A stretch of DNA of 64,000 nucleotides from Minisyncoccia bacterium (lineage in GTDB: Bacteria; Patescibacteriota; Minisyncoccia; Phycocordibacterales; PALSA-1337), in contig JBBQVG010000001.1 of assembly GCA_038211765.1 (NCBI GenBank), positions 1,837-65,836 of the forward strand, in the 5' to 3' direction. This document shows positions 1 to 64,000 of this stretch, in pieces. The notes below the pieces were generated by a model that saw only the letters and a list, made by a program, of their open reading frames with translations, ran no database searches and was not told where the DNA came from. The position numbers and the translations under genes were made by a program. The number at the start of each line of letters is the position of its first letter. Positions within the stretch are counted from its first letter, which is position 1.

Positions 1-1711
1 CGGTGATGACGTTCACAGACGGGCGCTGAGTGGAAATAATAAGGTGGATGCCGACGGCGCGCGACATCTGAGCCAAGCGGACGATGGCGGACTCAAGCTC
101 GCGAGGATAGGTCTGCATGATGTCGGCCAACTCATCGATAATGATGACAATATACGGCATGGTCTCTGGAAAAACTGTCTTTTCTTGCCCACTGTTCTTT
201 TCGTCTTTCTTGTGTGCGGCCACGGCTGGGGCAAGAATAGTTTTGTGATACGAGTCAATATCTCGGACAGTATTTTGTTCTAGTATGTCATAGCGGCGGC
301 TCATTTCTTTTGCAGCCCATTTTAGTGCAAGAATAGCTTTCTTCGGATCAGTAATAACCGGAGTGAGAAGATGCGGGATCTTGTTGTACAAGGTGAGCTC
401 CACGCGCTTTGGGTCTATCATGATGAACTTTAGATTTTCTGGAGAATTGCGGTAGAGGAGAGAGGTGATGAGGGTGTGTATAGAAACAGACTTTCCTGAA
501 CCTGTGGCACCAGCGATGAGCATGTGGGGAGCTTTGGCGAGGTTGGAGAAGTGTGCTCGACCAGTGATGTCCTTGCCTAGAGAGACGAGGAGTGGTTTTT
601 CGGACTCTTGATAATCAGAAGACGCAAGGATGGTGGCGAGACCGACAGTGGTCTTTGAGGTATTGGGGACTTCGATACCTACCAGTGACTTGCCAGGGAT
701 AGGGGCTTCGATGCGTATAGGGTGGGCGGCAAGTGCTAGGGCGAGGTCGTTGTTGAGTCCGACTATCTTTGCAAGCTTCACTCCTTCTGCAGGCTTGAGG
801 GCATAACGGGTGACAGATGGTCCGATAGAGATCTCGTCCATCTCCACTGTAATATTGAAGTTCGAAAGAGTCCTCTTGATGATATTGGCATTGGCTTTGA
901 TGTCACCAGTTTCTGGCTTGCCCTTGTCTTTTTCGAGGAGGTTGAGCGGTGGGGGAGTGAAGGCTTTGCTATAAGGCATGACTACTGATGAGGCAAAAGC
1001 GTTCTCTTCTGCGTCACTAAAGTCTAGTAGTCCACCACGCTTGAATTTCTTTTCGTTGGCTTTCTCCATGTTCTTCTTGGCTTCGGCTAGTGCGAGAGCT
1101 TTGGCGCTTACTGGGCTAGCTGAGTCCATGATGTTCGCTTCGGCATTGGCCACAGCCTTGTCGAGGGCCGTCTCGTCGTCTAGATCCGTAACGTCCTCGT
1201 CAGAGGTTTTCTGGAATCTCCTCCAGAAGGCCAGGCCCTCCCAGGTGATGTGGATATTGAAGGTGATCAGGATAGAAATAACAAAGATGGCTACGAGTAC
1301 TGCCGCTGTAGCCCAGACATCGAAGAGTTTTAGTAATGGAGTAGCGATCCAGCGACCGATGATGCCCCCAGCATGTTCCGGAAGGAGGTAGATAATGCCC
1401 AGTCCAGAGATGAAAAATAAGATGGCACCAGCAGTCTTTGAGTAACCAAGCTTGTGTTGCATGCCTCGAAAGAGTGAAATGCCCAACATAATAAAGACAA
1501 TGGGTATAAGGTAGTAGCCTATCCCAAAAAGCTTGGAGAGCCAGCCAAAGGCGTAGTCTCCGATGATGCCAGCCTTTGCAAACGCGGCCAGAAGAGCGAT
1601 GAGGGCCACCACAAACGAACAGATACCCATGATGGCCTGTTTTGTATAGTTTGGCACCTCGTCAGCAATACTTTTTTTATCTAGCTTTTCGGAACTTTTC
1701 TTTTTTGCCAT
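1..1711 (-). CDS. ftsK: DNA translocase FtsK/SpoIIIE family, partial (C-terminus runs past window start)
   Basis: Minus-strand frame open from ATG at 1709-1711 (MAKKKSSEKLDKK...) to the window edge. N-terminal hydrophobic TM segments, then Walker A 'AGATGSGKSV' and Walker B 'IVIIIDELADIM', and '...ISTQRPSVNVIT' near the edge. Absent from the ORF track because no stop lies inside the window. Confidence 0.8.
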   Translation of the reverse strand, partial: MAKKKSSEKLDKKSIADEVPNYTKQAIMGICSFVVALIALLAAFAKAGIIGDYAFGWLSKLFGIGYYLIPIVFIMLGISLFRGMQHKLGYSKTAGAILFFISGLGIIYLLPEHAGGIIGRWIATPLLKLFDVWATAAVLVAIFVISILITFNIHITWEGLAFWRRFQKTSDEDVTDLDDETALDKAVANAEANIMDSASPVSAKALALAEAKKNMEKANEKKFKRGGLLDFSDAEENAFASSVVMPYSKAFTPPPLNLLEKDKGKPETGDIKANANIIKRTLSNFNITVEMDEISIGPSVTRYALKPAEGVKLAKIVGLNNDLALALAAHPIRIEAPIPGKSLVGIEVPNTSKTTVGLATILASSDYQESEKPLLVSLGKDITGRAHFSNLAKAPHMLIAGATGSGKSVSIHTLITSLLYRNSPENLKFIMIDPKRVELTLYNKIPHLLTPVITDPKKAILALKWAAKEMSRRYDILEQNTVRDIDSYHKTILAPAVAAHKKDEKNSGQEKTVFPETMPYIVIIIDELADIMQTYPRELESAIVRLAQMSRAVGIHLIISTQRPSVNVIT

Positions 1712-1879
1712 AGTAAGTAAAAGGTAATGGGATTTATTGGTTAATAATAACATAGAGCAATACAACATTCCTTCACTTCTTGATTCCTGCGCAATTTGTG
1801 TCTATAATGGACATATCAAGGACAGTAGAAATATGAGATTTTATATAGGACATATATAAGACAGACTAAAGGACAGAGA

Positions 1880-2662
1880 GTGAATAGATATACCCTCATG
1901 GACATCAACGAAAACCCCAATTCATCTGCATTCAATGACCCAGTAAACTGGAAGTCTATTGGGTTTTTTTCGGCTGAAGACTACCTTATCTACATCTTCA
2001 AAAAGACAGAAAAAATAGCCGCAGCACTCTACCTCGTCTCTGGCCTTCTCAAGGACAAGGAGCCTATCAAGTGGGAACTGCGCGATCATGGAATGGATCT
2101 CATTTCCTCTTCGTTTATGGCTGCCAGTGCAGTTCCTGGCGATAAAAATTCCGTTATCCAGTCACTATTCACAGCCGCTCTCGAGACAATGTCACTACTC
2201 AATGTAGCCCGTATTTCCAACCTTGTTTCAGATATGAATTATAAACTTCTCATCAAGGAAATTGACCATGTGGTGGGTCTACTTCGAGACAAACTTGCCC
2301 AAAATGCAGAAAATGCTGGGTATGTTCTGTCAGAGTCATTTTTTAAGACACCAGATATTTTCTCTAGCGGTTTTCGGCCAGACACCCAAAGAAATAGCCA
2401 TAAAGGACAAGCCTTTTCGGGTAAGCACCCTTATAAAACCTCGTCCAATCTAGCAGAGCAGGGATCATCAAAAAGGACAGAAAGACAAGAAACTATTCTC
2501 AATCTGATGAAAGGCAAGTCCGGACTTACTATAAAAGACTTTTCTCATGTGATAAAAGACTGTAGCGAGAAGACTATCCAGCGCGAATTGCTCGACCTCG
2601 TCGAACGCGGTCTGGTCAAAAAAGAAGGGGAGAGGCGATGGAGCACGTACTCGCTCAAATAG
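1880..2662 (+). CDS. hypothetical protein with C-terminal winged-helix HTH (DeoR/MarR-like) segment
   Basis: 260-aa ORF. C-terminal 'ETILNLMKGKSGLTIKDFSHVIKDCSEKTIQRELLDLVERGLVKKEGERRWSTY' looks like a wHTH DNA-binding domain. No other recognisable motif. Confidence 0.4.
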   Translation: MNRYTLMDINENPNSSAFNDPVNWKSIGFFSAEDYLIYIFKKTEKIAAALYLVSGLLKDKEPIKWELRDHGMDLISSSFMAASAVPGDKNSVIQSLFTAALETMSLLNVARISNLVSDMNYKLLIKEIDHVVGLLRDKLAQNAENAGYVLSESFFKTPDIFSSGFRPDTQRNSHKGQAFSGKHPYKTSSNLAEQGSSKRTERQETILNLMKGKSGLTIKDFSHVIKDCSEKTIQRELLDLVERGLVKKEGERRWSTYSLK

Positions 2663-3070
2663 TTGACTTTACCCCCATTTTGCTCTAGTATTCGTGCTAC
2701 TTATCCACATTGGGCCTTTTGCCACGGTATGGCCCAATAAGATATAATGTTTTGCAACGAGCATGCCCTGATTTCGGATTTCGCAAGAGATCCAAACAAA
2801 ATTATGGACATGTTCGTCCCAGAGCGTTAGCGATGGGGGAAAGGCCTTTGAAAAATCAATAAAGAAAGTAAAAGGTCAGTTCGATCGTCCGAAGCTCGCA
2901 AGAGCGTAGGCGATATTAGTTCGCCCACAAACCCTTTTCTCTTTGCGTGTCGATAGCGCGAATGGGAAAGATGTGGATAGTTAGATTTATCAGAATTTAC
3001 CAATCGCGTTTATTTCCCTTTCACAATTAATATTAAGTAGGGAAGATGCGACAATTATAAAAAACACAAT

Positions 3071-4981
3071 ATGAAAAAGTTTCTCATTGCATCAGGCGTA
3101 GCCGTTTTGGCTTTCGCTTCAGTTGCATCAGCACAGGGCTATATGTTCAACAGCAATTTGACTGTTGGATCAACAGGTCCTGATGTTGTAGCCCTTCAGA
3201 CCAGACTCTTGGCAGAAGGTTATGTTATCCCATCTCTATCAGACGGTTCTGCTTCCAAAGGTTACTTTGGTTCACAGACCAAGACTGCAGCTATGCGCTA
3301 CCAGGCTTCAAAGGGTATTCCTAACACAGGCTTCGTAGGTCCTTTGACACGCGCTTCATTGAATAGTGGCGGCTCAGTCGTCGTCAACCCAGGTGTCATA
3401 GTTTGTCCAGTTGGTTACAACTGTACTCCAGTAGGCGTAACACCTCCTGTTACTCCAGTTACTCCTATTACTCCAGTTGTCACAAACCCAGGCATGATCA
3501 CTACTCCTGGTGTAGCAGGTACTCTCGCTTTCTCACTCCAGTCAACACCTTCAAACGGTACTTCAGTTGATAAGGGTGCTTCAGCAGACGTTGCTCGCTT
3601 CAAGCTCCAGGCTGGTGCATCAGATCAGCAGGTTACAAGCCTCTCGATCGACTTCGATGTTCGCCTCTGGCTCTACGCATCTACTATCACCATCAAGGAT
3701 GATAGTGGTTCAGTTGTTGCTACAAAGTCAGGTCTTTCACAGTCTGACTTCACAGAACTTACAGCTGGTAGCTCATACCGCCTCTATGTTCCAGTCAACA
3801 CAGTCGTAGGTCGCGCAGCAACTCGCTACTTCACAGTCAACGTAACAATGCTCGGTGTCACAGATCGTTGTGCATCACAAAGTTGCACCATCGGCATCCT
3901 CCAAGCACAAGTACGCTCAGTTGATGGAACAGGTGTAACAGAAACACAGACAGTTGATTCAGCCGCTGTTGGAACAGTCGGTAACACGACAGGTATTGAT
4001 CGTTCGTTCACCTTCACAGGTTCAAACAACGGTCAGGTTATCGTCACTGTTGACGCCGCTTCACCTTTGAAGAGACTCGTCAATATCTCAACATCAGTTG
4101 AGACCAATGACGTTATCCTCGGTATCATCGATCTTAAGTCTCAGAATAGGACAGGAAACCTCCGCACTTTGAAAATCACTGTTCAGACCGCAAATGCTAA
4201 CGGTGCCCCAGGTGTAGCAGTGTCAACCATGTTCAACGACATCAAGATCAAGGCCGGAAGCTTGGTATACTCTGCATCTACTATCGCTTCAACAACACTC
4301 TTTACAGATTTGCAGATCCCATTGCCAGCTGACCAGTATGTTCCTATCACTATCCTCGGTAAGATTGCCAAGGATACAAGCAACTTCCTCGATGGAAGTG
4401 CCGCTTCGACCACACTTACAGCAAACACAACGAATATCGTTGTTGAAGATTCAACCTTCAATACCGTTGCCGTTAATTCTGGAAGTGTTACAACAAGTGA
4501 TGTTATCGTCTCAGCATCAAGTGCAGTCTTGAGCAATCTCACCGCTGTCCTTGGAGCACCGATCACCAGCAACAACACTACAACTGGTTACAACGTAACT
4601 ATGGGCTTTGTTTTGACAGCAGGAGATAACACTCTCTATGTCGCGGCTAACCCATACTTCGCATTGTCGACAACTACAACTGGTTTCGCAACAGCAGCTA
4701 CATCGTCAGCTCAGTTGCCAACAGTTACAGCTAGCCCAGGCACCATCGCTGGTGATACTGCTGCAAGTAGTGCAACTGGCTACTATGTAGTTCCAGCAGG
4801 TTCTTCACGTCAGTTCACATACAGTGGATTCGTACGTGCAGACGGATCAAGTGGGCTCAAGACCTTCTCGATCACAGGAGTTAGTTACTACACAACATCT
4901 GCAAATGCAAATGCTATGTTGGCAACTTCAAGCATCAACTACAATCTTGATGCACTCAAAGTTACAGCACTCCTCCCTTAA
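3071..4981 (+). CDS. secreted protein: signal peptide + peptidoglycan-binding (PG_binding_1-like) domain + long Thr/Ser/Val-rich beta-repeat region
   Basis: Signal-peptide-like 'MKKFLIASGVAVLAFASVASA'. 'GSTGPDVVALQTRLLAEGY...GYFGSQTKTAAMRYQASKGIPNTGFVGPLTRASL' matches the PG-binding domain pattern, followed by a 'PPVTPVTPITPVV' linker and ~500 aa rich in T/S/V/A. A Pro-rich antisense ORF there is a mirror artifact. Confidence 0.6.
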   Translation: MKKFLIASGVAVLAFASVASAQGYMFNSNLTVGSTGPDVVALQTRLLAEGYVIPSLSDGSASKGYFGSQTKTAAMRYQASKGIPNTGFVGPLTRASLNSGGSVVVNPGVIVCPVGYNCTPVGVTPPVTPVTPITPVVTNPGMITTPGVAGTLAFSLQSTPSNGTSVDKGASADVARFKLQAGASDQQVTSLSIDFDVRLWLYASTITIKDDSGSVVATKSGLSQSDFTELTAGSSYRLYVPVNTVVGRAATRYFTVNVTMLGVTDRCASQSCTIGILQAQVRSVDGTGVTETQTVDSAAVGTVGNTTGIDRSFTFTGSNNGQVIVTVDAASPLKRLVNISTSVETNDVILGIIDLKSQNRTGNLRTLKITVQTANANGAPGVAVSTMFNDIKIKAGSLVYSASTIASTTLFTDLQIPLPADQYVPITILGKIAKDTSNFLDGSAASTTLTANTTNIVVEDSTFNTVAVNSGSVTTSDVIVSASSAVLSNLTAVLGAPITSNNTTTGYNVTMGFVLTAGDNTLYVAANPYFALSTTTTGFATAATSSAQLPTVTASPGTIAGDTAASSATGYYVVPAGSSRQFTYSGFVRADGSSGLKTFSITGVSYYTTSANANAMLATSSINYNLDALKVTALLP

Positions 4982-5027
4982 TACGGGAACAGTAGCTTAG
5001 ATTTGAGTCTAGTTTAACGATTGGAGC

Positions 5028-5051
5028 AAAAGCCGCCGCACGGCGGCTTTT
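5028..5051 (+). terminator. rho-independent terminator hairpin after 3071-4981 gene
   Basis: 'aaaagccgccgcacggcggcttttgtg': GC stem with 3-nt loop followed by a T-run. Confidence 0.55.
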
Positions 5052-5074
5052 GTGTTGGGTGGGGGCGGGGTTAT

Positions 5075-5126
5075 CCCAAGACCTACCCTTGCGTGGCGTG
5101 CCCGCCACGCAAGGGTAGGTCTTGGG
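5075..5126. repeat. REP-like palindromic doublet (24-bp perfect inverted repeat, 4-nt spacer) built on the CAAGACCTACCCTTG core
   Basis: 'cccaagacctacccttgcgtggcg tgcc cgccacgcaagggtaggtcttggg'. The same 15-18-mer core recurs at 56468, 57067, 57171, 57250(rc) and 61937. Confidence 0.65.
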
Positions 5127-5166
5127 GATGAATTTGTGGACTTAGGTACACAAATTTGGTATCATT

Positions 5167-6303
5167 TTGGGTATTATGTATAAAAGAACACTATCAGAAA
5201 TTATACCGAAAGCTTTTAGTAAGGGCTTTATTGTCATTATTTATGGTGCTCGTAGAGTAGGGAAGACCGTACTTCTCCAACAGATACAGGCTGTATTGGG
5301 TAACCCCAGTATCTTGATGTTCAATGGTGATACCGCAGAAGCTGTAGAAGCCTTCAATACAAACTCGGAGACGAGACTTTCATCATTGGTGAAAGATCAC
5401 GAGTATATATTTGTAGATGAAGCACAAAATATTCCAAACATTACACTTGCTCTGAAAATAATCATAGATAAATTTCCAGAAAAGAAGATAATAATCACAG
5501 GCTCATCATCGTTGGCGCTAGTTCGTGGCGCAACCGAACATCTGACAGGGAGAAATATCTCATTTACCTTGTTTCCATTAAGTACAACGGAAATGACTGC
5601 AGATGTGCCAGCCTTCAAGATCCCTGCGCTTCTGGATCAGCAACTGGTATTCGGTTCTTATCCTCACGTACAGTCTCTTTCTACCTCTGAAGAAAAAAAG
5701 AGATATTTGTCTGGGATCGTTGAAAATTACTTGTTTCAAGACGTACTTTTACTAGAGCGTCTGGATTATCCAGAAGGATTCAAAAAGATGGCCACTTTTT
5801 TGGCATTTCAGATTGGGAAAGAGGTTTCATTGAATGAGATAGCTAAAAATCTTAATATTAGTGTCAAAACAGTCTCAAGGTATTTGGATCTTCTTGAGAA
5901 GAGTTTCGTTATTTTGCCACTAGGAGCTTATTCAAGCAATCTAAGGAACGAAATTAGTAAGAATAAGAAATATTATTTTTATGACCTAGGTATCCGTAAT
6001 GCACTCGTAGGGCAGTTCCAACAACTCTCGGACCGTGTTGATGTGGGCGAGTTGTGGGAGAATTTTCTCATTATGGAGAGAATAAAAAGTAATACCTATT
6101 CTGGTAAGATTCTCAATCAGTTTTTCTGGAGGAACTACTCTGGCGGAGAAATAGACTTGATAGAAGTCAATGACGGTAAAATTTCCGCATTTGAATTTAA
6201 GTGGAATAAATCTGGTGCCAGAACCCCCAAAAGCTTCAAAGATAGTTATAATGTTGATGTGGTCACAATTAACAAGGATAATTATATAGATTGGGTCTCA
6301 TAG
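5167..6303 (+). CDS. AAA+ ATPase, DUF4143/COG1373-type (archaeal-ATPase-like)
   Basis: Walker A 'GARRVGKT', Walker B-like 'YIFVDEAQ'. Overall layout of the AAA_14 + DUF4143 family. Confidence 0.65.
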   Translation: MGIMYKRTLSEIIPKAFSKGFIVIIYGARRVGKTVLLQQIQAVLGNPSILMFNGDTAEAVEAFNTNSETRLSSLVKDHEYIFVDEAQNIPNITLALKIIIDKFPEKKIIITGSSSLALVRGATEHLTGRNISFTLFPLSTTEMTADVPAFKIPALLDQQLVFGSYPHVQSLSTSEEKKRYLSGIVENYLFQDVLLLERLDYPEGFKKMATFLAFQIGKEVSLNEIAKNLNISVKTVSRYLDLLEKSFVILPLGAYSSNLRNEISKNKKYYFYDLGIRNALVGQFQQLSDRVDVGELWENFLIMERIKSNTYSGKILNQFFWRNYSGGEIDLIEVNDGKISAFEFKWNKSGARTPKSFKDSYNVDVVTINKDNYIDWVS

Positions 6304-6346
6304 ACCAGTGTATAATCCCTACATAAACATCAAGAATGCGCGCTTA

Positions 6347-6375
6347 TTGACTCCCTGTACACCATCTGCTAAGAT
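6347..6375 (+). promoter_or_regulatory. candidate sigma70-type promoter for the S14-S8-L6-L18-S5-L15-secY operon
   Basis: TTGACT - 17 nt - TAAGAT, ~118 nt upstream of the rpsN start. The leader contains a potential stem (ggatgattgg ... ccaatccc). Confidence 0.4.
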
Positions 6376-6493
6376 CTCCCATACCTCAGCAAAACAATGT
6401 TTGTTTGAAGGGATGATTGGAAGCACGACCCGTCCGCCGATTTGGTAGGGGGTACAGCTAACCAATCCCATTTGTTTTGTAAGGAGAAGACCT

Positions 6494-6679
6494 ATGGCAA
6501 AAACATCAGTCATCGCACGATCTCAAAAGAAGCCGAAATTCCAGTCGCGCGTCGTTCGTCGTTGCTTCCGTTGTGGTCGCAAGCGTGCATATATGAGAGA
6601 TTTCGATCTCTGCCGTATCTGTTTCCGTGAGTTTGCCAACGAAGGTATGATTCCGGGCATCAAGAAGTCTTCTTGGTAA
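6494..6679 (+). CDS. rpsZ: 30S ribosomal protein S14 type Z (zinc-binding)
   Basis: 61 aa '[46 protein letters not shown]...' with a CxxC...CxxC zinc motif. Confidence 0.92.
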
Positions 6680-6696
6680 TTCCTAACTTCTCACTT

Positions 6697-7095
6697 ATGA
6701 CCACCGACCCTATTTCAGATCTCATTATCCGCATCAAGAATGGCAGTGATGCCCACAAGCCCTCCGTGGAGGTTGTTTATTCCAAGTTTGCTGAAAGCGT
6801 AGCTCATGCCCTGAAAAAGGCCGGCTACCTGACTTCTGTCGAAAAGAAGAGCGCAAGCAAGACATTTACATCTGGTCTTATTTTGGGGATTTCATACATA
6901 AATGGCGATCCTCGTATACATGGTGCAGAACGCATTTCCAAGCCTTCTCGTCGTTTGTATCAGAAGTCGAGTGATATCCGCATGTACCGCAGTGGTTTTG
7001 GTAACACATTTTTATCTACTCCCAAGGGTGTCCTCGTAGATGTAGATGCCAAGAAAAACAAGGTCGGCGGGGAAGTGTTGTTCAAGATTTGGTAG
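6697..7095 (+). CDS. rpsH: 30S ribosomal protein S8
   Basis: 'MTTDPISDLIIRIKNGSDAHK...' is the canonical S8 N-terminus. Start moved to ATG 6697 (the ORF-track start 6673 is TTG upstream). Confidence 0.9.
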   Translation: MTTDPISDLIIRIKNGSDAHKPSVEVVYSKFAESVAHALKKAGYLTSVEKKSASKTFTSGLILGISYINGDPRIHGAERISKPSRRLYQKSSDIRMYRSGFGNTFLSTPKGVLVDVDAKKNKVGGEVLFKIW

Positions 7096-7215
7096 TTCGA
7101 AGCTAAAAATTCAAAATGAAAAATTTAAATTTCAAGTTAAGTAGTCGAATCCAAAACAGAAATATTTTTATCTGCAATTTTGCAGTTTGCACTTTTAACT
7201 TCTCACTTAATTAAC

Positions 7216-7749
7216 ATGTCCCGCATCGCAAAAAAACCCATTGTTCTCCCCGCAAAGACAGAAGCGACTTTTGTCGATGGTGTCATAACTGTCAAAGGTC
7301 CTTTGGGTGAACTCAAGAAATATTTCCGAGACGACATCGCAGTAGTTATCGAAAATGGTTCTATCACTCTCACACCCAACCGCACAACCCTGCAAGCAAA
7401 GGCTCTGTGGGGAACGTATGCTTCTCATTTGAAAAATATGATCGCAGGTGTCAACAAGGCATACGAAAAGAAGCTGATCGTCGAGGGTATTGGCTTCAAG
7501 GCCGACGTCAAAGGTACAGAGCTAGCTATGGCACTTGGATTTTCTCATCCAGTGAACATTCCTATTCCCGCAGACCTCAAAGTCACTACCGAAAAGAACG
7601 CCATCACTGTCGTTGGTATCGATTGTGAGAAGGTCGGTCAGTTCGCTGCTGTAGTTCGATCGATGAAGAAGCCTGAACCGTACCTCGGGAAGGGCATTCG
7701 TTATTCGGACGAAGTGATCCGCAGAAAGCAGGGCAAGAAAGCCGCGTAA
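7216..7749 (+). CDS. rplF: 50S ribosomal protein L6
   Basis: 'MSRIAKKPIVLPAKTEATFVDGVITVKGPLGEL...' Start at ATG 7216 (track start 7180 is upstream in-frame). Confidence 0.9.
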   Translation: MSRIAKKPIVLPAKTEATFVDGVITVKGPLGELKKYFRDDIAVVIENGSITLTPNRTTLQAKALWGTYASHLKNMIAGVNKAYEKKLIVEGIGFKADVKGTELAMALGFSHPVNIPIPADLKVTTEKNAITVVGIDCEKVGQFAAVVRSMKKPEPYLGKGIRYSDEVIRRKQGKKAA

Positions 7750-7765
7750 GCAGTAAGCCGCACCA

Positions 7766-7785
7766 CCCAGTAGGTGATCCTACTG
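7766..7785. repeat. copy of TCACCTACTGGG/CCCAGTAGGTGA repeat family (hairpin CAGTAGG-tgatc-CCTACTG) just after rplF
   Basis: 'cccagtaggtgatcctactg'. Related copies at 14084-14138, 52921-52952 and 63491-63613. Confidence 0.55.
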
Positions 7786-7824
7786 AATCACGAATGATGC
7801 CACACGAATGCTACAAATAATCAC

Positions 7825-8175
7825 ATGAACACATTACAGAAAAAACACGAAATATTCAGCCGACGCAAGGCTCGCGTCCGCGCCAAGATCCGTGGAACAG
7901 CAGAACGTCCTCGTCTCGCGGTGTTCAAGTCACACAAATATATATACGTTCAGATCATCAATGACGACAAGGGCAATACTCTGGTCTCAGCAGACTCTCG
8001 TGAAGCAAAGGGCAAGACTCCGGTAGAGCGTGCCAAAGAGATCGGCGTAGAGATTGCAAAGAAGGCAAAAGCAGCTAAGATCACAGCAGTGGTCTTCGAT
8101 CGAGGAGGATATCTATACACTGGTAAGATCAAGATGGTCGCCGATGCTGCACGCGAAGGGGGCTTGAAATTTTAA
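7825..8175 (+). CDS. rplR: 50S ribosomal protein L18
   Basis: '...[44 protein letters not shown]...' is the L18 signature. Confidence 0.9.
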
Positions 8176-8183
8176 ATAACATC

Positions 8184-8894
8184 ATGACTGCAAAAGAAAT
8201 ACAAAAGAATACAGAAGGAGAAGTCGCTGCAGAAACGGTTGCTCTGGATATACCCGTTGCCGCAGTTCCCGTTCCTGAAGTTGCTGCACCAGCCAACAAG
8301 ATCACTCCGGGACGTAAGGTTCGTGGAGACAATGGTCGTCGCGGTGCTCGTCCAGGAAGCACTGGTCCTGGTGGACCTGGCAGAGGTGGACGCGGTGGTA
8401 GGAGTGATACACGTGAGCGCGTAAAACCAGAGTTCGATAGCAAGATTATCGATATTCGACGTGTGACTCGTGTGACCTCTGGCGGTCGCCGTATGAACTT
8501 TAGTGTGGCTGTGGTCGCCGGTGATCGCAAGGGCCGTGTCGGAGTGGGCATGGGCAAGAGTATCGATACTGCCTCAGCCGTCGAAAAAGCTACACGTGAA
8601 GCAAAGAAACATCTCATCCGCGTGCCGCTCTCGGCTCAGATGACTATTCCTCATGCTGTTGAAGCAAAGTATGGCAGTGCACGCATCATGGTCTTCCCAG
8701 CACGCGGTCGCGGGGTAGTGGCTGGTAGCTCGGCACGCGCTGTTATCGAGCTTGCAGGCATCAAAGACGTCTGTGCCAAATTCCTCTCAGGCAGTAAGAA
8801 CCGCGTCAACAACGCCCGCGCCACTGTCGAAGCTCTGAAGAAACTGATGACAGTATCCCGAGAAGTCTTGCAGGGTAAAGAAATAAAGAAATAA
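8184..8894 (+). CDS. rpsE: 30S ribosomal protein S5 with ~75-aa Gly/Arg/Pro-rich N-terminal extension
   Basis: Core 'IIDIRRVTRVTSGGRRMNFSVAVVAGDRKGRVGVGMGKSIDTASAVEKA' matches S5. It is preceded by 'PGRKVRGDNGRRGARPGSTGPGGPGRGGRGGRSD'. Confidence 0.9.
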   Translation: MTAKEIQKNTEGEVAAETVALDIPVAAVPVPEVAAPANKITPGRKVRGDNGRRGARPGSTGPGGPGRGGRGGRSDTRERVKPEFDSKIIDIRRVTRVTSGGRRMNFSVAVVAGDRKGRVGVGMGKSIDTASAVEKATREAKKHLIRVPLSAQMTIPHAVEAKYGSARIMVFPARGRGVVAGSSARAVIELAGIKDVCAKFLSGSKNRVNNARATVEALKKLMTVSREVLQGKEIKK

Positions 8895-8895
8895 C

Positions 8896-9378
8896 ATGCA
8901 AACTCACCAACTCAAAAGGAAGAATCCCAACATGAAGCGTGTTACTGTCGCTCGCGGTGGTAAGCGTGGCAAGACGGCTGGTCGTGGAGGCAAGGGTCAG
9001 TCAGCACGTGCAGGTAACAAGCGTCGTCCAGAATGGCGTGACATCATCAAGAAAATCCCCAAACTTCGCGGTCGCGGTGTAAATCAGAACAAGCCTGTTT
9101 CGGACTCTCTCACAGTAGTCAACATCTCTGCACTCGAAGCAATATTCTCTGCAGGCGACGTCGTCTCTCCAGCTACTTTGATGCAACATGGTATCATTAG
9201 CTCACAGTCTGGTCGCACTCCTTCGGTCAAGATCCTTGGCGATGGGGAAGTTACCAAGGCCTTCAAGATCTCGGGCTGTACTATATCAGCAGCAGCCAAA
9301 GAAAAGATCGAAAAGGCTGGCGGATCTGTCACCCCGATTACCGGATTGGCTGACGGATCGAAGAAAAGAGGGGCCTAG
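8896..9378 (+). CDS. rplO: 50S ribosomal protein L15 (follows S5 directly; no L30 gene)
   Basis: 'KRVTVARGGKRGKTAGRGGKGQSARAGNKRRPEWRD...' is the Gly/Arg-rich L15 N-terminus. Confidence 0.85.
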   Translation: MQTHQLKRKNPNMKRVTVARGGKRGKTAGRGGKGQSARAGNKRRPEWRDIIKKIPKLRGRGVNQNKPVSDSLTVVNISALEAIFSAGDVVSPATLMQHGIISSQSGRTPSVKILGDGEVTKAFKISGCTISAAAKEKIEKAGGSVTPITGLADGSKKRGA

Positions 9379-9483
9379 AAAAAAGGCGATCAGCCGGGGG
9401 TTGGAGATTTGGATAGATGGAGAGCCAAAGCACTGAGTAAAAATAAATTAAGGAAACAAGAAATTGGGTAACTAGGAAAACAT

Positions 9484-10758
9484 ATGAAAAATTTCTGGGA
9501 AAAAATGTCGATAGCGTTCAAGGATCCTATTCTTAGGAAAAGGGTAGGCTTTACTGTTTTGGCGCTTGTTATTTTCCGTGCTTTGGCTGCAATCCCTATA
9601 CCAGGTGTCGATGTGGCAAACCTCGAGAGACTCCTTGCATCCAGCCAGTTCTTTGGTTTTTTGAATATTTTTTCAGGAGGTGGTCTTTCCAATCTTTCCA
9701 TTGTCATGCTCGGTGTCGGACCCTTCATCACCGCTTCCATCGTTATCCAGCTTTTGACCATGATGGTACCTTCGTGGAAGGCTCTGATGCACGATGAGGG
9801 TGAGGCAGGTCGTCTCAAGCTTTCGAACTACTCACGCCTCCTCGGAGCACCGCTTGCGGTACTTCAGGCTATTGGCTTTATTGTCCTTCTGCAATCACAA
9901 AATGTATTGCCACAGCTTTCTTCTTCGGCGATGACAGTGAGTGTTATCGTAGTATCTGCAGGCTCCATACTCCTCATGTGGATCGGTGAATTGATCTCCG
10001 AGTTTGGTATCGGCAATGGCGTATCGCTCATTATCTTTGCTGGTATCGTCTCCGCTCTGCCGAACAAGATCACACAGTTTGCAGCAAGTTACGATCCTTC
10101 GCAGATCCCTTTCTATATAGGCGCTATAGCGGTGAGTCTTGTTGTTATTGCCGGTGTGGTATACGTGACCGAAGCGGAACGCTCTGTGCCTGTCACCTAC
10201 GCCAAGCAGGTCCGCGGAAACAAGGTCTATGGCGGGGCTTCTACTTATCTTCCACTTCGCCTCAACCAGGCCGGAGTTATCCCTATTATCTTTGCTCTCT
10301 CCATACTTTTGTTTCCTCAGATTATTTCCAATTTCCTTTCTCATTGGTCTAGTCAGCCGGCTATCGCTAGTGCCGCGGCTTCATTTACACTTTTCTTTAA
10401 TAATCCCTGGGTATACGGCATCGCCTACTTTGTACTAGTTGTCCTCTTCACCTACTTCTATACCGCGGTCACCTTCGATCCAAAGATGATCTCCGAAAAT
10501 CTCCAGCGTGGAGGAGCTTTCATCCCTGGCGTTCGTCCTGGTGAACACACACGTGACCACCTGGCCTCCATCGTTACCCGTATCACTCTCGTTGGCGCTG
10601 TATTCCTTGGTATTATCGCCATCTTGCCACTTCTCATGCAGGCTTTCACTGCCAACAAATCTCTTGCTATCGGAGGTACTGCACTCCTTATCGTTGTCTC
10701 CGTAGTTCTGGATCTCTTGAAGAAAGTCGATGCACAGGTTTCGATGAGGGAGTATTAG
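9484..10758 (+). CDS. secY: preprotein translocase subunit SecY
   Basis: 424 aa with 10 predicted TM segments. 'ALVIFRALAAIPIPGVD' and 'GNGVSLIIFAGIV' are SecY hallmarks. Confidence 0.95.
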   Translation: MKNFWEKMSIAFKDPILRKRVGFTVLALVIFRALAAIPIPGVDVANLERLLASSQFFGFLNIFSGGGLSNLSIVMLGVGPFITASIVIQLLTMMVPSWKALMHDEGEAGRLKLSNYSRLLGAPLAVLQAIGFIVLLQSQNVLPQLSSSAMTVSVIVVSAGSILLMWIGELISEFGIGNGVSLIIFAGIVSALPNKITQFAASYDPSQIPFYIGAIAVSLVVIAGVVYVTEAERSVPVTYAKQVRGNKVYGGASTYLPLRLNQAGVIPIIFALSILLFPQIISNFLSHWSSQPAIASAAASFTLFFNNPWVYGIAYFVLVVLFTYFYTAVTFDPKMISENLQRGGAFIPGVRPGEHTRDHLASIVTRITLVGAVFLGIIAILPLLMQAFTANKSLAIGGTALLIVVSVVLDLLKKVDAQVSMREY

Positions 10759-11082
10759 GAGGCTTCCAAAGCTAGTACGACATATTTTTATGGTTCTGTG
10801 ATCTGGTCATGATCAAAATGTACTTGATATAATGCAAGCACATTTATTTTCTCATGCCTGCTGGGAAGTGAATTTATTCTGACGAGCGAGGAGCGCGTGA
10901 ATGTGTCCTACATTCACAGCGTCTGATGATCCAGCAGGATCACCACGGGGTTCGAAGTCAGAACAAAGGGATAAATACCCTGCAGCTCTGCTGCAGACCG
11001 GAATGAGCGAAGCGAATTCCAAATGGGTCCAGGGCTTGCCCTAGGGTATGAATACCCTTTATTGGTTTAATTTCTACAAACT

Positions 11083-11529
11083 ATGAAAAAACAAAAAGAA
11101 GTGACCTTGAATGATGTTGCAAAAACAGTGAATACCTTGAGCGAGACCATAGATACATTGAGTACGAAAATGAATACATTGGGTACAACAGTAGGTACTC
11201 TGAGTACAACTGTTGGTGCTCTAAGTAAGACCGTGGATACATTGAGCAAAACCGTGAACAGTTTGGATAAGAAAGTGGATACATTTGGTACAAAGTTGGA
11301 CACATCTATCGACACCCTGAACTCCAAGATCGATTCCTCTGAGAAAAATATTAAGGATTATGTAGACATATCGATTGACCGCTCTATTGAGGACTTTGCC
11401 CTAATCGTAGGAGAAGGCTTTGCTGGAGCAGATAAAAGATTCGACAATGTGGAATCTAAACTTGGTGGGATCGAGAGTCGACTAACTAGACTAGAGATCA
11501 GTTCGAGACCAAGAAAAATGCTCGCATAA
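11083..11529 (+). CDS. hypothetical coiled-coil/heptad-repeat protein (TLSxTVxTL repeats) inserted between secY and adk
   Basis: 148 aa 'TVNTLSETIDTLSTKMNTLGTTVGTLSTTVGALSKTVDTLSKTVNSLDKKVDTFGTKLDTSIDTLNSKIDSS': ~7 tandem 7-11-residue repeats. RBS-like 'aaactatgaaa'. Confidence 0.5.
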   Translation: MKKQKEVTLNDVAKTVNTLSETIDTLSTKMNTLGTTVGTLSTTVGALSKTVDTLSKTVNSLDKKVDTFGTKLDTSIDTLNSKIDSSEKNIKDYVDISIDRSIEDFALIVGEGFAGADKRFDNVESKLGGIESRLTRLEISSRPRKMLA

Positions 11530-11532
11530 AGG

Positions 11533-12174
11533 ATGAATGTTAATGCCCGCCCTGCTATACTAGGGGACATGACTCCACAAGCATTTATATTTATCGGACG
11601 CTATGCCGCAGGGAAAGGAACTCAGGCGGATCTTCTCATAAAAAAGTTAGCGGAAAAAGATCCAGAACGAGCCCCCCTCTATGTGTATACCGGTCAGCAA
11701 TTTAGAAATTATATCAAGGGAGAAAAGGCGACAGCAAAATTGACCCGTAAGGTTGTCGAGAGTGGTGGGCTTATGCCAGAATTCATGGCCATCTACATGT
11801 GGGCTAGATTATTGGTGGAAGAATATAGGGGTGTAGAAGACCTCGTCTTTGATGGGTCACCACGCAGATTGCTCGAAGCCCAAGTCATGGACTCCGTCTT
11901 TGCTTTTTATGGAATGGGAAAACCATACGTTATCTATCTCGATGTTGAGCATGAAGAATCACATCGCCGACTGATGCTGCGTGCCAAGACAAGCGGTCGT
12001 CCAGATGACGGTCCTGCAGAAATCGAAAATCGTAAGCGTGTCTATGAGGCTGATATTGTTCCTGTTATTGAATATTACCGCACCAGCCCAAACGTCAACT
12101 TTATTGATATTGACGGCGAACGTTCGGTAGAGGAGATTCATGCTCATGTTGTACAGCGACTCGGTTTGGGGTAA
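11533..12174 (+). CDS. adk: adenylate kinase-like nucleotide kinase (divergent P-loop)
   Basis: P-loop 'GRYAAGKGTQA', '...VFDGSPRRLLEAQ', LID-like 'RPDDGPAEIENRKRVY'. Sits in the canonical post-secY position. Start could instead be ATG 11569. Confidence 0.7.
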   Translation: MNVNARPAILGDMTPQAFIFIGRYAAGKGTQADLLIKKLAEKDPERAPLYVYTGQQFRNYIKGEKATAKLTRKVVESGGLMPEFMAIYMWARLLVEEYRGVEDLVFDGSPRRLLEAQVMDSVFAFYGMGKPYVIYLDVEHEESHRRLMLRAKTSGRPDDGPAEIENRKRVYEADIVPVIEYYRTSPNVNFIDIDGERSVEEIHAHVVQRLGLG

Positions 12175-12219
12175 TGTAATCGTAAGGTTCGTGTGGCACC
12201 ATTTGAGGTGCGGCTTACT

Positions 12220-12996
12220 ATGATTACTATCAAAACAAAGGAAGATATAGCCATTCTTCGCGAAGGGGGGAGCCGTCATGCCCGCATTCTGAGACAATTG
12301 GTTGCGATGGTGCGTCCTGGTATTCGCGCATCAGAACTAGATGATCACGCTGTAAAACTTATCACTGATGGTGGAGATAAGGCTGCTTTTTTGAACTACA
12401 AACCAGAAGGGGCAGATCGTCCATATCCGGCATCGCTCTGTGTCTCAATCAATGACGAGGTTGTCCATGGCATCCCAAATGAATCAGAAAAAATTCTCAA
12501 AGAAGGCGATGTTGTTAGTTTGGATCTCGGTCTCATTCATGGAGATCGTATTACCGATATGGCCATCACTGTCCCTGTGGGTAAAGTCAGTCCGGAATTG
12601 GAGAAATTACTCTCGGTTACAAAAGAGGCACTCTTGGCTGGTATCAAAGCAGCCAGGGGTGGCAAGCGTGTTGGTGATATCGGCAACGCTATTTCACTCA
12701 TTGCGAAGGCTCATAGATACGGTGTAGTCGAGGAACTCTCGGGTCATGGTGTAGGCTACCATGTTCACGAAGATCCTTTTGTTCCCAATTTTGGTGAAGC
12801 AGGTAAGGGTGCAGTACTCAAACCAGGCATGGTTATTGCGATCGAACCGATGTTCAATCTGGGTAGTAAGAATATTACCTTTGATGGCGACGGTTACACC
12901 TACCGAACAGCAGATGGAAAACCAAGTGCGCATTTCGAACATACTATTTTGATCACAAAAGGTGATGCAGAGATACTGACGCAAGGCGATCAGTAG
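12220..12996 (+). CDS. map: methionine aminopeptidase type I
   Basis: 'MITIKTKEDIAILREGG...', metal ligands in 'DVVSLDLG...HG', 'HGVGYHVHEDP', 'GMVIAIEPM'. Track start 12193 is GTG; ATG 12220 preferred. Confidence 0.9.
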   Translation: MITIKTKEDIAILREGGSRHARILRQLVAMVRPGIRASELDDHAVKLITDGGDKAAFLNYKPEGADRPYPASLCVSINDEVVHGIPNESEKILKEGDVVSLDLGLIHGDRITDMAITVPVGKVSPELEKLLSVTKEALLAGIKAARGGKRVGDIGNAISLIAKAHRYGVVEELSGHGVGYHVHEDPFVPNFGEAGKGAVLKPGMVIAIEPMFNLGSKNITFDGDGYTYRTADGKPSAHFEHTILITKGDAEILTQGDQ

Positions 12997-13109
12997 ACGG
13001 CCAGAAGGTCGTGTCGACGTAGACTCGGGCCGGCGTAGGTCAAAAAGAAGGCAAAGTGAAGTAAGCTTCACCTTGCCTTACTGGTACTGTGCGCTACAAT
13101 TCAAGAACT

Positions 13110-13718
13110 ATGAAATCACATCCAAAAAAAGAAAGGACACTAGTGATCGTTAAACCAGATGGTATCCAGCGCTCTCTTATAGGAGAGATTGTCAATCGCT
13201 ATGAACGTTCAGGTCTCAAACTAGTTGGTATAAAGATGGTCATTCCCACAGCTGACATGATAGACCGACATTACACACTTGATCCAGAATGGAAATTAAA
13301 AACCGGCAAAAAGAATATTCAGGCTTACATCGACAAAGGACTCACCCCACCTCACGCGGACCCCGTAGTACATGCAGATGTTATCCTAGAAAAGCTCAAG
13401 AAGTACATGACTAGCGGGCCAGTTATTGCCACAGTATGGGAGGGTGCACATGCTGTCGCCATTGTCCGCAAGATTACAGGTATTACCGAACCTCTATTGT
13501 CGGCCCCAGGTACTATCAGAGGAGATTTTGTCCTAGATTCATACAAGATTGCTGATGATGATGATAGGGCAGTCCGTAACCTTGTTCATGCTTCGGGAAC
13601 TGTAGTGGAAGCCGAAGATGAGATCAAGCATTGGTTCAAAAAAGGGGAGCTTTTTGATTACAAGATCGTCAACGAACAGATGCTCTATGATGTGAACCTA
13701 GATGGGATCTTGGAATAG
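13110..13718 (+). CDS. ndk: nucleoside diphosphate kinase with ~40-aa insertion
   Basis: 'RTLVIVKPDGIQRSLIGEIVNRYERSGLKLVGIKM' and 'YMTSGPVIATVWEGAHAV...TIRGDF' are NDK motifs. Insertion 'DPEWKLKTGKKNIQAYIDKGLTPPHADPVVHADVILEKLKK'. Confidence 0.85.
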   Translation: MKSHPKKERTLVIVKPDGIQRSLIGEIVNRYERSGLKLVGIKMVIPTADMIDRHYTLDPEWKLKTGKKNIQAYIDKGLTPPHADPVVHADVILEKLKKYMTSGPVIATVWEGAHAVAIVRKITGITEPLLSAPGTIRGDFVLDSYKIADDDDRAVRNLVHASGTVVEAEDEIKHWFKKGELFDYKIVNEQMLYDVNLDGILE

Positions 13719-14083
13719 TGAGGAGAAAGTTTTTACTTTTCTCATTTTGTCAACGGTTGCTCCTACCCCCAAATAATGTCGAAACTTATTTGAGCACTTG
13801 CGCTCCGCTGTGATAGGAATAAAATGTAAGTAGGTCGCACGGAGTAAATTCCACAAAATCTTATTTTGGGAGATCGAAGAACCCGCCCCTTTGCGCTTTG
13901 AATAGGGGTCGAGCTCAGAAGAGCGGGTTCACATTCGTTCGCACCTTGGTGTTGAACGTGAGATCACCCCCCTGGATTTGCCAGGGATCTACTCTTGCGA
14001 CCTATAGAGCACGTCCCGCGTCTTCCCATCTCTTCATAGGGTAGGGGAAGCCCGCAGGGCGTTTTCTATTGAAACTGAATAAG

Positions 14084-14138
14084 CAGATTCGGCCAGGCAC
14101 GAATCTGTGAATCAGCAGATTCACCTACTGGGCTGATT
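14084..14138. repeat. copy of TCACCTACTGGG repeat family (two adjacent hairpins)
   Basis: 'cagattcggccaggcacgaatctg' (7-bp stem) + 'aatcagcagattcacctactgggctgatt' (7-bp stem). Near-identical to 63538-63598. Confidence 0.6.
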
Positions 14139-14186
14139 TGCCTCCTAGGTGGTATAATTTCTGCAACCATTTACCCAACTACTCAT

Positions 14187-14624
14187 ATGCGCATTTACAT
14201 CTCATCTCTTGTGTTCATGGTCGGAGTATTCTTCATCCATATGTACGGCATGGGCGGGGCATATACACGTCTCTGGTGGCTCGATGTCGTTTCCCATTCT
14301 ATGGTTTGCTTTGCCATAGCCCTCTGTCTAGGTGGACTGATTGCGTCATTTGCACCTGGAATAAAACACAAATTTTTTCTGATCGTCGCCATGACCTTCG
14401 CTGTTGGTTTTGCCTGGGAATGGCTCGAAGTCCAGTACAACATCACTGGTCATCCATTGTGGAGCTATGAATATTATTTTGATACCGTCAAGGATCTGGT
14501 CGTTGATACTGTCGCCGCTTCCGTGGCCGCATATATAACCACCAGAAAAGGCGCACGATATATCCGCAAGACGGATGAATCCTCGTCCGCACTGATGAAG
14601 ACCAAGACCCAAAATCATCTATGA
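14187..14624 (+). CDS. small hypothetical membrane protein (4 predicted TM segments)
   Basis: Hydrophobic segments 'ISSLVFMVGVFFI', 'MVCFAIALCLGGLIASF', 'FFLIVAMTFAVGFAW'. Stop overlaps the next start (ATGA), suggesting translational coupling. Confidence 0.4.
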   Translation: MRIYISSLVFMVGVFFIHMYGMGGAYTRLWWLDVVSHSMVCFAIALCLGGLIASFAPGIKHKFFLIVAMTFAVGFAWEWLEVQYNITGHPLWSYEYYFDTVKDLVVDTVAASVAAYITTRKGARYIRKTDESSSALMKTKTQNHL

Positions 14625-16027
14625 GCACACATCCACAACTGATGTTTGCAAGCGGTGTCGGCAGTGTGACCGGAGCAAACTTTCTTTTGGAAACACCGCT
14701 TGGTGCAAAGATTTTGGTGGACTGTGGACTGATCCAGGGAGAGAGTGTGGCCATGCAGGAAAATCGCAAACCTTTTGGATATGAGGCATCATCGATAGAT
14801 GTCCTCATCGTGACGCATGCCCATCTCGACCACGTCGGCCGTATTCCCAAGCTTGTAAAGGAGGGTTTTGCTGGGGTTATTTATTCAACTCCCGAGACAC
14901 GCGAACTAGCAGAACTGGTGCTTTCTGATGCAGTGGGTATCCTCACTGCCGAAGCGGCCAAGCAAGGCTTGGAACCTTTGTATACGCGAGAGGATCTCGA
15001 GGGGGTATTCCCACTATGGAAGACCATCCCATACCACCAACCATTTGAGCCTTCAAAGGGAACCTCAGTTCTTTTCAAAGACGCTGGTCACATTCTCGGA
15101 TCAGCGATGGTAGAAGTAGAAATCAAGAATAATGCTAAAAATGAAAAGGAAAAAAACCTCAAAATTCTTTTTACTGGCGATCTAGGCAATTCTCCTGCGC
15201 CACTGTTGCGCGACGCCGAAGCAATAGGGGAGGTTGACTATATGGTCATGGAAAGTGTCTATGGCGATCGCAATCACGAAGATCGTGAGAGTCGTCTGGC
15301 AAAACTGGAGCAGGTTATAAAACAAACGATCGATCGCGGGGGCACGTTGGTTATCCCGGCTTTTTCTATAGATCGAACACAAGTTTTTCTCTATGAGCTG
15401 AACAATCTGATCGAGCAAAAAAGAATACCCTCGGTCCCAGTGTTTGTAGATTCACCATTGGCTATCAAGGCGACCATGGTCTACAAATCCAGCAAACATT
15501 TATTCAATGACGCTATCCAAAAGCAGATGGACGGGGGTGATGACATCTTTTCTTTTCCCCACCTGGAATATACAGAATCTCAAGATGAGTCACAGCAGAT
15601 AGAGCGGATGAATGGAGCAAAGATTATTCTGGCAGGTTCAGGTATGTCGGTAGGTGGACGAGTCATCAGGCACGAAGAACATTACCTTCCCGATCCGCGG
15701 AACACTATTTTGCTAGTAGGATATCAGACCACGGGATCCCTCGGCCGAAATCTAGCCGATGCCGGAGCGTCAGGTGGTTCTAGGGTAGTCACTATCCATG
15801 GCCGAAAAATAGAAGTAAAAGCGGCAATAGAAGTATTGCTCGGGTATTCCGCACACAAAGATTCTGATCACCTAGTGGATTTTGTCACTACCGCGACAGA
15901 CAGGATCAAAAAGATCTTTGTAGTGATGGGTGAGCCCAAATCATCTATGCATCTGGCTCAGCGGTTGAATGATGAGTTGCCGGTGAAAGCTCTTGTGCCG
16001 GAAAGGGGAGTGATGTATGAACTGTAG
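14621..16027 (+). CDS. MBL-fold/beta-CASP RNA-metabolising hydrolase (RNase J/CPSF-like)
   Basis: 'VTHAHLDHVGRIP' (HxHxDH), 'DAGHILGSA', and C-terminal 'GYSAHKDSDHLVDFV' of the RNA-specificity domain. Confidence 0.8.
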   Translation: MSTHPQLMFASGVGSVTGANFLLETPLGAKILVDCGLIQGESVAMQENRKPFGYEASSIDVLIVTHAHLDHVGRIPKLVKEGFAGVIYSTPETRELAELVLSDAVGILTAEAAKQGLEPLYTREDLEGVFPLWKTIPYHQPFEPSKGTSVLFKDAGHILGSAMVEVEIKNNAKNEKEKNLKILFTGDLGNSPAPLLRDAEAIGEVDYMVMESVYGDRNHEDRESRLAKLEQVIKQTIDRGGTLVIPAFSIDRTQVFLYELNNLIEQKRIPSVPVFVDSPLAIKATMVYKSSKHLFNDAIQKQMDGGDDIFSFPHLEYTESQDESQQIERMNGAKIILAGSGMSVGGRVIRHEEHYLPDPRNTILLVGYQTTGSLGRNLADAGASGGSRVVTIHGRKIEVKAAIEVLLGYSAHKDSDHLVDFVTTATDRIKKIFVVMGEPKSSMHLAQRLNDELPVKALVPERGVMYEL

Positions 16028-16038
16028 AAAAGCTGGAG

Positions 16039-16383
16039 TTATTTGACCATAGCCACAACTTTTTTGAATGTATCAGGCTGGAACTCGGCGAGGTGAGCGA
16101 GAGATTTGCGGTCTAGGCCGAGATTCTTTTTCTTGGCATCACCCATGAATTTGCTATATGAATATCCGAGTGGACGAAGTGCGGCGTTGATCTTGACGTT
16201 CCAGAGACGGCGGAAGTCGCCTTTCTTGTCGCGGCGGTGTGCTAGGCCATATGCTCCAGCATGGAGGAGGGCTTCAGACGCTGCACGTTCTTTCTTGGAG
16301 CGACCAAAACGAAAACCCTTGGCCATTTTGAGGACTGTGCGGCGGTATTTGAGAGCGTGAACTGCTTTTTTTACTCGTGTCAT
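16039..16383 (-). CDS. rplT: 50S ribosomal protein L20
   Basis: 'MTRVKKAVHALKYRRTVLKMAKGFRFGRSKK...'. Confidence 0.9.
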   Translation of the reverse strand: MTRVKKAVHALKYRRTVLKMAKGFRFGRSKKERAASEALLHAGAYGLAHRRDKKGDFRRLWNVKINAALRPLGYSYSKFMGDAKKKNLGLDRKSLAHLAEFQPDTFKKVVAMVK

Positions 16384-16422
16384 GAAAGTGGATTAGGAAT
16401 TATAAATATAAGAATGGGACTG

Positions 16423-16614
16423 TTACTGATTGACCAAGAAGCGACTCCTAGCTTTGTTATCCATGTGGATAGTAGCGTAGCCGCCCTTGCGAGCGCTGAC
16501 GCGTGTGCGCTCTTTGGCATTGAAATGGTTCTGACCGGCCTTGCGAGCGAGGATCTTGCCGTTCTTGGTTATCTTGAATCTCTTCAAGAATGATTTGTTG
16601 GTTTTGATTGCCAT
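16423..16614 (-). CDS. rpmI: 50S ribosomal protein L35
   Basis: 'MAIKTNKSFLKRFKITKNGKILARKAGQNHFNAK...'. Confidence 0.9.
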   Translation of the reverse strand: MAIKTNKSFLKRFKITKNGKILARKAGQNHFNAKERTRVSARKGGYATIHMDNKARSRFLVNQ

Positions 16615-16615
16615 G

Positions 16616-17125
16616 TTATTTCTTTTCTACGTATATGGTTAGACCTTTTGGTCCCTTGACCGCTTCTTGAGCGATCTTGTACTCGACGGTAATGAGTTTG
16701 AGTATTCTTTCGAGGCGTTCCTTGAGGAAATTGAAGTCCATGTACTTGGAGCGTCCGATGAGGAAGAGGTCGATCTTCACTCGGTTGCCTTCGGAGAGCC
16801 ATTCGGAGACTCTCTTGGCTTTGAGTTCGAGATCGTGTTCGCCTGTGCCGATCTTGACCTGAACGGTCTTTACTTCGGTGGTCTGAACCTTGGACTTTGC
16901 CTCTTTCTGCTTCTTTTTTTCATCGTACACATACTTGCCATAATCCATGATCTTGGCGACTGGCGGGACAGCAGTAGGTGAGATCTCGATCAGGTCCATC
17001 CCTCGCTTTTGCGCTTCCGCTAGGGCGACGGTAAGGGAAATCACACCGAGATTCTCGCCATCTGCAGTAATAACTCGCAGTTCAGGCGCTTTGATTTGAT
17101 GGTTTATTTTGACTCGTATAGCCAA
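16616..17125 (-). CDS. infC: translation initiation factor IF-3
   Basis: 'INHQIKAPELRVITADGENLGVISLTVALAEAQKRGMDLIEISPTAVPPVAKIMDYGKY' is the IF3 N- and C-domain signature. Canonical infC-rpmI-rplT order. Confidence 0.9.
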   Translation of the reverse strand: MAIRVKINHQIKAPELRVITADGENLGVISLTVALAEAQKRGMDLIEISPTAVPPVAKIMDYGKYVYDEKKKQKEAKSKVQTTEVKTVQVKIGTGEHDLELKAKRVSEWLSEGNRVKIDLFLIGRSKYMDFNFLKERLERILKLITVEYKIAQEAVKGPKGLTIYVEKK

Positions 17126-17375
17126 TGGATTACCGCCCCGAAAGAGCGGGCGAGCTGTATTTATAGCACGGATAAGGCTTATTTGGCAATCTATTGAGGT
17201 ATTGACAATCTAGATAAGTGTGATATACTTCTCTCATAAGTTCTTTGATATGCGAGCACGTTCGCCATAACAGCAAGTGTCTGACATTTTGGACATTTCC
17301 CGTTGTGGCGAAGAGTAGTAACCACACATCAACAAACCGTATCCTAAGGGGTACAAACCATGAAAGGATGATAAC

Positions 17376-18093
17376 GATGAATACATCGATTACATCAAGT
17401 AGTGAAACAGCAGCCAGTTCAGATCAGTTGGCCCAGGTTGTACGCGTCATCGAAGACGCAGCACGCAAAGGCGGAAAAGAAGTCGTCGAAGAACTCGCGC
17501 AAGCGGGGATCATCAATACGAAGAATCTTCAGCAGGTGCTGGGGATGAAAGGTTTCGCCGCCTCGATCCGGGAATTCGTGAAAACGAAGATCGCCGAACT
17601 CGCGGAAAACATCCGTGGCCTCGTTAAGCTCATCTCCGGCGCCGAAAAACTCTGGCTCGATGAGACGGACGGGAAGCAGATCATAGCCAAAGCGAAGGAT
17701 ACGTTTCTGGGCTGGATTGACCCTGACTTCAAGGAATACGGCACGAACGTCGTGAGCGAGCCTACCGGCAAAGCTTGCGTCGAAGTCCACGAAATGATAA
17801 AGAACGGAACGTTCGCCCAGATCTTCGGCGGGATGGCGACTGACCTCAAAAGTCTTTGCCTGACACAGCCGCAGATCATCCAATTCGTGCAGAAGTACCC
17901 TAAGTGGCTTCGCACGGGAGGATACGGGACCTTCTTCTTGTTCAAAGTCGGTGGCGAGTTCTTCGTTGCCTTCGTGTCCTGGCGCGGCGGCGAGCGGCTC
18001 GCGGTCCTTGCCCGTCGCTTGTCGCACGCCGGCGAGTGGAATGCCAATGACCGTCGTCGGCTCGTCGTTCCGCAACTGGTGCTTACAAATTAG
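17376..18093 (+). CDS. hypothetical protein in a GC-rich patch
   Basis: RBS 'aaagga' + ATG 17376 (MNTSITSSSETAASSDQLAQVVRVIEDAARKGG...). Long antisense ORFs (17419-18075, 17529-18047) are judged GC-composition artifacts. No known domain recognised. Confidence 0.4.
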
Positions 18094-18176
18094 TCTTGAG
18101 CCTTTGGCTCACAGTCCCTCTGACCCTTGTCAAATTTATTTTGGCAAATCAGGGGGATTTTTGCTGGTAGCGGCTG

Positions 18177-19304
18177 TCACAAAAACTTTCTGACCAATCG
18201 GATCAAATATTCTGGGATCTTTTCTATAAAAAGCATATTTTGACGATCTTCAATAGTCACTTCCTTGGCGACTTCGACATCTCGCATAAAATGACCCGTT
18301 AGTTCTTTTGAAAAGTCACTGTTTGTACTGACGAGGTTGGCTTCGTAGTTATAAAGCAAACTAGCGGCATCGAGATTGAGTGATCCGACTGTAGCCCAAT
18401 TGCCATCAACTACCATGGTCTTGCTATGAATGAGAGTCTCCGGATAAAGGAATATGCGCACTCCAGATGCAAGAAGGGTATCAAAGAAAGACCTGGCTCC
18501 CTGGTCGGCGGCATAAATATTTGAACTTTCGGGAACAAGGATACGGACATCTACCCCTCGGTGTGCGGCCATTTTTAGTACTCGTATCATGCGGTGCGTA
18601 GGCACAAAGTATGGCGTCGTAATAAAAATATATTTCTGTGCATTGCGGATAGCGGCCACGTATGTGCGGTGAAGGTGGCGTTTGCCTGCAGCAGGGGAAT
18701 TTGTGACGTATGAAAATTCTGGATCTCGCGGTAACTGAGCAGGTAATTTTTTTTGTTTGAGTGCGGCTCGGAATGCTCCGCCAGATCGCTTGGCCGATCG
18801 CCACATCTGATCGAAGGCAAATTGCATTGAGGTAACCACGGCACCTTCTACTCGTACGTTGGTGTCCCGCCAATTTTTGAGGATATCGCGAATGCAGATA
18901 CTGCCGGTGTAACCGACTTTTCCATCGATGACCAGGGTACGCCTGTGGTTGCGGAGATACCAGGCGCGATAGTTGTGCACATGGTAATACGCAGGCACTA
19001 GAGTCTTCCAGAACAAAAGTTCGATGCCTTTTTTGCGGAGATCTTCTACAGTAGCCGCACCTGTCAGTGAAAAACTACCGATAGCGTCCCAGAGAAAACG
19101 GACTTTGACTCCAGCGGCCGCACGTTCTGTGCAAACGTCGATAAGACGCTGTCCGAACTCGTCGGGATAGAAAATAAATTGCTCCAGGACGATGCTGGTG
19201 GTGGCCTTTTCGCAGTCGGCGATCATGGATTGCCAGGCGAGTTCATTGGAGGCATACAGGGTCCATGAGGTTGGGGAGGGCATGGAGATAAGTGTACAGC
19301 GCAA
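18177..19304 (-). CDS. phospholipase D family / cardiolipin synthase-like (two HKD motifs)
   Basis: HKD motifs 'HVHNYRAWYLRNHRRTLVIDGKVGYTGS' and 'HSKTMVVDGNWATVGSLNLD'. Confidence 0.75.
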   Translation of the reverse strand: MRCTLISMPSPTSWTLYASNELAWQSMIADCEKATTSIVLEQFIFYPDEFGQRLIDVCTERAAAGVKVRFLWDAIGSFSLTGAATVEDLRKKGIELLFWKTLVPAYYHVHNYRAWYLRNHRRTLVIDGKVGYTGSICIRDILKNWRDTNVRVEGAVVTSMQFAFDQMWRSAKRSGGAFRAALKQKKLPAQLPRDPEFSYVTNSPAAGKRHLHRTYVAAIRNAQKYIFITTPYFVPTHRMIRVLKMAAHRGVDVRILVPESSNIYAADQGARSFFDTLLASGVRIFLYPETLIHSKTMVVDGNWATVGSLNLDAASLLYNYEANLVSTNSDFSKELTGHFMRDVEVAKEVTIEDRQNMLFIEKIPEYLIRLVRKFL

Positions 19305-19367
19305 AGAAGGAAGAAGGAAGAAGGCTCATTTTTGGACTTTGTGGGCTTTCGCCTGTAGACTTATTTT

Positions 19368-19814
19368 ATGCCCACATTAGTCGATTACAAAAAGGCCCAT
19401 TTTAACTATGAAATCCTCGAGAAATACGAGGCGGGGATTGTGCTACGAGGATTTGAAGTAAAGTCTCTCAAGAAGGGGCAAGGCTCCCTCGAAGGTGCAT
19501 ACGTCGTCATTCGTGGAGGTGAAGCCTTCGCGGTCAATGTATTTATTCCACCATACCAAGAAAAAAATACGCCAAAAGATTATGAGCCACGCGGCAATCG
19601 CAAACTGCTTCTGTCCAAGAAAGAGATAGCAGAGTTGGCGGCAAAAGAAATGGCGAAAGGATTGACAATAGTGCCGATTTCGATATATAATAAAGGCCCT
19701 CTAGTGAAGGTTTCTGTAGCTGTAGTCCGTGGAAAGAAGCAGTACGATAAACGCGAGACTACAAAGAAACGAGAAACCGACAGGGCTGTGAGGAGGGAGT
19801 TCAAAGATCGTTGA
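19368..19814 (+). CDS. smpB: SsrA-binding protein SmpB
   Basis: 'AHFNYEILEKYEAGIVLRGFEVKSLKKGQGSLEGAYVVIRGGEAFAVNVFIPPY' is the SmpB signature. Confidence 0.9.
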   Translation: MPTLVDYKKAHFNYEILEKYEAGIVLRGFEVKSLKKGQGSLEGAYVVIRGGEAFAVNVFIPPYQEKNTPKDYEPRGNRKLLLSKKEIAELAAKEMAKGLTIVPISIYNKGPLVKVSVAVVRGKKQYDKRETTKKRETDRAVRREFKDR

Positions 19815-19976
19815 CAATGTAAGTCTGTGACCAAACAGAGTCTCCGTCTCGAATTTTTCAGCTCTGCTGAAAAATCCCTCGACGTGAATTTTGTTAAGGC
19901 CAAAATTTTGGTCTCGAATTTTCCCACCTAGCGGCAGGAAAATCTCTCGATCCAAATTTTGTTAAGGCCAAAATTT

Positions 19977-20341
19977 GGGGATGATCGGCTTCGACAAGCG
20001 ATCGTTTTCGTCCGTGCGATGCGAGCACCATTAACTCGTAAATCTGATGGAAATCACAAATGCTAAATCAACCGTTTCTCCGTATTTCGGAGCCAAGGAC
20101 TTTGCATTCGCACTAGTTTAACTAGAGCGCGTTCACCCAAGGGGATCCATACCTTGATGTGGATGTCATTACCCGGATGTAGGTATTACGAGACTTCTCA
20201 GCTCGTAGCCGAAACACCGAGATCGCGATTATGTGTTTTGCAATATTTTTCAGCATAATCGTTAAACTACAAATTTTGCTACCATCGTAGAATCGTTCGA
20301 CAAACATCGTTTGAACCTGGGTTCGATTCCCAGCATCTCCA
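19977..20341 (+). ncRNA. ssrA: tmRNA (ssrA), one-piece, immediately downstream of smpB
   Basis: 5' 'GGGGATGATCGGCTTCGACAAGCG' pairs with 3' 'CATCTCC'+A. T-arm 'CTGGG TTCGATT CCCAG' abuts the acceptor. Candidate tag frame from resume GCT at 20062 (AKSTVSPYFGAKDFAFALV*) ends at TAA 20119-20121. CCA not encoded. Confidence 0.65.
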
Positions 20342-20428
20342 CAAATTTGACAGATATGAGTAAACATGCTATCATTTTAGGTAGCAGTTTTACAGCAATC
20401 CAACAACCAAAACGTCCGAAACAGCACA

Positions 20429-20926
20429 TTGATTATGAAAAAAACATTCCGTCAGTTTGAACATGGAACAGCGGCATACGTTATCGCGCACGCTAAATGG
20501 ATGACCAGTCGCGGGCGTAATCCCTCAATGCAGTTTCTCACAGAAAAAAATCCCTGCAAAGCACTGGCTTCTGCGAAGGTCATCTGCAACTCCGTTGAGC
20601 AGTATCAATACGTCGGTGGCATTGTCGCCAGTCAGGGCGAACAAATCCTCAAGCAGGGTCGCCCTTACAACGACTTCGACGAGAACGAGGTCACTGCCGT
20701 GGCTCGTCACATTGTGACGACGTCCGAAAGTGAAGAACAGCTCAAAGAGCGTCTCGAGACCAGTCTTGGTTGCAGCATGGTGATGGTGTCGGTCCTGCGT
20801 GCCTTAACCCAACTCGGGCGGGAAGCGAAGGAACTGTGCTTGGCCATGGGTGGCCTTACCATGAAGGACGGTTCACTGGTGCAGGTCATGTTCTTCAGTC
20901 CACGCGGCGAGATCATTTCGCTGTAA
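20429..20926 (+). CDS. hypothetical protein (first gene of post-tmRNA island)
   Basis: 165-aa ORF followed by a strong terminator. No recognisable domain. Confidence 0.4.
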   Translation: MIMKKTFRQFEHGTAAYVIAHAKWMTSRGRNPSMQFLTEKNPCKALASAKVICNSVEQYQYVGGIVASQGEQILKQGRPYNDFDENEVTAVARHIVTTSESEEQLKERLETSLGCSMVMVSVLRALTQLGREAKELCLAMGGLTMKDGSLVQVMFFSPRGEIISL

Positions 20927-20935
20927 GCATTTGGT

Positions 20936-20982
20936 CCCCGTAAGAGAAAGTCCTCGTGGCAATCTCTTACGGGGACTTTTTT
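20936..20982 (+). terminator. rho-independent terminator
   Basis: 'ccccgtaagagaaagtcctcgtggcaatctcttacgggg' + 'acttttttat'. Confidence 0.6.
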
Positions 20983-21067
20983 ATATATCAGATTCTATTC
21001 CCACCTTGTGAACCTCCTACGTCAAATACCCTCTAAACAGTGCAGCTTTGGAGCTCCCGAAGCCCCA

Positions 21068-21118
21068 CAATCGCTTCAGACATCTCAAAAACCCAAGGAT
21101 ATAGTTGGTTCCAACTTT
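21068..21118 (+). repeat. 51-bp perfect direct repeat, copy 1
   Basis: 'caatcgcttcagacatctcaaaaacccaaggatatagttggttccaacttt', identical to 21735-21785. Confidence 0.7.
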
Positions 21119-21262
21119 GTTGCAATTAGGATGACAATTCACTTCCATAAAGTTGACGAATATATCATTATATGTTATGATAACTATGCATGAACACTGG
21201 TTCTGTTGAGCTAAACATCGGGCTCATTAAACATTCGATAAAAGAACATTGAAAGGAAAGTT

Positions 21263-21652
21263 GTGCGAAAACAATACAGAGTCAAGATTCCTCTTGGAAA
21301 CAGTGGCGAATTGTCCATAATTGGAAACATTGCCGGTCCTGAGCTAACGAAGGTTACATTCTGGGCAAAGAAAATTTGGCTCGATGTGCGAGTTTTGGAC
21401 CCGGGGGATATCGAGATCAGAATAAGGCAAGTTATCGGGGGTGATTGCATTCTGACGTGGAATGATGGGAAATATCCAGAAGCCACGATCATTTTTGTGT
21501 TGACCGTCAAAACAAACACGCTCGAGAGGCCTGTCATCAATGAAAGGCGTTTACTTGAAGCAGCCCGCAGGAAGTTAAATAGTGTGCTTCAGGAAGTGCA
21601 AATCGACAATGCTGAATACGATCGGGGTTCCAAAGAAGCGCGTGGTTACTAG
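21263..21652 (+). CDS. hypothetical protein bracketed by the 51-bp direct repeats
   Basis: 129-aa ORF (starts with alternative codon in track). No known domain. Confidence 0.35.
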   Translation: MRKQYRVKIPLGNSGELSIIGNIAGPELTKVTFWAKKIWLDVRVLDPGDIEIRIRQVIGGDCILTWNDGKYPEATIIFVLTVKTNTLERPVINERRLLEAARRKLNSVLQEVQIDNAEYDRGSKEARGY

Positions 21653-21734
21653 GGCAGATTAATTTACCGCAGTAGACCTTCATGAGACTGACCTTTATAG
21701 GCTTTCTCACGAAGGTCTTTCTCTTATATATTTA

Positions 21735-21785
21735 CAATCGCTTCAGACATCTCAAAAACCCAAGGATATAGTTGGTTCCAACTTT
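21735..21785 (+). repeat. 51-bp perfect direct repeat, copy 2
   Basis: Identical to 21068-21118. Confidence 0.7.
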
Positions 21786-22000
21786 TACTCACTATGTCCA
21801 CTCGACTCGTCGTGAATTTCTCACTTCGTTCGAAATTCACTCCTCGCTCGTGGCAAGCCACATATGACGAGTTGAGTGTCTCGAGCGAAGTCGAGAGACG
21901 TATGTAATATACTTTGCTAGCTCGTGGTAAACCACCTAGTTATACGATTGGGTAATTTTTGGTTGAGAGTCGAAGGACATAGTTATGATATGCTCCGACT

Positions 22001-22264
22001 ATGATATTTGTTTACATGATAAAAGATAATTCAAATAGGATTTATATTGGTGTTTCCAAAAATCCACAAGAGCGACTAGTTATACACAATAGAGGAGCCG
22101 GAGCAAATTTTACTTTATCTGGTAATTTTCGATTGGTCTTTATTGAAGAGCATGAAACTCTTTCTGAAGCTCGAAAGAGAGAAGTACAAATCAAGAAATG
22201 GAGTAGAGTGAAGAAAGAATTTTTAATTGGTAGATATAATAAGGGTTTGGCAACAAAGAATTAA
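22001..22264 (+). CDS. GIY-YIG nuclease domain protein (small, stand-alone)
   Basis: 'MIFVYMIKDNSNRIYIGVSKNPQERLVIHN' gives the GIY...YIG motifs plus conserved R/E, as in UPF0213-type proteins. Confidence 0.7.
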   Translation: MIFVYMIKDNSNRIYIGVSKNPQERLVIHNRGAGANFTLSGNFRLVFIEEHETLSEARKREVQIKKWSRVKKEFLIGRYNKGLATKN

Positions 22265-22374
22265 TTATATGAGAACCCAATCACAATAAGCCAGATGGAT
22301 GTTTGGTTTCATTGTCGCTCACCAAACCTCACCAACATGTGCCATAATACTCACATATCATTCACATTACACCT

Positions 22375-23292
22375 ATGGAACCTACAACAGTACCACCAGT
22401 CGTTGGATCGATGTCTTCAGTGCCGGCACCAGTAAAGATGGGCAAGTTTGCTGCAAGTTTGGCTATCATCAAGCAGTCGTGGAATATATTGGTGCAGGAC
22501 AAGGAGTTGGCTTTGTTTCCTGTGGCCTCATTTGTCACTAGTCTGGTTGCGCTCATACTCATGTGCGTGGTTTATTTTTTTGCGGCGTTGGGTGGAAATA
22601 TTCATTCGGTTGATTCGCCTGCAGCTGCTGCGGGTGGTTTCGTTTCGTATGCGATCTTATTTATCTACTATGCAGTGACGTTTTTTATTGTAAATTTTTT
22701 CTTGGCGGGCATGTACATCATCATTCATGCGCGGTTCAACGGACAAAACCTTTCATTTACTGACGGTGTGAAAGGTGCACTCAACTGCGTTACCAAGATT
22801 TTACTATGGTCGTGTATATCGGCAACAGTTGGGGTAGTACTCAATATTATCGCAAGCAAAGGGAAAATCGTCGGACAGATAGTATCGGCACTACTCGGTG
22901 CCGCATGGAATATTTTGACGTACTTTAGTCTGCCGGCACTTGTCATCGGTCAGACGTCAGTCAGAGATTCATTCAAGGAGTCGGCTGGGATCATACGCAA
23001 GACCTGGGGAGAGTCAATCATTGTAAATTTTGGCGTAGGTTTGGTTTTTGGTTTGATATTCATGCTTGCTTTTGTTGCGGCTATTGTCACAGTTATTCTA
23101 GTGCCTACACTATCGGTCGCGATCCTGGTAGCGATCTTGTTCATCATATTCTTGGTGGTGATGAGTATTCTCTCTTCGACTCTGGGTTCTATCTTCAAAC
23201 TGGCATTGTATGAATATGGTCGCACGGGCATAGTTCCTCAAGGATTTACTCCTGCATTGGTACAGAATGCCATAAAAAATACTCAGAAGTAG
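22375..23292 (+). CDS. hypothetical polytopic membrane protein
   Basis: ~6 hydrophobic helices. Likely true start near 22411/22438 (MSSVPAPVKMGKFAASLAIIKQSW). Confidence 0.5.
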   Translation: MEPTTVPPVVGSMSSVPAPVKMGKFAASLAIIKQSWNILVQDKELALFPVASFVTSLVALILMCVVYFFAALGGNIHSVDSPAAAAGGFVSYAILFIYYAVTFFIVNFFLAGMYIIIHARFNGQNLSFTDGVKGALNCVTKILLWSCISATVGVVLNIIASKGKIVGQIVSALLGAAWNILTYFSLPALVIGQTSVRDSFKESAGIIRKTWGESIIVNFGVGLVFGLIFMLAFVAAIVTVILVPTLSVAILVAILFIIFLVVMSILSSTLGSIFKLALYEYGRTGIVPQGFTPALVQNAIKNTQK

Positions 23293-23417
23293 TTTTAGAT
23301 GTTCACGTGATCCTCTCTTGTCAGAATAAAAACGTGGCAAAAGAATCGTGCCCAAACTTGATTTCACTTTTATAAAAACAAGCCAAGATCAGTAGTTACG
23401 ACATATAGGGAACGGGA

Positions 23418-24167
23418 TTGATGATGACCACTAAGAGTGGTAGTTTATTCCTTGGACCTAAGTGGAGTGTGTGCTCTATGCTTGGTTCAAAGCCTGGTTC
23501 AAAAACGCAAACTAGTTTAACGCATGAAAAGAAAGTTGCTCATAGTCACCGGAAGAAGAAACCGCGTTGCCATAATTATTCGCAATGTAACGCGCGTAAC
23601 ATTCAATCACTGCTCGCGGCGGTCGTACCAACAGCGGCACGCTCGAGACACTCGCTGGAGTCACGTCTCCAGGCTCAAGGCCTGGGCTCGTTGGCTCGAG
23701 GCACAGCAGCAATCGGCAGTCTGAAAAAACAAGGAGAAGTCCGTATGTGGCAAACTCTTTTGAAAATTTCTCAGACACCCACCTATATCGTGTTTTCGGT
23801 GACAAGTACGTTGGTGTGGATATTGGTTGTTGTTGCAAAGAGACATTCGCGCCGCTGTATCTGCGGATCGTGGCGAGTCGGACGTATCCATCAGATGATC
23901 CTTGTTGAGGATCGTCGCAATGATGGATTTCATTTCCACTGTTTCACCTTTACACCGTGTAGAAAGTGCACGGAGGTCGGCTGTGGTAGTCATGACAAGT
24001 ACTGCAATGTCATGGAACTGTGGTGGAGGAGCACGTTCCACCCAGGACAATTTGTCCTCCGTCCAGATCTCTTTCGCCGAGCAGGTATCGGCCTTCCAGG
24101 CTCTCCGTTCATCGCAACTTGTACCAAGATTGTTCACCGACCCTCAGTGACCGAGACAGCTTCATAG
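23418..24167 (+). CDS. questionable ORF in GC-rich patch (Cys/Arg/His-rich translation); may be non-coding
   Basis: ORFs are open on both strands. The plus-strand terminator at 24192-24219 supports plus transcription. Composition is atypical for protein. Confidence 0.2.
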   Translation: MMMTTKSGSLFLGPKWSVCSMLGSKPGSKTQTSLTHEKKVAHSHRKKKPRCHNYSQCNARNIQSLLAAVVPTAARSRHSLESRLQAQGLGSLARGTAAIGSLKKQGEVRMWQTLLKISQTPTYIVFSVTSTLVWILVVVAKRHSRRCICGSWRVGRIHQMILVEDRRNDGFHFHCFTFTPCRKCTEVGCGSHDKYCNVMELWWRSTFHPGQFVLRPDLFRRAGIGLPGSPFIATCTKIVHRPSVTETAS

Positions 24168-24191
24168 GGTAAAGATCATGATGCCACTTCA

Positions 24192-24219
24192 CGCCACCAC
24201 TTCAACTGTGGTGGCTTTT
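24192..24219 (+). terminator. rho-independent terminator
   Basis: 'gccaccacttcaactgtggtggc' + 'ttttc'. Confidence 0.55.
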
Positions 24220-24330
24220 CATTCCAAGTATTCGTCATTCTCCATACATTTTCTTTGCTTTATTCTGTTTTTCTGTATAATCAGTCTACGACCTATATCA
24301 TAGTAATTACATTTGAAATTAACCTCTTAC

Positions 24331-26280
24331 ATGTCTACATCCACCCAAAAACCTCAACAGAAAAAGAACCCAAAGATCCCTCGTGGGCTTTTGCCGCGTC
24401 AGATGAGCTTTGTGAATATCATAGCTATCGCCATACTGATCTTCCTTTTGATAACGGGTGTTTACTCCCAATTCTCATCGCAAGAACTTCCAGCCGCCCA
24501 AGCATCACTTTCCGAGATTGCAGCGGATGTCCAAAAGGGAGTAGTGACTACCATCAAGCTCGAGGATAACAACGTCATTGCCCAATATGCCGACATGTCC
24601 CTCAAGAAGGCTCAAAAGGAGCCCGACTCTTCCCTGACCGAAAGTCTCACCAATCTCGGTGTTACATCTGCTCAGTTGGCTAGCACTACCATCATTGTGC
24701 AACAGCCAAGTGGATTTTGGTTTTGGTTCGGACAGATTGCGCCATTCCTTGCACCTATCCTCTTTCTCGTTTTCTTCATTTGGATATTCTCTCGTCAGGT
24801 AAAAGGTGCCGGTATGCAGGCGCTTTCGTTTGGTCAGTCCAAAGCGCGCATCACCATGCCAGATGATCAGAAACAAAAAGTAACATTCAAAGACGTTGCT
24901 GGTGCTAAGGAAGCAAAGCAGGAACTTCTGGAGATCGTCGACTTTCTCAAAAATCCAAAAAAGTTTATCGAGATCGGAGCGGAGATTCCAAAAGGCGTTC
25001 TTCTGATGGGTGCACCAGGAACGGGAAAAACCCTCCTTGCTCGTGCGGTTGCAGGAGAAGCCAATGTAGCCTTTTTTGCTATTTCTGGATCCGAATTTGT
25101 AGAGATGTTCGTCGGTGTGGGTGCTAGTCGCGTGCGTGATCTCTTCAAGATGGCCAAGGGCACTGCGCCAGCCATAGTCTTCGTAGATGAGATCGACGCC
25201 GTCGGCCGTGCACGTGGTTCGGGTATGGGTGGAGGCAATGACGAAAGGGAACAGACTCTAAACCAAATCTTGGTAGAGATGGATGGCTTTGAACCAAATG
25301 AAAAGGTTATTGTTATGGCGGCCACCAACCGTCCTGATGTTCTTGACCCGGCACTTTTGCGCCCTGGTCGTTTTGACCGACGTGTAGTTATCGATCTTCC
25401 AGACCGCGAAGATCGTGAAGCTATACTCGGTATCCACGCCGCAAAGAAACAACTGGCCGAAGATGCAAACCTCAAGGTTGTAGCCGAACGTACTCCCGGC
25501 TTCTCTGGTGCAGACCTCGCATCCATCATGAACGAAGCAGCCATCCTTGCTGCACGTGAAGATCGTACCAAGATCGCCCAGTTTGACCTTATCCGTTCGA
25601 TAGAAAAAGTGATGCTTGGTCCAGAACGTCGTAGCCACATACTCTCCACAAAAGAAAAAGAGATCACGGCATATCATGAGGCTGGTCATGCTATCGTCTC
25701 CTCAGTTTTGCCAAATGCCGATCCTGTCCACAAGATCTCTATCATTTCTCGTGGCCGCGCCGCGGGATACACACTGAAGTTGCCACTCGAAGATCGCAAG
25801 CTCCAGTCTCGCAAAGATTTTCTCGATGATATCGCCGTTTCTCTGGGAGGATATGCCGCTGAGCGCATGATCTACGGTGACTTCACCACAGGAGCTTCCA
25901 ATGATCTCCAGGTCTCGACGGCTCTAGCGCGTAGTATGGTCACTCAATACGGCATGTCAGAGAAGATCGGTCCAGTAGCCTTCGAATCCTCAGGTGGCCG
26001 CACGCTCTTTGGTATGGGTGTAGAAGGCAAAGACTATTCCGAAAAAGTGGCCGCCGAGATCGACGGAGAAGTAACCCGGATCATGACCGAGGCTCGTGGC
26101 CACGCCGAGAAGGTGCTAACCGAGCACCGAAAAACATTTGAGATCATCACAAAAAGACTGATCGAAAAGGAAACCATCGAACGCGAAGAATACGAAAGTA
26201 TCTTGGTTGCCCAAGGGATCAAACTCAAAAAGAAAGAAGAGGAATTTGTCTCTCCGCGTGCAGACACACTGAGTGCATAG
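24331..26280 (+). CDS. ftsH: ATP-dependent zinc metalloprotease FtsH
   Basis: '[23 protein letters not shown]', SRH region, zinc site 'HEAGHAIVS'. ATG 24331 preferred over the TTG track start. Confidence 0.95.
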
Positions 26281-26382
26281 TGCTCATGGCTAAACTCCTC
26301 GATTGATCTCCTTTTGGTCTCGTGGTAAGGTCGACATGAATCTGGGATGCGTCATCCCAACGCAGATTGAAAGAAGACAAGT

Positions 26383-27108
26383 ATGAGCAATCAAATACTG
26401 AAGTATCACCGTGTGCTTTTGAAGTTGAGTGGGGAAATGCTCGAAGATGAGCAATTAAATTTTTCTCCCCACGTGGCGAAAGTGTTGGCAAACGAAGTCA
26501 AGCAGATTTATGTAATGGGGGCACACATCGCCATTGTCGTTGGTGGGGGCAACATCTTTCGAGGTGTATCTGGGAGTAAGCAGGGTCTCGACCCCGTTAC
26601 TGCCGATTACATGGGTATGCATGGGACCATTATCAACGCACTTGGTCTCATGGACATTTTCGAAAAGTCAGGGATGCCGACGAGAGTTCAGAGCGCATTC
26701 GAAAGTGATCGTGTCTGTGAGCCTGTCATTCGCCGCAGGGCGCTTCGTCATCTGGAAAAAGATCGCGTGGTCATCTATGCAGCCGGTACTGGTAATCCAG
26801 GTTTCACAACGGATACTGCTGCCGCGCTTCGGGCATTTGAGATCGGTGCCGAGGTTCTTCTCAAGGGCACCAAGGTTGACGGGGTTTACGACTGCGATCC
26901 GGTCCATAATCCGGCAGCAAAACGCTTCGAAAGCATAAGTTGTAACGAGGTGATCGAGCGCAAACTCCAGGTGATGGACTCTACGGCGTTCACATTCTGT
27001 CGCGACAAGAAGATACCCATCATCGTTTTCAATCTCTTTACGCCGGGCAATCTCAAGGCGATCTTGGAGGGGAAATCAGTGGGTACTCTGGTTACTGTCG
27101 AACCTTGA
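26383..27108 (+). CDS. pyrH: UMP kinase
   Basis: 'YHRVLLKLSGEML', 'IAIVVGGGNIFRG', 'AAGTGNPGFTTDTAAALRA'. Confidence 0.9.
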   Translation: MSNQILKYHRVLLKLSGEMLEDEQLNFSPHVAKVLANEVKQIYVMGAHIAIVVGGGNIFRGVSGSKQGLDPVTADYMGMHGTIINALGLMDIFEKSGMPTRVQSAFESDRVCEPVIRRRALRHLEKDRVVIYAAGTGNPGFTTDTAAALRAFEIGAEVLLKGTKVDGVYDCDPVHNPAAKRFESISCNEVIERKLQVMDSTAFTFCRDKKIPIIVFNLFTPGNLKAILEGKSVGTLVTVEP

Positions 27109-27192
27109 GTCGTTGTACGAAGCTATCGATCGGGCTCCGCAAGTGCGGGGCCTTTTTATTTCACTCACTTTATCCTATGATGAGTGCACCAA

Positions 27193-27266
27193 CCGCCCTT
27201 AGCTCAGTTGGTTAGAGCACAGAGCTTATACCTCTGGGGTCCTTGGTTCGAATCCAAGAGGGCGGA
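27193..27266 (+). tRNA. tRNA-Ile with anticodon UAU (AUA decoder)
   Basis: Manual cloverleaf: acceptor CCGCCCT/AGGGCGG, D-arm GCTC-AGTTGGTTA-GAGC, anticodon stem CAGAG/CTCTG, loop CTTATAC, T-arm CTTGG-TTCGAAT-CCAAG, discriminator A. No CCA encoded. Confidence 0.7.
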
Positions 27267-27321
27267 CATTGACGAGGAGAGCGGTGATAATGTAGCCCCA
27301 CATGCTCACAGTATATGCCCA

Positions 27322-29625
27322 TTACTCAAAATGCGCCTCTTTTTTGTGTATCTCCACTCGGCGTTTTAGTACGGGGTACTTCGACAGTTTCTCATCCTCT
27401 TCGATCAGTCTGGCCGCCTCGGTTCGTGCCGCCTCCACCATCTTTAGATTCTTCAAAGCTTCCATGGCCACGTCGGAGACTCCCCACTGACGTGCGCCGG
27501 TCAACTCTCCGGCTCCTCGTGCGGCCAAGTCTAGCTCTGCCAGTTCGAAGCCGTTTTTGGCCGATTGCAATGCTTTGAGGCGGTCGATAGATTTTGCTGA
27601 AGAAGTTTCAGTAAATGCGTAGCAATAAGCTTGATGTGAACTACGCTGAACACGACCGCGTAGTTGATGGAGTTGCGCCAAGCCAAACCGTTCTGCCCCT
27701 TCTATGATTATGACTGTAGCATTCGGAACATTGACGCCCACTTCAACAACAGAAGTAGCGCAAAGGATATTGGTACGACCAGATTTGAAATCATTCATAA
27801 CTTGATCTTTTTCTGCGGGCTTCATTTTTCCATGGAGAACGCCGATCTCGTAGTGAGGAAATATTTTTTCCTTGAGCCTCTTTGCTTCTTCTTTGACAGA
27901 CTTTGCGATGAGTGCCGCTTCTTTGTCTGGATCAGGTTCGTCGATGCGCGGACAGATCACGTAGAGTTGCCGACCTGCGGCCAGCTCTATATGAATCTTT
28001 TGGTACATGGCATCACGACTGCTTGGTGTGACGAGCTCGGTGATGATCGGCTTTCTACCAGCGGGGGATTCGTCGAGGACGGTGAGGTCGAGGTCACCAT
28101 AGAGAGTTAGTGCAAGTGTGCGAGGTATGGGAGTCGCCGTCATGGAAAGCAAATGCGGTGCAGGCGGTCGAGGAGCCGTCTTTCCTGGAGATGACGCCTG
28201 CTGATTTTTCTTTACCAACATACCGCGTTGGTTCATCCCAAAACGATGTTGTTCGTCGATGATGACATATGCCAGTCGTTTGAACTGCACGGACTTTTGA
28301 ATAAGCGCGTGAGTGCCGATGACTACGGCGATCTCTCCGTTTTCGACCCATTTCAAAAGTTGTGATTTGGAAATATCCGTCCAGCCTTTGGGATTTATTT
28401 TTGAAGGAAACTTTCGGCAACCCGAGGACGTGATAAGTGCGATCTGGATGCCGAGGTATGCAAAATATTGGATGAAAGACTCGAAATGTTGGATGGCCAG
28501 GATCTCCGTCGGGCACATATAGGCGATCTGCAGTTTTTCGAATACCGCCCGAACAGGTTTTGCTGTTTTCGGATCAATGGGAGGCTTGGCAGTCAGTACG
28601 GCGTAGGTAGTGGCTGCAGCGACTGCAGTCTTGCCTGATCCGACATCGCCTTCGAGAAGGCGCGACATGGCCTGACCTTTTTTCATATCGGAAACGATAG
28701 TGTCGATGGCGCGGTTCTGCGCATTGGTAGCCTGAAATGGAAAACGCTTCACAAACTCTTTTAGATGAATGTCGTCAGTCTCTAAGGTAAAAGTGGGGAA
28801 GGTCTGATATTCTCTGCGAGCCTGCTGTTTTCCTAGTTGGATAGTAAAGACTTCTTCAAATGAAAATCGCTTGCGTGCAGATAGGGCGTCTTCGCGCTTG
28901 AGTGGCGTATGGATCCAGATGAGAGATGTTTTTATTCCTGGTAAATTGTATTTGGCCAGGATATCTTCGGGGATAGGCTCAGCAACCGTATCGAGTAGGC
29001 CACTTTTGAAAATCTTTTGAATGGTGTGATACATCCACAGCGTTGTGATGCCACGCGACTCCGGATACACCGGGTAGAGAGTATGCGCTTCGCCTTCATT
29101 TCCAAAAAGAGAATCTCCTACTCCTGTGGGGAGTTGATCCACTGCTTCGATCTTTGGGTTAGAAAAATAGAGATCAGAAGGGCGGGGGATTTCTTCGGTG
29201 ACTTGCAAAATCTCGGTGGTGATAATAGTGGGTACGGTTGTCGGTAGAACCTTTTTTCGTCTCTGACTTATCTTACCTTCGATGCGCACCAGCATGCCAT
29301 CGGTAAACATTTTTGCTACATAAGGCTGGTTGAACCAGACACAGTGTATCCGGCCAGTCTCGTCCTCTACATAGCCGTCGGCCATAGCGATACGGCTCTT
29401 GAAACCCTTGCTCGTTTTCAGTCCAGAGATTTTGCCAAATATAACCACAATGTCACCCTGTTTCAATGAGTCAATATTTCGTGCTTCTGCGGTGTCGCCA
29501 TAGCGCACTGGGAAGTGGTAGAGCAGATCTTCGACAGTAGTGACCCCAAGCTTTTTCAAGGCCAGCTTTTGGATGGGAGTAATGCGGGCAAATTCGGGAA
29601 TGGGTGTAGAGAGACTGACTGGCAT
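27322..29625 (-). CDS. recG: ATP-dependent DNA helicase RecG
   Basis: N-terminal wedge/OB region, helicase motifs 'GDVGSGKT' and 'DEQHRFG', 767 aa. Confidence 0.9.
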   Translation of the reverse strand: MPVSLSTPIPEFARITPIQKLALKKLGVTTVEDLLYHFPVRYGDTAEARNIDSLKQGDIVVIFGKISGLKTSKGFKSRIAMADGYVEDETGRIHCVWFNQPYVAKMFTDGMLVRIEGKISQRRKKVLPTTVPTIITTEILQVTEEIPRPSDLYFSNPKIEAVDQLPTGVGDSLFGNEGEAHTLYPVYPESRGITTLWMYHTIQKIFKSGLLDTVAEPIPEDILAKYNLPGIKTSLIWIHTPLKREDALSARKRFSFEEVFTIQLGKQQARREYQTFPTFTLETDDIHLKEFVKRFPFQATNAQNRAIDTIVSDMKKGQAMSRLLEGDVGSGKTAVAAATTYAVLTAKPPIDPKTAKPVRAVFEKLQIAYMCPTEILAIQHFESFIQYFAYLGIQIALITSSGCRKFPSKINPKGWTDISKSQLLKWVENGEIAVVIGTHALIQKSVQFKRLAYVIIDEQHRFGMNQRGMLVKKNQQASSPGKTAPRPPAPHLLSMTATPIPRTLALTLYGDLDLTVLDESPAGRKPIITELVTPSSRDAMYQKIHIELAAGRQLYVICPRIDEPDPDKEAALIAKSVKEEAKRLKEKIFPHYEIGVLHGKMKPAEKDQVMNDFKSGRTNILCATSVVEVGVNVPNATVIIIEGAERFGLAQLHQLRGRVQRSSHQAYCYAFTETSSAKSIDRLKALQSAKNGFELAELDLAARGAGELTGARQWGVSDVAMEALKNLKMVEAARTEAARLIEEDEKLSKYPVLKRRVEIHKKEAHFE

Positions 29626-29713
29626 AGGGTTATTGTACGGGAATAATGCCGCAGTGCTTATATTGACTTATTATCGAATTGTTGCATACTGTGTATCAGA
29701 AGGAATACCATAA

Positions 29714-38519: not shown

Positions 38520-39020
38520 ATGAAAAAAATAAGTTATAAAGATAATTATCAAAAAAATTACCACTATGTTCAGAGTGAACCAGTTGGCAAGAATTTTGAT
38601 CCCGAGTTTAGGCCGGATTTAACACCAAAGGAAATGCTAGAGATGGGTGTGTTCGGTGGAGTTTATTTTGGTGATATGCCATCTGATTTACCTAAAACAT
38701 GGTTTAAAAAAGCAAAAATTTCACTAGACGGAAAAAGACATAAAGAGCTTAACTATTTTAAAGTTAATGCAAGTCAGCCCCTACTAGTGTGGCAAAGGAA
38801 AGGATGGATTCATCCTCAAGATCCGAGAGGGTGGTTCCAGTGGTACGCAAGGTATTATTTAGGTAGACGAAGTGATGATGATAAAAGGCAAATAAAAAGA
38901 TGGAAAGCCATGACTAGGCACATAGCTCAAATCTCGAGGAATTGTCGAGCGGGAGATATTTTTTGTAGGCCGAGACAAAGACAAGCACTGCTTCATTGGG
39001 CTTATGATGCAAGCAGATAG
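38520..39020 (+). CDS. hypothetical protein
   Basis: 166-aa ORF ('GWIHPQDPRGWFQWYARYYLGRRSDDD'). No confident family. Confidence 0.4.
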   Translation: MKKISYKDNYQKNYHYVQSEPVGKNFDPEFRPDLTPKEMLEMGVFGGVYFGDMPSDLPKTWFKKAKISLDGKRHKELNYFKVNASQPLLVWQRKGWIHPQDPRGWFQWYARYYLGRRSDDDKRQIKRWKAMTRHIAQISRNCRAGDIFCRPRQRQALLHWAYDASR

Positions 39021-39154
39021 TGGTGTGCCTCGGTCGCAGTGAGTGCGCGAGTGCGGTGCGGAGAAAATAGTAACCAAAAGTGTTAAAATAGTAGCGTTCT
39101 TTTCTGGGACTGAAACGGCGAAGCAAACCCAAAAATTTCCTTGCCAATATTTTT

Positions 39155-40939
39155 ATGGACAAATACATTACACGCGCCGCAGTCATGGAGGTTCTCCGTG
39201 AATACTGGAAGCAATACAAAATTCACCCCTGGTACAGCCTTATAGCTTTTTTACTTCCTGCTATCGGGAGCATTTTTGTATCGTATATTCCACCTCTCAT
39301 CATTGCTCGGATGGTCAACATCTTTAGTGCGCAAGGGTCGATATCCTACGATAATGTAAGTTGGTATATAGTGGTCTTTGGGGTCTCGTGGCTGATCGGA
39401 GAGATGCTTTGGCGTATCGGCATGCATTACCTCATCCGGCTTGAAACCGATGGTCTTGCACGTTTAGGGAAATTGGCATACAAGCGTCTTTCTGAGCGTG
39501 ATTATGATTTTTATAGTAATAACTTTGTGGGTACTTTGACCAACAAAGGCACCGCCTTTTCTCGTGGATTCGAAGGTTTTAGCGATACATTGAGCTTCAA
39601 TATCTTTAGTAATGTATTCCCGCTCATCTTTGCCACTATTGTTTTGTGGCATTACTCTTCGATACTAGCTCTACTCCTACTTGCGTGTATTGTCATCGTC
39701 TTATTGTTGACGTTGCCCATCATCAGACGACGCTCAAAGATGGTTGCAGCACGGCATGATGCCGGTAGCAAGATGTCCGGGAGACTTTCTGATTCACTGA
39801 CAAATATTTTAGCTATCAAATCATTTGCCAATGAAAGTCTCGAATACAAAAGCTTTGGACTATATGTAGACGATTATGCAGTAAAGTTCAAACAAGCTTC
39901 GGATTATCAAAATCTACGCTTTGATATGGTGGTCTCGCCCTTGTTCGTCATCACCAATGTGATCGGACTTGTTGCGGCTGTACTTTTGGGTCAGAAGTTG
40001 GGGCTAGCCGTAGGAACCATGATCGTGGTGTTCTCGTATTTTTCTCAGGTCACCAGAATATTTTTTGATTTCAACCGTATCTATAGGGGCATAGAAAGCT
40101 CTATCAGTGCTGCTGCAGAGTTCACACAACTTCTACTTGATCCGCCGGCAGTTGCGGATATTCAGGGAGCGCAAACATTGAAAGTCTCTCAAGCAGAAAT
40201 ACAATTTAAGACTGTTGATTTTGGTTATGATACCCAGCACGGAGAACGTCAGAAGTTTCTCGATACATTTGACCTCAAGATCAATCCACATGAACGGGTA
40301 GGTCTGGTTGGTCCAAGCGGAGGAGGTAAGACGACACTCACCAAACTTCTTTTGCGCTTTATTGATCTACAGTCGGGCGCGATCACTATCGATGGTCAGG
40401 ATATCAGCAAAGTCACTCAGCTCTCACTCCGAAAGCATCTTTCGTACGTTCCTCAGGAGCCACTCCTGTTCCATCGAAGCCTTTTCGAAAATATCGCCTA
40501 CGGCAGAGAAAACGCTACTCATGAAGAAGTCGTCGAGGCTGCAAGGCTTGCTCGTGCACATGAATTTATCGAGAAACTCCCCCAAGGATACAAGACGCTA
40601 GTAGGGGAACGTGGTATCAAACTTTCTGGTGGTCAGCGCCAGCGTGTGGCTATAGCTCGGGCCATCCTCAAAAATGCTCCTATCCTGATCTTGGATGAGG
40701 CCACCAGCTCACTCGATTCCGAATCCGAAAAATATATTCAGGAGGGCCTATGGGAATTGATGAAGGATAAAACTGCGCTGGTGATCGCTCATCGTCTTTC
40801 AACGATCAAGCACCTCGATCGTATCATTGTGTTGGCTGAGGGAAAAATTGTCCAAGATGGCACGCATGATGAGCTGATCAAGAAACCCGGGCTGTACGCT
40901 ACGCTCTGGAGTCATCAGTCTGGAGAGTTTTTGGGATAA
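39155..40939 (+). CDS. ABC transporter, fused permease/ATPase exporter (MsbA-like)
   Basis: 6 TM + NBD: Walker A 'GPSGGGKTTL', signature 'LSGGQRQRVAIARAIL', Walker B 'ILILDEATSSLD', H-loop 'ALVIAHRLST'. Confidence 0.9.
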   Translation: MDKYITRAAVMEVLREYWKQYKIHPWYSLIAFLLPAIGSIFVSYIPPLIIARMVNIFSAQGSISYDNVSWYIVVFGVSWLIGEMLWRIGMHYLIRLETDGLARLGKLAYKRLSERDYDFYSNNFVGTLTNKGTAFSRGFEGFSDTLSFNIFSNVFPLIFATIVLWHYSSILALLLLACIVIVLLLTLPIIRRRSKMVAARHDAGSKMSGRLSDSLTNILAIKSFANESLEYKSFGLYVDDYAVKFKQASDYQNLRFDMVVSPLFVITNVIGLVAAVLLGQKLGLAVGTMIVVFSYFSQVTRIFFDFNRIYRGIESSISAAAEFTQLLLDPPAVADIQGAQTLKVSQAEIQFKTVDFGYDTQHGERQKFLDTFDLKINPHERVGLVGPSGGGKTTLTKLLLRFIDLQSGAITIDGQDISKVTQLSLRKHLSYVPQEPLLFHRSLFENIAYGRENATHEEVVEAARLARAHEFIEKLPQGYKTLVGERGIKLSGGQRQRVAIARAILKNAPILILDEATSSLDSESEKYIQEGLWELMKDKTALVIAHRLSTIKHLDRIIVLAEGKIVQDGTHDELIKKPGLYATLWSHQSGEFLG

Positions 40940-41025
40940 GCACGTCGAGACCGTGTGTGCACTGTATGATATACTTATGACAAGTTTGGCTATGGCGCAC
41001 TTTTATTCGATCACATAACATCACA

Positions 41026-42128
41026 ATGAAGACTCTACGGAAAATCTTTGTCGTAACTCTCATTTTTGTACCAGCGATTTCGTTTGCGGCATTCGATGAC
41101 GTCACCCTTACAACCGATGCTGTCATTTCTGTGGGTGGGTATACCTTGAATGTGAGCGGCTCGAGTGCCGTCATCGAGTCACTCACTGTCAACGCAAATG
41201 ATTTTACCGTCACTCTTGCATCGGGCTCATCAGCGACTATAAGTTCGCCAACATTCCAGCAACTTTCATCAGATATCTCATCTGATGTTACTAGTAACAC
41301 CTGTACAGCATCGGCATCGACCATAGTCTTGTCGTATTCTGGAGCGGGTACAACTACCAACATCATCACACCTTCGGCCACTGTTTGCAGTAACCCCACC
41401 CCTAGTCCATCGACGAGTTCTGGCTCGAGCGGTAGTAGTAGTGGTGGAGGGGGAGGAGGTTATATTCCACCAGTAGTCGCCACAGCAACAACAACCGCAA
41501 CAACAACTGCTCCTATTGTACCTGGTTGCCCCAAAGGCTTTGTATGCGCTTTGCGGCCGGTGACTGTGGGGACAGTTGGACCAAGATTCCTCAAGGACCT
41601 TTCGGCAGGTATGACTCTTGCAGATGTGAGAATGCTCCAAAAATTCCTCAATACTCACGGCTTTATAATTTCAACATCTGGTCCAGGTTCTCTCGGTAAT
41701 GAGACTGACTACTTTGGTCCAGGTACCAAAGCTGCGGTCATCAAACTACAAAAATCTCGCGGACTGTCTGCTTCTGGATACGTCGGACCTTCGACCTTGG
41801 CAGTTCTGAATAGTTGGGATACCCCGTTAGTAGGTGCCGCTCCAGTAGCCTCTGTTCCACTTGTTCCTGCTACCACACCTTCTTCTAATGCTTCATTTAC
41901 TCGTGCCTATCTCTCGGTGCCGTTGGTGTAGATGTTCGTTTGTTGCAAGTATACTTGAACACGCATGGATATGTCGTCGCCACCAGTGGTCCGGGTTCAC
42001 ATGGAAATGAGACAACAACATTTGGTCCTGCTACAAAGGCGGCATTGATCAAGTTCCAGATCGCCAAGGGCATTGTTCCTGCTGTTGGGTATTTTGGTCC
42101 AAAGACGAGAGCATCTGCAGTGCAATAA
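41026..42128 (+). pseudogene. secreted Ser/Thr/Gly-rich protein with two tandem PG_binding_1-like domains, split by an apparent -1 frameshift near 41889-41929
   Basis: Frame 1 ends 'TRAYLSVPLV*' at 41931. The next frame is open from 41889 and continues 'LSLGAVGVDVRLLQVYLNTHGYVVATSGPGSHGNETTTFGPATKAALIKFQ'. This is a second copy of 'LSAGMTLADVRMLQKFLNTHGFIISTSGPGSLGNETDYFGPGTKAAVIKLQ'. Confidence 0.5.
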
Positions 42129-42175
42129 AATCGGGCAATGAAAATATAAATTAATCACATACTACGTATACAAAT

Positions 42176-43684
42176 ATGAAAAATATCAGAACAATCACTA
42201 ACATGTTTCGCACAGGGCGAATATTGCCAGTCGCCGTCTTTGCACTAGCTGTTGTCCTGGTAGGAGGGGTAGTATCTGCCGCGACTACTATTAGTACTGA
42301 TATAACTACAGGAGGTGTCGTCACTTCGACTGGAGCAGGAAACTCGAGTTTTCTCGGGAGTTTGGGGATTGGGACTACTTCACCTTGGGCGTTGTTCGCG
42401 ATTAACCCAAATGGTATCACTGGCCCAGCTTTTGCTATAGGGTCTTCGACATTTACAAACTTTGTAGTAACCAACGCGGGAAGAGTAGGGATTGGTACAG
42501 CTGCACCTGTTTATTTTATTCAAGCTACAGGCCCTCAACCTGCATCAGTAGGAACAACTCCAGGAACTACCGCTATAACTGTGGGAGCCATCAACTTAAC
42601 ATCTTCAATTGGTGGGGATACAACTATTGCAACTACTGGAACTGGAGGAATTGGTGGGGGGATGGTATTAACAGCTGGTGCAGGTGGAGTGGCAAATAGT
42701 GCGCTGACATTAGGAACTGGTGGGACTGGAGGTACTCTTACAATATCAGCAGGAGCTGGCGGCTCGCCCGCTATTTCAGGTGGAACAACATCCCGTGCTG
42801 GAGTTGGCGGCACACTCACATTAAGTGCAGGAGCGGCAGGTGTAGGGACGCTTGCTTCAAGTATACGAGGAAATACAGGGGGTTCTGTTAATATTAGTGC
42901 AACTAATGGTTCAGACTCATCTGGTGTGTCGGCATCTCTTGCAGGAGGTAATGGCGGCTCTACGAACATAGTATCAGGTGGTGGTGGCCATTCTAACCAA
43001 GCAAGAGGAGGGAACTCTGGAAATATCTCAATTGCGGGGGGACTGGGAGGGAACGCCACTGGAGCCGCTGGTAATGGTGGAATTGGGGCTGGTATCACTA
43101 TATCGTCAGGGACGGGTGGTACGTCCGCATCTGCTATTGGAGGAAATGCTGGAGGTGTATATATCATTGGAGGCGGCGGCAGTAGTGGGGTTAGTGGAGG
43201 GGTAGGGGGGTCGTTTGTTATCTCTTCAGGGGGTGGAGGGAATGGAACCACGGGAAATGGTGGAGTTGGCGGATTCGTGGACTTTACTGCCGGTAACGGT
43301 GGAAATTCTTCTGCTGGAGGAAATGGTGGAACAGCGGGTTATCTTTCATTCACTGCAGGTAGCGCAGGTACAGGTGGTACTCGTCCTGCAGGAGGAAGTA
43401 TATATTTCTTACCAGGCACAGGCTTGACCGATGGTGTAGTGGTACTTGGTTGTAATATTACTGGTACCTGCCGCGGCAATGTCGGCATCGGCACCACCAC
43501 GCCTACTACTTCTCTGCAGGTAGCTACATCTACAGCAAACGCAACAACTTCTATTGAGTTCGGTAAGGCAAACCAGAATAAGGGGTCGTGTTTGGTTCTC
43601 TATGATTCTGCAGGAACGGCTGTATATGCCTACGTCGCGGCTGGTGCATCAACATTTAGTTTATCGGCGGTTTCGTGTAAGTAG
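42176..43684 (+). CDS. secreted Gly-rich repeat protein (GGxGG/TGGT repeats), likely surface/adhesin-like
   Basis: Signal/TM 'ILPVAVFALAVVLVGGVVSA'. ~400 aa of 'AGAGGS', 'GGNGG', 'TGGT' repeats. C-terminal 'GCNITGTCRGNVGIGTTTP' with Cys pair. The antisense Pro-rich ORF is a mirror artifact. Confidence 0.6.
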   Translation: MKNIRTITNMFRTGRILPVAVFALAVVLVGGVVSAATTISTDITTGGVVTSTGAGNSSFLGSLGIGTTSPWALFAINPNGITGPAFAIGSSTFTNFVVTNAGRVGIGTAAPVYFIQATGPQPASVGTTPGTTAITVGAINLTSSIGGDTTIATTGTGGIGGGMVLTAGAGGVANSALTLGTGGTGGTLTISAGAGGSPAISGGTTSRAGVGGTLTLSAGAAGVGTLASSIRGNTGGSVNISATNGSDSSGVSASLAGGNGGSTNIVSGGGGHSNQARGGNSGNISIAGGLGGNATGAAGNGGIGAGITISSGTGGTSASAIGGNAGGVYIIGGGGSSGVSGGVGGSFVISSGGGGNGTTGNGGVGGFVDFTAGNGGNSSAGGNGGTAGYLSFTAGSAGTGGTRPAGGSIYFLPGTGLTDGVVVLGCNITGTCRGNVGIGTTTPTTSLQVATSTANATTSIEFGKANQNKGSCLVLYDSAGTAVYAYVAAGASTFSLSAVSCK

Positions 43685-43722
43685 AATTACGGAGGCGCCG
43701 TGATGTGTTAATATAACTCATT

Positions 43723-44916
43723 ATGGCAGCAGATAAAGCACACATAGAAGAACTCTTTGCTCGCGGCACTGTCGTGGAGGTTTTTCCATCCAAGGAAGAG
43801 TTGGTCAAGAAGCTACTTTCGGGTGAAAAGATACGCGTATACATCGGCATGGATCCGACATCGACGGCACTTCACCTCGGTCATGCAAAAAATCTTATTT
43901 TTCTAGAGGAGTTGCGCCAGCTTGGGCACGAAGTGATAGTACTTTTTGGTGACTTTACCGGACAGATCGGCGATCCAGGAGGAAAGAGCGCTGCGCGCAA
44001 ACAGCTTACAGCAGAAGAGGTCAAACACAATCTTTCTGGCTGGCTAAAACAGGTGGAGCCACTTCTAGACTTCGATGACAAGAAAAATCCGGCGTTGGTC
44101 AAATACAATTCTGAGTGGCTTTCCAAACTTTCTTTTTCGGATGTGGCCAACCTCGCCACAAACTTCACCGTTCAGCAGATGCTCGAACGTGACATGTTCG
44201 CAAAGCGTATCAAGGAAAATGCGCCTATTTATTTGCACGAGTTTCTCTATCCACTGATGCAAGGTTACGACAGTGTGGCTATGGATGTTGACGCAGAGCT
44301 CTGTGGTACCGATCAGATATTCAATGCACTCGCCGGCCGCACTCTCCTCAAACGCATCAAGAATAAGGATAAGTTTGTGATCGCCCTCAACCTGATCGCT
44401 AACCCCAAAACAGGAGAGCTGATGTCCAAGTCAAATGGTACCGGCGTTTTTGTAGACCAGTCTCCTACGCAACTATATGGCGCCATCATGGCTTTGCCGG
44501 ATCCGATGATCGAGCCACTCTTTTTGAATGTTACTCGCATTCCACTTTCCGAGAAAGATTCCATTATGGCTGAGGGTCCACGCAAAGCAAAAGCTCGTAT
44601 CGCCCTCGATATAGTGCAGAGATTTCATGGCGAAAAAGAAGCAGCAGCAGCCGAAAAAACTTGGGAAGAGACTTTCTCGAAAGGAGGCGTGCCAGAAGAT
44701 ATGTTGGAAGTTTCGTTTGGGACGGGCGATTCTCTGGCCGAGGTTCTCATCAAAGCCGGAGTTATTCCATCGAAAACTGAGTGGCGCAGACTTATAGATG
44801 GTGGGGCCGTTCGAGATGAGCAAGATGAAAAGATCAGTGATGCAAATTTTGCTCCATCGAAAACCATCATTCTCAAGATAGGGAAGAGAAGGTTCGTGAA
44901 GGTTGTTGTTTCTTGA
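43723..44916 (+). CDS. tyrS: tyrosine--tRNA ligase
   Basis: HIGH 'TALHLGHA', KMSKS 'LMSKSNGTG', C-terminal S4-like domain. Confidence 0.9.
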   Translation: MAADKAHIEELFARGTVVEVFPSKEELVKKLLSGEKIRVYIGMDPTSTALHLGHAKNLIFLEELRQLGHEVIVLFGDFTGQIGDPGGKSAARKQLTAEEVKHNLSGWLKQVEPLLDFDDKKNPALVKYNSEWLSKLSFSDVANLATNFTVQQMLERDMFAKRIKENAPIYLHEFLYPLMQGYDSVAMDVDAELCGTDQIFNALAGRTLLKRIKNKDKFVIALNLIANPKTGELMSKSNGTGVFVDQSPTQLYGAIMALPDPMIEPLFLNVTRIPLSEKDSIMAEGPRKAKARIALDIVQRFHGEKEAAAAEKTWEETFSKGGVPEDMLEVSFGTGDSLAEVLIKAGVIPSKTEWRRLIDGGAVRDEQDEKISDANFAPSKTIILKIGKRRFVKVVVS

Positions 44917-44954
44917 TAGTTTTTTCTTCGGACGAGATAGATGTGTCCGATGAA

Positions 44955-44978
44955 GGCACTTTAGTTAACTAAAGTGCC
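44955..44978. terminator. bidirectional terminator hairpin between convergent tyrS and comFC
   Basis: Perfect palindrome 'ggcactttagttaactaaagtgcc'. Confidence 0.55.
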
Positions 44979-45011
44979 TGAATTCGACTTAGCTGACCCC
45001 CCCCTATATAA

Positions 45012-45749
45012 CTAATGAGCAAGTGAAAGACCCAGAACATTCGCGAAGCCCTCTTTTTTGAACGTCTCCATAGCCTCTTTGATAGTGCTTCCAGTCGTGA
45101 TGACATCGTCGACAATAATTATGTTAATAATTACGTTGAGCTTCTGCATGCCCAAAATTTCGCCGTCGGTTTTTCCAGCACCATTTTTTCCTGTACCTGT
45201 CTTTTCGCTACCGGTTTTTCCAGCACCAGTCTTTTCGTTATAAGTTTTATCGTGGAGCGAAAATATCCCCCTTGCACTTTCGAGACGATCCACCCTTCCT
45301 TTGAGTGTTTGCCTGGAAGAGTGTTGCGTGCGGATCAGAAGATCGTTTTGAATAATGAAATGGCCATCAACATCTAGTCGCCTTATTTCTTCTACTAGCA
45401 ACTCGCACTGGTTGTAGCCTCTTTCCCGGCGACGCTTGGAAGTGATCGGGATAGGAATAACCATCGAACCCACAGGTAGTCCCATGGTCAACAGCCTCTG
45501 ATACAGCGCATATCCACCTAGTCCGACTGCATGTTTTGATTTCTTATATTTGATATTCCACACCAGCTTGGCTACTCGCTCATCTTTGTAAGCAAATACT
45601 GAGGTGGCATCCGAGATAGGTACTTTTGGAGCTCTAGGCAAAACCACATACGCTTGTTCTGGAGTGTAAGTAGAAAGCACCTGTTCCGCTGGAGAAAGGG
45701 GAAAGAGTGCATCAAGAATGGTCGAATAAATCGTCTTTAGTATCCACAT
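45012..45749 (-). CDS. comFC: ComF family phosphoribosyltransferase (ComFC-like) with internal (E/N)KTGxGKTG repeat insertion
   Basis: 'GYNQCELL' and PRTase motif 'IIIVDDVITTGSTIKEA'. Insertion 'NEKTGAGKTGSEKTGTGKNGAGKTDGE' is encoded by imperfect tandem DNA repeats at 45166-45237. Confidence 0.7.
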   Translation of the reverse strand: MWILKTIYSTILDALFPLSPAEQVLSTYTPEQAYVVLPRAPKVPISDATSVFAYKDERVAKLVWNIKYKKSKHAVGLGGYALYQRLLTMGLPVGSMVIPIPITSKRRRERGYNQCELLVEEIRRLDVDGHFIIQNDLLIRTQHSSRQTLKGRVDRLESARGIFSLHDKTYNEKTGAGKTGSEKTGTGKNGAGKTDGEILGMQKLNVIINIIIVDDVITTGSTIKEAMETFKKEGFANVLGLSLAH

Positions 45750-45773
45750 AGTGATGATTATAGCTTGTCTTGG

Positions 45774-45880
45774 CCTTCCATAAACCCTCGCTCGACGCTA
45801 TATTTGCTCTGCCCATATATCGTCTTCGCTCGGGTTATATGAAAGTGGCCTTTCATAAACCCTCGCTCGACGCTATAATA
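45774..45880 (+). promoter_or_regulatory. duplicated promoter-like element upstream of pilM (TTCATA-N16-TATAAT/TATATT) x2
   Basis: 'cctt(c/t)cataaaccctcgctcgacgctata' at 45774-45802 and 45849-45877. The second copy has a perfect TATAAT 11 nt before the pilM ATG region. Confidence 0.45.
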
Positions 45881-45889
45881 AACCCTATC

Positions 45890-46996
45890 ATGGCCATTTC
45901 CTCTCTGCTGTCCTCATTTTTCAAAAAAGAAACAAGTGTTCTCGGCGTTGATATCGGCTCATCGGCCATCAAAGTCGTCCAAGTTAGAAAGAAACACGGT
46001 AAGGCCGTGTTGGAAACCTACGGAGAATTGGCGCTCGGGCCTTATGCGGGTATAGAGGTGGGACGTGCCGCAAATCTTCCTCCGGAAAAGATCATCGAAG
46101 CCGTGCGTGATATTCTGCGTGAAGCAAAGACAACCACGACATCATGCGGTGCGGCACTACCTCTGTCTTCGAGTCTTATTACATTTATCAATATCCCGCC
46201 TGTGCCTGAAAAACAGATAAAGGATGTCATCGCCATCGAAGCGCGCAAATATATTCCAGTTCCTTTGAGTGAAGTACTTCTGGACTGGTCCATCATCCCC
46301 AAAGAAGAAAGTTTTGTCACAGATGAGAAAGCAGAGACTGCCCAAAAGCAATCCAACGAAGTCTTGATTGTGGCTATTCATAATGAGTTCATCAGTACAT
46401 ACCAACGCATCATGACCGGTAGTGGTCTCCAGCCGAGCTTCTACGAGATCGAGATTTTCAGCTCCATACGCGCCGTTGTCGACCAAGGTATGGGCACGAC
46501 CATGATCATCGATATGGGTGCACGTGCTACAAAACTATATATCGTCGAGCGAGGGATTCTCCGGGCATCTCATATCATCAATAAAGGAAGTCAGGACATC
46601 ACCCTGGCTTTGTCGAAGGCACTTGCGATCAGCGTGGGTGAAGCGGAGAACCTCAAGCGTGTGCACGGACTAAAGGGCGGAGCAGAATACAAGGAGCTCA
46701 CAGAGATCATCACCGTCAATCTGGATTATGTTTTTTATGAAGCCAACAGCACCCTCCTTGCATACCAAAAGAAATTTGCCAAAAATATAAACAAGGTCAT
46801 TTTGACTGGTGGGGGAGTCCTCCTGAAAGGATTTACAGAATTGGCGAAGATCAGCTTCCAAACCGACGTTATCTACGCCAACCCTTTTTCGAAGCTCGAA
46901 ACCCCAGCATTCCTCGCCCAAGAGTTCGCCCAAGCTGGTCCAGAATTCGCCGTCGCTATCGGGGCGGCATTGCGCCGTCTTTCTGAGGTAGAGTAG
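45890..46996 (+). CDS. pilM: type IV pilus assembly protein PilM (actin-like ATPase fold)
   Basis: 'VLGVDIGSSAIKVVQVRK' is the actin/FtsA-like phosphate-1 motif. ~370 aa. The track ORF start 45770 lies in the repeat, so ATG 45890 is preferred. Confidence 0.8.
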   Translation: MAISSLLSSFFKKETSVLGVDIGSSAIKVVQVRKKHGKAVLETYGELALGPYAGIEVGRAANLPPEKIIEAVRDILREAKTTTTSCGAALPLSSSLITFINIPPVPEKQIKDVIAIEARKYIPVPLSEVLLDWSIIPKEESFVTDEKAETAQKQSNEVLIVAIHNEFISTYQRIMTGSGLQPSFYEIEIFSSIRAVVDQGMGTTMIIDMGARATKLYIVERGILRASHIINKGSQDITLALSKALAISVGEAENLKRVHGLKGGAEYKELTEIITVNLDYVFYEANSTLLAYQKKFAKNINKVILTGGGVLLKGFTELAKISFQTDVIYANPFSKLETPAFLAQEFAQAGPEFAVAIGAALRRLSEVE

Positions 46997-47042
46997 TAAA
47001 ACCTAGCAAAGCAGAATTCCTTGTGGAAGCTGTCATATAAAG

Positions 47043-47750
47043 TTAAATTATTTCGTCCTCAAACCAAGGTTTTACACTAGTACCTTTCTTTGTTGAGTAC
47101 ATATAAGAGATCGGTAGGGTCTTTGGAAAGATTTCATTGAGTTCACTACCATTAAAAGTCAGAAAGATACAGCCTTGATACTTTTCATCTATTTTCTGTC
47201 GCTCTAATTGATTTTGTAAATAATATAGCTTTGCAGCAACAGAGTAATCATTTGAAGAAGTGTAGTGTTTGTGTGCAGAGTTAAGGAGAATTTCAAATAG
47301 ACCTTTTTCAATGTCCACTGATTTAACAAGTGGCATGAGCCGGTCATTATCGTAAGTCACAAGTTCACTCAGATACGTCGTCTTAAATTCATGACTCTTA
47401 GCAAGATTACTTACAGAATCAAAATATATCTTTGTACTCTCTTTGGAATGACCATTCAGTTTCGCATGAGTATCAGTAAGTAAAATCAATAGCTCAGTTC
47501 CAGGTAAGTGTACAGTTCGAATGCGATCAAAAAACTCCTGCAGGAAATTGAATGTTTGCTTTTCAGGCTCACCAGCATTGTTTTTGTTTCCCTTACCCCA
47601 ATAGGTAACGAACTTTATAGGTTTATAATTATCAACTGCGGACTGGACGACTTCCTTCATTTTTTCGTAGTTAAGAGGCTGTTCTCTTTTGAACTTCCAT
47701 GTGTCAAAACTGCTTATTATTTCCTCTGTGAGAGTTTCATTATTTGACAT
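47043..47750 (-). CDS. hypothetical protein co-oriented and overlapping with AsnB-like gene
   Basis: 235 aa, 11-nt overlap with upstream asnB-like stop. AT-rich. No domain recognised. Confidence 0.45.
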   Translation of the reverse strand: MSNNETLTEEIISSFDTWKFKREQPLNYEKMKEVVQSAVDNYKPIKFVTYWGKGNKNNAGEPEKQTFNFLQEFFDRIRTVHLPGTELLILLTDTHAKLNGHSKESTKIYFDSVSNLAKSHEFKTTYLSELVTYDNDRLMPLVKSVDIEKGLFEILLNSAHKHYTSSNDYSVAAKLYYLQNQLERQKIDEKYQGCIFLTFNGSELNEIFPKTLPISYMYSTKKGTSVKPWFEDEII

Positions 47751-49296
47751 AGGTATTGGTCTTATTCACCAGTGTTCTCTCCTGATTGAATAGGGCTTTA
47801 TCATAGCCAAATTGTAGGAAATATTTGAAGTAATAGACTTCTTCCTTCGTCTCCAAATTCCAATCCCCGTATTTTGTTTTATACTCCTCAAGTTCAGTAA
47901 CAGAAACCTCTTTAGCCACAAAATCATAGAATAAGCCACCGATCTTTTGGTTTCCCTTATATCCAGCCCCTTCACTCAAGACCACTTTGTCTCGGTTGTA
48001 TATGTATTCAGGTAGCCGGTCCATCATTGCTTTTCGCAGGATGTATTTTGTGATGACTTTTTCACCAACTTTTTTCACCTTAAAATCACTTGAAATCCGC
48101 AGCACATACTCAACGAGATGCTTATCCAAGAAAGGTTCTCGCACCTCCGTAGTAAATGCCATCGATGTCCTATCAACTCTTTGAAGTTGAGTTCTATGTA
48201 AATCAGAAAGAAACTTAATAATTCTTTCTTCTATTTTTTGACTTGATTCAAGCTGAGTAAATTCTGGATATCCAGCAAATATTTCATCTGATCCTTCACC
48301 ACAGAGGATGATTTTAAACCCTTTTTCTGCAGCTGCCAGTGCAATGTAATGAGACAGCGTAACCTGACGAACCATATTTGGCTCGAAACTTTCACTAGTC
48401 CTAATCGCCCAGGGAATATCCTTTACCAACCCTGCTTCAGTCGGAGGAACTTTTACAACATACTTGATCTTATTTTCTTCGCAGTATTTAATTGCTATCT
48501 TTTTGTCGGAAGATTCATCATTACCTACAATAATTGCAGTTACGTCATTGTGGTATTTTGCAGCAGTAGCAAGGACCGCAGTACTATCAATACCACCGCT
48601 CATGTATACTGCAATCGGTAAGTCGGTCTGGACTCGGATTCTTATCGCGTCATCAAATAGTTTTCGGATCTCTTCAGTAGCTTCATTTTCTAGGATTTCA
48701 TAATTTATCTTGGTTGGGATCTTCCAATATTGCGTCAATTTCCCATCCTTCATGTAGTGAGCTGGAGGGAAAAGTTTTACTTCCTTAACCTCATCAAGTT
48801 GTGACAAGGATTTAATCTCTGACCCAAAATAATAAGTTTCCTCATTTTGAGCCCAATAAAGAGGTTTAACGCCCAATAAGTCACGAGCTGCAAAGAAACT
48901 CTTTTGTTCTTTATCAAATATAAAAAAGGCAAACATGCCTATTAACTTCTGAAGTAAATCTGGACCCCATGCCGCATATCCATTTACAAGCACCTCAGTG
49001 TCTGAATCAGTATTAAATTTGTACCCCTTTTTAATAAGCTCTTCCTGAAGATCTTTATAATTATAGATTTCCCCATTAAAGACAATGGAGTATCTGCCAT
49101 CATTTGAGCTGATTGGTTGTTTTGCGTGTTCCCGATCAACAATAGCAAGCCTATTCATTCCCAGAACACAGGTTTCAATCTCCGCACTTTCATCAAAGTA
49201 TTTCCTTTCACCGCGAGATGAAATAGCCGCCAACATCTTTGTTAGCTCCGCCCTATCCTGCTTGTTCTTTCCTATTATGGCTGCTATTCCACACAT
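47740..49296 (-). CDS. asnB: asparagine synthetase (glutamine-hydrolysing) family amidotransferase
   Basis: N-terminal 'MCGIAAI' (Ntn Cys2) and PP-loop 'SGGIDSTAV'. 518 aa. Confidence 0.85.
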   Translation of the reverse strand: MCGIAAIIGKNKQDRAELTKMLAAISSRGERKYFDESAEIETCVLGMNRLAIVDREHAKQPISSNDGRYSIVFNGEIYNYKDLQEELIKKGYKFNTDSDTEVLVNGYAAWGPDLLQKLIGMFAFFIFDKEQKSFFAARDLLGVKPLYWAQNEETYYFGSEIKSLSQLDEVKEVKLFPPAHYMKDGKLTQYWKIPTKINYEILENEATEEIRKLFDDAIRIRVQTDLPIAVYMSGGIDSTAVLATAAKYHNDVTAIIVGNDESSDKKIAIKYCEENKIKYVVKVPPTEAGLVKDIPWAIRTSESFEPNMVRQVTLSHYIALAAAEKGFKIILCGEGSDEIFAGYPEFTQLESSQKIEERIIKFLSDLHRTQLQRVDRTSMAFTTEVREPFLDKHLVEYVLRISSDFKVKKVGEKVITKYILRKAMMDRLPEYIYNRDKVVLSEGAGYKGNQKIGGLFYDFVAKEVSVTELEEYKTKYGDWNLETKEEVYYFKYFLQFGYDKALFNQERTLVNKTNTYVK

Positions 49297-49503
49297 AAGT
49301 TTATTCGGCCTTTTCTGAAGCAGTGTTAGCCTTACCTTGCGACGAGAAAAAGTATTGAATTAGCAACACTTTACCACTTCTTTGCTCTATAGTCGAGATG
49401 TTTCTGTGCGGATCCTTGCACAAACCTGCTTCTCTTTGTGGACCTCTGTTATACACACCCGCCCCAGCACCTTTCTTTGCTATAATAAGAATGAATCTTC
49501 TTC

Positions 49504-50169
49504 ATGGAAACCAAATTCCAAACATCTTTTATACCCAAGAAACCTCTCGTCCCAATCGGGGGCGCTACTCTCCCGCACAAGCATCATAGTACGAGCTTGT
49601 TTATGACCATCGGAGTGTTTGTTTTTCTTGCATCTCTTGTTGCTGCTGGTGGGGCATATATGTGGAAGAGTATACTGACATCCTCCCAAGACACATACAA
49701 ACAGGACTTAGCTTTGCGTGAACAAAAATTCAACGTTGACGATATCGAAAAGCTCAAGCGAGCAAATGTTCGTATTGACCTTACTTCACGGTTGCTTGCA
49801 AATCACCTTGCCGCATCGCAAATCTTCGATATAGTTTCTCGTTTTACCGTCAGTAATGTTCGCTTCATCAATCTTTCATTATCAAATTCCGCTACCACTC
49901 CTGGCGAGGGAGTGCGACTGGAACTAAAGGGATACGGTAGCAACCTCTCGGCGGTGGCCTTCCAGGCAAAAGTATTTGCACAGCTCGAGCAGTATGGATT
50001 GCGCAAGATAGTAAAAAATCCCATTCTTTCCGATCCTACTACAGATACGAACGGAAAAGAGTCTTTCGGATTTTCGGCTGTTATCGATCCGGCAGCTATA
50101 GGTTATACCCGTTCTGTCCGCGGTGAGTCACCGGCTTCTTCTACGTCAACAACTAATACAAACCCATGA
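49504..50169 (+). CDS. pilN: PilN-like pilus assembly protein (N-terminal TM + coiled coil)
   Basis: TM 'LFMTIGVFVFLASLVAAGGAYMW' then a coiled coil. Position between pilM and pilO. Overlaps the next gene start (ATGA). Confidence 0.55.
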   Translation: METKFQTSFIPKKPLVPIGGATLPHKHHSTSLFMTIGVFVFLASLVAAGGAYMWKSILTSSQDTYKQDLALREQKFNVDDIEKLKRANVRIDLTSRLLANHLAASQIFDIVSRFTVSNVRFINLSLSNSATTPGEGVRLELKGYGSNLSAVAFQAKVFAQLEQYGLRKIVKNPILSDPTTDTNGKESFGFSAVIDPAAIGYTRSVRGESPASSTSTTNTNP

Positions 50170-50765
50170 ATCGTAACGCCACCGCTACAATCCTAATTGT
50201 CCTCGCCATCGGTATCTATTTTACCTTTACCAAAGGGATGATCGATCAGGCCAAGGCTGTTCAGGTTGTCAATGCGCAGTATTCCAGTGCTATCGCAAAC
50301 GCTGAACAGCTCATCCGCGTGCGTGATAAGGTTCTCAAAGCTTATGGTGATATCGGAGACACAGACAAAGAGCGACTCGAGAAGATGATCCCTGACACCA
50401 TCGATAACATCCGACTGATCATCGACCTCAAGGGTGTAGGGTTGCGCCATGGAATGATACTAAACGGCATCAAGGCAACTGCTACTGGCAGTGCTGGTGG
50501 TGCCAAACCAGTCATTGTCACGACTCAGCCCCCTGTTGGTCGTGCGGGAACCATGACCCCCGTGTCATCCATCGCTACACCCACTCTCGATAACGTCACA
50601 GTAAGTTTCGATGTCACGGCACCCTATCTGGAGTTCATCAGTTTTTTGCAGGATCTGGAGGCCAACCTCAGGATCATGGACATCTCTCGTCTAACCATGA
50701 CAGCTGACGATACGGGACAGTATCATTTTGGAGTCGAGCTCAAGACCTATTGGTTGCGTCAATAA
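50166..50765 (+). CDS. pilO: PilO-like pilus assembly protein
   Basis: TM 'ATILIVLAIGIYFTF' + coiled coil + C-terminal domain. Operon context. Confidence 0.5.
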   Translation: MNRNATATILIVLAIGIYFTFTKGMIDQAKAVQVVNAQYSSAIANAEQLIRVRDKVLKAYGDIGDTDKERLEKMIPDTIDNIRLIIDLKGVGLRHGMILNGIKATATGSAGGAKPVIVTTQPPVGRAGTMTPVSSIATPTLDNVTVSFDVTAPYLEFISFLQDLEANLRIMDISRLTMTADDTGQYHFGVELKTYWLRQ

Positions 50766-50775
50766 TCCATACACT

Positions 50776-51129
50776 ATGAAAAAATCAACCATTCTCATCA
50801 TCATAGTCGTCGTACTCATCGCAGGAGCAGTTTATTTCTTTTTCATGGGCAACCAGACTCCTAGTGATGTGGGAACACTTGCAGTCCAAAACAATCCCGA
50901 AATTCAAGCCAGTGCCGCCAGGGTCTTGACCCTCCTCAACCAGGTCAGATCGCTCAAGATCGATACCGATCTATTTGAGAGTCAGGAGTACAAGACGCTC
51001 CGTGACTATTCCGTCCCCATCCCTCCTCTCGAAGTCGGCCGTCTCAATCCGTTTGCTCCTTTGCCTGGTACAATAGTCACACCGACACCTTCGACAACGC
51101 CTCGCCCGACTGCTACACCGCGAAGGTAA
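50776..51129 (+). CDS. small single-TM protein, possible PilP-like component
   Basis: 'MKKSTILIIIVVVLIAGAVYFFF', Pro/Thr-rich C-terminus. Operon context only. Confidence 0.35.
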   Translation: MKKSTILIIIVVVLIAGAVYFFFMGNQTPSDVGTLAVQNNPEIQASAARVLTLLNQVRSLKIDTDLFESQEYKTLRDYSVPIPPLEVGRLNPFAPLPGTIVTPTPSTTPRPTATPRR

Positions 51130-51186
51130 AGGGGTTTGCGCAGGTCCGCTAAGGGCGATCGAGTGCTGAGTAATAATATATCCCAT

Positions 51187-52911
51187 ATGAGCGTCCTAGA
51201 CATCCTCGTAAAAAAGAAATTGATCACTGTCACAGATCTCCGCGAAATCCAAAAACAGATTGCGGATGGTGTTACTACTGACGAAGCCCTGATCGGACGC
51301 GGGGTCAAGCCTGAGGAGATCATTGCCGCTCGGGGTGAATTTCTCAATATCCCGGTACGAGAAGTGGTCGACGGAGGTATTCCGTTCGAAGTGCTGGACT
51401 ATATTCCGGAAGAATCAGCAGTGCATTATAGATTTGTGCCCATAGGACTCAAAGACGGAACTTTGGAGGTGGGTCTTGTAGATCCTGACAATATGGAGGC
51501 ACGAGACGCTCTGACCTTTCTTGCAGCAAAAAAGAATATTCCTTACAAGGTCTACCTTATTTCGCTTGATGATTTCAGCAAAGTGCTCGAGACATACAAG
51601 GGTATTACCGGAGAAGTTTCCAAGGCTTTGACAGAACTCGAAACTGAACTTTCGATCGAGTCCACCAATGTTCCAAAGAAAGAAGAGCCTGGTGCACAAT
51701 CCGGGGCTTCTGCAGAGGAAACTGTCATTATCGAAGATGCGCCTGTGGTAAAGATCGTAGCTACGATCGTCCGCTATGCTGTAGAAGGGGAAGCCTCCGA
51801 CGTGCATATAGAACATATGCGCGACAAAGTCCGCGTGCGATTCCGTGTGGACGGCATACTGAACACCAGTCTAGTATTACCGCCACAGGTACACTCTGCC
51901 GCTGTAGCCCGCATCAAAGTGCTTTCCAATATGCGCTTGGACGAAAAGCGCAAACCGCAGGACGGTCGCTTCTCTGCACGCATAGATGGACGACGTATCG
52001 ACTTCCGTGTCTCTACATTCCCAGCTTATTACGGTGAAAAGGTCGTGATGCGTATCCTTGACCAAGCCAAAGGCATCCGCAAACTCGACGACGTCGGTCT
52101 CTCTACGCGCAACCTTGAGATGTTGCGTGAAGCTATCAACCGACCGTATGGCATGATCCTTGTGACTGGTCCTACTGGTTCAGGGAAATCTACCACACTC
52201 TACTCTCTCTTGAATGAGATCGACCGTGAAAGTTATAACGTGCTCTCACTCGAAGACCCAGTGGAATACACTATCGAAGGAGTCAGCCAATCCCAAGTCC
52301 GACCTGAGATCGACTATACCTTTGCGGCTGGTCTGCGTACTACCTTGCGCCAAGACCCTGACATCATCATGGTGGGAGAGATCCGCGACAAGGAGACGGC
52401 GCAACTTGCGGTGCAGGCCGCTCTTACTGGTCACTTGGTTTTTTCCACGCTCCACACCAATAACGCTGCAGGTGTGATTCCACGCCTTGTGGACATGGGA
52501 GTGGATCCGTATCTTATTGCACCGACACTTATCCTCGCCGTCGGTCAACGTCTAGTTGGTGTGCTGTGTCCTGGAAGTGGGGAAGCGGTCAAGGTCGAGG
52601 GCAGTACCAAGGCTATGATCGACCGACAGTTCGAAGACCTTCCACTCGAATTCAAAAAGGATCTCAAGTTTTCTGATACGGTTTACAAGATACAACCTAC
52701 ACCAGAATGTCCGAAAGGGACGCGTGGTCGTATGGCTGTATTCGAGATGTTCAAGATGGATTCAGATATCGAAAAGGTTATTCTTGAAAATCCTACAGAG
52801 AGTGCCGTCCTCGAGTCTGTGCGCAAGAAAGGGATGATTACCATCAGAGAGGATGCGATCCTCAAGGCATTTCAGAAGCTTATTCCATTCGAGGAAGTAA
52901 ATAAGTTATAA
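51187..52911 (+). CDS. pilB: type IV pilus assembly ATPase PilB (GspE family)
   Basis: Walker A 'VTGPTGSGKSTTLYS', Asp box, Walker B 'IMVGEIRD', His box 'LVFSTLHTN', tetracysteine 'CPGSGE...CPKGTRGRM'. N-terminal GspE_N domain. Confidence 0.9.
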   Translation: MSVLDILVKKKLITVTDLREIQKQIADGVTTDEALIGRGVKPEEIIAARGEFLNIPVREVVDGGIPFEVLDYIPEESAVHYRFVPIGLKDGTLEVGLVDPDNMEARDALTFLAAKKNIPYKVYLISLDDFSKVLETYKGITGEVSKALTELETELSIESTNVPKKEEPGAQSGASAEETVIIEDAPVVKIVATIVRYAVEGEASDVHIEHMRDKVRVRFRVDGILNTSLVLPPQVHSAAVARIKVLSNMRLDEKRKPQDGRFSARIDGRRIDFRVSTFPAYYGEKVVMRILDQAKGIRKLDDVGLSTRNLEMLREAINRPYGMILVTGPTGSGKSTTLYSLLNEIDRESYNVLSLEDPVEYTIEGVSQSQVRPEIDYTFAAGLRTTLRQDPDIIMVGEIRDKETAQLAVQAALTGHLVFSTLHTNNAAGVIPRLVDMGVDPYLIAPTLILAVGQRLVGVLCPGSGEAVKVEGSTKAMIDRQFEDLPLEFKKDLKFSDTVYKIQPTPECPKGTRGRMAVFEMFKMDSDIEKVILENPTESAVLESVRKKGMITIREDAILKAFQKLIPFEEVNKL

Positions 52912-52920
52912 AAGAATAAA

Positions 52921-52952
52921 ATCAGCCCAGTAGGTGATCCTGCTGGATCAGG
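52921..52952. repeat. copy of TCACCTACTGGG repeat family after pilB (palindrome TGATCC-tgc-TGGATCA)
   Basis: 'atcagcccagtaggtgatcctgctggatcagg'. Confidence 0.55.
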
Positions 52953-52984
52953 AATTAGAATTAGGGAAATGATATACTAAAGAT

Positions 52985-53416
52985 ATGAATGACCAACCTA
53001 CTCAACAACCCGCAACCTCGACAGTCACTCCGAACGGCAAAAAAGTCCTCTTTATTGATGACGATACTTTTCTTCTAGATATGTATGCAGTCAAATTTAC
53101 AAAGGGAGGCTACGAAGTCAAAACGGCAGATTCGCCCGTTGCTGGGCTCAAACTCATTCAGGGCGGTTTTGTTCCTGACATCATCCTTGCAGACATTGTC
53201 ATGCCAGGGATGGATGGTTTGGAGTTTGTGGCCTCTCTCAAGAGAGAAAAGCTCGCTCCAAATGCGGCCATTATCATGCTTACAAATCAGGGCGCTTCTG
53301 ACGACATTTCCAAAGCAAAAAAGCTGGGAGTCGACGGGTATATCGTGAAAGCCACCACTATACCTTCGGAAGTGCTGGAGTATGTGGAGAAATTATCAGT
53401 AAATAAAGTCCAATAG
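52985..53416 (+). CDS. stand-alone response-regulator receiver (CheY-like) protein
   Basis: 'KKVLFIDDDTFLLDMY', phospho-acceptor context 'ILADIVMPGMDGLEF', 'IMLTNQG', 'DGYIVKA'. Confidence 0.8.
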   Translation: MNDQPTQQPATSTVTPNGKKVLFIDDDTFLLDMYAVKFTKGGYEVKTADSPVAGLKLIQGGFVPDIILADIVMPGMDGLEFVASLKREKLAPNAAIIMLTNQGASDDISKAKKLGVDGYIVKATTIPSEVLEYVEKLSVNKVQ

Positions 53417-53433
53417 ACTTTCGCCTAATACAT

Positions 53434-54546
53434 ATGGACTACAAAAAAGAAATTGAAGATTTGGTAGACATCGCTCTTTCACAGAGCTCGTCAGCCAAAA
53501 CATCTATGAGTGACTTGGTAAAGGTGATGCTCAACTCTGGTGCCTCCGACCTCCACTTTTCTACGGGCGAGCCTCCTATCCTGCGCCTTTCAGGAAACCT
53601 GATCCGCATCAGCAAGAAGCCCAAACTTACCGAAGATGACATCAAAGGTTTCTTGGCTGTTTTTCTTACACCAGAAAGCAAGGTTATCCTAGAAACAAAA
53701 AAGGACGTGGATTTCTCCTACAGCGTCGACCGTGCAAGATTTCGTGGCAACGCCTTTTACCGCAAGGGTACCCTAGCTATTGCCCTGCGTCTCATCCCGC
53801 GTATGGTCGGGACTCTGGCGGAGCTCAACCTTCCCCCTATTCTCGAATCATTCACTAGGAAGCCACAGGGATTTTTCCTAGTAGTCGGTCCTATCGGTCA
53901 GGGCAAATCCACGACATTGGCTTCGCTCATCAACAATATCAATGAGACTCGCACTGAGCATATCTTGACCATCGAAGATCCGATCGAGTATCTCTTTGAA
54001 GCCAAGAAATCCATCATCGACCAGCGTGAAGTGCGCGTGGATACTCCAGATTTCCAGTCTGCACTTATCGCCATGTTCCGCGAGGACATCGATGTTTGTA
54101 TGGTTGGAGAAATGCGCGATATCAATACCATCAGCACCGCCGTGACCGCAGCCGAGACTGGTCACCTGATCTTTTCTACTCTGCATACCAACAACGCCGC
54201 CCAGACTATCAACCGCATCATCGACTCATTCCCTGGTGGTCAGCAGGATCAGATCCGTGTCCAGCTTGCAGGTTCGATGACCGGTATATTTTCTCAGCGT
54301 CTTATTCCGCGTGTCTCTGGAGGCCTTATCCCTGCTTATGAGCTCCTCATCAACAACAGTGCCGTATCCAACCTCATCCGCGAGCGCCGTATCCACGAGA
54401 TCAATACGGTCATCGAGACCAGTTCTCAGGAGGGCATGGTCGACATGAACCGCTCACTTGCAGAGCTCGTTCGTGCAGGGGAAATAAGTGTCGAGAATGC
54501 ATATCTCAATTCTCTCAATCCCAAGACCTTGGAGAGAATGCTGTAG
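53434..54546 (+). CDS. pilT: twitching motility ATPase PilT
   Basis: 'VVGPIGQGKSTTLAS', 'ILTIEDPIEY', 'CMVGEMRD', 'LIFSTLHTNNAAQTINRI'. ~370 aa with no GspE_N domain. Confidence 0.9.
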   Translation: MDYKKEIEDLVDIALSQSSSAKTSMSDLVKVMLNSGASDLHFSTGEPPILRLSGNLIRISKKPKLTEDDIKGFLAVFLTPESKVILETKKDVDFSYSVDRARFRGNAFYRKGTLAIALRLIPRMVGTLAELNLPPILESFTRKPQGFFLVVGPIGQGKSTTLASLINNINETRTEHILTIEDPIEYLFEAKKSIIDQREVRVDTPDFQSALIAMFREDIDVCMVGEMRDINTISTAVTAAETGHLIFSTLHTNNAAQTINRIIDSFPGGQQDQIRVQLAGSMTGIFSQRLIPRVSGGLIPAYELLINNSAVSNLIRERRIHEINTVIETSSQEGMVDMNRSLAELVRAGEISVENAYLNSLNPKTLERML

Positions 54547-54567
54547 AAACGTTATACTTAATTCAAC

Positions 54568-55779
54568 ATGTTATTCAATTACGAAGCTGTAGATGAATCC
54601 GGTGCCAAGAAAAATGGCTCTATCGACGCAGTCAATGTCGACATCGCTATCGCCTCTCTCCAGAGGCGCGGGCTTGTGCTCACATCAGTCAAGGAGGCCG
54701 CGGCCGCGGGCGGGCTTTTGTCCAAAAATATTGCCATCTTCGACCGCGTTTCCAACAAAGACGTGGTTATCCTTTCACGTCAGCTCTCTACACTCTTTGA
54801 GGCCCAAGTCTCTGCTCTACGCATCTTCCGTTTGCTTTCTGCCGAAAGTGAAAATAAAGTTTTGGGCAATAAGCTTGGCGTCATCGCCGACGATCTCCAG
54901 TCCGGAAACTCCATCTCCGCCTCTCTCGCAAAACACCCCAAGATTTTCTCGGATTTCTATGTGAACATGGTCAAGTCCGGAGAAGAGTCAGGCAAACTAA
55001 ATGACACCTTCTTGTATCTTGCAGATTATCTCGACCGTGCATATGAACTCTCATCCAAGGTGAAGGGTGCACTGGTCTATCCGGCCTTCGTTATCATGAC
55101 CTTCATCACAGTTATGATCCTGATGTTTACCATGGTTATTCCCAAGATCAGCGCCATCTTGGTAGAGTCTGGTCAGGATATTCCCGTCTATACGAAGATA
55201 GTCCTTGGTATCAGTAATTTCCTAGTTAGCTACGGTTTTATTCTTCTGGGAGTAGTCATCATCGCTGGTTTCTTTTTTGTGCGCTTCATCCGCACTCCTG
55301 GAGGAGCAGAGGCGTTCGATAGATTCAAGCTAAATATTCCGTATGTCAGCACATTGTTTCGCAAACTCTACCTATCCCGTATGGCGGATAACATGAACAC
55401 TATGCTCATCTCAGGTATTCCCATGGTCCGCGCCCTCGACCTCACCTCTTCTGTCATCAACAACCGTATATACCACAGTATCCTCTTGGATGCTGTCGAA
55501 TCCGTAAAAGGGGGCAAGACTCTTTCGGAGTCCTTCGGCAATTACCCTCATGAAATTCCCGGCATCATGGTTCAGATGGTAAAAGTCGGTGAAGAAACTG
55601 GAGAGCTCGGCAATATCTTGAAGACAGTTGCAAAATTTTACGCCAGAGAAGTTTCTCAAGCAGTCGATTCACTCGTGTCCCTCATCGAACCTCTGATGAT
55701 CGTCTGTTTGGGAGGGGGAGTGGCGGTACTCTTGGCTTCGGTCTTGATACCTATATATAACATTGCTAGTGGGCAGTAA
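54568..55779 (+). CDS. pilC: type IV pilus platform protein PilC (GspF family)
   Basis: 403 aa. Two GspF repeats with TM helices. Confidence 0.9.
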   Translation: MLFNYEAVDESGAKKNGSIDAVNVDIAIASLQRRGLVLTSVKEAAAAGGLLSKNIAIFDRVSNKDVVILSRQLSTLFEAQVSALRIFRLLSAESENKVLGNKLGVIADDLQSGNSISASLAKHPKIFSDFYVNMVKSGEESGKLNDTFLYLADYLDRAYELSSKVKGALVYPAFVIMTFITVMILMFTMVIPKISAILVESGQDIPVYTKIVLGISNFLVSYGFILLGVVIIAGFFFVRFIRTPGGAEAFDRFKLNIPYVSTLFRKLYLSRMADNMNTMLISGIPMVRALDLTSSVINNRIYHSILLDAVESVKGGKTLSESFGNYPHEIPGIMVQMVKVGEETGELGNILKTVAKFYAREVSQAVDSLVSLIEPLMIVCLGGGVAVLLASVLIPIYNIASGQ

Positions 55780-55922
55780 AAGGCAGGGTCTATGTCGACC
55801 CGATCTGCTGATCGCGTTATCCACAGAAACCCAAAATATCTCTTTACAGCTAGTGCTATAATTACCCCAACAAACCTTACGGTTTAGTTATTAATTAAAT
55901 TAATAGTTTAGTAATTCATAAT

Positions 55923-56393
55923 ATGAAAAAGTACACAAAGGGTTTTACCCTCATCGAATTGCTCGTGGTCATCGCTATCATCGGTATTCTTTCGTCAGTT
56001 GTGTTGGTTAGTTTGAATACGGCTCGAAGTAAGGGTGCAGATGCAAAAGTTCAGTCACAAATGTCCTCTATCAGAAGTGCTGCTGAGTTGATCTATGGTA
56101 ATAACAATACTAACTACGGCACAGGCTCAGCTAGCTTGAATTGCGGAACCCTTCTAACAGATACGACTTCAGGAATGGTTAATATCCTGACTGCTACCAA
56201 TTGGCCTAACAGTACCGCCCCAGTATGTAATGCGAAGGCTTCAGCTTCTCCATATGCAGTTACAGGATATGCAATGTGGCATGCCCTTGTTTCGGACACA
56301 ACAAAGTTCGTATGTGTCGACAGCACTGGCGCATTAGTTACCATCAGTGAAGCACCTACAGCAGGAAACAGTTGTGCAAACGGAGCTCTCTAA
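55923..56393 (+). CDS. pilA: type IV pilin (major pilin candidate)
   Basis: Class III signal 'MKKYTKG|FTLIELLVVIAIIGILSSVVLVSL', Glu at +5, C-terminal Cys pair. Confidence 0.85.
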   Translation: MKKYTKGFTLIELLVVIAIIGILSSVVLVSLNTARSKGADAKVQSQMSSIRSAAELIYGNNNTNYGTGSASLNCGTLLTDTTSGMVNILTATNWPNSTAPVCNAKASASPYAVTGYAMWHALVSDTTKFVCVDSTGALVTISEAPTAGNSCANGAL

Positions 56394-56465
56394 TGTAATA
56401 TAATTCCATTATAGGTTCAAAACCACCCACTACCCAGTGGGTGGTTTTGCGTACCACCCCCCACC

Positions 56466-57084
56466 CCCAAGACCTACCCATGCAGGGGTCCCTGCCAGGG
56501 TTGGGCTTGGGGGGCGATGAGCGCCGTCGGTGGCCGATCCTCACCCAGATAATCTTTGTAGCTTGAGTACTCATAGGTCTTGGAATACCGAATCGCTTCT
56601 TCGAGGTGTTCAAGCCTTGCGGATTTCATCATATCCGGCTTTTCGATCCCAAAAGGATTGAGGTGAATATACTGGATCAAATACCTCATATAGTCATCAC
56701 TATTTATATATTTTGACTTGTATTGACCCTGAAAGAGGGTTCCTGAGTGATCGTATTTGCGGTTGTAGTACATTGAATACGCGCAACACAGTTTGTGTAT
56801 GAAGGTGCTTATTCCTTTGTCGGTATTTTCCCTTGCGATGATGTGGAAATGGTTGGGCATCAGACAATAGACCAGAATGCTTACGTAAGGGCTCGTGCGT
56901 TCGCATGAGAAGATTTTTTGGGTATTGAGTTCGTTGAACCGCAAAGGGTTGTTATTGTTGGCAATATAGAGGAGGCACAAAAACCTCCAATAATCCGCCT
57001 CGTCTAGGAATATCGGCGCTTTATGAGCCCCGCGATTGTATATGTGATGATATTCTGACATTTTCTACAAGACCTACCCTTGTA
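56466..57084. mobile_element. RAYT/IS200-like unit with flanking REP-like sequences inserted between the two pilin genes
   Basis: Gene plus flanking CAAGACCTACCC(A/T)TG copies. Sits in the pilA1-pilA2 intergenic space. Confidence 0.55.
56474..57061 (-). CDS. tnpA: IS200/IS605-family Y1 HUH transposase, probably REP-associated (RAYT-like)
   Basis: HUH 'LMPNHFHII', catalytic Tyr region 'RYLIQYIHLNP'. 195 aa. The REP-like core CAAGACCTACCC overlaps its stop (56468-56480) and abuts its start (57067-57084). Confidence 0.7.
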   Translation of the reverse strand: MSEYHHIYNRGAHKAPIFLDEADYWRFLCLLYIANNNNPLRFNELNTQKIFSCERTSPYVSILVYCLMPNHFHIIARENTDKGISTFIHKLCCAYSMYYNRKYDHSGTLFQGQYKSKYINSDDYMRYLIQYIHLNPFGIEKPDMMKSARLEHLEEAIRYSKTYEYSSYKDYLGEDRPPTALIAPQAQPWQGPLHG

Positions 57085-57170
57085 CTCGTAGTCTAGGACA
57101 AGCAGGTTCAATTCCTGATAAAAAAATGTTCAAGAATTGTTCAAAAAATGTTCAATTTTTCTTAAATTCT

Positions 57171-57267
57171 CCACAAGACCTACCCTTGTACTCCACGCAA
57201 TGTGGTACAATCATCATATGAATATTCAAAAGAAATCTTACGAGGGGTGCAAGGGTAGGTCTTGTGG
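57171..57267. repeat. REP inverted pair (REPIN-like) spanning the promoter/-10 box and leader codons of pilin 2
   Basis: 'ccacaagacctacccttg' (57171-57188) ... 58 nt containing 'tacaat' and the ATG ... 'caagggtaggtcttgtgg' (57250-57267). The right arm encodes 'CKGRSCG' of the leader. Confidence 0.65.

Positions 57268-64000: not shown

Follow-up and report, generated by a model that had tools for sequence, protein, structure and literature searches.

The 64-kb stretch of DNA analysed here (the window) carries a canonical 74-nt tRNA gene with the anticodon UAU between the core genes ftsH and recG. The features of this region, and the other RNA and PP-loop genes to which we refer below, are as follows.

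19977-20344: tmRNA
23293-24312, + strand: slot directly upstream of ftsH, with a small hypothetical ORF only; the position of tilS in TilS-bearing CPR bacteria
24313-26280, + strand: ftsH, TTG start at 24313, first ATG at 24331 (NCBIfam TIGR01241, 774 bits)
26383-27108, + strand: pyrH (UMP kinase), between ftsH and the tRNA (TIGR02075, 286 bits)
27132-27163, + strand: terminator-like hairpin and T-run, 3' of pyrH and about 30 nt upstream of the tRNA
27193-27266, + strand: tRNA-Ile(UAU), last base the discriminator A73
27225-27231, + strand: 7-nt anticodon loop CTTATAC (C32-U33-U34-A35-U36-A37-C38)
27227-27229, + strand: anticodon TAT (U34 A35 U36), read from the sequence and by ARAGORN
27322-29625, - strand: recG, convergent with the tRNA (NCBIfam RecG models, 592-688 bits)
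32166-32253: tRNA-Ser with the anticodon ACU
47740-49296, - strand: asparagine synthase, the sole PP-loop protein of the window

The position of pyrH between ftsH and the tRNA is peculiar to the window genome, being absent in all 119 of the related loci listed. A consensus scan, the only promoter search applied, detected no sigma-70-like promoter between the hairpin and the tRNA. The slot upstream of ftsH gave no match to Pfam, NCBIfam or a TilS HMM and contains no PP-loop gene. The C-terminal part of the ORF in this slot (orf249, approximately 23922-24089) weakly matches one related locus (L080), and resembles by eye a stop-to-stop frame upstream of ftsH in another (L106). We considered whether 23293-24312 might be the remnant of a tilS pseudogene and rejected this, given the lack of any HMM or Pfam signal and the weak conservation in L080 of the hypothetical protein encoded by part of it.

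Elsewhere the window encodes the S5-SecY-Adk-Map end of the ribosomal protein cluster, NDK, a beta-CASP RNase, a DUF6159 membrane protein, an NYN-domain protein, a Trp/Tyr-tRNA synthetase, the asparagine synthase, a type IV pilus operon, LigA and many ORFs without a family match. Such a set of genes seems typical of a CPR/Patescibacteria genome. No phage-like or mobile-element genes were seen near the tRNA. The further RNA genes include tRNA-Ser(GCU) and the tRNA-Ser with the odd anticodon ACU, which lies 5 kb from tRNA-Ile(UAU), is kept in relatives and may well be the more unusual gene of the two.

The sequence of the tRNA is CCGCCCUUAGCUCAGUUGGUUAGAGCACAGAGCUUAUACCUCUGGGGUCCUUGGUUCGAAUCCAAGAGGGCGGA. 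ARAGORN called it as tRNA-Ile(tat) at 27193-27267, and the Rfam model RF00005 matched 27193-27266 over its full length with 69.4 bits (gathering score 29; E=4.6e-13). In the Rfam alignment the stem positions are Watson-Crick throughout, with standard pairs at 21/21 positions in an acceptor stem of 7 bp, a D stem of 4 bp, an anticodon stem of 5 bp and a T stem of 5 bp. Direct reading located the nucleotides of the tertiary core: U8, A14, G18-G19, G15/C48, U33 and A37, and on the T-arm side G53-U54-U55-C56, A58 and C61, with the discriminator A73. The gene is continuous over its 74 nt, with no intron 3' of the anticodon. CCA is not encoded 3' of the tRNA, where the following bases are CAT. Minimum free energy folding recovered the acceptor and T arms (z=-3.2) but missed the D and anticodon arms, and we therefore used covariation among homologs to establish the cloverleaf.

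The E. coli IleRS identity set reportedly comprises A73, C4-G69, U12-A23, A35, U36, A37, C29-G41 and A38. The first six of these are all present in the window tRNA and two are missing, the tRNA having G29-C41 rather than C29-G41 and C38 rather than A38. Its first pair, C1-G72, and its C38 instead of A38 are atypical for a bacterial tRNA-Ile. The pairs C4-G69 and C5-G68 are determinants of TilS recognition in E. coli tRNA-Ile2, and the window tRNA carries both. They could be a vestige of tRNA-Ile2 or simply reflect IleRS identity. The anticodon itself is UAU and not the CAU that defines tRNA-Ile2. A BLAST comparison with the E. coli tRNAs placed tRNA-Arg first, at 79% identity. The similarity was confined to the D-arm and T-arm core that is generic to tRNAs, and we set it aside as uninformative on identity or ancestry.

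Homologs were collected with a pattern scan of one genome per GTDB species, the pattern being constrained in the D-arm, the CTTATA loop, the variable loop and the T-loop and nowhere else. The scan returned at least 120 loci, nearly all from MAGs of Patescibacteria/CPR, and ARAGORN called tRNA-Ile(tat) in 119 of the 120 loci listed. Their labels include Nomura-, Taylor-, Kaiser-, Zambryski-, Wildermuth-, Dojka- and Shapirobacteria, 'Paceibacterota', 'Minisyncoccia' and many Saccharibacteria; we suspect that some of the Saccharibacteria labels are generic. Among the matches listed, copies identical to the window tRNA occur in at least 7 GTDB species, and there are 51 distinct sequences including that of the window. 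The best DNA identity of the loci listed to the window is about 74%.

Over the 51 distinct sequences, 99.7% of the 1071 cells of the cloverleaf are standard pairs. Sixteen base pairs vary, and all 16 have changed on both sides; the pairs that do not vary are four D-stem pairs held by the search pattern and one invariant T-stem pair. This level of covariation was reached in 0 of 500 shuffles, and when the pairing partners were moved by 1-3 columns pairing fell to 28-51%. The family of UAU tRNAs is therefore functional and under purifying selection on the cloverleaf. C32 and A37 are invariant among the homologs in the GTDB loci, which were found with a pattern holding CTTATA. Position 38 is C or U in the homologs of Paceibacteria type and A in more distant CPR homologs. 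Together with the window, 127 further loci carry this tRNA(UAU) anticodon, in at least 128 genomes or contigs, and tRNA-Ile(UAU) is thus a standard gene of a large branch of the CPR.

The linkage of the tRNA to ftsH is also conserved. Among the 119 loci listed, 94 have ftsH within the 8-kb block that contains the tRNA and 66 have recG near it, and the tRNA gene usually follows ftsH at a short distance. Among the genomes retrieved, the FtsH proteins closest to that of the window come from Patescibacteria MAGs (L041, 87% identity; L080, 83%; L033, 81%; L106, 79%) and from Candidatus Taylorbacteria MAGs (L038, L085 and L119; 77-79%). The arrangement reaches further: in L007, with an FtsH only 55% identical to that of the window, the tRNA still follows ftsH by 73 nt. 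Where ftsH of a UAU-type locus was preceded by at least 1.2 kb of sequence, its upstream neighbor was smpB in 42 of 52 cases and a PP-loop gene in none of the 52.

Bacteria usually read AUA with a tRNA-Ile2(CAU) whose C34 is converted to lysidine by TilS, and we searched for both components. A TilS HMM, derived from the N-domains of the three TilS proteins with characterised structures (E. coli 1NI5, Geobacillus 3A2K and Aquifex 1WY5), found no match among the six-frame ORFs of the 64-kb window and 865 kb of loci (best E=0.9), and ARAGORN found no CAU tRNA in the window. The absence of tilS and tRNA-Ile2(CAU) reported here thus covers the 64-kb window and, in relatives, the conserved locus. 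The position at ftsH is informative in this respect. In the published gene table of Southlakia epibionticum, a cultivated Saccharibacterium, TilS (SEML1_0730) is directly upstream of FtsH (SEML1_0729), followed by MviN, and one tRNA-Ile and three 'tRNA-Met' lie within about 5 kb. This layout is that of the canonical lysidine system.

The 120 GTDB loci had been chosen for presence of the tRNA and so cannot alone show that the two systems exclude each other. To avoid this bias we took a sample of metagenome loci centred on ftsH, consisting of 80 loci retrieved through a CPR FtsH alignment, with FtsH 45-71% identical to that of the window. The TilS HMM identified TilS as the immediate 5' neighbor of ftsH in 28 of the 80 (E=1e-9 to 1e-62), and ARAGORN found tRNA-Ile(UAU) in eight, at 5-2200 nt from ftsH. 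The distribution of the two features was as follows, with p from a one-sided Fisher test that ignores phylogenetic relatedness.

All 80 ftsH loci: TilS only 28, UAU only 8, both 0, neither 44 (p=0.026, relatedness ignored)
37 loci with at least 2.5 kb upstream and at least 2 kb downstream: TilS only 16, UAU only 6, both 0, neither 15 (p=0.023, relatedness ignored)

Six loci of this sample have an FtsH at least 64% identical to that of the window. Five of these are of the tRNA(UAU) type, and the sixth (L125, 4.5 kb) has neither feature. Over the window and 205 loci combined, 128 have the UAU tRNA without TilS, 31 have TilS without the UAU tRNA and none has both.

The TilS-type loci share a gene order. 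In L138 three CAU tRNAs are followed by tilS (327 aa), ftsH (with a 4-nt overlap) and murJ, as in Southlakia, and four other loci (L202-L205) have the same layout of three tRNA(CAU) genes, tilS, ftsH and murJ. Relatives of the L138 TilS are named 'candidate division Kazan' and 'Patescibacteria group bacterium', and three of them lie in contigs with the order DivIC (- strand), three tRNA(CAU), tilS, ftsH and murJ. The trio of CAU tRNAs in L138-type loci consists of an initiator, one of elongator-Met type and one with C4-G69 and C5-G68. Since these two pairs are the TilS determinants of E. coli tRNA-Ile2, the third tRNA is probably tRNA-Ile2. In the tRNA clusters of UAU-type loci there are only two CAU tRNAs, by eye an initiator and an elongator, compared with three in TilS-type loci. 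One locus from Dojkabacteria (L031) carries tRNA-Ile(UAU), tRNA-Met and tRNA-fMet, with ftsH starting approximately 600 nt further on and no tilS, this gap being too short for tilS. It looks like a converted state, or an intermediate-like layout.

The phylogenetic reach of TilS in the CPR was examined with two profiles. One made from the TilS PDB sequences and run against a set of 5.8 billion proteins returned only Enterobacteria and Aquificae among its best 120 matches, and no CPR. A CPR-TilS profile seeded with L138 and run against a 50%-clustered protein library added Peregrini- and Gracilibacteria to the TilS-bearing CPR. The few named representatives of this short-form TilS belong to Patescibacteria group, Peregrini-/Gracilibacteria, Omnitrophica and Planctomycetaceae.

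These data bear on the most serious alternative, that the UAU tRNA is a redundant decoder which merely supplements tilS and tRNA-Ile2(CAU) encoded elsewhere in the genome. Dual systems exist in Lactobacillus casei, Cyanothece and Ferrimonas, for which such a supplementary role has been proposed (Taniguchi 2013, PMC3575796), our view of the host genome spans 64 kb, and some CPR lineages have retained TilS. However, in every TilS-bearing CPR locus that we saw (L138, L202-L205 and Southlakia) tilS is immediately upstream of ftsH, and neither the window nor any of the 52 UAU-type loci has a PP-loop gene in this slot. Nor do the two features occur together in any of the 159 loci with either one. 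A weaker argument in the same direction is that Nomura-, Taylor- and Kaiserbacteria and Paceibacterota are absent from the named TilS matches despite the many MAGs of these groups, few of the matches carrying names. We consider a redundant decoder unlikely. The preferred reading is that the UAU tRNA took over from a tilS lost from the host genome and lineage, and we regard this as a strong inference.

The meaning and use of AUA were examined next to the other codons of its box. In 60 non-overlapping ORFs of the window, AUA accounts for 262 of 1293 Ile codons (20%, or 15 per 1000), including 8 in ftsH, 3 in pyrH and 11 in recG. We aligned the FtsH and RecG proteins of the window and the loci (79 and 58 sequences), and tallied the residues that other sequences have in the column of each codon, leaving AUA-coded residues out of the tally.

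AUA (n=2213): I 55%, V 17%, L 12%, M 3%
AUU (n=2433): I 56%, V 17%, L 13%
AUC (n=1739): I 56%, V 17%, L 13%
AUG (n=2098): M 62%

The AUA columns match those of AUU and AUC, unlike those of AUG, which indicates that AUA is read as isoleucine. Judged from these alignments, AUA is an Ile codon in the host lineage, where it is about as frequent as AUU in FtsH and RecG. Since it both means Ile and is heavily used, the cell would need an efficient AUA decoder, and the UAU tRNA is the obvious one.

The same alignments speak against the possibility that the gene is not a tRNA-Ile and carries another amino acid, for example Met, in a codon reassignment. AUA is read as Met in many mitochondria, C1-G72 and C38 are atypical, the two E. 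coli IleRS identity elements noted above are missing, and the closest E. coli tRNA by BLAST is a tRNA-Arg. However, the AUA columns of these 137 conserved protein sequences hold I, V and L in the proportions of AUU and AUC, with Met at only 3%, and A35, U36, A37, A73, C4-G69 and U12-A23 are all consistent with Ile identity. The match to tRNA-Arg lies in the generic core, and C35, an identity element for arginine, is not present. A non-Ile tRNA is strongly disfavored, and we regard it as very improbable. That the gene is a pseudogene, a sequencing or assembly error (a CAU gene with a C-to-T change), or a tRNA without a core function that came in recently with a phage or mobile element has a negligible probability and is refuted by conservation and covariation. 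Although rare-codon tRNA genes are frequent in phages and an integrase adjoins the tRNA(UAU) in L031, the same anticodon recurs in 128 independent assemblies with compensatory changes in the stems, at a conserved position between ftsH and recG, and the window gene is flanked by pyrH and recG with no phage-like genes nearby.

The window gene is a genuine isoleucine tRNA with a UAU anticodon. The original prediction, made from the sequence before any search, had placed a tRNA-Ile(UAU) at 27193-27266 with a clean cloverleaf and the loop C-U-U-A-U-A-C. Its coordinates and structure were exact, as judged by ARAGORN, Rfam and the covariation over the 51 homologs, and the identity it gave is upheld by the ARAGORN call and by the alignment of AUA columns with I, V and L. 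It had also suggested an alternative strategy for decoding AUA, possibly with loss of tilS. This gains support from the heavy use of AUA, the conservation of the tRNA and the missing tilS upstream of ftsH. In practical terms the gene is real, and should be annotated as an AUA decoder.

We therefore favor, with good confidence, the view that a CPR bacterium of the Paceibacteria/Parcubacteria type uses this tRNA as its dedicated AUA decoder, in place of tRNA-Ile2(CAU) and TilS. The tRNA(UAU) would be charged with Ile and would read AUA through a U34-A pair. By analogy with systems studied elsewhere, U34 is probably unmodified or lightly modified and would bind AUA far better than AUG, and A37 would carry t6A. 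Misreading of AUG may be kept low by a weak U-G interaction within a loop of invariant C32 and pyrimidine 38, and may also be held down by competition from tRNA-Met and possibly by features of the ribosome. Charging could fall to an archaeal/eukaryote-like enzyme of the IleRS2 type that accepts UAU. The window encodes no IleRS. In Minisyncoccus archaeiphilus, the one species of the window's class in culture, the IleRS is annotated with DUF5915, which we take to be the mark of an IleRS2 (archaeal/eukaryote-type) C-terminus.

As to ancestry, the layout '3 x tRNA(CAU) - tilS - ftsH - murJ' may be ancestral in the CPR, and its conversion would have involved the loss of tilS and the replacement of the Ile2(CAU) gene, so that both are presumably gone from the host genome and lineage. 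The cluster layouts suggest that the UAU gene arose from Ile2(CAU) by a change of C34 to U34. Sequence similarity does not discriminate between sources: the global identity of the UAU tRNAs is 0.61-0.72 to putative CPR Ile2(CAU), 0.62-0.72 to elongator-Met and 0.52-0.69 to fMet.

A broader reading joins these observations, and we offer it tentatively, at a little under an even chance. Large parts of the CPR (Paceibacteria/Parcubacteria, several lineages of Microgenomates type and others) would lack TilS, having converted '3 x tRNA(CAU) - tilS - ftsH' to an ftsH-linked tRNA-Ile(UAU), with lysidine kept in Saccharimonadia, Kazan and Gracilibacteria/Peregrinibacteria. Taken with the A34-containing tRNA-Ser(ACU), this might amount to the addition of Watson-Crick tRNAs dedicated to A- and U-ending codons, without lysidine and perhaps with less wobble modification, and with C32 and pyrimidine 38 as the safeguard against misreading of AUG.

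TilS is regarded as an essential enzyme that almost all bacteria possess, and the model of its N-terminal domain, TIGR02432, is one of the 120 bacterial marker genes of GTDB. If whole CPR classes, which make up a sizeable part of bacterial diversity, use UAU, decoding of AUA without tilS would be a major lineage trait rather than a curiosity of reduced genomes, and TilS would be a systematically missing marker for completeness estimates and phylogenomics in these groups. Whether or not ftsH has tilS beside it would then serve as a simple synapomorphy-like character splitting the CPR classes, and hundreds of diverged UAU tRNAs with C32 and a pyrimidine at 38 would form a natural series on how U34 avoids AUG. 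It would also bear on the proposal that UAU decoding came before lysidine (Taniguchi 2013).

Earlier records of such genes are few. tRNADB-CE holds TAT-anticodon genes from 19 bacterial species, nine tilS-less species in three clades were described by Taniguchi 2013 (PMC3575796), and the tRNAscan-SE 2.0 paper (PMC8450103) gives 17 bacterial genomes (Bifidobacterium, Mycoplasma and Neorickettsia) with a 'tRNA-Ile3(UAU)' replacing Ile2. CPR bacteria are unmentioned in all three, and a search of the full-text literature found nothing joining lysidine or TIGR02432 with Patescibacteria or the candidate phyla radiation. The description of such a tRNA as rare therefore holds for catalogued bacteria (9-19 species; 17 genomes), but not for the host lineage, where it is the norm, being present in no fewer than 128 genomes or contigs. 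Mycoplasma mobile, Bifidobacterium and Neorickettsia already provide examples of the mechanism; the scale, across a whole large radiation, and the ftsH-linked either/or pattern with tilS are apparently undescribed.

Among the systems available for comparison, the canonical pair of TilS and tRNA-Ile2 in Southlakia epibionticum, Kazan and Peregrini-/Gracilibacteria performs the same AUA task in the same ftsH neighborhood. It differs in that lysidine is installed on C34 by an enzyme, whereas in the window UAU is encoded and the locus has no tilS. The tRNA-Ile(UAU) of the eukaryotic cytoplasm and of archaea (Nanoarchaeum, Korarchaeum) shares the UAU anticodon and is charged by enzymes of the IleRS2 type, as is proposed for the CPR tRNA. 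In eukaryotic genes for this tRNA an intron guides the conversion of positions 34 and 36 to pseudouridine, and the CPR gene has none.

Two bacterial systems show that U34 can suffice. The Bacillus subtilis suppressor tRNA-Ile1(G34U) (Fabret 2011; Kohrer 2014) demonstrates that a UAU tRNA whose U34 is unmodified can replace TilS with low misreading of AUG. In a tilS deletion strain this tRNA read codons in the order AUA>>>AUU>AUG with near-normal growth, and positions 32 and 38 and the ribosome tune reading by U34 (Kohrer 2014, PMC3919564). The suppressor is, however, a laboratory product derived from tRNA-Ile1(GAU), whereas the CPR gene is natural, ancient and a separately evolving isoacceptor. 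In Mycoplasma mobile, tRNA-Ile2(UAU) has an unmodified U34 and, on the ribosome of M. mobile, decodes AUA and leaves AUG unread; its IleRS is made permissive by Arg865 (Taniguchi 2013, PMC3575796), the counterpart of W905 in the E. coli enzyme. In this reduced genome, which lacks tilS, an encoded UAU likewise reads AUA as Ile, and A37 and a canonical cloverleaf are common to M. mobile and the CPR tRNAs. Unlike the M. mobile tRNA, that of the CPR has C1-G72 and C38. The M. mobile IleRS is of the bacterial type (IleRS1), whereas relatives of the window genome appear to have the IleRS2 type, as judged from Minisyncoccus, and M. mobile is an isolated loss at species level compared with a trait that is radiation-wide in the CPR.

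The closest functional parallel is probably that of Bifidobacterium and Neorickettsia, which are tilS-less and have a eukaryote-type IleRS (Taniguchi 2013, PMC3575796). No ftsH-linked arrangement has been reported for their UAU tRNA. In both genera a UAU tRNA, 'tRNA-Ile3(UAU)', replaces Ile2(CAU) in combination with an IleRS of eukaryote/archaeal type, as is proposed for the CPR, where the IleRS type is that of Minisyncoccus. These two genera belong to other phyla and represent cases at the level of the genus, whereas in the CPR the replacement would extend to the level of the class or wider.

The ftsH locus differs in organization between TilS-bearing and UAU-type CPR lineages. In five TilS-bearing loci (L138, from an ftsH-centred metagenome sample, and L202-L205), a common block contains DivIC on the minus strand, three tRNA(CAU) genes (fMet, a putative Ile2 and Met), tilS, ftsH and murJ. 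The UAU-type lineages carry tRNA-Ile(UAU) after ftsH; smpB is often found upstream and recG downstream. The configuration at this locus may be a simple marker dividing CPR classes. The regions compared were:

L138 5376-9080, TilS-type block
window 23293-27266, corresponding region compared

Among the loci compared, only the window genome carries pyrH (window 26383-27108) between ftsH and tRNA-Ile(UAU). A pyrH match near the tRNA was found in 0 of the 119 related loci, among the matches listed, making this placement a lineage-specific rearrangement. Upstream lies the tmRNA gene:

window 19977-20344, + strand, tmRNA with tag peptide AKSTVSPYFGAKDFAFALV

The tag AKSTVSPYFGAKDFAFALV terminates in ...ALV, as opposed to the commoner ...LAA. 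In relatives, smpB is located upstream of ftsH and is divergently oriented; smpB was not identified between tmRNA and ftsH in the window, where this stretch holds a 165-aa ORF, a DUF6159 protein and a small hypothetical ORF. Elsewhere in the window is a ribosomal protein gene:

window 8184-8894, + strand, ribosomal protein S5 with Pfam S5 domain

The Pfam domain begins at residue 84 of the 236 aa read from the predicted start, and is preceded by an N-terminal extension of ~80 residues, a length which rests on the predicted ORF start.

In Microgenomates-type loci and three MAGs labelled 'Gammaproteobacteria', tRNA-Ile(UAU) has G1-C72 or A1-U72 together with A38, and is clustered with initiator and elongator tRNA-Met, which places all three AUR decoders side by side in one group of genes. 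The UAU tRNA and the Met tRNAs of L031 have a tyrosine-recombinase (integrase) gene between them. These tRNA-Ile(UAU)/tRNA-Met clusters are:

L031 3391-6051
L092 3346-3734
L004 1-1223
L078 6462-7497
L086 860-1843

A tRNA-Ser(ACU), which in the window lies 5 kb from the tRNA-Ile(UAU), has A34 and the anticodon loop U-U-A-C-U-A-A, and is kept in five relatives among the loci listed:

window 32166-32253, + strand, tRNA-Ser(ACU), Rfam 56.4 bits
L012 4623-4710, relative
L045 7018-7105, relative
L054 225-311, relative
L069 7298-7384, relative
L074 128-217, relative

Across these six genes the anticodon stem-loop shows no variation, and the acceptor and T stems carry compensatory changes. A divergent tRNA-Ser(GCU) usually lies 90-230 nt away. 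In the window AGU codons outnumber AGC two to one, and both align with Ser. Bacterial A34 tRNAs apart from Arg(ACG) are extremely rare, with just three Ser cases in tRNADB-CE. A34 may remain A or be converted to inosine, and in the latter case there would be a risk of AGA being read.

ARAGORN also called a tRNA-Arg with anticodon GCG at L090 3480-3552, in a Zambryskibacteria MAG that carries tRNA-Ile(UAU) as well. The usual bacterial tRNA-Arg gene is ACG, which is deaminated and read as ICG. The GCG gene may be a further hint that wobble decoding is atypical in these lineages.

Follow-up and report, generated by a model that had tools for sequence, protein, structure and literature searches.

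Two genes read from the opposite strand interrupt a pil operon of a Minisyncoccia bacterium, raising the question of how they came to lie there and what their products do. A first-pass annotation had described them as an AsnB-like enzyme and an overlapping 235-aa protein of no known family, placed antisense between pilM and pilN, and had proposed that the pair modifies pilins or surface glycans or belongs to a small lasso- or RiPP-like cluster. We analyzed the locus within a stretch of 64,000 nucleotides of genomic DNA (the window) and compared it with related pil loci and with other copies of the two genes.

The inserted cassette and its pil surroundings

The layout described at first is confirmed, with both genes on the minus strand, the pil genes on the plus strand and an overlap of 11 nt between the two reading frames (Table 1). 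Base composition is close to the ~36% GC first noted, at 38.7% in the AsnB gene and 35.5% in the partner gene; the entire ~2.45-kb insert has 38.1% GC compared with 46.3 ± 2.8% in the remaining window, and its GC3 is likewise low. Synteny in the order TyrRS-comF-pilM-pilN-pilO-pilB is kept in 15 of 15 metagenome loci with a PilM 73-89% identical to that of the window. In those loci pilN follows directly after pilM at a gap of ~40-250 bp, and none of the 15 carries an AsnB or partner gene. Similarity to these loci ends at ~46999 and restarts at ~49447-49478, and the conserved GTTATACAC...TATAAT region upstream of the pilN-like gene is still present. The pilN-like reading frame has no Pfam match and is syntenic with the post-pilM gene of the 15 relatives, to which it is 43-59% identical. 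Since all 15 related loci are without the cassette, and since its GC and GC3 are low, the cassette is a lineage-specific insertion, and the earlier term "inserted" is literally correct. No convincing terminal repeats or target duplication were seen at the insert ends.

Table 1 Features of the interrupted pil locus, with positions counted from the first nucleotide of the window
Feature	Position	Strand	Remarks
AsnB-type glutamine-dependent amidotransferase, 518 aa (Ntn glutaminase domain and PP-loop synthetase domain)	47740..49296	-	Pfam GATase_7 and Asn_synthase
Partner, 235 aa; predicted PvcA/IsnA (isonitrile-synthase) fold, class Ic aaRS-like, uncharacterised family	47043..47750	-	
Overlap junction, 11 nt, ATGTCAAATAA; predicted 1-nt frame break splitting an ancestral fusion	47740..47750	-	
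Whole inserted cassette, ~2.45 kb, low GC	47000..49446	-	pil similarity breaks off at both ends
Putative 5' leader/promoter region that came along with the cassette	49297..49383	-	87 nt conserved with L001
pilM, left border of the insertion, outside the cassette	45770..46996	+	PF11104 PilM_2, 2.9e-32
pilN-like gene, right border of the insertion	49504..50169	+	assigned by position/synteny only

Both genes are real, because homologue E-values in protein searches reach 0 (both genes taken together) and dN/dS against the pair of the closest relative, L001, amounts to 0.03 for AsnB and 0.06 for the partner. Both are therefore under purifying selection. A stretch of 87 nt preceding asnB shares 76% identity with the sequence ahead of the L001 pair and is not conserved in a second locus carrying the pair, L002. 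A cis-regulatory RNA was considered for this leader and rejected, as Rfam gave no match and conservation is limited to the closest relative. In agreement with the earlier failure to identify a precursor peptide, a search of the flanks found gaps of 46 and ~150 bp and no conserved precursor reading frame; the sole flanking ORF, of 51 aa, coincides with the nucleotide-conserved leader and is not present in L002. An anti-phage defence role was likewise set aside, PADLOC giving nothing beyond a trivial PP-loop match, as was a phage origin, the partner not being found in viral contigs and a PHROG match being obtained for the AsnB half only.

The AsnB half and the split fusion

The 518-aa protein begins with MCGI, placing the cysteine at Cys2, carries the PP-loop SGGIDS and passes the TIGR01536 (asn_synth_AEB) model with 345.7 bits against a cut-off of 267.1, which bears out its first assignment to the AsnB family. 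The AsnB model PRK09431/NF006949 yields 364.7 bits, below its cut-off of 499, and aligns protein residues 1-496 to profile positions 1-505 of 554; both AsnB models match over full length. The lasso-cyclase model NF033535 gives 168.4 bits where 525 are required, and NF033561, the model for macrolactam cyclases, gives 49.5 bits where 300 are required. Identity to E. coli AsnB is 28.5% across residues 1-491. The protein, an AsnB-type glutamine amidotransferase with no part missing, is nearest to true AsnB and distant from lasso cyclases. On these profile scores, on flanking gaps too short for a precursor and on the lack of a conserved precursor frame, the suggested lasso or RiPP cluster had to be given up.

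At the glutaminase site, the Cys nucleophile (E. coli numbering, Cys1) is conserved in the clade of the window protein. The five glutamine-binding residues R49, N74, G75, E76 and D98 are conserved in the window protein itself and in at least 73 of the 77 fused clade members and 39 of the 40 short ones. SGGIDS and GEGSDE are both present, and E348, D351, E352, Y357, R387 and K449 are invariant or nearly so throughout the clade. In human ASNS, beta-aspartyl-AMP is bound at its alpha-amino group and its phosphate by E364/D367/E368 and K466 (PMC6748925), and the roles of the site residues are taken from there. Compared with the E. coli and human enzymes, the clade carries three clade-wide invariant changes, namely Q for D384, N-M/V for T321-T322 and C for S346; D384 of E. 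coli AsnB corresponds to human D400, within the amino-group pocket. A change of K376 to F was discarded as a sign of altered substrate, because human ASNS carries Leu at this position. We predict with moderate confidence that the AsnB half makes asparagine from aspartate. The acid substrate may nevertheless be other than plain aspartate, given the D384-to-Q and other invariant changes together with a score below the AsnB equivalog cut-off.

A large share of related proteins is considerably longer than the 518-aa enzyme: among the 117 best near-full-length AsnB homologues, 77 have at least 640 aa. In blastp comparisons, AsnB accounts for residues 1-516 of a fusion of ~747 aa and the partner for residues 517-747, MEO8637484.1 being one example of a natural fusion; named source records of this AsnB-partner fusion belong to CPR bacteria and DPANN archaea, and an AF2 model of the fused protein reached a pTM of 0.73. 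Fused homologues continue through the junction (...VNKTDT/QQNDTK..., with the slash marking the boundary), whereas the window reads ...VNKTNTYVK and a stop codon, followed by MSNNET in the +1 frame, a difference of 1 nt from the fused frame. The AAA-TAA-T junction is identical in L001 and L002, and since it is the same in three independent samples, an assembly artefact is unlikely to have caused the split. Moreover, the window clade nests within fused clades in an NJ tree. Taken at the level of predicted proteins, these comparisons show that the window pair is the split form of a ~747-aa AsnB-partner fusion, broken by one nucleotide. The first-pass annotation had also allowed that the enzyme might be simply the housekeeping AsnB. 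This stands as far as the proximity to true AsnB and the retained catalytic residues are concerned, but not with respect to grouping, as the protein falls into a separate AsnB clade whose defining trait is the fusion with the partner. Two loci, L123 (80% identity) and L104, keep an AsnB without partner, and the AsnB half is therefore predicted to be able to work alone.

Fold and genomic contexts of the partner

The partner family comprises 712 clusters at 50% identity, and its predicted structure is confident. True to its first description as a protein of no known family, the window partner has no Pfam match, and PF05141 does not match it even at E<=1; weak or sub-threshold matches to PF05141 occur in 28 of 40 family members, the best at 5.2e-8. 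Fold comparison returned IsnA/PvcA as the nearest structures, and profile comparison gave homology to isonitrile synthases (ICS) at an E-value of 7.5e-11. The modelled structure shows the fold of a PvcA/IsnA-type enzyme, a fold related to the catalytic domain of TyrRS/TrpRS and to cyclodipeptide synthases.

Canonical ICS proteins share the invariant motifs LPxFPxKSxNxxK, PGA...SDG, RLSIHP and TPWH, a set drawn from 5 plasmid-borne ICS sequences only and with catalytic roles inferred from invariance only. The partner retains K53, PG and D93 of these motifs. It reads F-L-T-F-N where ICS has R-L-S-I-H and K-P-W-F where ICS has T-P-W-H, with F196, N200 and F230 in place of R245, H249 and H274, and its K-S-x-N-x-x-K loop is 8 residues shorter. 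A partner-specific motif, F-N-T-W-x-F-K-R-E-Q-P, is found near the N-terminus, and 27 residues, mostly polar or aromatic, are invariant across 40 partner-family sequences. No IsnB/PvcB-type Fe/2OG dioxygenase or other tailoring gene was found in the window or in the fetched loci with the pair or fusion. Because the Lys, PG and Asp part of the motif set is kept while the RLSIH and TPWH residues are replaced, we take the partner to bind a substrate of amino-acid type without performing canonical isonitrile chemistry. The JGI label "L-tyrosine isonitrile synthase" carried by family members is probably wrong.

Neighbours of the pair or fusion differ from locus to locus, pointing to mobility. None of the other copies has pil, glycan, glycosyltransferase, precursor or protease genes beside it, and in fetched loci the fusion is a lone gene surrounded by housekeeping genes. 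In L094, L095 and L105 the upstream neighbours are orthologous tandem Lrp/AsnC-type regulators in divergent orientation, an adjacency that is suggestive of a regulatory link, although such regulators are common.

Stand-alone partner copies in Alphaproteobacteria adjoin PxpB/PxpC and EamA or TauE-like membrane proteins, with no AsnB nearby. There, the partner is the first gene of operons that also contain close homologues of PxpB and PxpC, and some copies are fused to PxpB. Neighbours in these high-GC loci were identified by targeted blast, ORF clustering being swamped by spurious ORFs. Of 80 alphaproteobacterial loci, 45-46 have PxpB/PxpC homologues (37-39% identical to those of E. coli) beside the partner; PxpA (LamB/YcsF) was found within ±8 kb in 0 of 80, possibly being encoded elsewhere in those genomes. 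Apart from PxpB, other fusions connect the partner with ANL adenylating (AMP-binding) enzymes or occur as an AsnB-NMT1-partner arrangement. With 27 invariant residues, a dN/dS of 0.06, stand-alone copies and further fusions, the partner would appear to be an enzyme in its own right that behaves autonomously.

Candidate functions and relation to known systems

We lean slightly toward the view that the cassette is a horizontally acquired, self-contained two-enzyme module, functionally unconnected with the interrupted pilus genes, in which an amidotransferase and an ICS-fold partner act on one metabolite. The ancestral bifunctional enzyme would have consisted of an N-terminal AsnB (~1-516) and a C-terminal domain of ~230 aa, the halves now being separated by a single-nucleotide frame break at which overlapping stop and start would keep co-translation. 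Glutamine would be hydrolysed at Cys2 and the ammonia channelled to the PP-loop site, where a carboxylate would be adenylated with ATP and then amidated, most likely converting aspartate to asparagine. The partner, in turn, would either tailor the amide that the AsnB half yields or prepare the acid substrate of that half, giving two sequential steps on one metabolite; any specific version of such coupled tailoring is a tentative proposal. It is likewise conceivable, although we would not count on it, that the partner represents a third, undescribed functional branch of the TyrRS/cyclodipeptide-synthase/isonitrile-synthase fold that works with ATP-dependent carboxyl-activating modules (AsnB, ANL, PxpBC), the CPR/DPANN AsnB-partner enzyme making, beyond asparagine, a new Asn- or Asp-derived metabolite by N-C chemistry. 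If so, product candidates would be an isonitrile, a nitrile or an N-substituted amide, with a possible symbiont-host role.

Several other explanations were weighed against the two-enzyme module. The AsnB half might be an ordinary housekeeping asparagine synthetase and the partner a domain that binds a ligand or regulates without being catalytic, such as an Asn/Asp sensor or a cap over the synthetase site. This would account for the intact AsnB residues and best-scoring AsnB model, the partner-less AsnB of L123 and L104, the isolated position of the fusion gene among housekeeping genes, the adjacent Lrp/AsnC-type regulator and the loss of canonical ICS catalytic residues from the partner. We nevertheless consider it unlikely, because the invariant partner residues are mostly polar or aromatic, the stand-alone alphaproteobacterial copies adjoin exporters and PxpBC away from any AsnB, and the partner is fused to two further unrelated ATP-dependent enzymes.

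Quite unlikely is a true isonitrile or N-formyl amino-acid pathway, in which the partner would turn the alpha-amine of Asp/Asn into an isocyanide with ribulose-5-phosphate and AsnB would amidate the side chain, yielding a small metal-binding or toxic metabolite directed against, or used with, a host cell. The kinship to IsnA/PvcA in structure and profile and the PF05141 matches across the family agree with such a pathway, a Q in place of D384 in the amino-group pocket would fit a neutral N-substituent, canonical ICS genes likewise adjoin efflux pumps, and fungi have ICS domains joined to adenylation domains (CrmA). The replacement of the three ICS residues by F, N and F, the shortened loop, the lack of any PF05141 match in the window partner and of an IsnB/PvcB-type dioxygenase near any locus, and the retention in AsnB of the E/D/E cluster for a charged alpha-amine all speak against it.

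The Pxp contexts suggest another role, that of a functional PxpA analogue processing an ATP-activated amide, lactam or acyl intermediate supplied by its neighbour (PxpBC, AsnB or ANL), for example by opening or repairing cyclised by-products of activated Asp/Glu. Phosphorylation of 5-oxoproline is assumed to be the task of PxpBC, and its decyclisation that of PxpA (PMC13274462). The frequent PxpB/PxpC flanks without PxpA, the partner-PxpB fusions and the fact that all three fusion partners are ATP-dependent carboxyl- or amide-activating enzymes are in line with this role, which we regard as very unlikely, since it is inferred from gene context only, PxpA may be encoded beyond the ±8 kb searched, the partner is structurally unlike PxpA, and the conserved glutaminase domain implies that the AsnB half completes its own amidation. 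Least credible of all are amidation of pilins or surface glycans by a WbpS-like AsnB paralogue, RiPP or lasso cyclisation, and tRNA-linked roles (amidation of Asp-tRNA(Asn), or an aaRS-like partner that uses aminoacyl-tRNA in the manner of a CDPS), given a cassette missing from every related pil locus, no stable association of other copies with glycan, pilin, precursor or protease genes, the low lasso score, a partner lacking HIGH, KMSKS or an anticodon-binding domain, and stand-alone partners whose neighbouring exporters point to small-molecule metabolism.

Metabolism is minimal in CPR bacteria and DPANN archaea, and the AsnB-partner architecture recurs across many of their lineages; the enzyme therefore likely matters for obtaining or transforming amino acids. 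The partner belongs to a conserved, uncharacterised family that is linked with ATP-dependent carboxyl activation through three independent fusions, making it a well-defined target for enzyme discovery that would extend the small isonitrile-synthase superfamily past isonitrile chemistry. Genetics is feasible, as stand-alone copies occur in cultured strains of Methylobacterium, Bradyrhizobium and Rhodoplanes. In annotation, the AsnB-partner pair should not be called pilus- or RiPP-related.

Among known systems, E. coli AsnB (PDB 1ct9) and human ASNS (6gq3) have the same two-domain layout as the 518-aa protein, align with it end to end and share its catalytic Cys, its glutamine-binding, PP-loop and acidic-cluster residues and Y357, R387 and K449, the clade differing at the D384, T321-T322 and S346 positions given above. 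Unlike E. coli AsnB, the protein is ~40 C-terminal residues short and has a ~230-aa ICS-fold domain instead, either fused or encoded by the next gene. The partner matches the fold of IsnA/PvcA/DIT1 (PF05141; PDB 3e59, 9dhm, 9dh4) but is ~80 residues shorter, has its own N-terminal motif and altered RLSIH/TPWH, and is without dioxygenase companion. The architecture is reminiscent of fungal ICS-NRPS-like hybrids such as CrmA, in that both couple an ICS-type domain covalently to an adenylate-forming domain for an amino acid. Whereas the fungal hybrids have a canonical ICS domain at the N-terminus, ahead of carrier and transferase domains, the ICS-like domain of the partner is divergent and C-terminal, and adenylation falls to a PP-loop AsnB or to a CoA-ligase-like ANL enzyme with no carrier domain. 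The family context of the fungal hybrids is given in PMC5974471 and PMC10153163. With respect to PxpABC, the alphaproteobacterial partner takes the place of PxpA beside PxpBC and exporters, with a fold unrelated to PxpA, and the 64-kb window holds no Pxp genes. Compared with class Ic aaRS (TyrRS/TrpRS) and cyclodipeptide synthases, the partner has no detectable sequence homology, HIGH/KMSKS signature or tRNA-binding domain, and PvcA is clearly the closer relative.

A recent insertion between pilM and pilN

Two minus-strand ORFs lie between pilM and a pilN-like ORF, as the first-pass annotation had described, namely an AsnB-type gene and a 235-aa partner gene overlapping it by 11 nt (ATGTCAAATAA). 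Their GC contents (38.7% and 35.5%, respectively, compared with 46.3 +/- 2.8% in the remaining window) bear out the low value of ~36% ascribed to the pair, and their GC3 is 0.33-0.36 compared with about 0.4-0.58 in adjoining genes. Homologues of both ORFs number hundreds to thousands and dN/dS relative to L001, the closest related locus with DNA, is 0.03 for AsnB and 0.06 for the partner; both are therefore genuine genes, and both are under strong purifying selection.

Scanning metagenomes with the window PilM retrieved 15 loci at 73-89% identity. The order TyrRS-comF-pilM-pilN-pilO-small ORF-pilB is kept in all of them, with a pilM-pilN spacing of only about 40-250 bp, and none of the 15 contains an AsnB or partner gene. 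As nucleotide similarity to these relatives breaks off where pilM ends (about 46999) and restarts in the conserved promoter region of pilN (about 49447-49478), the foreign segment spans about 47000-49446. The cassette is a true, recent insertion into the pil operon, imported and unrelated to the pilus, and its occurrence in this window is incidental. The 87 nt upstream of asnB share 76% identity with the matching L001 region, and the cassette carried in its own upstream region. No terminal repeats were found at the insert and no Rfam element in the cassette upstream region. A GTG-start ORF of 51 aa stops 4 nt before the asnB start; its final 25 codons fall on the 87-nt leader that is conserved in L001, nothing equivalent is present in L002, and the ORF is probably a non-coding promoter/leader, not a peptide gene.

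The longest pilM ORF begins with TTG and encodes the peptide AFHKPSLDAI twice near its N-terminus (window 45770-45900). Since similarity to the PilM of relatives starts only around residues 18-49, translation probably starts further downstream. Low GC (35-39%) also marks a second patch, which begins just past tRNA-Ser and is possibly a further island imported at a tRNA. The anticodons of tRNA-Ser and tRNA-Ile are both uncommon in bacteria.

Coordinates of features in the window and, where a locus is named, in compared loci
Feature	Position	Strand	Remarks
tmRNA	19977-20342		
tRNA-Ile	27193-27267		anticodon TAT, ARAGORN
tRNA-Ser	32166-32253		anticodon ACT, ARAGORN
Second low-GC patch	32000-34500 and 36000-37100		
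NYN-domain ORF	32465-33070		in second low-GC patch
Kre9/KNH Ig-like ORF	33211-34134		in second low-GC patch
DUF4238 ORF	36160-37104	-	
pilM	45770-46996	+	PF11104, 2.9e-32
Partner gene	47043-47750	-	235 aa
AAA TAA T overlap	47740-47750; L001 2462-2472; L002 3536-3546	- (window)	partner in +1 frame
AsnB-type gene	47740-49296	-	518 aa, N-terminus MCGI
51-aa ORF	49301-49456	-	
pilN-like ORF, then pilO, pilB, pilT, pilC	right of cassette	+	
Tandem Lrp/AsnC-type regulator	L094 5984-6967		CPR; divergent, upstream of AsnB-partner gene
Tandem Lrp/AsnC-type regulator	L095 6903-7895		archaeal; divergent, upstream of AsnB-partner gene
Tandem Lrp/AsnC-type regulator	L105 3887-4894		Moranbacteria; divergent, upstream of AsnB-partner gene
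AsnB without partner	L123 8001-10046		

Two halves of one conserved bifunctional enzyme

Among the best 120 AsnB homologues, 117 are near full length, and 77 of these comprise at least 640 aa (typically 720-758 aa). In the fused proteins, blastp assigns residues 1-516 to AsnB and 517-747 to the partner. Source records of such fusions name bacteria (Uhrbacteria, Taylorbacteria, Moranbacteria, Falkowbacteria, "Patescibacteria group") and archaea (Micrarchaeota, Nanoarchaeota, "uncultured archaeon"), one fused locus having the archaeal neighbours MCM and NMD3. The predicted fold of one fused homologue reaches a pLDDT of 93.1 and a pTM of 0.73, with only the linker less confident. In a crude neighbour-joining tree of AsnB domains, short forms are scattered and the window clade (P0121-P0124) is nested inside fused clades, so that the fusion looks ancestral, with splits or losses having occurred several times.

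At the junction, fused proteins read VNKTDT followed by QQNDTK, whereas the window protein ends in VNKTNTYVK-stop, followed by MSNNET in the +1 frame, a one-nucleotide frame break relative to the fused frame. The same split with its AAA-TAA-T junction is found in L001 (88% identity for AsnB, 76% for the partner) and in L002-L006 (77% and 46%), and its recurrence in independent samples argues against an assembly error; a Moranbacteria locus is split at a different junction. Ribosomes slipping by +1 at the AAA-UAA 'hungry stop', in the manner of prfB, would restore the ancestral fusion (YVK-NETL); plain translational coupling is equally possible. The two genes are halves of one conserved bifunctional enzyme.

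Neighbours of the pair or fusion vary from locus to locus (ribosomal proteins, DnaB, UvrB, toxin-antitoxin genes, IS605-type TnpB, a methyltransferase). The sole recurring one, about 330 aa long with two HTH_AsnC/HTH_24 units, is a tandem regulator of the Lrp/AsnC type, present in a CPR locus (L094), an archaeal locus (L095/L096) and Moranbacteria (L105/L106), and absent from the 64-kb window. The three regulators share 34-44% mutual identity; amino-acid-responsive control would fit, although this is only suggestive. L123 encodes an AsnB 80% identical to that of the window and ending in the same split-type tail (TNTYV(R/K)-stop); a terminator hairpin comes immediately after it, then the tmRNA/smpB region, and the partner gene is lost. 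The AsnB of L104 likewise lacks a partner.

An AsnB-type amidotransferase and an isonitrile-synthase-like fold

The 518-aa protein matches GATase_7/GATase_6 and Asn_synthase in Pfam, and its nearest solved structures are E. coli AsnB (28.5% identity) and human ASNS. It exceeds the cut-off of the general model TIGR01536 (345.7 bits, cut-off 267.1) and falls short of NCBIfam AsnB (NF006949; 364.7 bits, cut-off 499; protein 1-496 on model 1-505 of 554), PEP-CTERM amidotransferase (258, cut-off 816.9) and NAGGN amidotransferase (223, cut-off 570.1). Throughout the clade the catalytic set is complete (E. coli numbering), comprising the Cys nucleophile, the Gln-binding residues R49, N74, G75, E76 and D98, the SGGIDS PP-loop, the GEGSDE acidic cluster (E348, D351, E352), Y357, R387 and K449, in keeping with the earlier assignment to the asparagine-synthetase family with Cys2 and a PP-loop. 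Invariant differences from the E. coli and human enzymes are D384 to Q, T321-T322 to N-(M/V) and S346 to C; D384 (human D400) lies in the amino-group pocket. A change of K376 to F carries no weight, human ASNS having Leu at that position. We conclude that the protein is probably a working glutamine-dependent, adenylate-forming amidotransferase with a synthetase site that looks aspartate-like; asparagine synthetase is its most likely identity, one altered amino-group-pocket residue notwithstanding.

The window's partner protein, rightly called an unknown before, has no Pfam or NCBIfam match, yet its family is well conserved. A word-indexed search yielded 341 homologues and an exhaustive HMM search 712 clusters at 50% identity (E<=1e-3); 40 aligned sequences share 27 invariant columns, including FNTWxFKREQP, YWGKGxR, TDTHAxLNGH and KPWF. 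The AlphaFold model from this alignment is very confident (pLDDT 95.1, pTM 0.91), and its top Foldseek matches are PIsnA (9dhm/9dh4, E about 1e-9) and PvcA (3e59, E about 1e-8), followed by TyrRS/TrpRS catalytic domains and one cyclodipeptide synthase. The family profile matches 9dhm at E 1e-5, 28 of the 40 members match PF05141 weakly, and hhalign against five canonical, plasmid-borne isocyanide synthases gives 97.1% probability (E 7.5e-11).

Proposed function and comparison with known systems

Stand-alone partners (35-42% identity) with no AsnB nearby occur in Hyphomicrobiales and other Alphaproteobacteria (Methylobacterium, Bradyrhizobium, Rhodoplanes, Filomicrobium), so that each half also exists alone in other genomes. 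Some head operons of PxpB-like and PxpC-like genes with an EamA transporter; others precede only an EamA or TauE-like membrane protein. Across 80 alphaproteobacterial loci (L007, L010 and 78 more from L013-L091), PxpB homologues occur in 46 and PxpC in 45 (37-39% identity to the E. coli proteins), and PxpA in none. A dCache-GGDEF-EAL gene is often found downstream. The exhaustive search also turned up partner-PxpB fusions (P0257, P0260), AsnB-NMT1/THI5-like-partner proteins of about 1030 aa (P0370, P0386) and acyl-CoA-synthetase-like (AMP-binding, ANL) enzymes with a C-terminal partner (P0381, P0336, P0317, P0359, P0344), all on short metagenomic contigs. The NMT1-type domain is an inserted periplasmic-binding-protein-like domain.

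The partner behaves like an autonomous enzyme and is joined repeatedly to three unrelated ATP-dependent modules, each of which activates a carboxyl or amide group on amino-acid-like molecules. AsnB and ANL yield acyl-adenylates, and PxpBC are assumed to phosphorylate 5-oxoproline (PMC13274462). The AsnB half probably makes asparagine from aspartate, glutamine and ATP. As the glutaminase residues are strictly conserved in fusions, this reaction would be carried through to its end, and diversion of the adenylate by the partner is unlikely. A two-step sequence on a single metabolite is the most economical reading, with the partner either tailoring the amide or preparing the acid that serves as substrate; any specific version is tentative. 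Retained Lys/Asp elements suggest that the partner still binds an amino acid, and the lost Arg/His residues suggest that it lacks the C-C cleavages of isonitrile formation.

Among the alternatives, we consider it unlikely that the partner is a non-catalytic sensor appended to a housekeeping AsnB. A true isonitrile or N-formyl pathway, to which the common fold would point, is less probable still: the partner falls outside the isonitrile synthases on Pfam threshold, motifs and companion genes. The alphaproteobacterial operons resemble a variant 5-oxoprolinase system without PxpA, and a PxpA-like coupling or repair role is a slightly more doubtful prospect again. Pilin, RiPP or tRNA roles together are very improbable. 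No recurrent pil, glycan or RiPP genes accompany the pair or fusion among the loci examined, and the scores for lasso cyclase (168 bits, cut-off 525) and macrolactam cyclase (49.5, cut-off 300) are far too low, which leaves the proposed pilin/surface-glycan modification and RiPP-like cluster without support.

We found no paper linking asparagine synthetase with an ICS/DIT1-type domain and no description of the AsnB-partner fusion in CPR or DPANN, within incomplete literature coverage and as absence of evidence. This architecture recurs widely in CPR and DPANN records, and the partner is open to testing in cultured strains of Alphaproteobacteria. Compared with isonitrile synthases, the partner keeps K53, the P-G turn, D93 and P228-W229, whereas canonical R245, H249 (R-L-S-I-H-P) and H274 (T-P-W-H) are replaced by F196, N200 and F230, and the K-S-x-N-x-x-K loop is eight residues shorter. 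For these reasons we place the partner family as a sister of the isonitrile synthases, outside them, and the JGI label "L-tyrosine isonitrile synthase", which some relatives carry, is probably mistaken. The AsnB half forms a new clade within a known family, passing the general model but not the strict AsnB equivalog cut-off and differing at D384; the module couples a known amidotransferase to a so far undescribed branch of the TyrRS/CDPS/ICS fold.

What the first reader, a model, noticed from the sequence alone, without database searches (positions are those of the whole stretch)
56466..57084. RAYT/IS200-like transposase with flanking REP-like repeats, inserted between two pilin genes
The 195-aa HUH/Y1 protein (HFHII ... 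YIHLNP) is flanked on both sides by the CAAGACCTACCC(T/A)TG core. One copy overlaps its stop codon and one abuts its start. The same core forms a perfect 24-bp palindromic doublet at 5075-5126 and an inverted pair at 57171-57267. That is the architecture of REP/REPIN elements mobilised by REP-associated tyrosine transposases. REP-RAYT systems are best known in Proteobacteria, so seeing one in a CPR-like genome, inside a pilus operon, is notable.
Basis: partly seen in the sequence, partly recalled or inferred. Interest (0 to 1): 0.7.

Follow-up and report, generated by a model that had tools for sequence, protein, structure and literature searches.

The report
RAYT-like gene with private hairpin repeats
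A domesticated single-strand-DNA "transposase" gene in a tiny-genome (CPR/Paceibacteria) bacterium is bracketed by its own short hairpin repeats, as in the REP/RAYT systems of E. coli and Pseudomonas. It is an old, vertically inherited resident of the pilus locus, not a fresh insertion, so this is a new example of a known kind of system.

Summary
ORF 56474-57061(-) encodes a 195-aa HUH/Y1 protein. The 15-mer CAAGACCTACCC[T/A]TG occurs 7 times in 64 kb against 0 expected. One copy overlaps the stop codon, one lies 6 nt before the start, and three inverted doublets fold into stable hairpins.

The protein is class 2 TnpA_Y1 (RAYT-like). It has NHFH and YIHLNP motifs, its best PDB fold match is E. 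coli TnpA_REP (4ER8), and it matches NCBIfam REP_Tyr_transpos weakly with no IS200 match.

Eight independent family loci all have a private short palindrome by the gene, overlapping or abutting the stop; seven also have one just before the start. Two 58%-identical paralogues reported from one genome carry different repeats.

The gene is not a recent insertion. Orthologues (59-68% identity) sit at the same place between the same pilins in three other CPR assemblies.

The repeats are low-copy: 8 units at 4 places in the window. Two are in-frame in coding sequence (a pilin leader peptide and ligA).

A genome-wide count was impossible because the source genome is not in the searchable collections. 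Mobilisation is inferred, not shown.

Verdict: a REPtron in Patescibacteria, moderately interesting.

The parts
56474..57061 (-). RAYT-like class 2 Y1/HUH gene, 195 aa. HUH motif is NHFH (H71, H73). Y motif is Y131-IHL-N135-P136. SS tail motif is S166, S167.
   Evidence: residues invariant across 25 homologues. AF2 model with pLDDT 83. Foldseek top hit 4ER8, E=4.2e-5.
56464..56512 (.). 3' REP-like imperfect doublet. It consists of unit 56468-56482(+) and a degenerate inverted unit 56495-56509(-). It encodes the last ~13 residues (PQAQPWQGPLHG) and supplies the TAG stop.
   Evidence: ssDNA fold -21 kcal/mol, z = -3.6. Seven other family loci have a private repeat (a doublet in four) overlapping or abutting the stop.
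57066..57084 (+). 5' REP-like singlet TACAAGACCTACCCTTGTA, ending 4 nt before the ATG. It forms a 6-bp stem with a 7-nt loop (ACCTACC on the top strand, GGTAGGT on the gene strand).
   Evidence: D3; weak hairpin, -2.5 to -3.1 kcal/mol. Six of the seven other family loci carry their repeat within ~10 nt of the start codon; L103 has only an unrelated hairpin there.
57085..57170 (-). T-rich, promoter-like spacer upstream of the RAYT gene, containing three TTGAACA repeats and TTATCA. Promoter function is inferred only.
   Evidence: By eye. A similar element, TTGAAC.TTTTTTTATC.GGAATT, lies upstream of the L103 homologue. The consensus scan did not call it.
57171..57267 (.). REPIN-like inverted doublet with arms 57171-57200 and 57238-57267. 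The 37-nt spacer holds the ATG of the downstream pilin (57218). The right arm encodes leader residues CKGRSC.
   Evidence: I5; -26.1 kcal/mol, z = -7.4. The orthologous pilins have 10-aa leaders against 20 aa here.
5075..5126 (.). Distal perfect REPIN-like palindrome (24-nt arms, 4-nt loop), 51 kb from the gene. It is intergenic, between two same-strand ORFs, just after an intrinsic-terminator-like hairpin.
   Evidence: I9; -34.1 kcal/mol, z = -12.7.
61936..61954 (+). Exact 19-nt REP singlet inside ligA, encoding VQDLPLY. It replaces 8 codons with no length change relative to orthologues.
   Evidence: (D3).
56419..56448 (.). Bidirectional intrinsic terminator between pilin 1 and the RAYT gene. 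It is separate from the REP doublet.
   Evidence: Equivalent hairpins sit downstream of the L001 and L005 orthologues.
55923..56393 (+). Context: type IV pilin 1, with leader MKKYTKG|FTLIELLV.
   Evidence: 72% identical over 58 aligned residues, the conserved N-terminal part, to the L005 pilin.
57218..57799 (+). Context: type IV pilin 2, with a REP-extended leader MNIQKKSYEGCKGRSCGGGG|FTLVELMV.

Best explanation
This is a REPtron in a Patescibacteria (Paceibacteria, Taylorbacteria-like) genome. It is a single, vertically inherited, domesticated class 2 Y1/HUH endonuclease gene (RAYT/TIRYT-like) bracketed by its own cognate short palindromic repeat.

Shown:
- The protein keeps every catalytic signature: the HUH metal site and the Tyr of YIHLNP.
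- It has the TnpA_REP-like fold.
- It is flanked by one repeat family that also occurs as inverted doublets and singlets elsewhere.
- Homologues, including paralogues reported from one genome, each carry a different private palindrome in the same gene-relative positions.

Inferred by homology to E. coli TnpA_REP and IS608 TnpA:
- The enzyme binds the repeat when it is extruded as a hairpin in single-stranded DNA, for example on the lagging-strand template.
- It cleaves nearby through a 5'-phosphotyrosine link at Tyr131 and rejoins the DNA.
- This occasionally copies or moves singlets and doublets.

That activity would account for the low-copy dispersal, mostly near the gene. It would also account for in-frame landings in tolerant coding segments such as the pilin leader, ligA loops and, in relatives, the RAYT gene itself. 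The repeats next to the start and stop codons probably also affect expression of the gene.
For: Protein:
- Pfam Y1_Tnp matches above its cut-off.
- NCBIfam REP_Tyr_transpos is hit at E=1.7e-10 by the window protein and by all 25 aligned homologues. None hits an IS200 model.
- H71, H73, Y131, N135 and P136 are invariant.
- Y---NP is the class 2 signature according to PMC6006769.
- The AF2 model has pLDDT 83. Its best PDB match is 4ER8 (TnpA_REP bound to a REP hairpin), ahead of IS608 and ISDra2 TnpA.

Repeats:
- 7 copies against 0 expected.
- The doublets fold with z = -3.6 to -12.7.
- Copies lie 51 kb and 4.9 kb from the gene.

Comparative evidence:
- Loci L001, L005, L099, L101, L102, L103 and L104 each have their own palindrome at or near the gene ends, plus a few copies further away. 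Each count compares with about 0 in shuffles.
- P0017 and P0043 (each reported with a longest contig of 342,455 bp, taken here as the same contig; 58% identical) carry GAGGTGGAACCTC and GAGGTCGGACCTC respectively.
- L104 (61% identical protein) carries a close variant of the window's repeat, CAAGGCCTACCCTTG, with a different stem around the same RCCTACC loop.

Vertical inheritance:
- Three other assemblies show the same synteny.
- RAYT identity (59%) is similar to LigA identity (55%) between the window and L005.

The low abundance of the flanking k-mers matches what Bertels et al. report for Group 1 RAYTs, about 12 occurrences per replicon (PMC5581495).
Against: - No activity data exist for this family.
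- No presence/absence polymorphism of a repeat was seen between three assemblies of the same Taylorbacteria locus (L003-L005).
- Copy number is low and clustered near the gene, so 'mobile population' is a weak description.
- Another 20 kb of a genome carrying the GAGGTGGAACCTC type had no copy of it (L099).
- The NCBIfam score (40.9) is far below the equivalog cut-off of 80.
- The motif signature fits subclass 2.1, which Quentin et al. found to lack REPs.
- The ligA copy involves no length change relative to orthologues, which a simple insertion does not explain.
- The genome-wide count could not be made.
Confidence: 0.75

Rival explanations
1. The palindromes are mainly cis-regulatory or structural elements, such as operators for autoregulation by the Y1 protein, RNA stability or translation-control hairpins, or replication/topology sites. 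On this reading the protein is a domesticated ssDNA-binding enzyme with a host function. The dispersed copies would be rare by-products rather than a replicating population.
For: - The repeats sit at fixed gene-relative positions, within ~10 nt of the ATG and over the stop, in seven of eight loci.
- Copy number is very low and concentrated around the gene.
- The gene is conserved like a housekeeping gene.
- No copy polymorphism was seen among L003-L005.
Against: - A separate intrinsic terminator already follows the gene, so the 3' doublet is not needed for termination.
- Exact copies lie in unrelated places: 51 kb away, and in-frame in ligA and in a pilin leader.
- In L005 copies lie in ligA, in the RAYT gene itself and between pilC and a pilin. 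These need a copying mechanism.
- The catalytic residues are invariant.
- This reading is partly compatible with the best explanation.
Confidence: 0.15
2. An autonomous IS200-type insertion sequence recently transposed into the pilin operon, with the flanking motif copies acting as its left-end and right-end hairpins.
For: - The gene belongs to the Y1_Tnp family.
- The copy abutting the ATG and the copy over the stop are in the same orientation, as with IS200/IS605 ends.
- The unit is about 620 bp, which is IS200-sized.
Against: - The same slot is occupied in three other assemblies whose core genes are only 55-78% identical.
- There is only one copy in 64 kb, and paralogues elsewhere are only about 58% identical.
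- The Y motif is Y---NP, not Y---Q (PMC6006769).
- No IS200 NCBIfam model is hit.
- There is no tnpB nearby.
- The repeat occurs without the gene.
Confidence: 0.03
3. The 15-mer is a DNA-uptake-sequence-like signal tied to the type IV pilus/competence locus, and the Y1 protein processes incoming single-stranded DNA.
For: - The gene sits inside the pilus locus in four genomes.
- Inverted pairs next to terminators and copies inside genes resemble Neisseria DUS and Haemophilus USS. This resemblance rests on my own knowledge.
Against: - Density is far too low: 8 units in 64 kb, 5 of them within 800 bp of the gene.
- Family members with the same repeat architecture sit in ribosomal-protein, mraZ, gyrA-adjacent and glycosyltransferase contexts.
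- Paralogues reported from one genome have different repeats.
Confidence: 0.03

Closest known systems
REPtron: RAYT/TnpA_REP with flanking REP/REPIN (E. coli yafM/rayT, PDB 4ER8; Pseudomonas Group 3 RAYTs)
   Same: - Y1/HUH fold, with 4ER8 as the best structural match.
- Y---NP motif.
- Single copy with a conserved location.
- The gene is flanked by a palindromic repeat that also occurs as inverted doublets elsewhere.
- Paralogues each have their own repeat.
- Repeats overlapping the gene's 5' or 3' ends, and in-frame intragenic REPs (often in replication or repair genes), are already described (PMC3733652, PMC6006769).
   Different: - Only 11% identity to 4ER8 with TM about 0.5, and below the NCBIfam equivalog cut-off.
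- The repeats are shorter (15-19 nt core) and low-copy.
- There is no GT[AG]G tetranucleotide at the hairpin foot. In the window GTAG lies in the loop or stem.
- The host is a CPR bacterium.
TnpA_Y1 subclass 2.1 (Bertels Group 1 RAYTs; TIRYTs of Di Nocera et al.)
   Same: - The motif signature matches: NH[YF]H, FQ in place of W[EQ], Y[IV]HLNP, and a proximal tail with conserved SS (against Table 1 of PMC6006769).
- Flanking k-mers are of low genomic abundance (PMC5581495).
- The next-nearest relatives, at about 40% identity, are 225-235 aa proteins with the same motifs.
   Different: - The protein is 195 aa, against a subclass median of 238.
- It has no HTH or DnaA_C-like C-terminal domain; only Y1_Tnp is found.
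- It is flanked by self-complementary hairpin repeats with dispersed copies, whereas subclass 2.1 was reported without REPs.
- There is no GGGGWSAS terminal inverted repeat motif.
IS200/IS605 TnpA (IS608, ISDra2, IS200)
   Same: - Same superfamily and fold.
- Hairpins at both gene ends in the same orientation.
   Different: - Y---NP rather than Y---Q.
- Not multicopy.
- Syntenic across distant genomes.
- No tnpB.
- The repeats exist independently of the gene.
Rickettsia palindromic elements (RPE) and other intragenic REPs
   Same: Palindromic repeats written in-frame into protein-coding genes at tolerant positions. Here these are the pilin leader and ligA, and in L005 a ligA loop and the RAYT gene.
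   Different: RPEs are 100-150 bp and have no known cognate Y1 gene. That statement rests on my own knowledge. The units here are 15-40 bp and are linked to a RAYT-like gene.

Membership tests
Class 2 TnpA_Y1 (RAYT / TnpA_REP sensu lato) | HUH metal-binding motif | tested here: met
   NHFH motif, with H71 and H73 invariant in 25 homologues.
Class 2 TnpA_Y1 (RAYT / TnpA_REP sensu lato) | Y motif Y-x-x-x-N-P (class 2) rather than Y-x-x-x-Q (IS200) | tested here: met
   Y131-I-H-L-N135-P136, with Y, H, N and P invariant. The signature definition comes from PMC6006769.
Class 2 TnpA_Y1 (RAYT / TnpA_REP sensu lato) | Y1 transposase fold closest to TnpA_REP | tested here: met
   AF2 model pLDDT 83, pTM 0.82. 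Foldseek PDB rank 1 is 4er8_A at E=4.2e-5; IS608 and ISDra2 follow at E of 1.6e-3 or worse.
Class 2 TnpA_Y1 (RAYT / TnpA_REP sensu lato) | Score above the NCBIfam REP_Tyr_transpos (NF047646) equivalog cut-off | tested here: not met
   40.9 bits against a cut-off of 80. All 25 homologues match only below threshold. The protein is therefore not an equivalog of the proteobacterial RAYT.
Class 2 TnpA_Y1 (RAYT / TnpA_REP sensu lato) | Low copy number, with paralogues divergent | tested here: met
   One copy in the 64-kb window. The whole source genome is not available.
Class 2 TnpA_Y1 (RAYT / TnpA_REP sensu lato) | Vertical inheritance with a conserved genomic position | tested here: met
   The same slot between pilins is occupied in the P0001, P0006 and P0017 loci. 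Core-gene identities to the window are 55-78%. More distant family members sit elsewhere.
Class 2 TnpA_Y1 (RAYT / TnpA_REP sensu lato) | Sequence-specific binding and cleavage of the cognate repeat as ssDNA | not testable with these tools
   This needs biochemistry.
REP / REPIN repeats | Short imperfect palindrome able to form a hairpin | tested here: met
   The singlet is TACAAG-ACCTACC-CTTGTA, a weak hairpin of -2.5 to -3.3 kcal/mol. The doublets fold at -21 to -34 kcal/mol.
REP / REPIN repeats | Inverted pairs (REPIN or BIME-like doublets) | tested here: met
   Three doublets: 5075-5126, 56464-56512 and 57171-57267.
REP / REPIN repeats | 5' GT[AG]G tetranucleotide at the foot of the hairpin | tested here: inconclusive
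   GTAG is present in the unit (CAAGG-GTAG-GTCTTG), but it lies in the loop or stem rather than at the foot. The related L104 doublet does read GTAG-hairpin-CTAC, a 'double foot'. The L001, L005 and L099 repeats have GTGG or GTCG inside the stem.
REP / REPIN repeats | High copy number dispersed over the genome | tested here: inconclusive
   There are 8 units at 4 places in 64 kb, 5 of them within 800 bp of the gene. Scans of genome contigs and metagenome contigs returned only single chance hits, so the source genome is not held.
REP / REPIN repeats | Extragenic location | tested here: not met
   Two units are in-frame in coding sequence, in the pilin leader and in ligA, and the 3' doublet encodes the RAYT C-terminus. 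Such exceptions are documented (PMC3733652).
IS200/IS605 insertion sequence | Y---Q motif and a match to IS200 transposase models | tested here: not met
IS200/IS605 insertion sequence | Several near-identical copies, variable position between relatives, often with tnpB | tested here: not met
   Single copy. Syntenic in relatives. The neighbours are pilins.
TnpA_Y1 subclass 2.1 / TIRYT | Motif signature NH[YF]H, FQ, Y[IV]HLNP and an SS tail | tested here: met
   By inspection of alignment A1 against Table 1 of PMC6006769. No subclass HMMs were available, so this is a motif match and not a phylogeny.
TnpA_Y1 subclass 2.1 / TIRYT | C-terminal HTH or Bac_DnaA_C-like domain (median length 238 aa) | tested here: not met
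   The protein is 195 aa and only Y1_Tnp is found. The tail after residue 176 is encoded by the repeat.
TnpA_Y1 subclass 2.1 / TIRYT | Flanked by GGGGWSAS-type terminal inverted repeats, with no REP-like hairpins | tested here: not met
   The flanks are self-complementary repeats with dispersed copies. No GGGGWSAS is seen by eye in 56440-56520 or 57062-57270.

The most novel reading that the evidence does not exclude
Paceibacteria may carry a large, anciently vertical family of short RAYT-like enzymes in which every paralogue keeps a private hairpin repeat. The enzyme may write copies of that hairpin, in-frame and sometimes without any length change, into protein-coding genes such as pilin leaders, LigA and its own gene. 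That would make it a Y1-driven source of local protein-sequence change in minimal genomes. Alternatively, the pilus-locus orthologue may have a role in handling single-stranded DNA taken up through the type IV pilus.
Probability: 0.1. Interest if true: 0.7.

Novelty: new member of a known kind. Interest (0 to 1): 0.4.

Why it matters
This extends the REPtron arrangement to the Candidate Phyla Radiation, where genomes are about 1 Mb and have almost no spare intergenic DNA. The arrangement is a domesticated Y1 enzyme plus its cognate palindromic repeats. In four searches I found no paper in the held library describing it in CPR bacteria.

The family is large: about 8000 hits, with 145 clusters (at 50% identity) at E<=1e-30. 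Its repeats are short and its orthologues are syntenic. It could therefore serve as a compact natural series of enzyme/hairpin pairs for studying how Y1 specificity co-evolves.

It also has a practical use for annotation. The odd C-termini of these proteins, extended pilin leaders and small LigA insertions in CPR MAGs can all be repeat-encoded.

It does not reveal a new mechanism.

Tried and rejected
1. Exact-protein look-up of the window's RAYT found nothing on record.

2. I scanned for MCAAGACCTACCCTTGYR to get a genome-wide count.
- The scan of 185,579 species genomes gave 37 single hits in unrelated taxa.
- The scan of 241 M metagenome records gave 56 single hits.
- None of these loci encodes a RAYT homologue, so they are chance matches and the source genome is not held.
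- In hindsight the pattern was too strict. It would also have missed the related L104 variant, TCAAGGCCTACCCTTGC.

3. A PDB sequence search gave nothing useful. The fold search was needed instead.

4. A functional link to the pilus was considered because of the striking synteny. I rejected it as the main reading because family members with the same repeat architecture sit in unrelated contexts.

5. I compared L003, L004 and L005, three assemblies of one Taylorbacteria locus, looking for repeat presence/absence polymorphism. All 10 copies are present in each.

6. I tested whether L104, which shares the window's repeat type, is syntenic with the window. It is not, so the history of repeat type against locus remains unresolved.

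7. Rfam found no known RNA family at the repeats.

8. Literature searches for RAYT or REP in CPR/Patescibacteria found only an incidental KEGG annotation in an archaeal paper.
Full report
**1. Observation**

The ORF 56474-57061(-) encodes 195 aa with HFHII and YIHLNP. It matches Pfam Y1_Tnp above its cut-off (E=1.5e-8).

The core CAAGACCTACCC[T/A]TG occurs 7 times in the window, against 0.00 in 100 dinucleotide-preserving shuffles.
- The copy at 56468-56482 contains the stop codon.
- The copy at 57068-57082 ends 6 nt before the ATG.
- 5075-5126 is a perfect 24+24-nt palindrome.
- 57171-57267 is a 30-nt-arm inverted pair.

As single-stranded DNA the doublets fold far better than shuffles, with z = -12.7, -7.4 and -3.6. 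The singlets are weak 6-bp/7-nt-loop hairpins.

- The stop-codon copy has a degenerate inverted partner at 56495-56509, so the gene's 3' end is also a doublet.
- An exact 19-nt copy lies inside ligA at 61936-61954.
- The right arm of the 57171-57267 pair lies inside the leader peptide of the downstream pilin. That pilin starts at 57218 and reads MNIQKKSYEGCKGRSCGGGG|FTLVELMV. The orthologous pilins have 10-aa leaders.

**2. The protein**

- NCBIfam gives one hit, REP_Tyr_transpos, at E=1.7e-10 but only 40.9 bits against a cut-off of 80. No IS200 model is hit. The same holds for all 25 aligned homologues.
- In that alignment H71 and H73 (NHFH) and Y131, H133, N135 and P136 (YIHLNP) are invariant, as are S166 and S167.
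- Quentin et al. 2018 (PMC6006769) define class 2 TnpA_Y1, which contains all RAYTs, by Y---NP. IS200 has Y---Q.
- The combination NH[YF]H / FQ / Y[IV]HLNP / SS tail is their subclass 2.1, equivalent to Bertels Group 1 and mostly 'TIRYT'.
- An AlphaFold model (pLDDT 83, pTM 0.82) has as its best PDB match 4ER8, E. coli TnpA_REP bound to a REP hairpin (E=4.2e-5). IS608, ISDra2 and IS200 transposases rank below it.

The protein is therefore a RAYT-like class 2 enzyme. It is not an equivalog of the proteobacterial RAYT, and it is not a classical IS200 TnpA.

It differs from typical subclass 2.1 in two ways. It is short (195 aa against a median of 238), and it lacks the HTH tail. Its last ~13 residues are encoded by the repeat doublet.

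**3. Relatives and synteny**

The word-indexed search scored 7955 of 8000 candidates at E<=0.001. The best hit is 68% identical. Where names exist they are Taylorbacteria, Paceibacterota or Patescibacteria, and some are already labelled 'REP element-mobilizing transposase RayT' by JGI. The exhaustive search of 50%-identity representatives gives 145 clusters at E<=1e-30 and 4546 at E<=1e-10.

The three closest homologues with usable context (P0001, P0006, P0017) lie at the same position as in the window. The Y1 gene sits on the opposite strand, between two N_methyl pilins. Prepilin peptidase, minor pilins, ligA, gatC and gatA lie on one side, and pilC, pilT, a response regulator and pilB on the other.

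Between the window and the Taylorbacteria locus L005 the identities are PilC 78%, PilT 75%, PilD 68%, LigA 55% and RAYT 59%. The gene has therefore sat there since well before these lineages split, and it diverges about as fast as LigA. 'Inserted between two pilin genes' is true only as a statement of position.

More distant family members lie elsewhere:
- P0022 in a ribosomal-protein operon.
- P0070 beside mraZ.
- P0043 beside gyrA.
- P0004 next to glycosyltransferases.

A functional tie to the pilus is therefore unlikely.

**4. The repeats travel with the gene but differ between genes**

In every locus examined the gene is bracketed by a private short palindrome. In each case the count compares with about 0 in shuffles.

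| Locus | Repeat core |
|---|---|
| L001 and L005 | GAGGTGGAACCTC |
| L099 | GAGGTCGGACCTC |
| L101 | GTAAGGTCTGACCTTAC |
| L102 | CAAGATGACATCTTG |
| L103 | GGTAGGTGTCTCCTACC |
| L104 | [CG]AAGGCCTACCCT[TC]G |

In seven of the eight loci, counting the window, a copy lies within ~10 nt of the ATG; L103 has only an unrelated hairpin there. In all eight a copy overlaps or abuts the stop, as an inverted doublet in five of them.

P0017 and P0043 are each reported with the same longest-contig length (342,455 bp), so I take them to lie on one contig. They are 58% identical and have different loop sequences in their repeats. This is the 'each RAYT has its own REP family' rule known from Pseudomonas.

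L104's repeat is a near relative of the window's. It has the same RCCTACC loop but, in one copy, a different stem: CATGTCGAG...CTCGACATG against TACAAG...CTTGTA. That is what a hairpin read through its loop would show. L104's doublet reads GTAG-hairpin-CTAC, the 'double foot' REP form of Quentin et al.

A separate bidirectional intrinsic terminator follows the gene in the window, L001 and L005. The 3' doublet is therefore not simply a terminator.

**5. Dispersal**

Copies away from the gene exist but are few.
- Window: the perfect doublet 51 kb away (intergenic, just after a terminator-like hairpin) and the ligA singlet.
- L005: a doublet in-frame in a variable ligA loop (PRFHLGTEVEPR), one inside the RAYT gene and one between pilC and a pilin.
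- L001: a doublet beside a 22-aa RAYT remnant.
- L101, L102 and L104: one to two more each.
- Another 20 kb of a genome carrying the L005-type repeat (L099) had none of that type.

This low abundance fits Bertels et al. 2017, who report flanking 16-mers occurring about 12 times per replicon for Group 1, against 57-140 for the REPIN-associated Groups 2 and 3 (PMC5581495).

In-frame REPs in genes, notably replication and repair genes, are already documented. So are REPs inside or overlapping the tyrosine transposase gene (PMC3733652; PMC6006769).

**6. What could not be done**

The exact protein is not on record. Scans of the species-genome and metagenome collections with an 18-mer version of the motif returned only single hits in unrelated organisms, none with a RAYT homologue. 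The source genome is not in these collections, and my pattern was too strict to catch diverged variants such as L104's.

**7. Mechanism**

Shown:
- An intact, conserved Y1/HUH enzyme.
- Cognate hairpin repeats at fixed gene-relative positions.
- Repeat divergence between orthologues and paralogues.
- A few dispersed and intragenic copies.

Inferred from E. coli TnpA_REP and IS608 TnpA: the enzyme recognises the hairpin in ssDNA, cleaves through Tyr131 and rejoins the DNA, occasionally copying units, mostly locally.

A regulatory or structural role of the gene-proximal copies is a compatible partial alternative (confidence 0.15). A recent IS200 insertion and a DNA-uptake signal are each poorly supported (about 0.03).

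One observation is unexplained. The ligA copy replaces 8 codons (VKEGEAQF in L005, EVQDLPLY here) with no length change. Simple insertion does not produce that.

**8. Novelty and score**

This is a REPtron/TIRtron-type system in a phylum where, in four literature searches, I found no description of it. Its protein is a short, HTH-less relative of subclass 2.1. It is a new member of a known kind.

It is of moderate interest because of three features: the deep synteny inside the pilus locus, the size of the family in CPR, and the in-frame copies in a minimal genome. Interest is 0.4.

Noticed in passing
window 7766-7785(-), 14078-14150(+), 52926-52945(-), 63488-63611(+): A second dispersed palindromic repeat family, GAATCAGTAGATTCACCTACTGGG. 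Its hairpin is CAGTAG-ATTCAC-CTACTG, that is GTAG...CTAC. There are 5-6 units at four intergenic places, and the first unit at 63488 overlaps the ligA stop. It shares GTAGGT with the RAYT-flanking family. No second Y1 gene lies in the window, so a cognate paralogue may lie elsewhere in the genome.
   Followed up: partly
window 61598-61719: An in-frame 66-bp tandem duplication inside ligA (PAFAEGYGEAKP... twice), just upstream of the KxDG adenylation motif. It is GC-rich and absent from the L001 and L005 orthologues (D7/D12).
   Followed up: no
window 57053-57087 and 57159-57193: A 35-nt direct repeat, 89% identical and 106 bp apart. The upstream REP unit carries a degenerate copy of the RAYT start (ATGTCAGAA against ATTTAAGAA). 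This suggests an old duplication of the gene's 5' junction (D20).
   Followed up: no
window 32253-37346: Nested long inverted repeats beginning right after a tRNA (32166-32252). The arms are 72 nt (92% complementary), 64 nt (88%) and 56 nt (98%), paired as 34361/37153, 32253/37283 and 32373/34286. This may be an invertible or mobile segment (I1-I3).
   Followed up: no
window 21067-21118 and 21734-21785: A perfect 52-nt direct repeat, 667 bp apart (D8).
   Followed up: no
L001 8361-8426(-) with 8300-8337: A 22-aa remnant of a RAYT C-terminus (73% identical to the window protein) directly followed by a REP doublet. This is a decayed second REPtron, lying between toxin-antitoxin-like genes.
   Followed up: partly
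L005 10185-10233 and L103 10239-10255: REP units inserted in-frame inside the RAYT genes themselves, in variable loops before and after the HUH motif. Quentin et al. reported the same for subclass 2.4.
   Followed up: partly
window 57098-57125(-); L103 ~9900-9960; L099 4053-4111 and 9904-9962: A conserved T-rich, promoter-like element upstream of RAYT genes (TTGAAC.TTTTTTTATC.GGAATT). In L099 a similar 59-nt element also precedes an unrelated histidine-kinase gene, so it is probably a generic promoter type in these genomes.
   Followed up: no
L005 10712-10795: An (ACTAGACTAG)n microsatellite between the RAYT terminator and the pilin gene. Its length differs between L003, L004 and L005.
   Followed up: no
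window 19977-20344: A tmRNA gene (116 bits), plus three tRNAs at 27193, 30401 and 32166.
   Followed up: no

What the first reader, a model, noticed from the sequence alone, without database searches (positions are those of the whole stretch)
57171..57267. Pilin-2 promoter and leader peptide are built from a REP inverted pair
An 18-bp inverted repeat (CCACAAGACCTACCCTTG / CAAGGGTAGGTCTTGTGG) brackets the -10-like TACAAT, the ATG, and the first ~16 codons of the second pilin. The right arm is translated as 'GCKGRSCGG', giving an atypically long Cys/Gly-rich prepilin leader before G|FTLVE. A mobile repeat may have been exapted into both regulatory and coding sequence. The hairpin could gate pilin-2 expression.
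Basis: seen in the sequence. Interest (0 to 1): 0.65.

Follow-up and report, generated by a model that had tools for sequence, protein, structure and literature searches.

The report
Mobile palindrome inserted in pilin leader
A short mobile palindromic repeat, spread by a transposase-like gene that sits between two pilin genes of a Patescibacteria (Paceibacteria-type) genome, has landed next to the second pilin's promoter and in frame inside its cleaved-off leader peptide; related lineages show the same thing, and it looks tolerated rather than a proven switch.

Summary
The inverted repeat is real. Perfect 18-nt arms lie at 57171-57188 and 57250-57267, extend to 30 nt at 87%, and form the longest close-range inverted repeat in the window. 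Its 15-nt core is the window's most repeated word.

The repeat family flanks an intact IS200-like Y1 (HUH) transposase gene (56474-57061, minus strand), in a REPtron-like layout.

The closest relative (L001) has no transposase and no repeat, and its leader is 11 aa (MKKTSYEFVRA|F).

The promoter part does not:
- The extended -10 (TGGTACAAT, 6 nt before the ATG) is conserved in all nine loci read, with or without repeats.
- It lies between the arms, so a leaderless mRNA would lack the left arm and could not form the -53 kcal/mol hairpin.

New here:
- Orthologous transposase genes sit between pilin-1 and pilin-2 in eight further locus types.
- Three other lineages carry their own palindromic units in frame in the same leader.

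Best reading: local repeat spill-over filtered by selection. A switch is not excluded.

The parts
55923..56393 (+). Pilin-1 (156 aa, leader MKKYTKG|FTLIEL)
   Evidence: Pfam N_methyl 37.2 bits. It has its own extended -10, TGCTATAAT, about 60 nt upstream.
56418..56449 (+). Intrinsic terminator-like hairpin after pilin-1 (14-bp perfect stem followed by TTTT)
   Evidence: (I5). It limits read-through towards pilin-2.
56464..56513 (.). Degenerate REP-1 doublet (24-nt arms, 83% complementary, 2-nt gap) that overlaps the 3' end and stop codon of the transposase gene
   Evidence: I3; 56468 with 1 mismatch, 56495 with 3 mismatches. The same layout occurs in L042 4557-4615, L040 4562-4611 and L100 4110-4155.
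56474..57061 (-). Intact RAYT-like Y1 (HUH) transposase gene, 195 aa
   Evidence: Pfam Y1_Tnp 35.2 bits against a cut-off of 23. NCBIfam REP_Tyr_transpos 40.9 bits against a cut-off of 80. The HFH motif (H71, H73) and Y131 of YIHLNP are invariant in 22 homologues. PDB profile matches to ISDra2 TnpA and E. coli TnpA-REP are weak.
57065..57087 (+). REP-1 copy immediately 5' of the transposase ATG (core 57068-57082)
   Evidence: D1, D2. Analogous copies lie before the transposase ATG in L042 (3974-3993) and L040 (3970-3992).
57106..57160 (.). AT-rich array of GTTCAA/TGTTCAA repeats spaced 22, 11 and 11 nt, in the divergent spacer between the transposase gene and pilin-2
   Evidence: D3, D4. Similar phased TGAAGAAAT / TAGAAnnAT repeats lie upstream of pilin-2 in L001, L101, L103, L099, L100 and L042. 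Function not tested.
57171..57200 (+). Left arm: REP-1 copy (core 57174-57188) at -47 to -18 relative to the pilin-2 ATG
   Evidence: I1. L001 has no such copy in its 129-nt spacer.
57203..57211 (+). Extended -10 promoter element TGGTACAAT, 6 nt before the ATG; it predicts a leaderless mRNA
   Evidence: TGnTAnnnT lies 6-7 nt before the pilin-2 ATG in 9 of 9 loci. In 13 over-extended annotations it is read as (C/W)YNxxM. The same geometry precedes other long ORFs of the window, at 32465, 43723, 52985 and 61266.
57218..57799 (+). Pilin-2 (193 aa); the 20-aa leader is encoded by 57218-57277
   Evidence: Pfam N_methyl 23.4 bits. 643 homologues found. The mature part has dN 0.216 against L001 with dS saturated, so the gene is constrained.
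57238..57267 (-). Right arm: REP-1 copy in inverted orientation (core 57250-57264) inside the leader coding sequence. The inserted unit is about 24 nt (57244/5-57267/8).
   Evidence: Deleting the 24-nt unit gives MNIQKKSYEGGG|FTLVEL. L001 has 12 nt where the window has 33 nt.
57266..57277 (+). (GGC)4 run encoding GGGG, ending at the -1 Gly of the cleavage site
   Evidence: Read. Its origin is inferred only (repeat flank, or slippage).
57806..58612 (+). Prepilin peptidase (A24 family), expected to remove the leader
   Evidence: Pfam A24_N_bact 94.4 bits and Peptidase_A24 40.7 bits.
5075..5126 (.). Compact REP-1 doublet (24-nt perfect arms, 4-nt gap) 52 kb away, in intergenic DNA after a terminator
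   Evidence: I2. It shows that the family is dispersed beyond the transposase locus.
61938..61952 (+). REP-1 core inside ligA, read as Q-D-L-P-L, with no length change against the orthologue

Best explanation
A RAYT-like Y1 (HUH) transposase gene with its own short palindromic repeats lives between the two pilin genes of the type IV pilus locus. This is a REPtron-type arrangement. The repeat unit (REP-1) is roughly CAAGG-GTAGG-TCTTG.

Shown:
- Copies of the unit have accumulated around the gene.
- One copy lies at -47 to -18 of the pilin-2 promoter region.
- One copy of about 24 nt lies in the opposite orientation, in frame, in the pilin-2 leader-peptide coding sequence. It lengthens the leader from about 12 to 20 residues and adds K and R.

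Inferred:
- The insertion survives because the leader is cut off by the prepilin peptidase encoded just downstream, so the mature pilin is unchanged.
- Pilin-2 is transcribed from a conserved extended -10 that lies between the arms, as a leaderless or near-leaderless mRNA.
- The long hairpin therefore cannot form in that transcript. It matters only on single-stranded DNA, the likely transposase substrate, or in rare read-through RNA.

The bracketing is therefore mainly a by-product of local repeat spread plus selection. It is not shown to be a built-in regulator.
For: Repeat family and transposase:
- Core counts exceed chance, and this is the top repeated k-mer.
- The ORF is a Y1_Tnp member with the HUH motif and the catalytic Tyr.
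- Copies flank the gene on both sides.
- Further copies lie 52 kb away and in ligA.

Insertion:
- L001 is syntenic but has no transposase gene and no repeat, and its leader is 11 aa.
- Removing the unit restores a canonical leader.
- The homologue leader mode is 10 aa.

Recurrence with lineage-specific units:
- L103 has a 21-nt unit. Without it the leader reads MKNISHISKG|F, close to the repeat-free leader of homologue P0099 (MKNISKISKG|F).
- L101 has a 27-nt unit; without it the leader reads MKKITTLSRA|F.
- L099 has a 30-nt palindrome; without it the leader reads MKNILMTRA|F.
- The L101 and L103 units match repeats just upstream in the same locus. The L099 palindrome does not.

Synteny:
- Orthologous transposase genes lie between or beside the pilin genes in L040/L041, L042, L099, L100, L101, L102 and two JGI contigs.

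Promoter:
- The extended -10 lies 6-7 nt before the ATG in 9 of 9 loci.
- The same geometry occurs at other gene starts in the window.
- RNA with both arms folds at -53 kcal/mol (z = -7.0). RNA from the ATG onward is unremarkable (z = 0.68).
- The unit alone folds at only -4.8 to -5.6 kcal/mol.

Precedent:
- Intragenic REPs, including at N-termini and in DNA ligase, are documented (PMC3733652).
Against: - The transcription start is inferred from promoter geometry. It has not been measured.
- Recurrence argues that pure neutrality may be too simple. Four lineages carry a palindrome at +21 to +51 of the same leader. Three of them read it in the same orientation and frame (x-K/Q-x-R-S/P-x). Repeats abut the pilin-2 promoter in the window and four further loci (L042, L100, L102, L103), and lie about 55-75 nt upstream of the ATG in L101.
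- The whole genome was not available, so the family's copy number and the transposase's copy number are unknown.
- REP-1 carries GTAG in the hairpin loop, not as a 5' foot.
- The transposase scores below the NCBIfam RAYT cut-off.
- The ligA copy has no length change. Simple insertion does not explain that.
Confidence: 0.68

Rival explanations
1. The repeat copies on either side of the pilin-2 promoter and start are a selected regulatory device. They would be binding sites for the transposase-like protein or another factor. Alternatively, the leader copy forms a hairpin about 20 nt into a leaderless mRNA that tunes translation or stability.
For: - The architecture recurs in independent lineages with different repeat sequences (window, L101, L103; a palindrome in L099).
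- The transposase gene keeps its place between the pilin genes in eight further locus types.
- The leader units are read in the same frame and orientation in three lineages.
- The leader hairpins are stable in L103, L101 and L099 (-12.7 to -18.6 kcal/mol).
Against: - The closest relative, L001, lacks everything yet keeps a conserved pilin-2.
- The geometry differs between lineages. The two copies are direct in L103, inverted in the window and L101, and a single self-contained palindrome in L099. L040, L042, L100 and L102 have no leader copy.
- The window's own unit is a weak hairpin (-4.8 kcal/mol).
- Positive charge and the absence of stop codons can explain the shared frame.
- Clustering of REPs around their transposase gene is typical of REPtrons (PMC6006769).
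Confidence: 0.17
2. The two inverted copies bound an invertible or excisable 61-nt module that carries the -10 and the start codon. That would be a phase-variation switch for pilin-2, operated by the adjacent Y1 transposase or by replication template switching.
For: - Inverted repeats flank a promoter plus start codon next to a DNA-cleaving enzyme gene.
- After in-silico inversion, an in-frame ATG with no stop remains in the window (MMIVPHCVEYKGRSCGGGG|F) and in L101 (MGRTDQVRPGHVSRA|F).
Against: - No sequence variant has been observed. L103 and L104, from two different samples, are identical in this region.
- An in-frame ATG after inversion is expected about one time in three by chance.
- The inverted state has no good -10 at the right distance.
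- Y1 HUH transposases are known for single-strand cut-and-rejoin reactions, not for inversion (my own knowledge).
- A 61-bp segment is very short for recombinational inversion.
- In L103 the copies are direct repeats.
Confidence: 0.07
3. The 15-mer is not a transposase-driven repeat. It is a DNA-uptake-type or other genome-wide signal that accumulates by mutation and recombination, including inside genes.
For: - The ligA copy (61938) has no indel against L001, and several codon differences point towards the motif.
- One site is an inverted pair next to a terminator.
- The locus encodes a pilus machine.
Against: - Five of the nine copies or near-copies cluster within 800 nt of the transposase gene.
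- Density is only about 1 per 10 kb.
- Each related lineage has a different unit that matches the copies around its own transposase gene.
- There are no exact copies in L001.
- Scans of public genomes and metagenomes gave only scattered single matches in unrelated organisms.
Confidence: 0.03
4. Pilin-2 is a decaying gene, or it starts elsewhere, so the long leader is an annotation artefact.
For: The database protein P0001 is annotated from TTG 57137 (220 aa), which shows that the start is uncertain to annotators.
Against: - The ORF is intact and 71% identical to L001 over the mature part, with dN 0.216 and dS saturated.
- There is no in-frame start between 57218 and FTLVE.
- The ATG sits at the conserved 6-nt distance from the extended -10.
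- The peptidase gene follows directly.
Confidence: 0.03

Closest known systems
REPtrons / REP-RAYT (REPIN-RAYT) systems of Proteobacteria (E. coli TnpA-REP, Pseudomonas REPINs)
   Same: - A Y1 HUH transposase-like gene is flanked by its own short palindromic repeats, partly as inverted doublets.
- The gene sits at a conserved chromosomal position across related lineages.
- Each lineage has its own cognate repeat.
- Repeat copies occur elsewhere in the genome (PMC6006769 and PMC3116915).
   Different: - The host is a Patescibacteria (CPR) genome.
- The protein scores below the NCBIfam RAYT equivalog cut-off (40.9 against 80).
- GTAG lies in the hairpin loop and is not a 5' single-stranded foot.
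- The conserved home of the gene is inside a type IV pilus operon.
- Genome-wide abundance is unknown.
Intragenic REPs and Rickettsia palindromic elements (in-frame repeat insertions in protein-coding genes)
   Same: - A short palindromic repeat is inserted in frame, adds a peptide segment, is absent from orthologues and leaves the protein intact.
- Di Nocera et al. 2013 (PMC3733652) report such inserts, often at N-termini and in replication or repair genes, including DNA ligase.
- The window's ligA also carries repeats.
   Different: - Here the target is a cleaved signal (class III leader) peptide, so the mature protein is not altered.
- The same leader has been hit in at least four lineages by different units.
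Neisseria Correia repeat-enclosed elements (my own knowledge)
   Same: Small elements bounded by inverted repeats that land next to genes. They can alter promoters and can place a long hairpin in the 5' part of transcripts.
   Different: - Correia elements are 100-150 bp units with their own promoter parts and no dedicated adjacent transposase gene.
- Here the -10 is ancestral, and the two arms are separate copies of a 24-nt unit.
Invertible promoter switches of fimbrial and pilin genes (e.g. E. coli fimS) (my own knowledge)
   Same: Inverted repeats bracket a pilus-gene promoter next to a gene for a DNA-breaking and rejoining enzyme.
   Different: - No second orientation has been observed.
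- The enzyme is an HUH Y1 transposase, not a tyrosine or serine site-specific recombinase.
- The segment is only 61 bp.
- One arm is coding sequence.

Membership tests
RAYT / REPtron | Y1 HUH transposase domain with the HUH motif and the catalytic tyrosine | tested here: met
   Pfam PF01797 35.2 bits against a cut-off of 23. HFH (H71, H73) and Y131 of YIHLNP are invariant in 22 homologues. The profile gives weak matches to ISDra2 TnpA (E = 0.037) and E. coli TnpA-REP 4ER8 (E = 0.24).
RAYT / REPtron | Equivalog-level sequence match to characterised RAYTs (NCBIfam NF047646, cut-off 80 bits) | tested here: not met
   40.9 bits, E = 1.7e-10. It is a related but distinct clade. JGI labels some homologues 'REP element-mobilizing transposase RayT'.
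RAYT / REPtron | The gene is flanked on both sides by copies of one palindromic repeat family | tested here: met
   A doublet at 56464-56513 on the 3' side. Copies at 57065-57087, 57171-57200 and 57238-57267 on the 5' side. The same layout is seen in L040, L042, L099, L100 and L105.
RAYT / REPtron | Many copies of the repeat dispersed through the genome, mostly extragenic | tested here: inconclusive
   Only two sites away from the locus within 64 kb, at 5075-5126 and 61938. The rest of the genome is not in the searchable collections. For the L100-type repeat, one copy was found in a distant locus, L105.
RAYT / REPtron | A GT[AG]G tetranucleotide as a single-stranded foot next to the hairpin | tested here: not met
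   In REP-1 the GTAG lies in the loop (CAAGG-GTAGG-TCTTG), as it does in L042 (CGCAGG-GTAGA-CCTGCG). A second family in the window, GTAG-GTGAATC-TACT-GATTCAC, is canonical.
RAYT / REPtron | The protein cleaves and rejoins its repeat on single-stranded DNA | not testable with these tools
   This needs biochemistry.
Type IV prepilin (class III signal peptide) | G/A|F-x-x-x-E cleavage and methylation motif followed by a hydrophobic helix | tested here: met
   Pfam N_methyl 23.4 bits against 21.2. TIGR02532 23.4 bits against 16.3. The motif is GGGG|FTLVELMV.
Type IV prepilin (class III signal peptide) | A short, positively charged leader and a cognate prepilin peptidase | tested here: met
   The leader is 20 aa with net charge +3 (3 K, 1 R, 1 E). 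It is long for this family (mode 10) but within the observed range of 4-24. The A24 peptidase gene is at 57806-58612. Cleavage itself was not tested.
In-frame intragenic REP insertion | A repeat copy inside an ORF, in frame, absent from orthologues, with the host ORF intact | tested here: met
Invertible promoter switch | Both orientations of the segment are present in sequence data | not tested
   No reads are available for the window's source sample. The only comparison possible was for another locus: L103 and L104, from two samples, are identical in this region.
Invertible promoter switch | A dedicated tyrosine or serine site-specific recombinase | tested here: not met
   The only adjacent enzyme gene is Y1_Tnp.

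The most novel reading that the evidence does not exclude
In a clade of Paceibacteria (Patescibacteria/CPR), a domesticated Y1 transposase is a fixed component of the type IV pilus locus. With its cognate hairpins placed on either side of the pilin-2 promoter and start, it would operate a switch that turns the second major pilin on and off or changes its level. The switch could work by excision, by inversion, or by protein binding on single-stranded DNA. The leader-peptide copy would be a functional half-site, not a passenger.
Probability: 0.12. Interest if true: 0.8.

Novelty: new variant of a known kind. Interest (0 to 1): 0.5.

Why it matters
REP-RAYT systems and in-frame REP insertions are known, mainly from Proteobacteria.

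This locus adds three things:
- A RAYT-like gene that keeps a fixed place between two pilin genes across divergent Patescibacteria.
- Repeat hairpins with an atypical layout, with GTAG in the loop.
- A cleavable leader peptide that repeatedly serves as a safe landing site for mobile palindromes.

It also gives a practical annotation lesson. Long or odd prepilin leaders, and over-extended starts such as P0001, can be repeat artefacts. If the arrangement proves regulatory, it would be a new way for a domesticated transposase to control a surface structure that these epibiotic bacteria are thought to depend on.

Tried and rejected
- **Finding the rest of the genome or close relatives that carry REP-1.** The genome-contig scan with MCAAGACCTACCCTTGYR gave 37 single matches in unrelated taxa. 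The metagenome scan for the paired pattern gave nothing. The scan for the single pattern gave 56 single matches. None of these loci has a transposase or pilin homologue, and only two of them show any similarity to the window, each about 100 nt or less in unrelated parts of it. The exact pilin-2 protein as annotated (P0001) is not in the contig index.
- **Chance inverted repeat.** Rejected.
- **Known RNA family.** Only sub-threshold matches of the long hairpin to miRNA-precursor models, 19-28 bits against gathering scores of 90-230.
- **Plasmid origin.** No match.
- **Sigma-70 scan requiring a -35.** It found no promoter at pilin-2. The case for the promoter rests on the conserved extended -10.
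- **The left arm as a -35.** TTGTAC at 57186-57191 is only 14 nt from the -10. Rejected.
- **Single-sequence PDB search with the transposase.** No meaningful hit; a profile was needed.
- **dN/dS for pilin-2.** dS is saturated, so only dN could be used.
- **Literature.** Searches for RAYT in Patescibacteria, for REP in pilin leaders and for leaderless mRNAs in Patescibacteria found nothing relevant.

Full report
**1. Observation**

With mismatches allowed the arms grow to 30 nt (57171-57200 / 57238-57267, 87% complementary). In RNA, G-U pairs give a 24-bp stem. No other inverted repeat in the window with arms up to 90 nt apart is as long.

The 15-nt core CAAGACCTACCCTTG occurs exactly six times: 5077+, 5110-, 57068+, 57174+, 57250- and 61938+. 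A one-mismatch copy lies at 56468, and there are two three-mismatch copies. The total is 9 against 1.28 expected by shuffling, and no shuffle of 100 reached 9. It is the most repeated 11-14-mer in the window.

The arms enclose TGGTACAAT (57203-57211), the ATG at 57218 and the first ten codons. The right-arm core is read as CKGRSC within MNIQKKSYEGCKGRSCGGGG|FTLVEL.

**2. What the repeat is**

Between pilin-1 (55923-56393) and pilin-2 lies a minus-strand ORF, 56474-57061, of 195 aa.
- It passes the Pfam threshold for the IS200-like Y1 transposase domain (35.2 bits against 23).
- Its best NCBIfam hit is 'REP-associated tyrosine transposase', but below that model's cut-off (40.9 bits against 80).
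- The HUH motif (HFH) and the tyrosine of YIHLNP are invariant among 22 homologues.
- A profile gives weak matches to ISDra2 TnpA and E. coli TnpA-REP.

The gene is flanked by the repeat. A degenerate doublet overlaps its stop codon (56464-56513). One copy abuts its ATG (57065-57087). The two arms of the finding follow. A compact perfect doublet lies 52 kb away, after a terminator (5075-5126).

This is the layout called a REPtron in Proteobacteria (PMC6006769). I call the family REP-1. Its unit is a weak hairpin, CAAGG-GTAGG-TCTTG, with GTAG in the loop. It folds at -4.8 to -5.6 kcal/mol on its own.

**3. Comparison with relatives**

*The closest relative.* The closest pilin-2 orthologue is P0002 (67% identity), from locus L001 in GCA_040384245.1.
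- L001 is syntenic from the secretion ATPases to ligA.
- Its pilin-1/pilin-2 spacer is only 129 nt, with no transposase gene and no copy of the repeat.
- Its leader is MKKTSYEFVRA|F.
- At the DNA level, TCT TAC GAG [TTT GTT CGA GCC] TTC in L001 corresponds to TCT TAC GAG [GGG TGC AAG GGT AGG TCT TGT GGC GGC GGC GGC] TTC in the window.
- Deleting one 24-nt unit from the window leaves MNIQKKSYEGGG|F.

*Leader lengths.* Among 113 homologues the leader mode is 10 aa. Only three leaders, counting the window's own, reach 20 aa or more.

*Constraint.* The mature pilin is under constraint: dN is 0.216 against L001 and dS is saturated. A prepilin peptidase gene follows directly.

**4. The promoter**

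In all nine loci for which I could read DNA, an extended -10 (TGnTAnnnT) lies 6-7 nt before the pilin-2 ATG. The nine are the window, L001, L040, L042, L099, L100, L101, L102 and L103. In 13 database proteins with over-extended N-termini the same element is read through as (C/W)YNxxM.

Within the window the same geometry precedes other long ORFs, at 32465, 43723, 52985 and 61266. Of the 15 occurrences of the pattern, 10 precede ORFs of at least 60 aa.

Three conclusions follow.
- The -10 and the start codon are ancestral, not repeat-derived.
- The geometry predicts a leaderless or near-leaderless mRNA. This is an inference; no transcript data exist.
- The left arm (-47 to -18) would then be outside the transcript.

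RNA containing both arms folds at -53 kcal/mol (z = -7.0). RNA starting at 57216 folds no better than shuffled sequence (z = 0.68). The left arm also offers no -35 hexamer at a usable spacing. The pilin-1 terminator (56418-56449) limits read-through. 'Hairpin gating' of the normal mRNA is therefore not supported.

**5. A wider pattern**

*The transposase gene keeps its place.* The nearest homologues of the transposase (55-68% identity) were checked wherever a contig could be read. In every case the gene lies between pilin-1 and pilin-2, or directly upstream of pilin-2:
- L040/L041
- a JGI contig
- L042
- a second JGI contig
- L099
- L100
- L102, where the gene is split
- L101, where the transposase N-terminus was read from the sequence

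A more distant paralogue, P0163, lies elsewhere in locus L105 and has a different repeat of its own.

*Each lineage has its own hairpin unit*, with the common format stem, 5-nt loop, stem. Most have an AGG-N5-CCT top. Examples:
- CGCAGG-GTAGA-CCTGCG and CCGAGG-GTAGG-CCTCGG in L042
- CCGAGG-TGGAA-CCTCGG in L040 and L100
- TGCGCAGG-AGAGA-CCTGCGCA in L103
- CAGG-TCAGA-CCTG in L101

*Repeats sit directly upstream of the pilin-2 -10* in L100, L042, L102 and L103.

*Three more lineages carry a palindromic unit in frame in the same part of the leader.*

| Locus | Unit | Position | Leader with the unit | Leader without it |
|---|---|---|---|---|
| L103 | 21 nt | +24 to +44 | MKNISHIS[AQERPAH]KG\|F | MKNISHISKG\|F |
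| L101 | 27 nt | +21 to +47 | MKKITT[LDVQVRPGHV]SRA\|F | MKKITTLSRA\|F |
| L099 | 30 nt | about +21 to +51 | MKNILMTDVAPRGATSTRA\|F | MKNILMTRA\|F |

- The L103 leader without its unit is close to the repeat-free leader of homologue P0099, MKNISKISKG|F.
- The L103 unit is identical to a copy that abuts the -10.
- The L101 unit is inverted relative to upstream copies, as in the window.

The window is thus one instance of a recurrent outcome.

**6. Interpretation**

The simplest account has two parts. REPs pile up around their transposase gene, which is a known REPtron property. Of the neighbouring coding sequence, only the cleaved leader tolerates extra residues.

The frame used in three lineages gives x-K/Q-x-R-S/P-x. 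This adds positive charge, which suits a leader. One alternative frame of the window's unit contains a stop codon.

This account explains several things:
- why the units differ between lineages but match local copies;
- why their removal restores canonical leaders;
- why L001 can lack everything;
- why orientation varies (direct in L103, inverted in the window and L101).

It does not fully explain the conserved home of the transposase gene inside the pilus locus, or the repeated use of the same leader segment. I therefore keep a regulatory reading at about 0.17 and a switch reading at about 0.07.

An in-silico inversion of 57189-57249 still leaves an in-frame ATG (MMIVPHCVEYKGRSCGGGG|F), and the same is true in L101. 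This is expected by chance about one time in three. There is no good -10 in the inverted state. Two independent samples of the L103 locus are identical.

**7. Relation to known systems**

Intragenic REPs are documented. They often lie near N-termini and in replication or repair genes, including DNA ligase (PMC3733652).

The window fits this pattern beyond pilin-2. Its ligA carries:
- two in-frame copies of a third, GTAG-type palindrome (61603-61619 and 61669-61685), a 25-aa insertion against L001;
- a REP-1 core with no length change (61938);
- a cluster of a second, canonical GTAG repeat that starts at its stop codon.

L100's ligA has an in-frame doublet of its own repeat. No paper in the searchable library links REPs to prepilin leaders or RAYTs to Patescibacteria pilus loci.

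I therefore class the finding as a new variant of a known kind. It is a REPtron with atypical hairpins, resident in a pilus operon, with the leader peptide as a recurrent landing site.

**8. Limits**

- The source genome beyond this window could not be reached, so family size and transposase copy number are unknown.
- The transcription start, leader cleavage and transposase activity are all inferred.
- The loci with long leaders (L101, L102, L103) were picked because their leaders were long, so the frequency of repeat-bearing leaders cannot be read from my sample.

Noticed in passing
window 61938-61952 (ligA): An exact REP-1 core (19 nt shared with the 57065 copy) lies inside ligA, read as VQDLPLY where L001 has SDGLPLF. 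There is no length change, and divergence is locally much higher than in the flanks. It looks like an overwritten patch, not a simple insertion. L042 and L100 have similar length-neutral repeat copies inside their own transposase genes (L042 4123-4140; L100 3681-3737). The mechanism is unexplained.
   Followed up: partly
window 61603-61619 and 61669-61685 (ligA): Two in-frame copies of a third palindrome, CCTTCGCCGAAGG followed by CTAC (GTAG-type), form a 25-aa insertion (PAFAEGYGEAKP twice) that is absent from L001 and L100. ligA also has other lineage-specific insertions, and L100's ligA holds an in-frame doublet of that genome's own repeat.
   Followed up: partly
window 7766, 14121, 52926, 63485-63615: A second repeat family with canonical REP anatomy (CCCA-GTAG-GTGAATC-TACT-GATTCAC) lies at intergenic sites. 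A tandem cluster of it begins at the ligA stop codon and supplies the last residues of ligA. The orthologous spacers in L001 are short and lack it. No cognate transposase gene is seen in the window.
   Followed up: partly
window 57106-57160; also L001, L042, L099, L100, L101, L103 upstream of pilin-2: Phased AT-rich repeats about 11 nt apart (TGTTCAAnnnn in the window; TGAAGAAAT or TAGAAnnAT elsewhere) lie upstream of the pilin-2 promoter in all lineages. This may be a regulator-binding or UP-like array. In the window the 30-nt left arm sits between this array and the -10.
   Followed up: no
window 22001, 30626, 32465, 43723, 52985, 57218, 61266: Extended -10 elements (TGnTAnnnT) lie 5-8 nt before the ATG of several long ORFs. 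This suggests that leaderless mRNAs are common in this genome.
   Followed up: partly
window 57137-57217: The identical database protein P0001 is annotated from TTG 57137 (220 aa). Its extra 27 residues translate the left repeat arm and the promoter, so this is an annotation artefact. The transposase ORF 56474-57061 itself has no identical entry in the protein database; the best hit is 68% identical.
   Followed up: yes
L102 1382-2000: In this relative the transposase gene is split. A 151-aa C-terminal ORF and a separate N-terminal fragment (MHIINEHYHVYNRG) are separated by a copy of the local repeat (1855-1875). The repeat apparently disrupted its own transposase gene.
   Followed up: no
L001 5935-5955: The repeat-free relative has CCACAAAGGGTAAT in its pilin-1/pilin-2 spacer. 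This faintly resembles a collapsed REP-1 pair (CCACAAG...AAGGGTAGG). It could be a scar of a lost REPtron or a chance resemblance.
   Followed up: no
L040 2361-2426 and 4678-4992: This locus has toxin-antitoxin genes (HEPN/NTase) and a short fragment of a second transposase C-terminus inserted between the pilin genes. It also has a minus-strand ORF between the transposase gene and pilin-2. The pilin-1/pilin-2 spacer seems to be a general hot spot for insertions.
   Followed up: no
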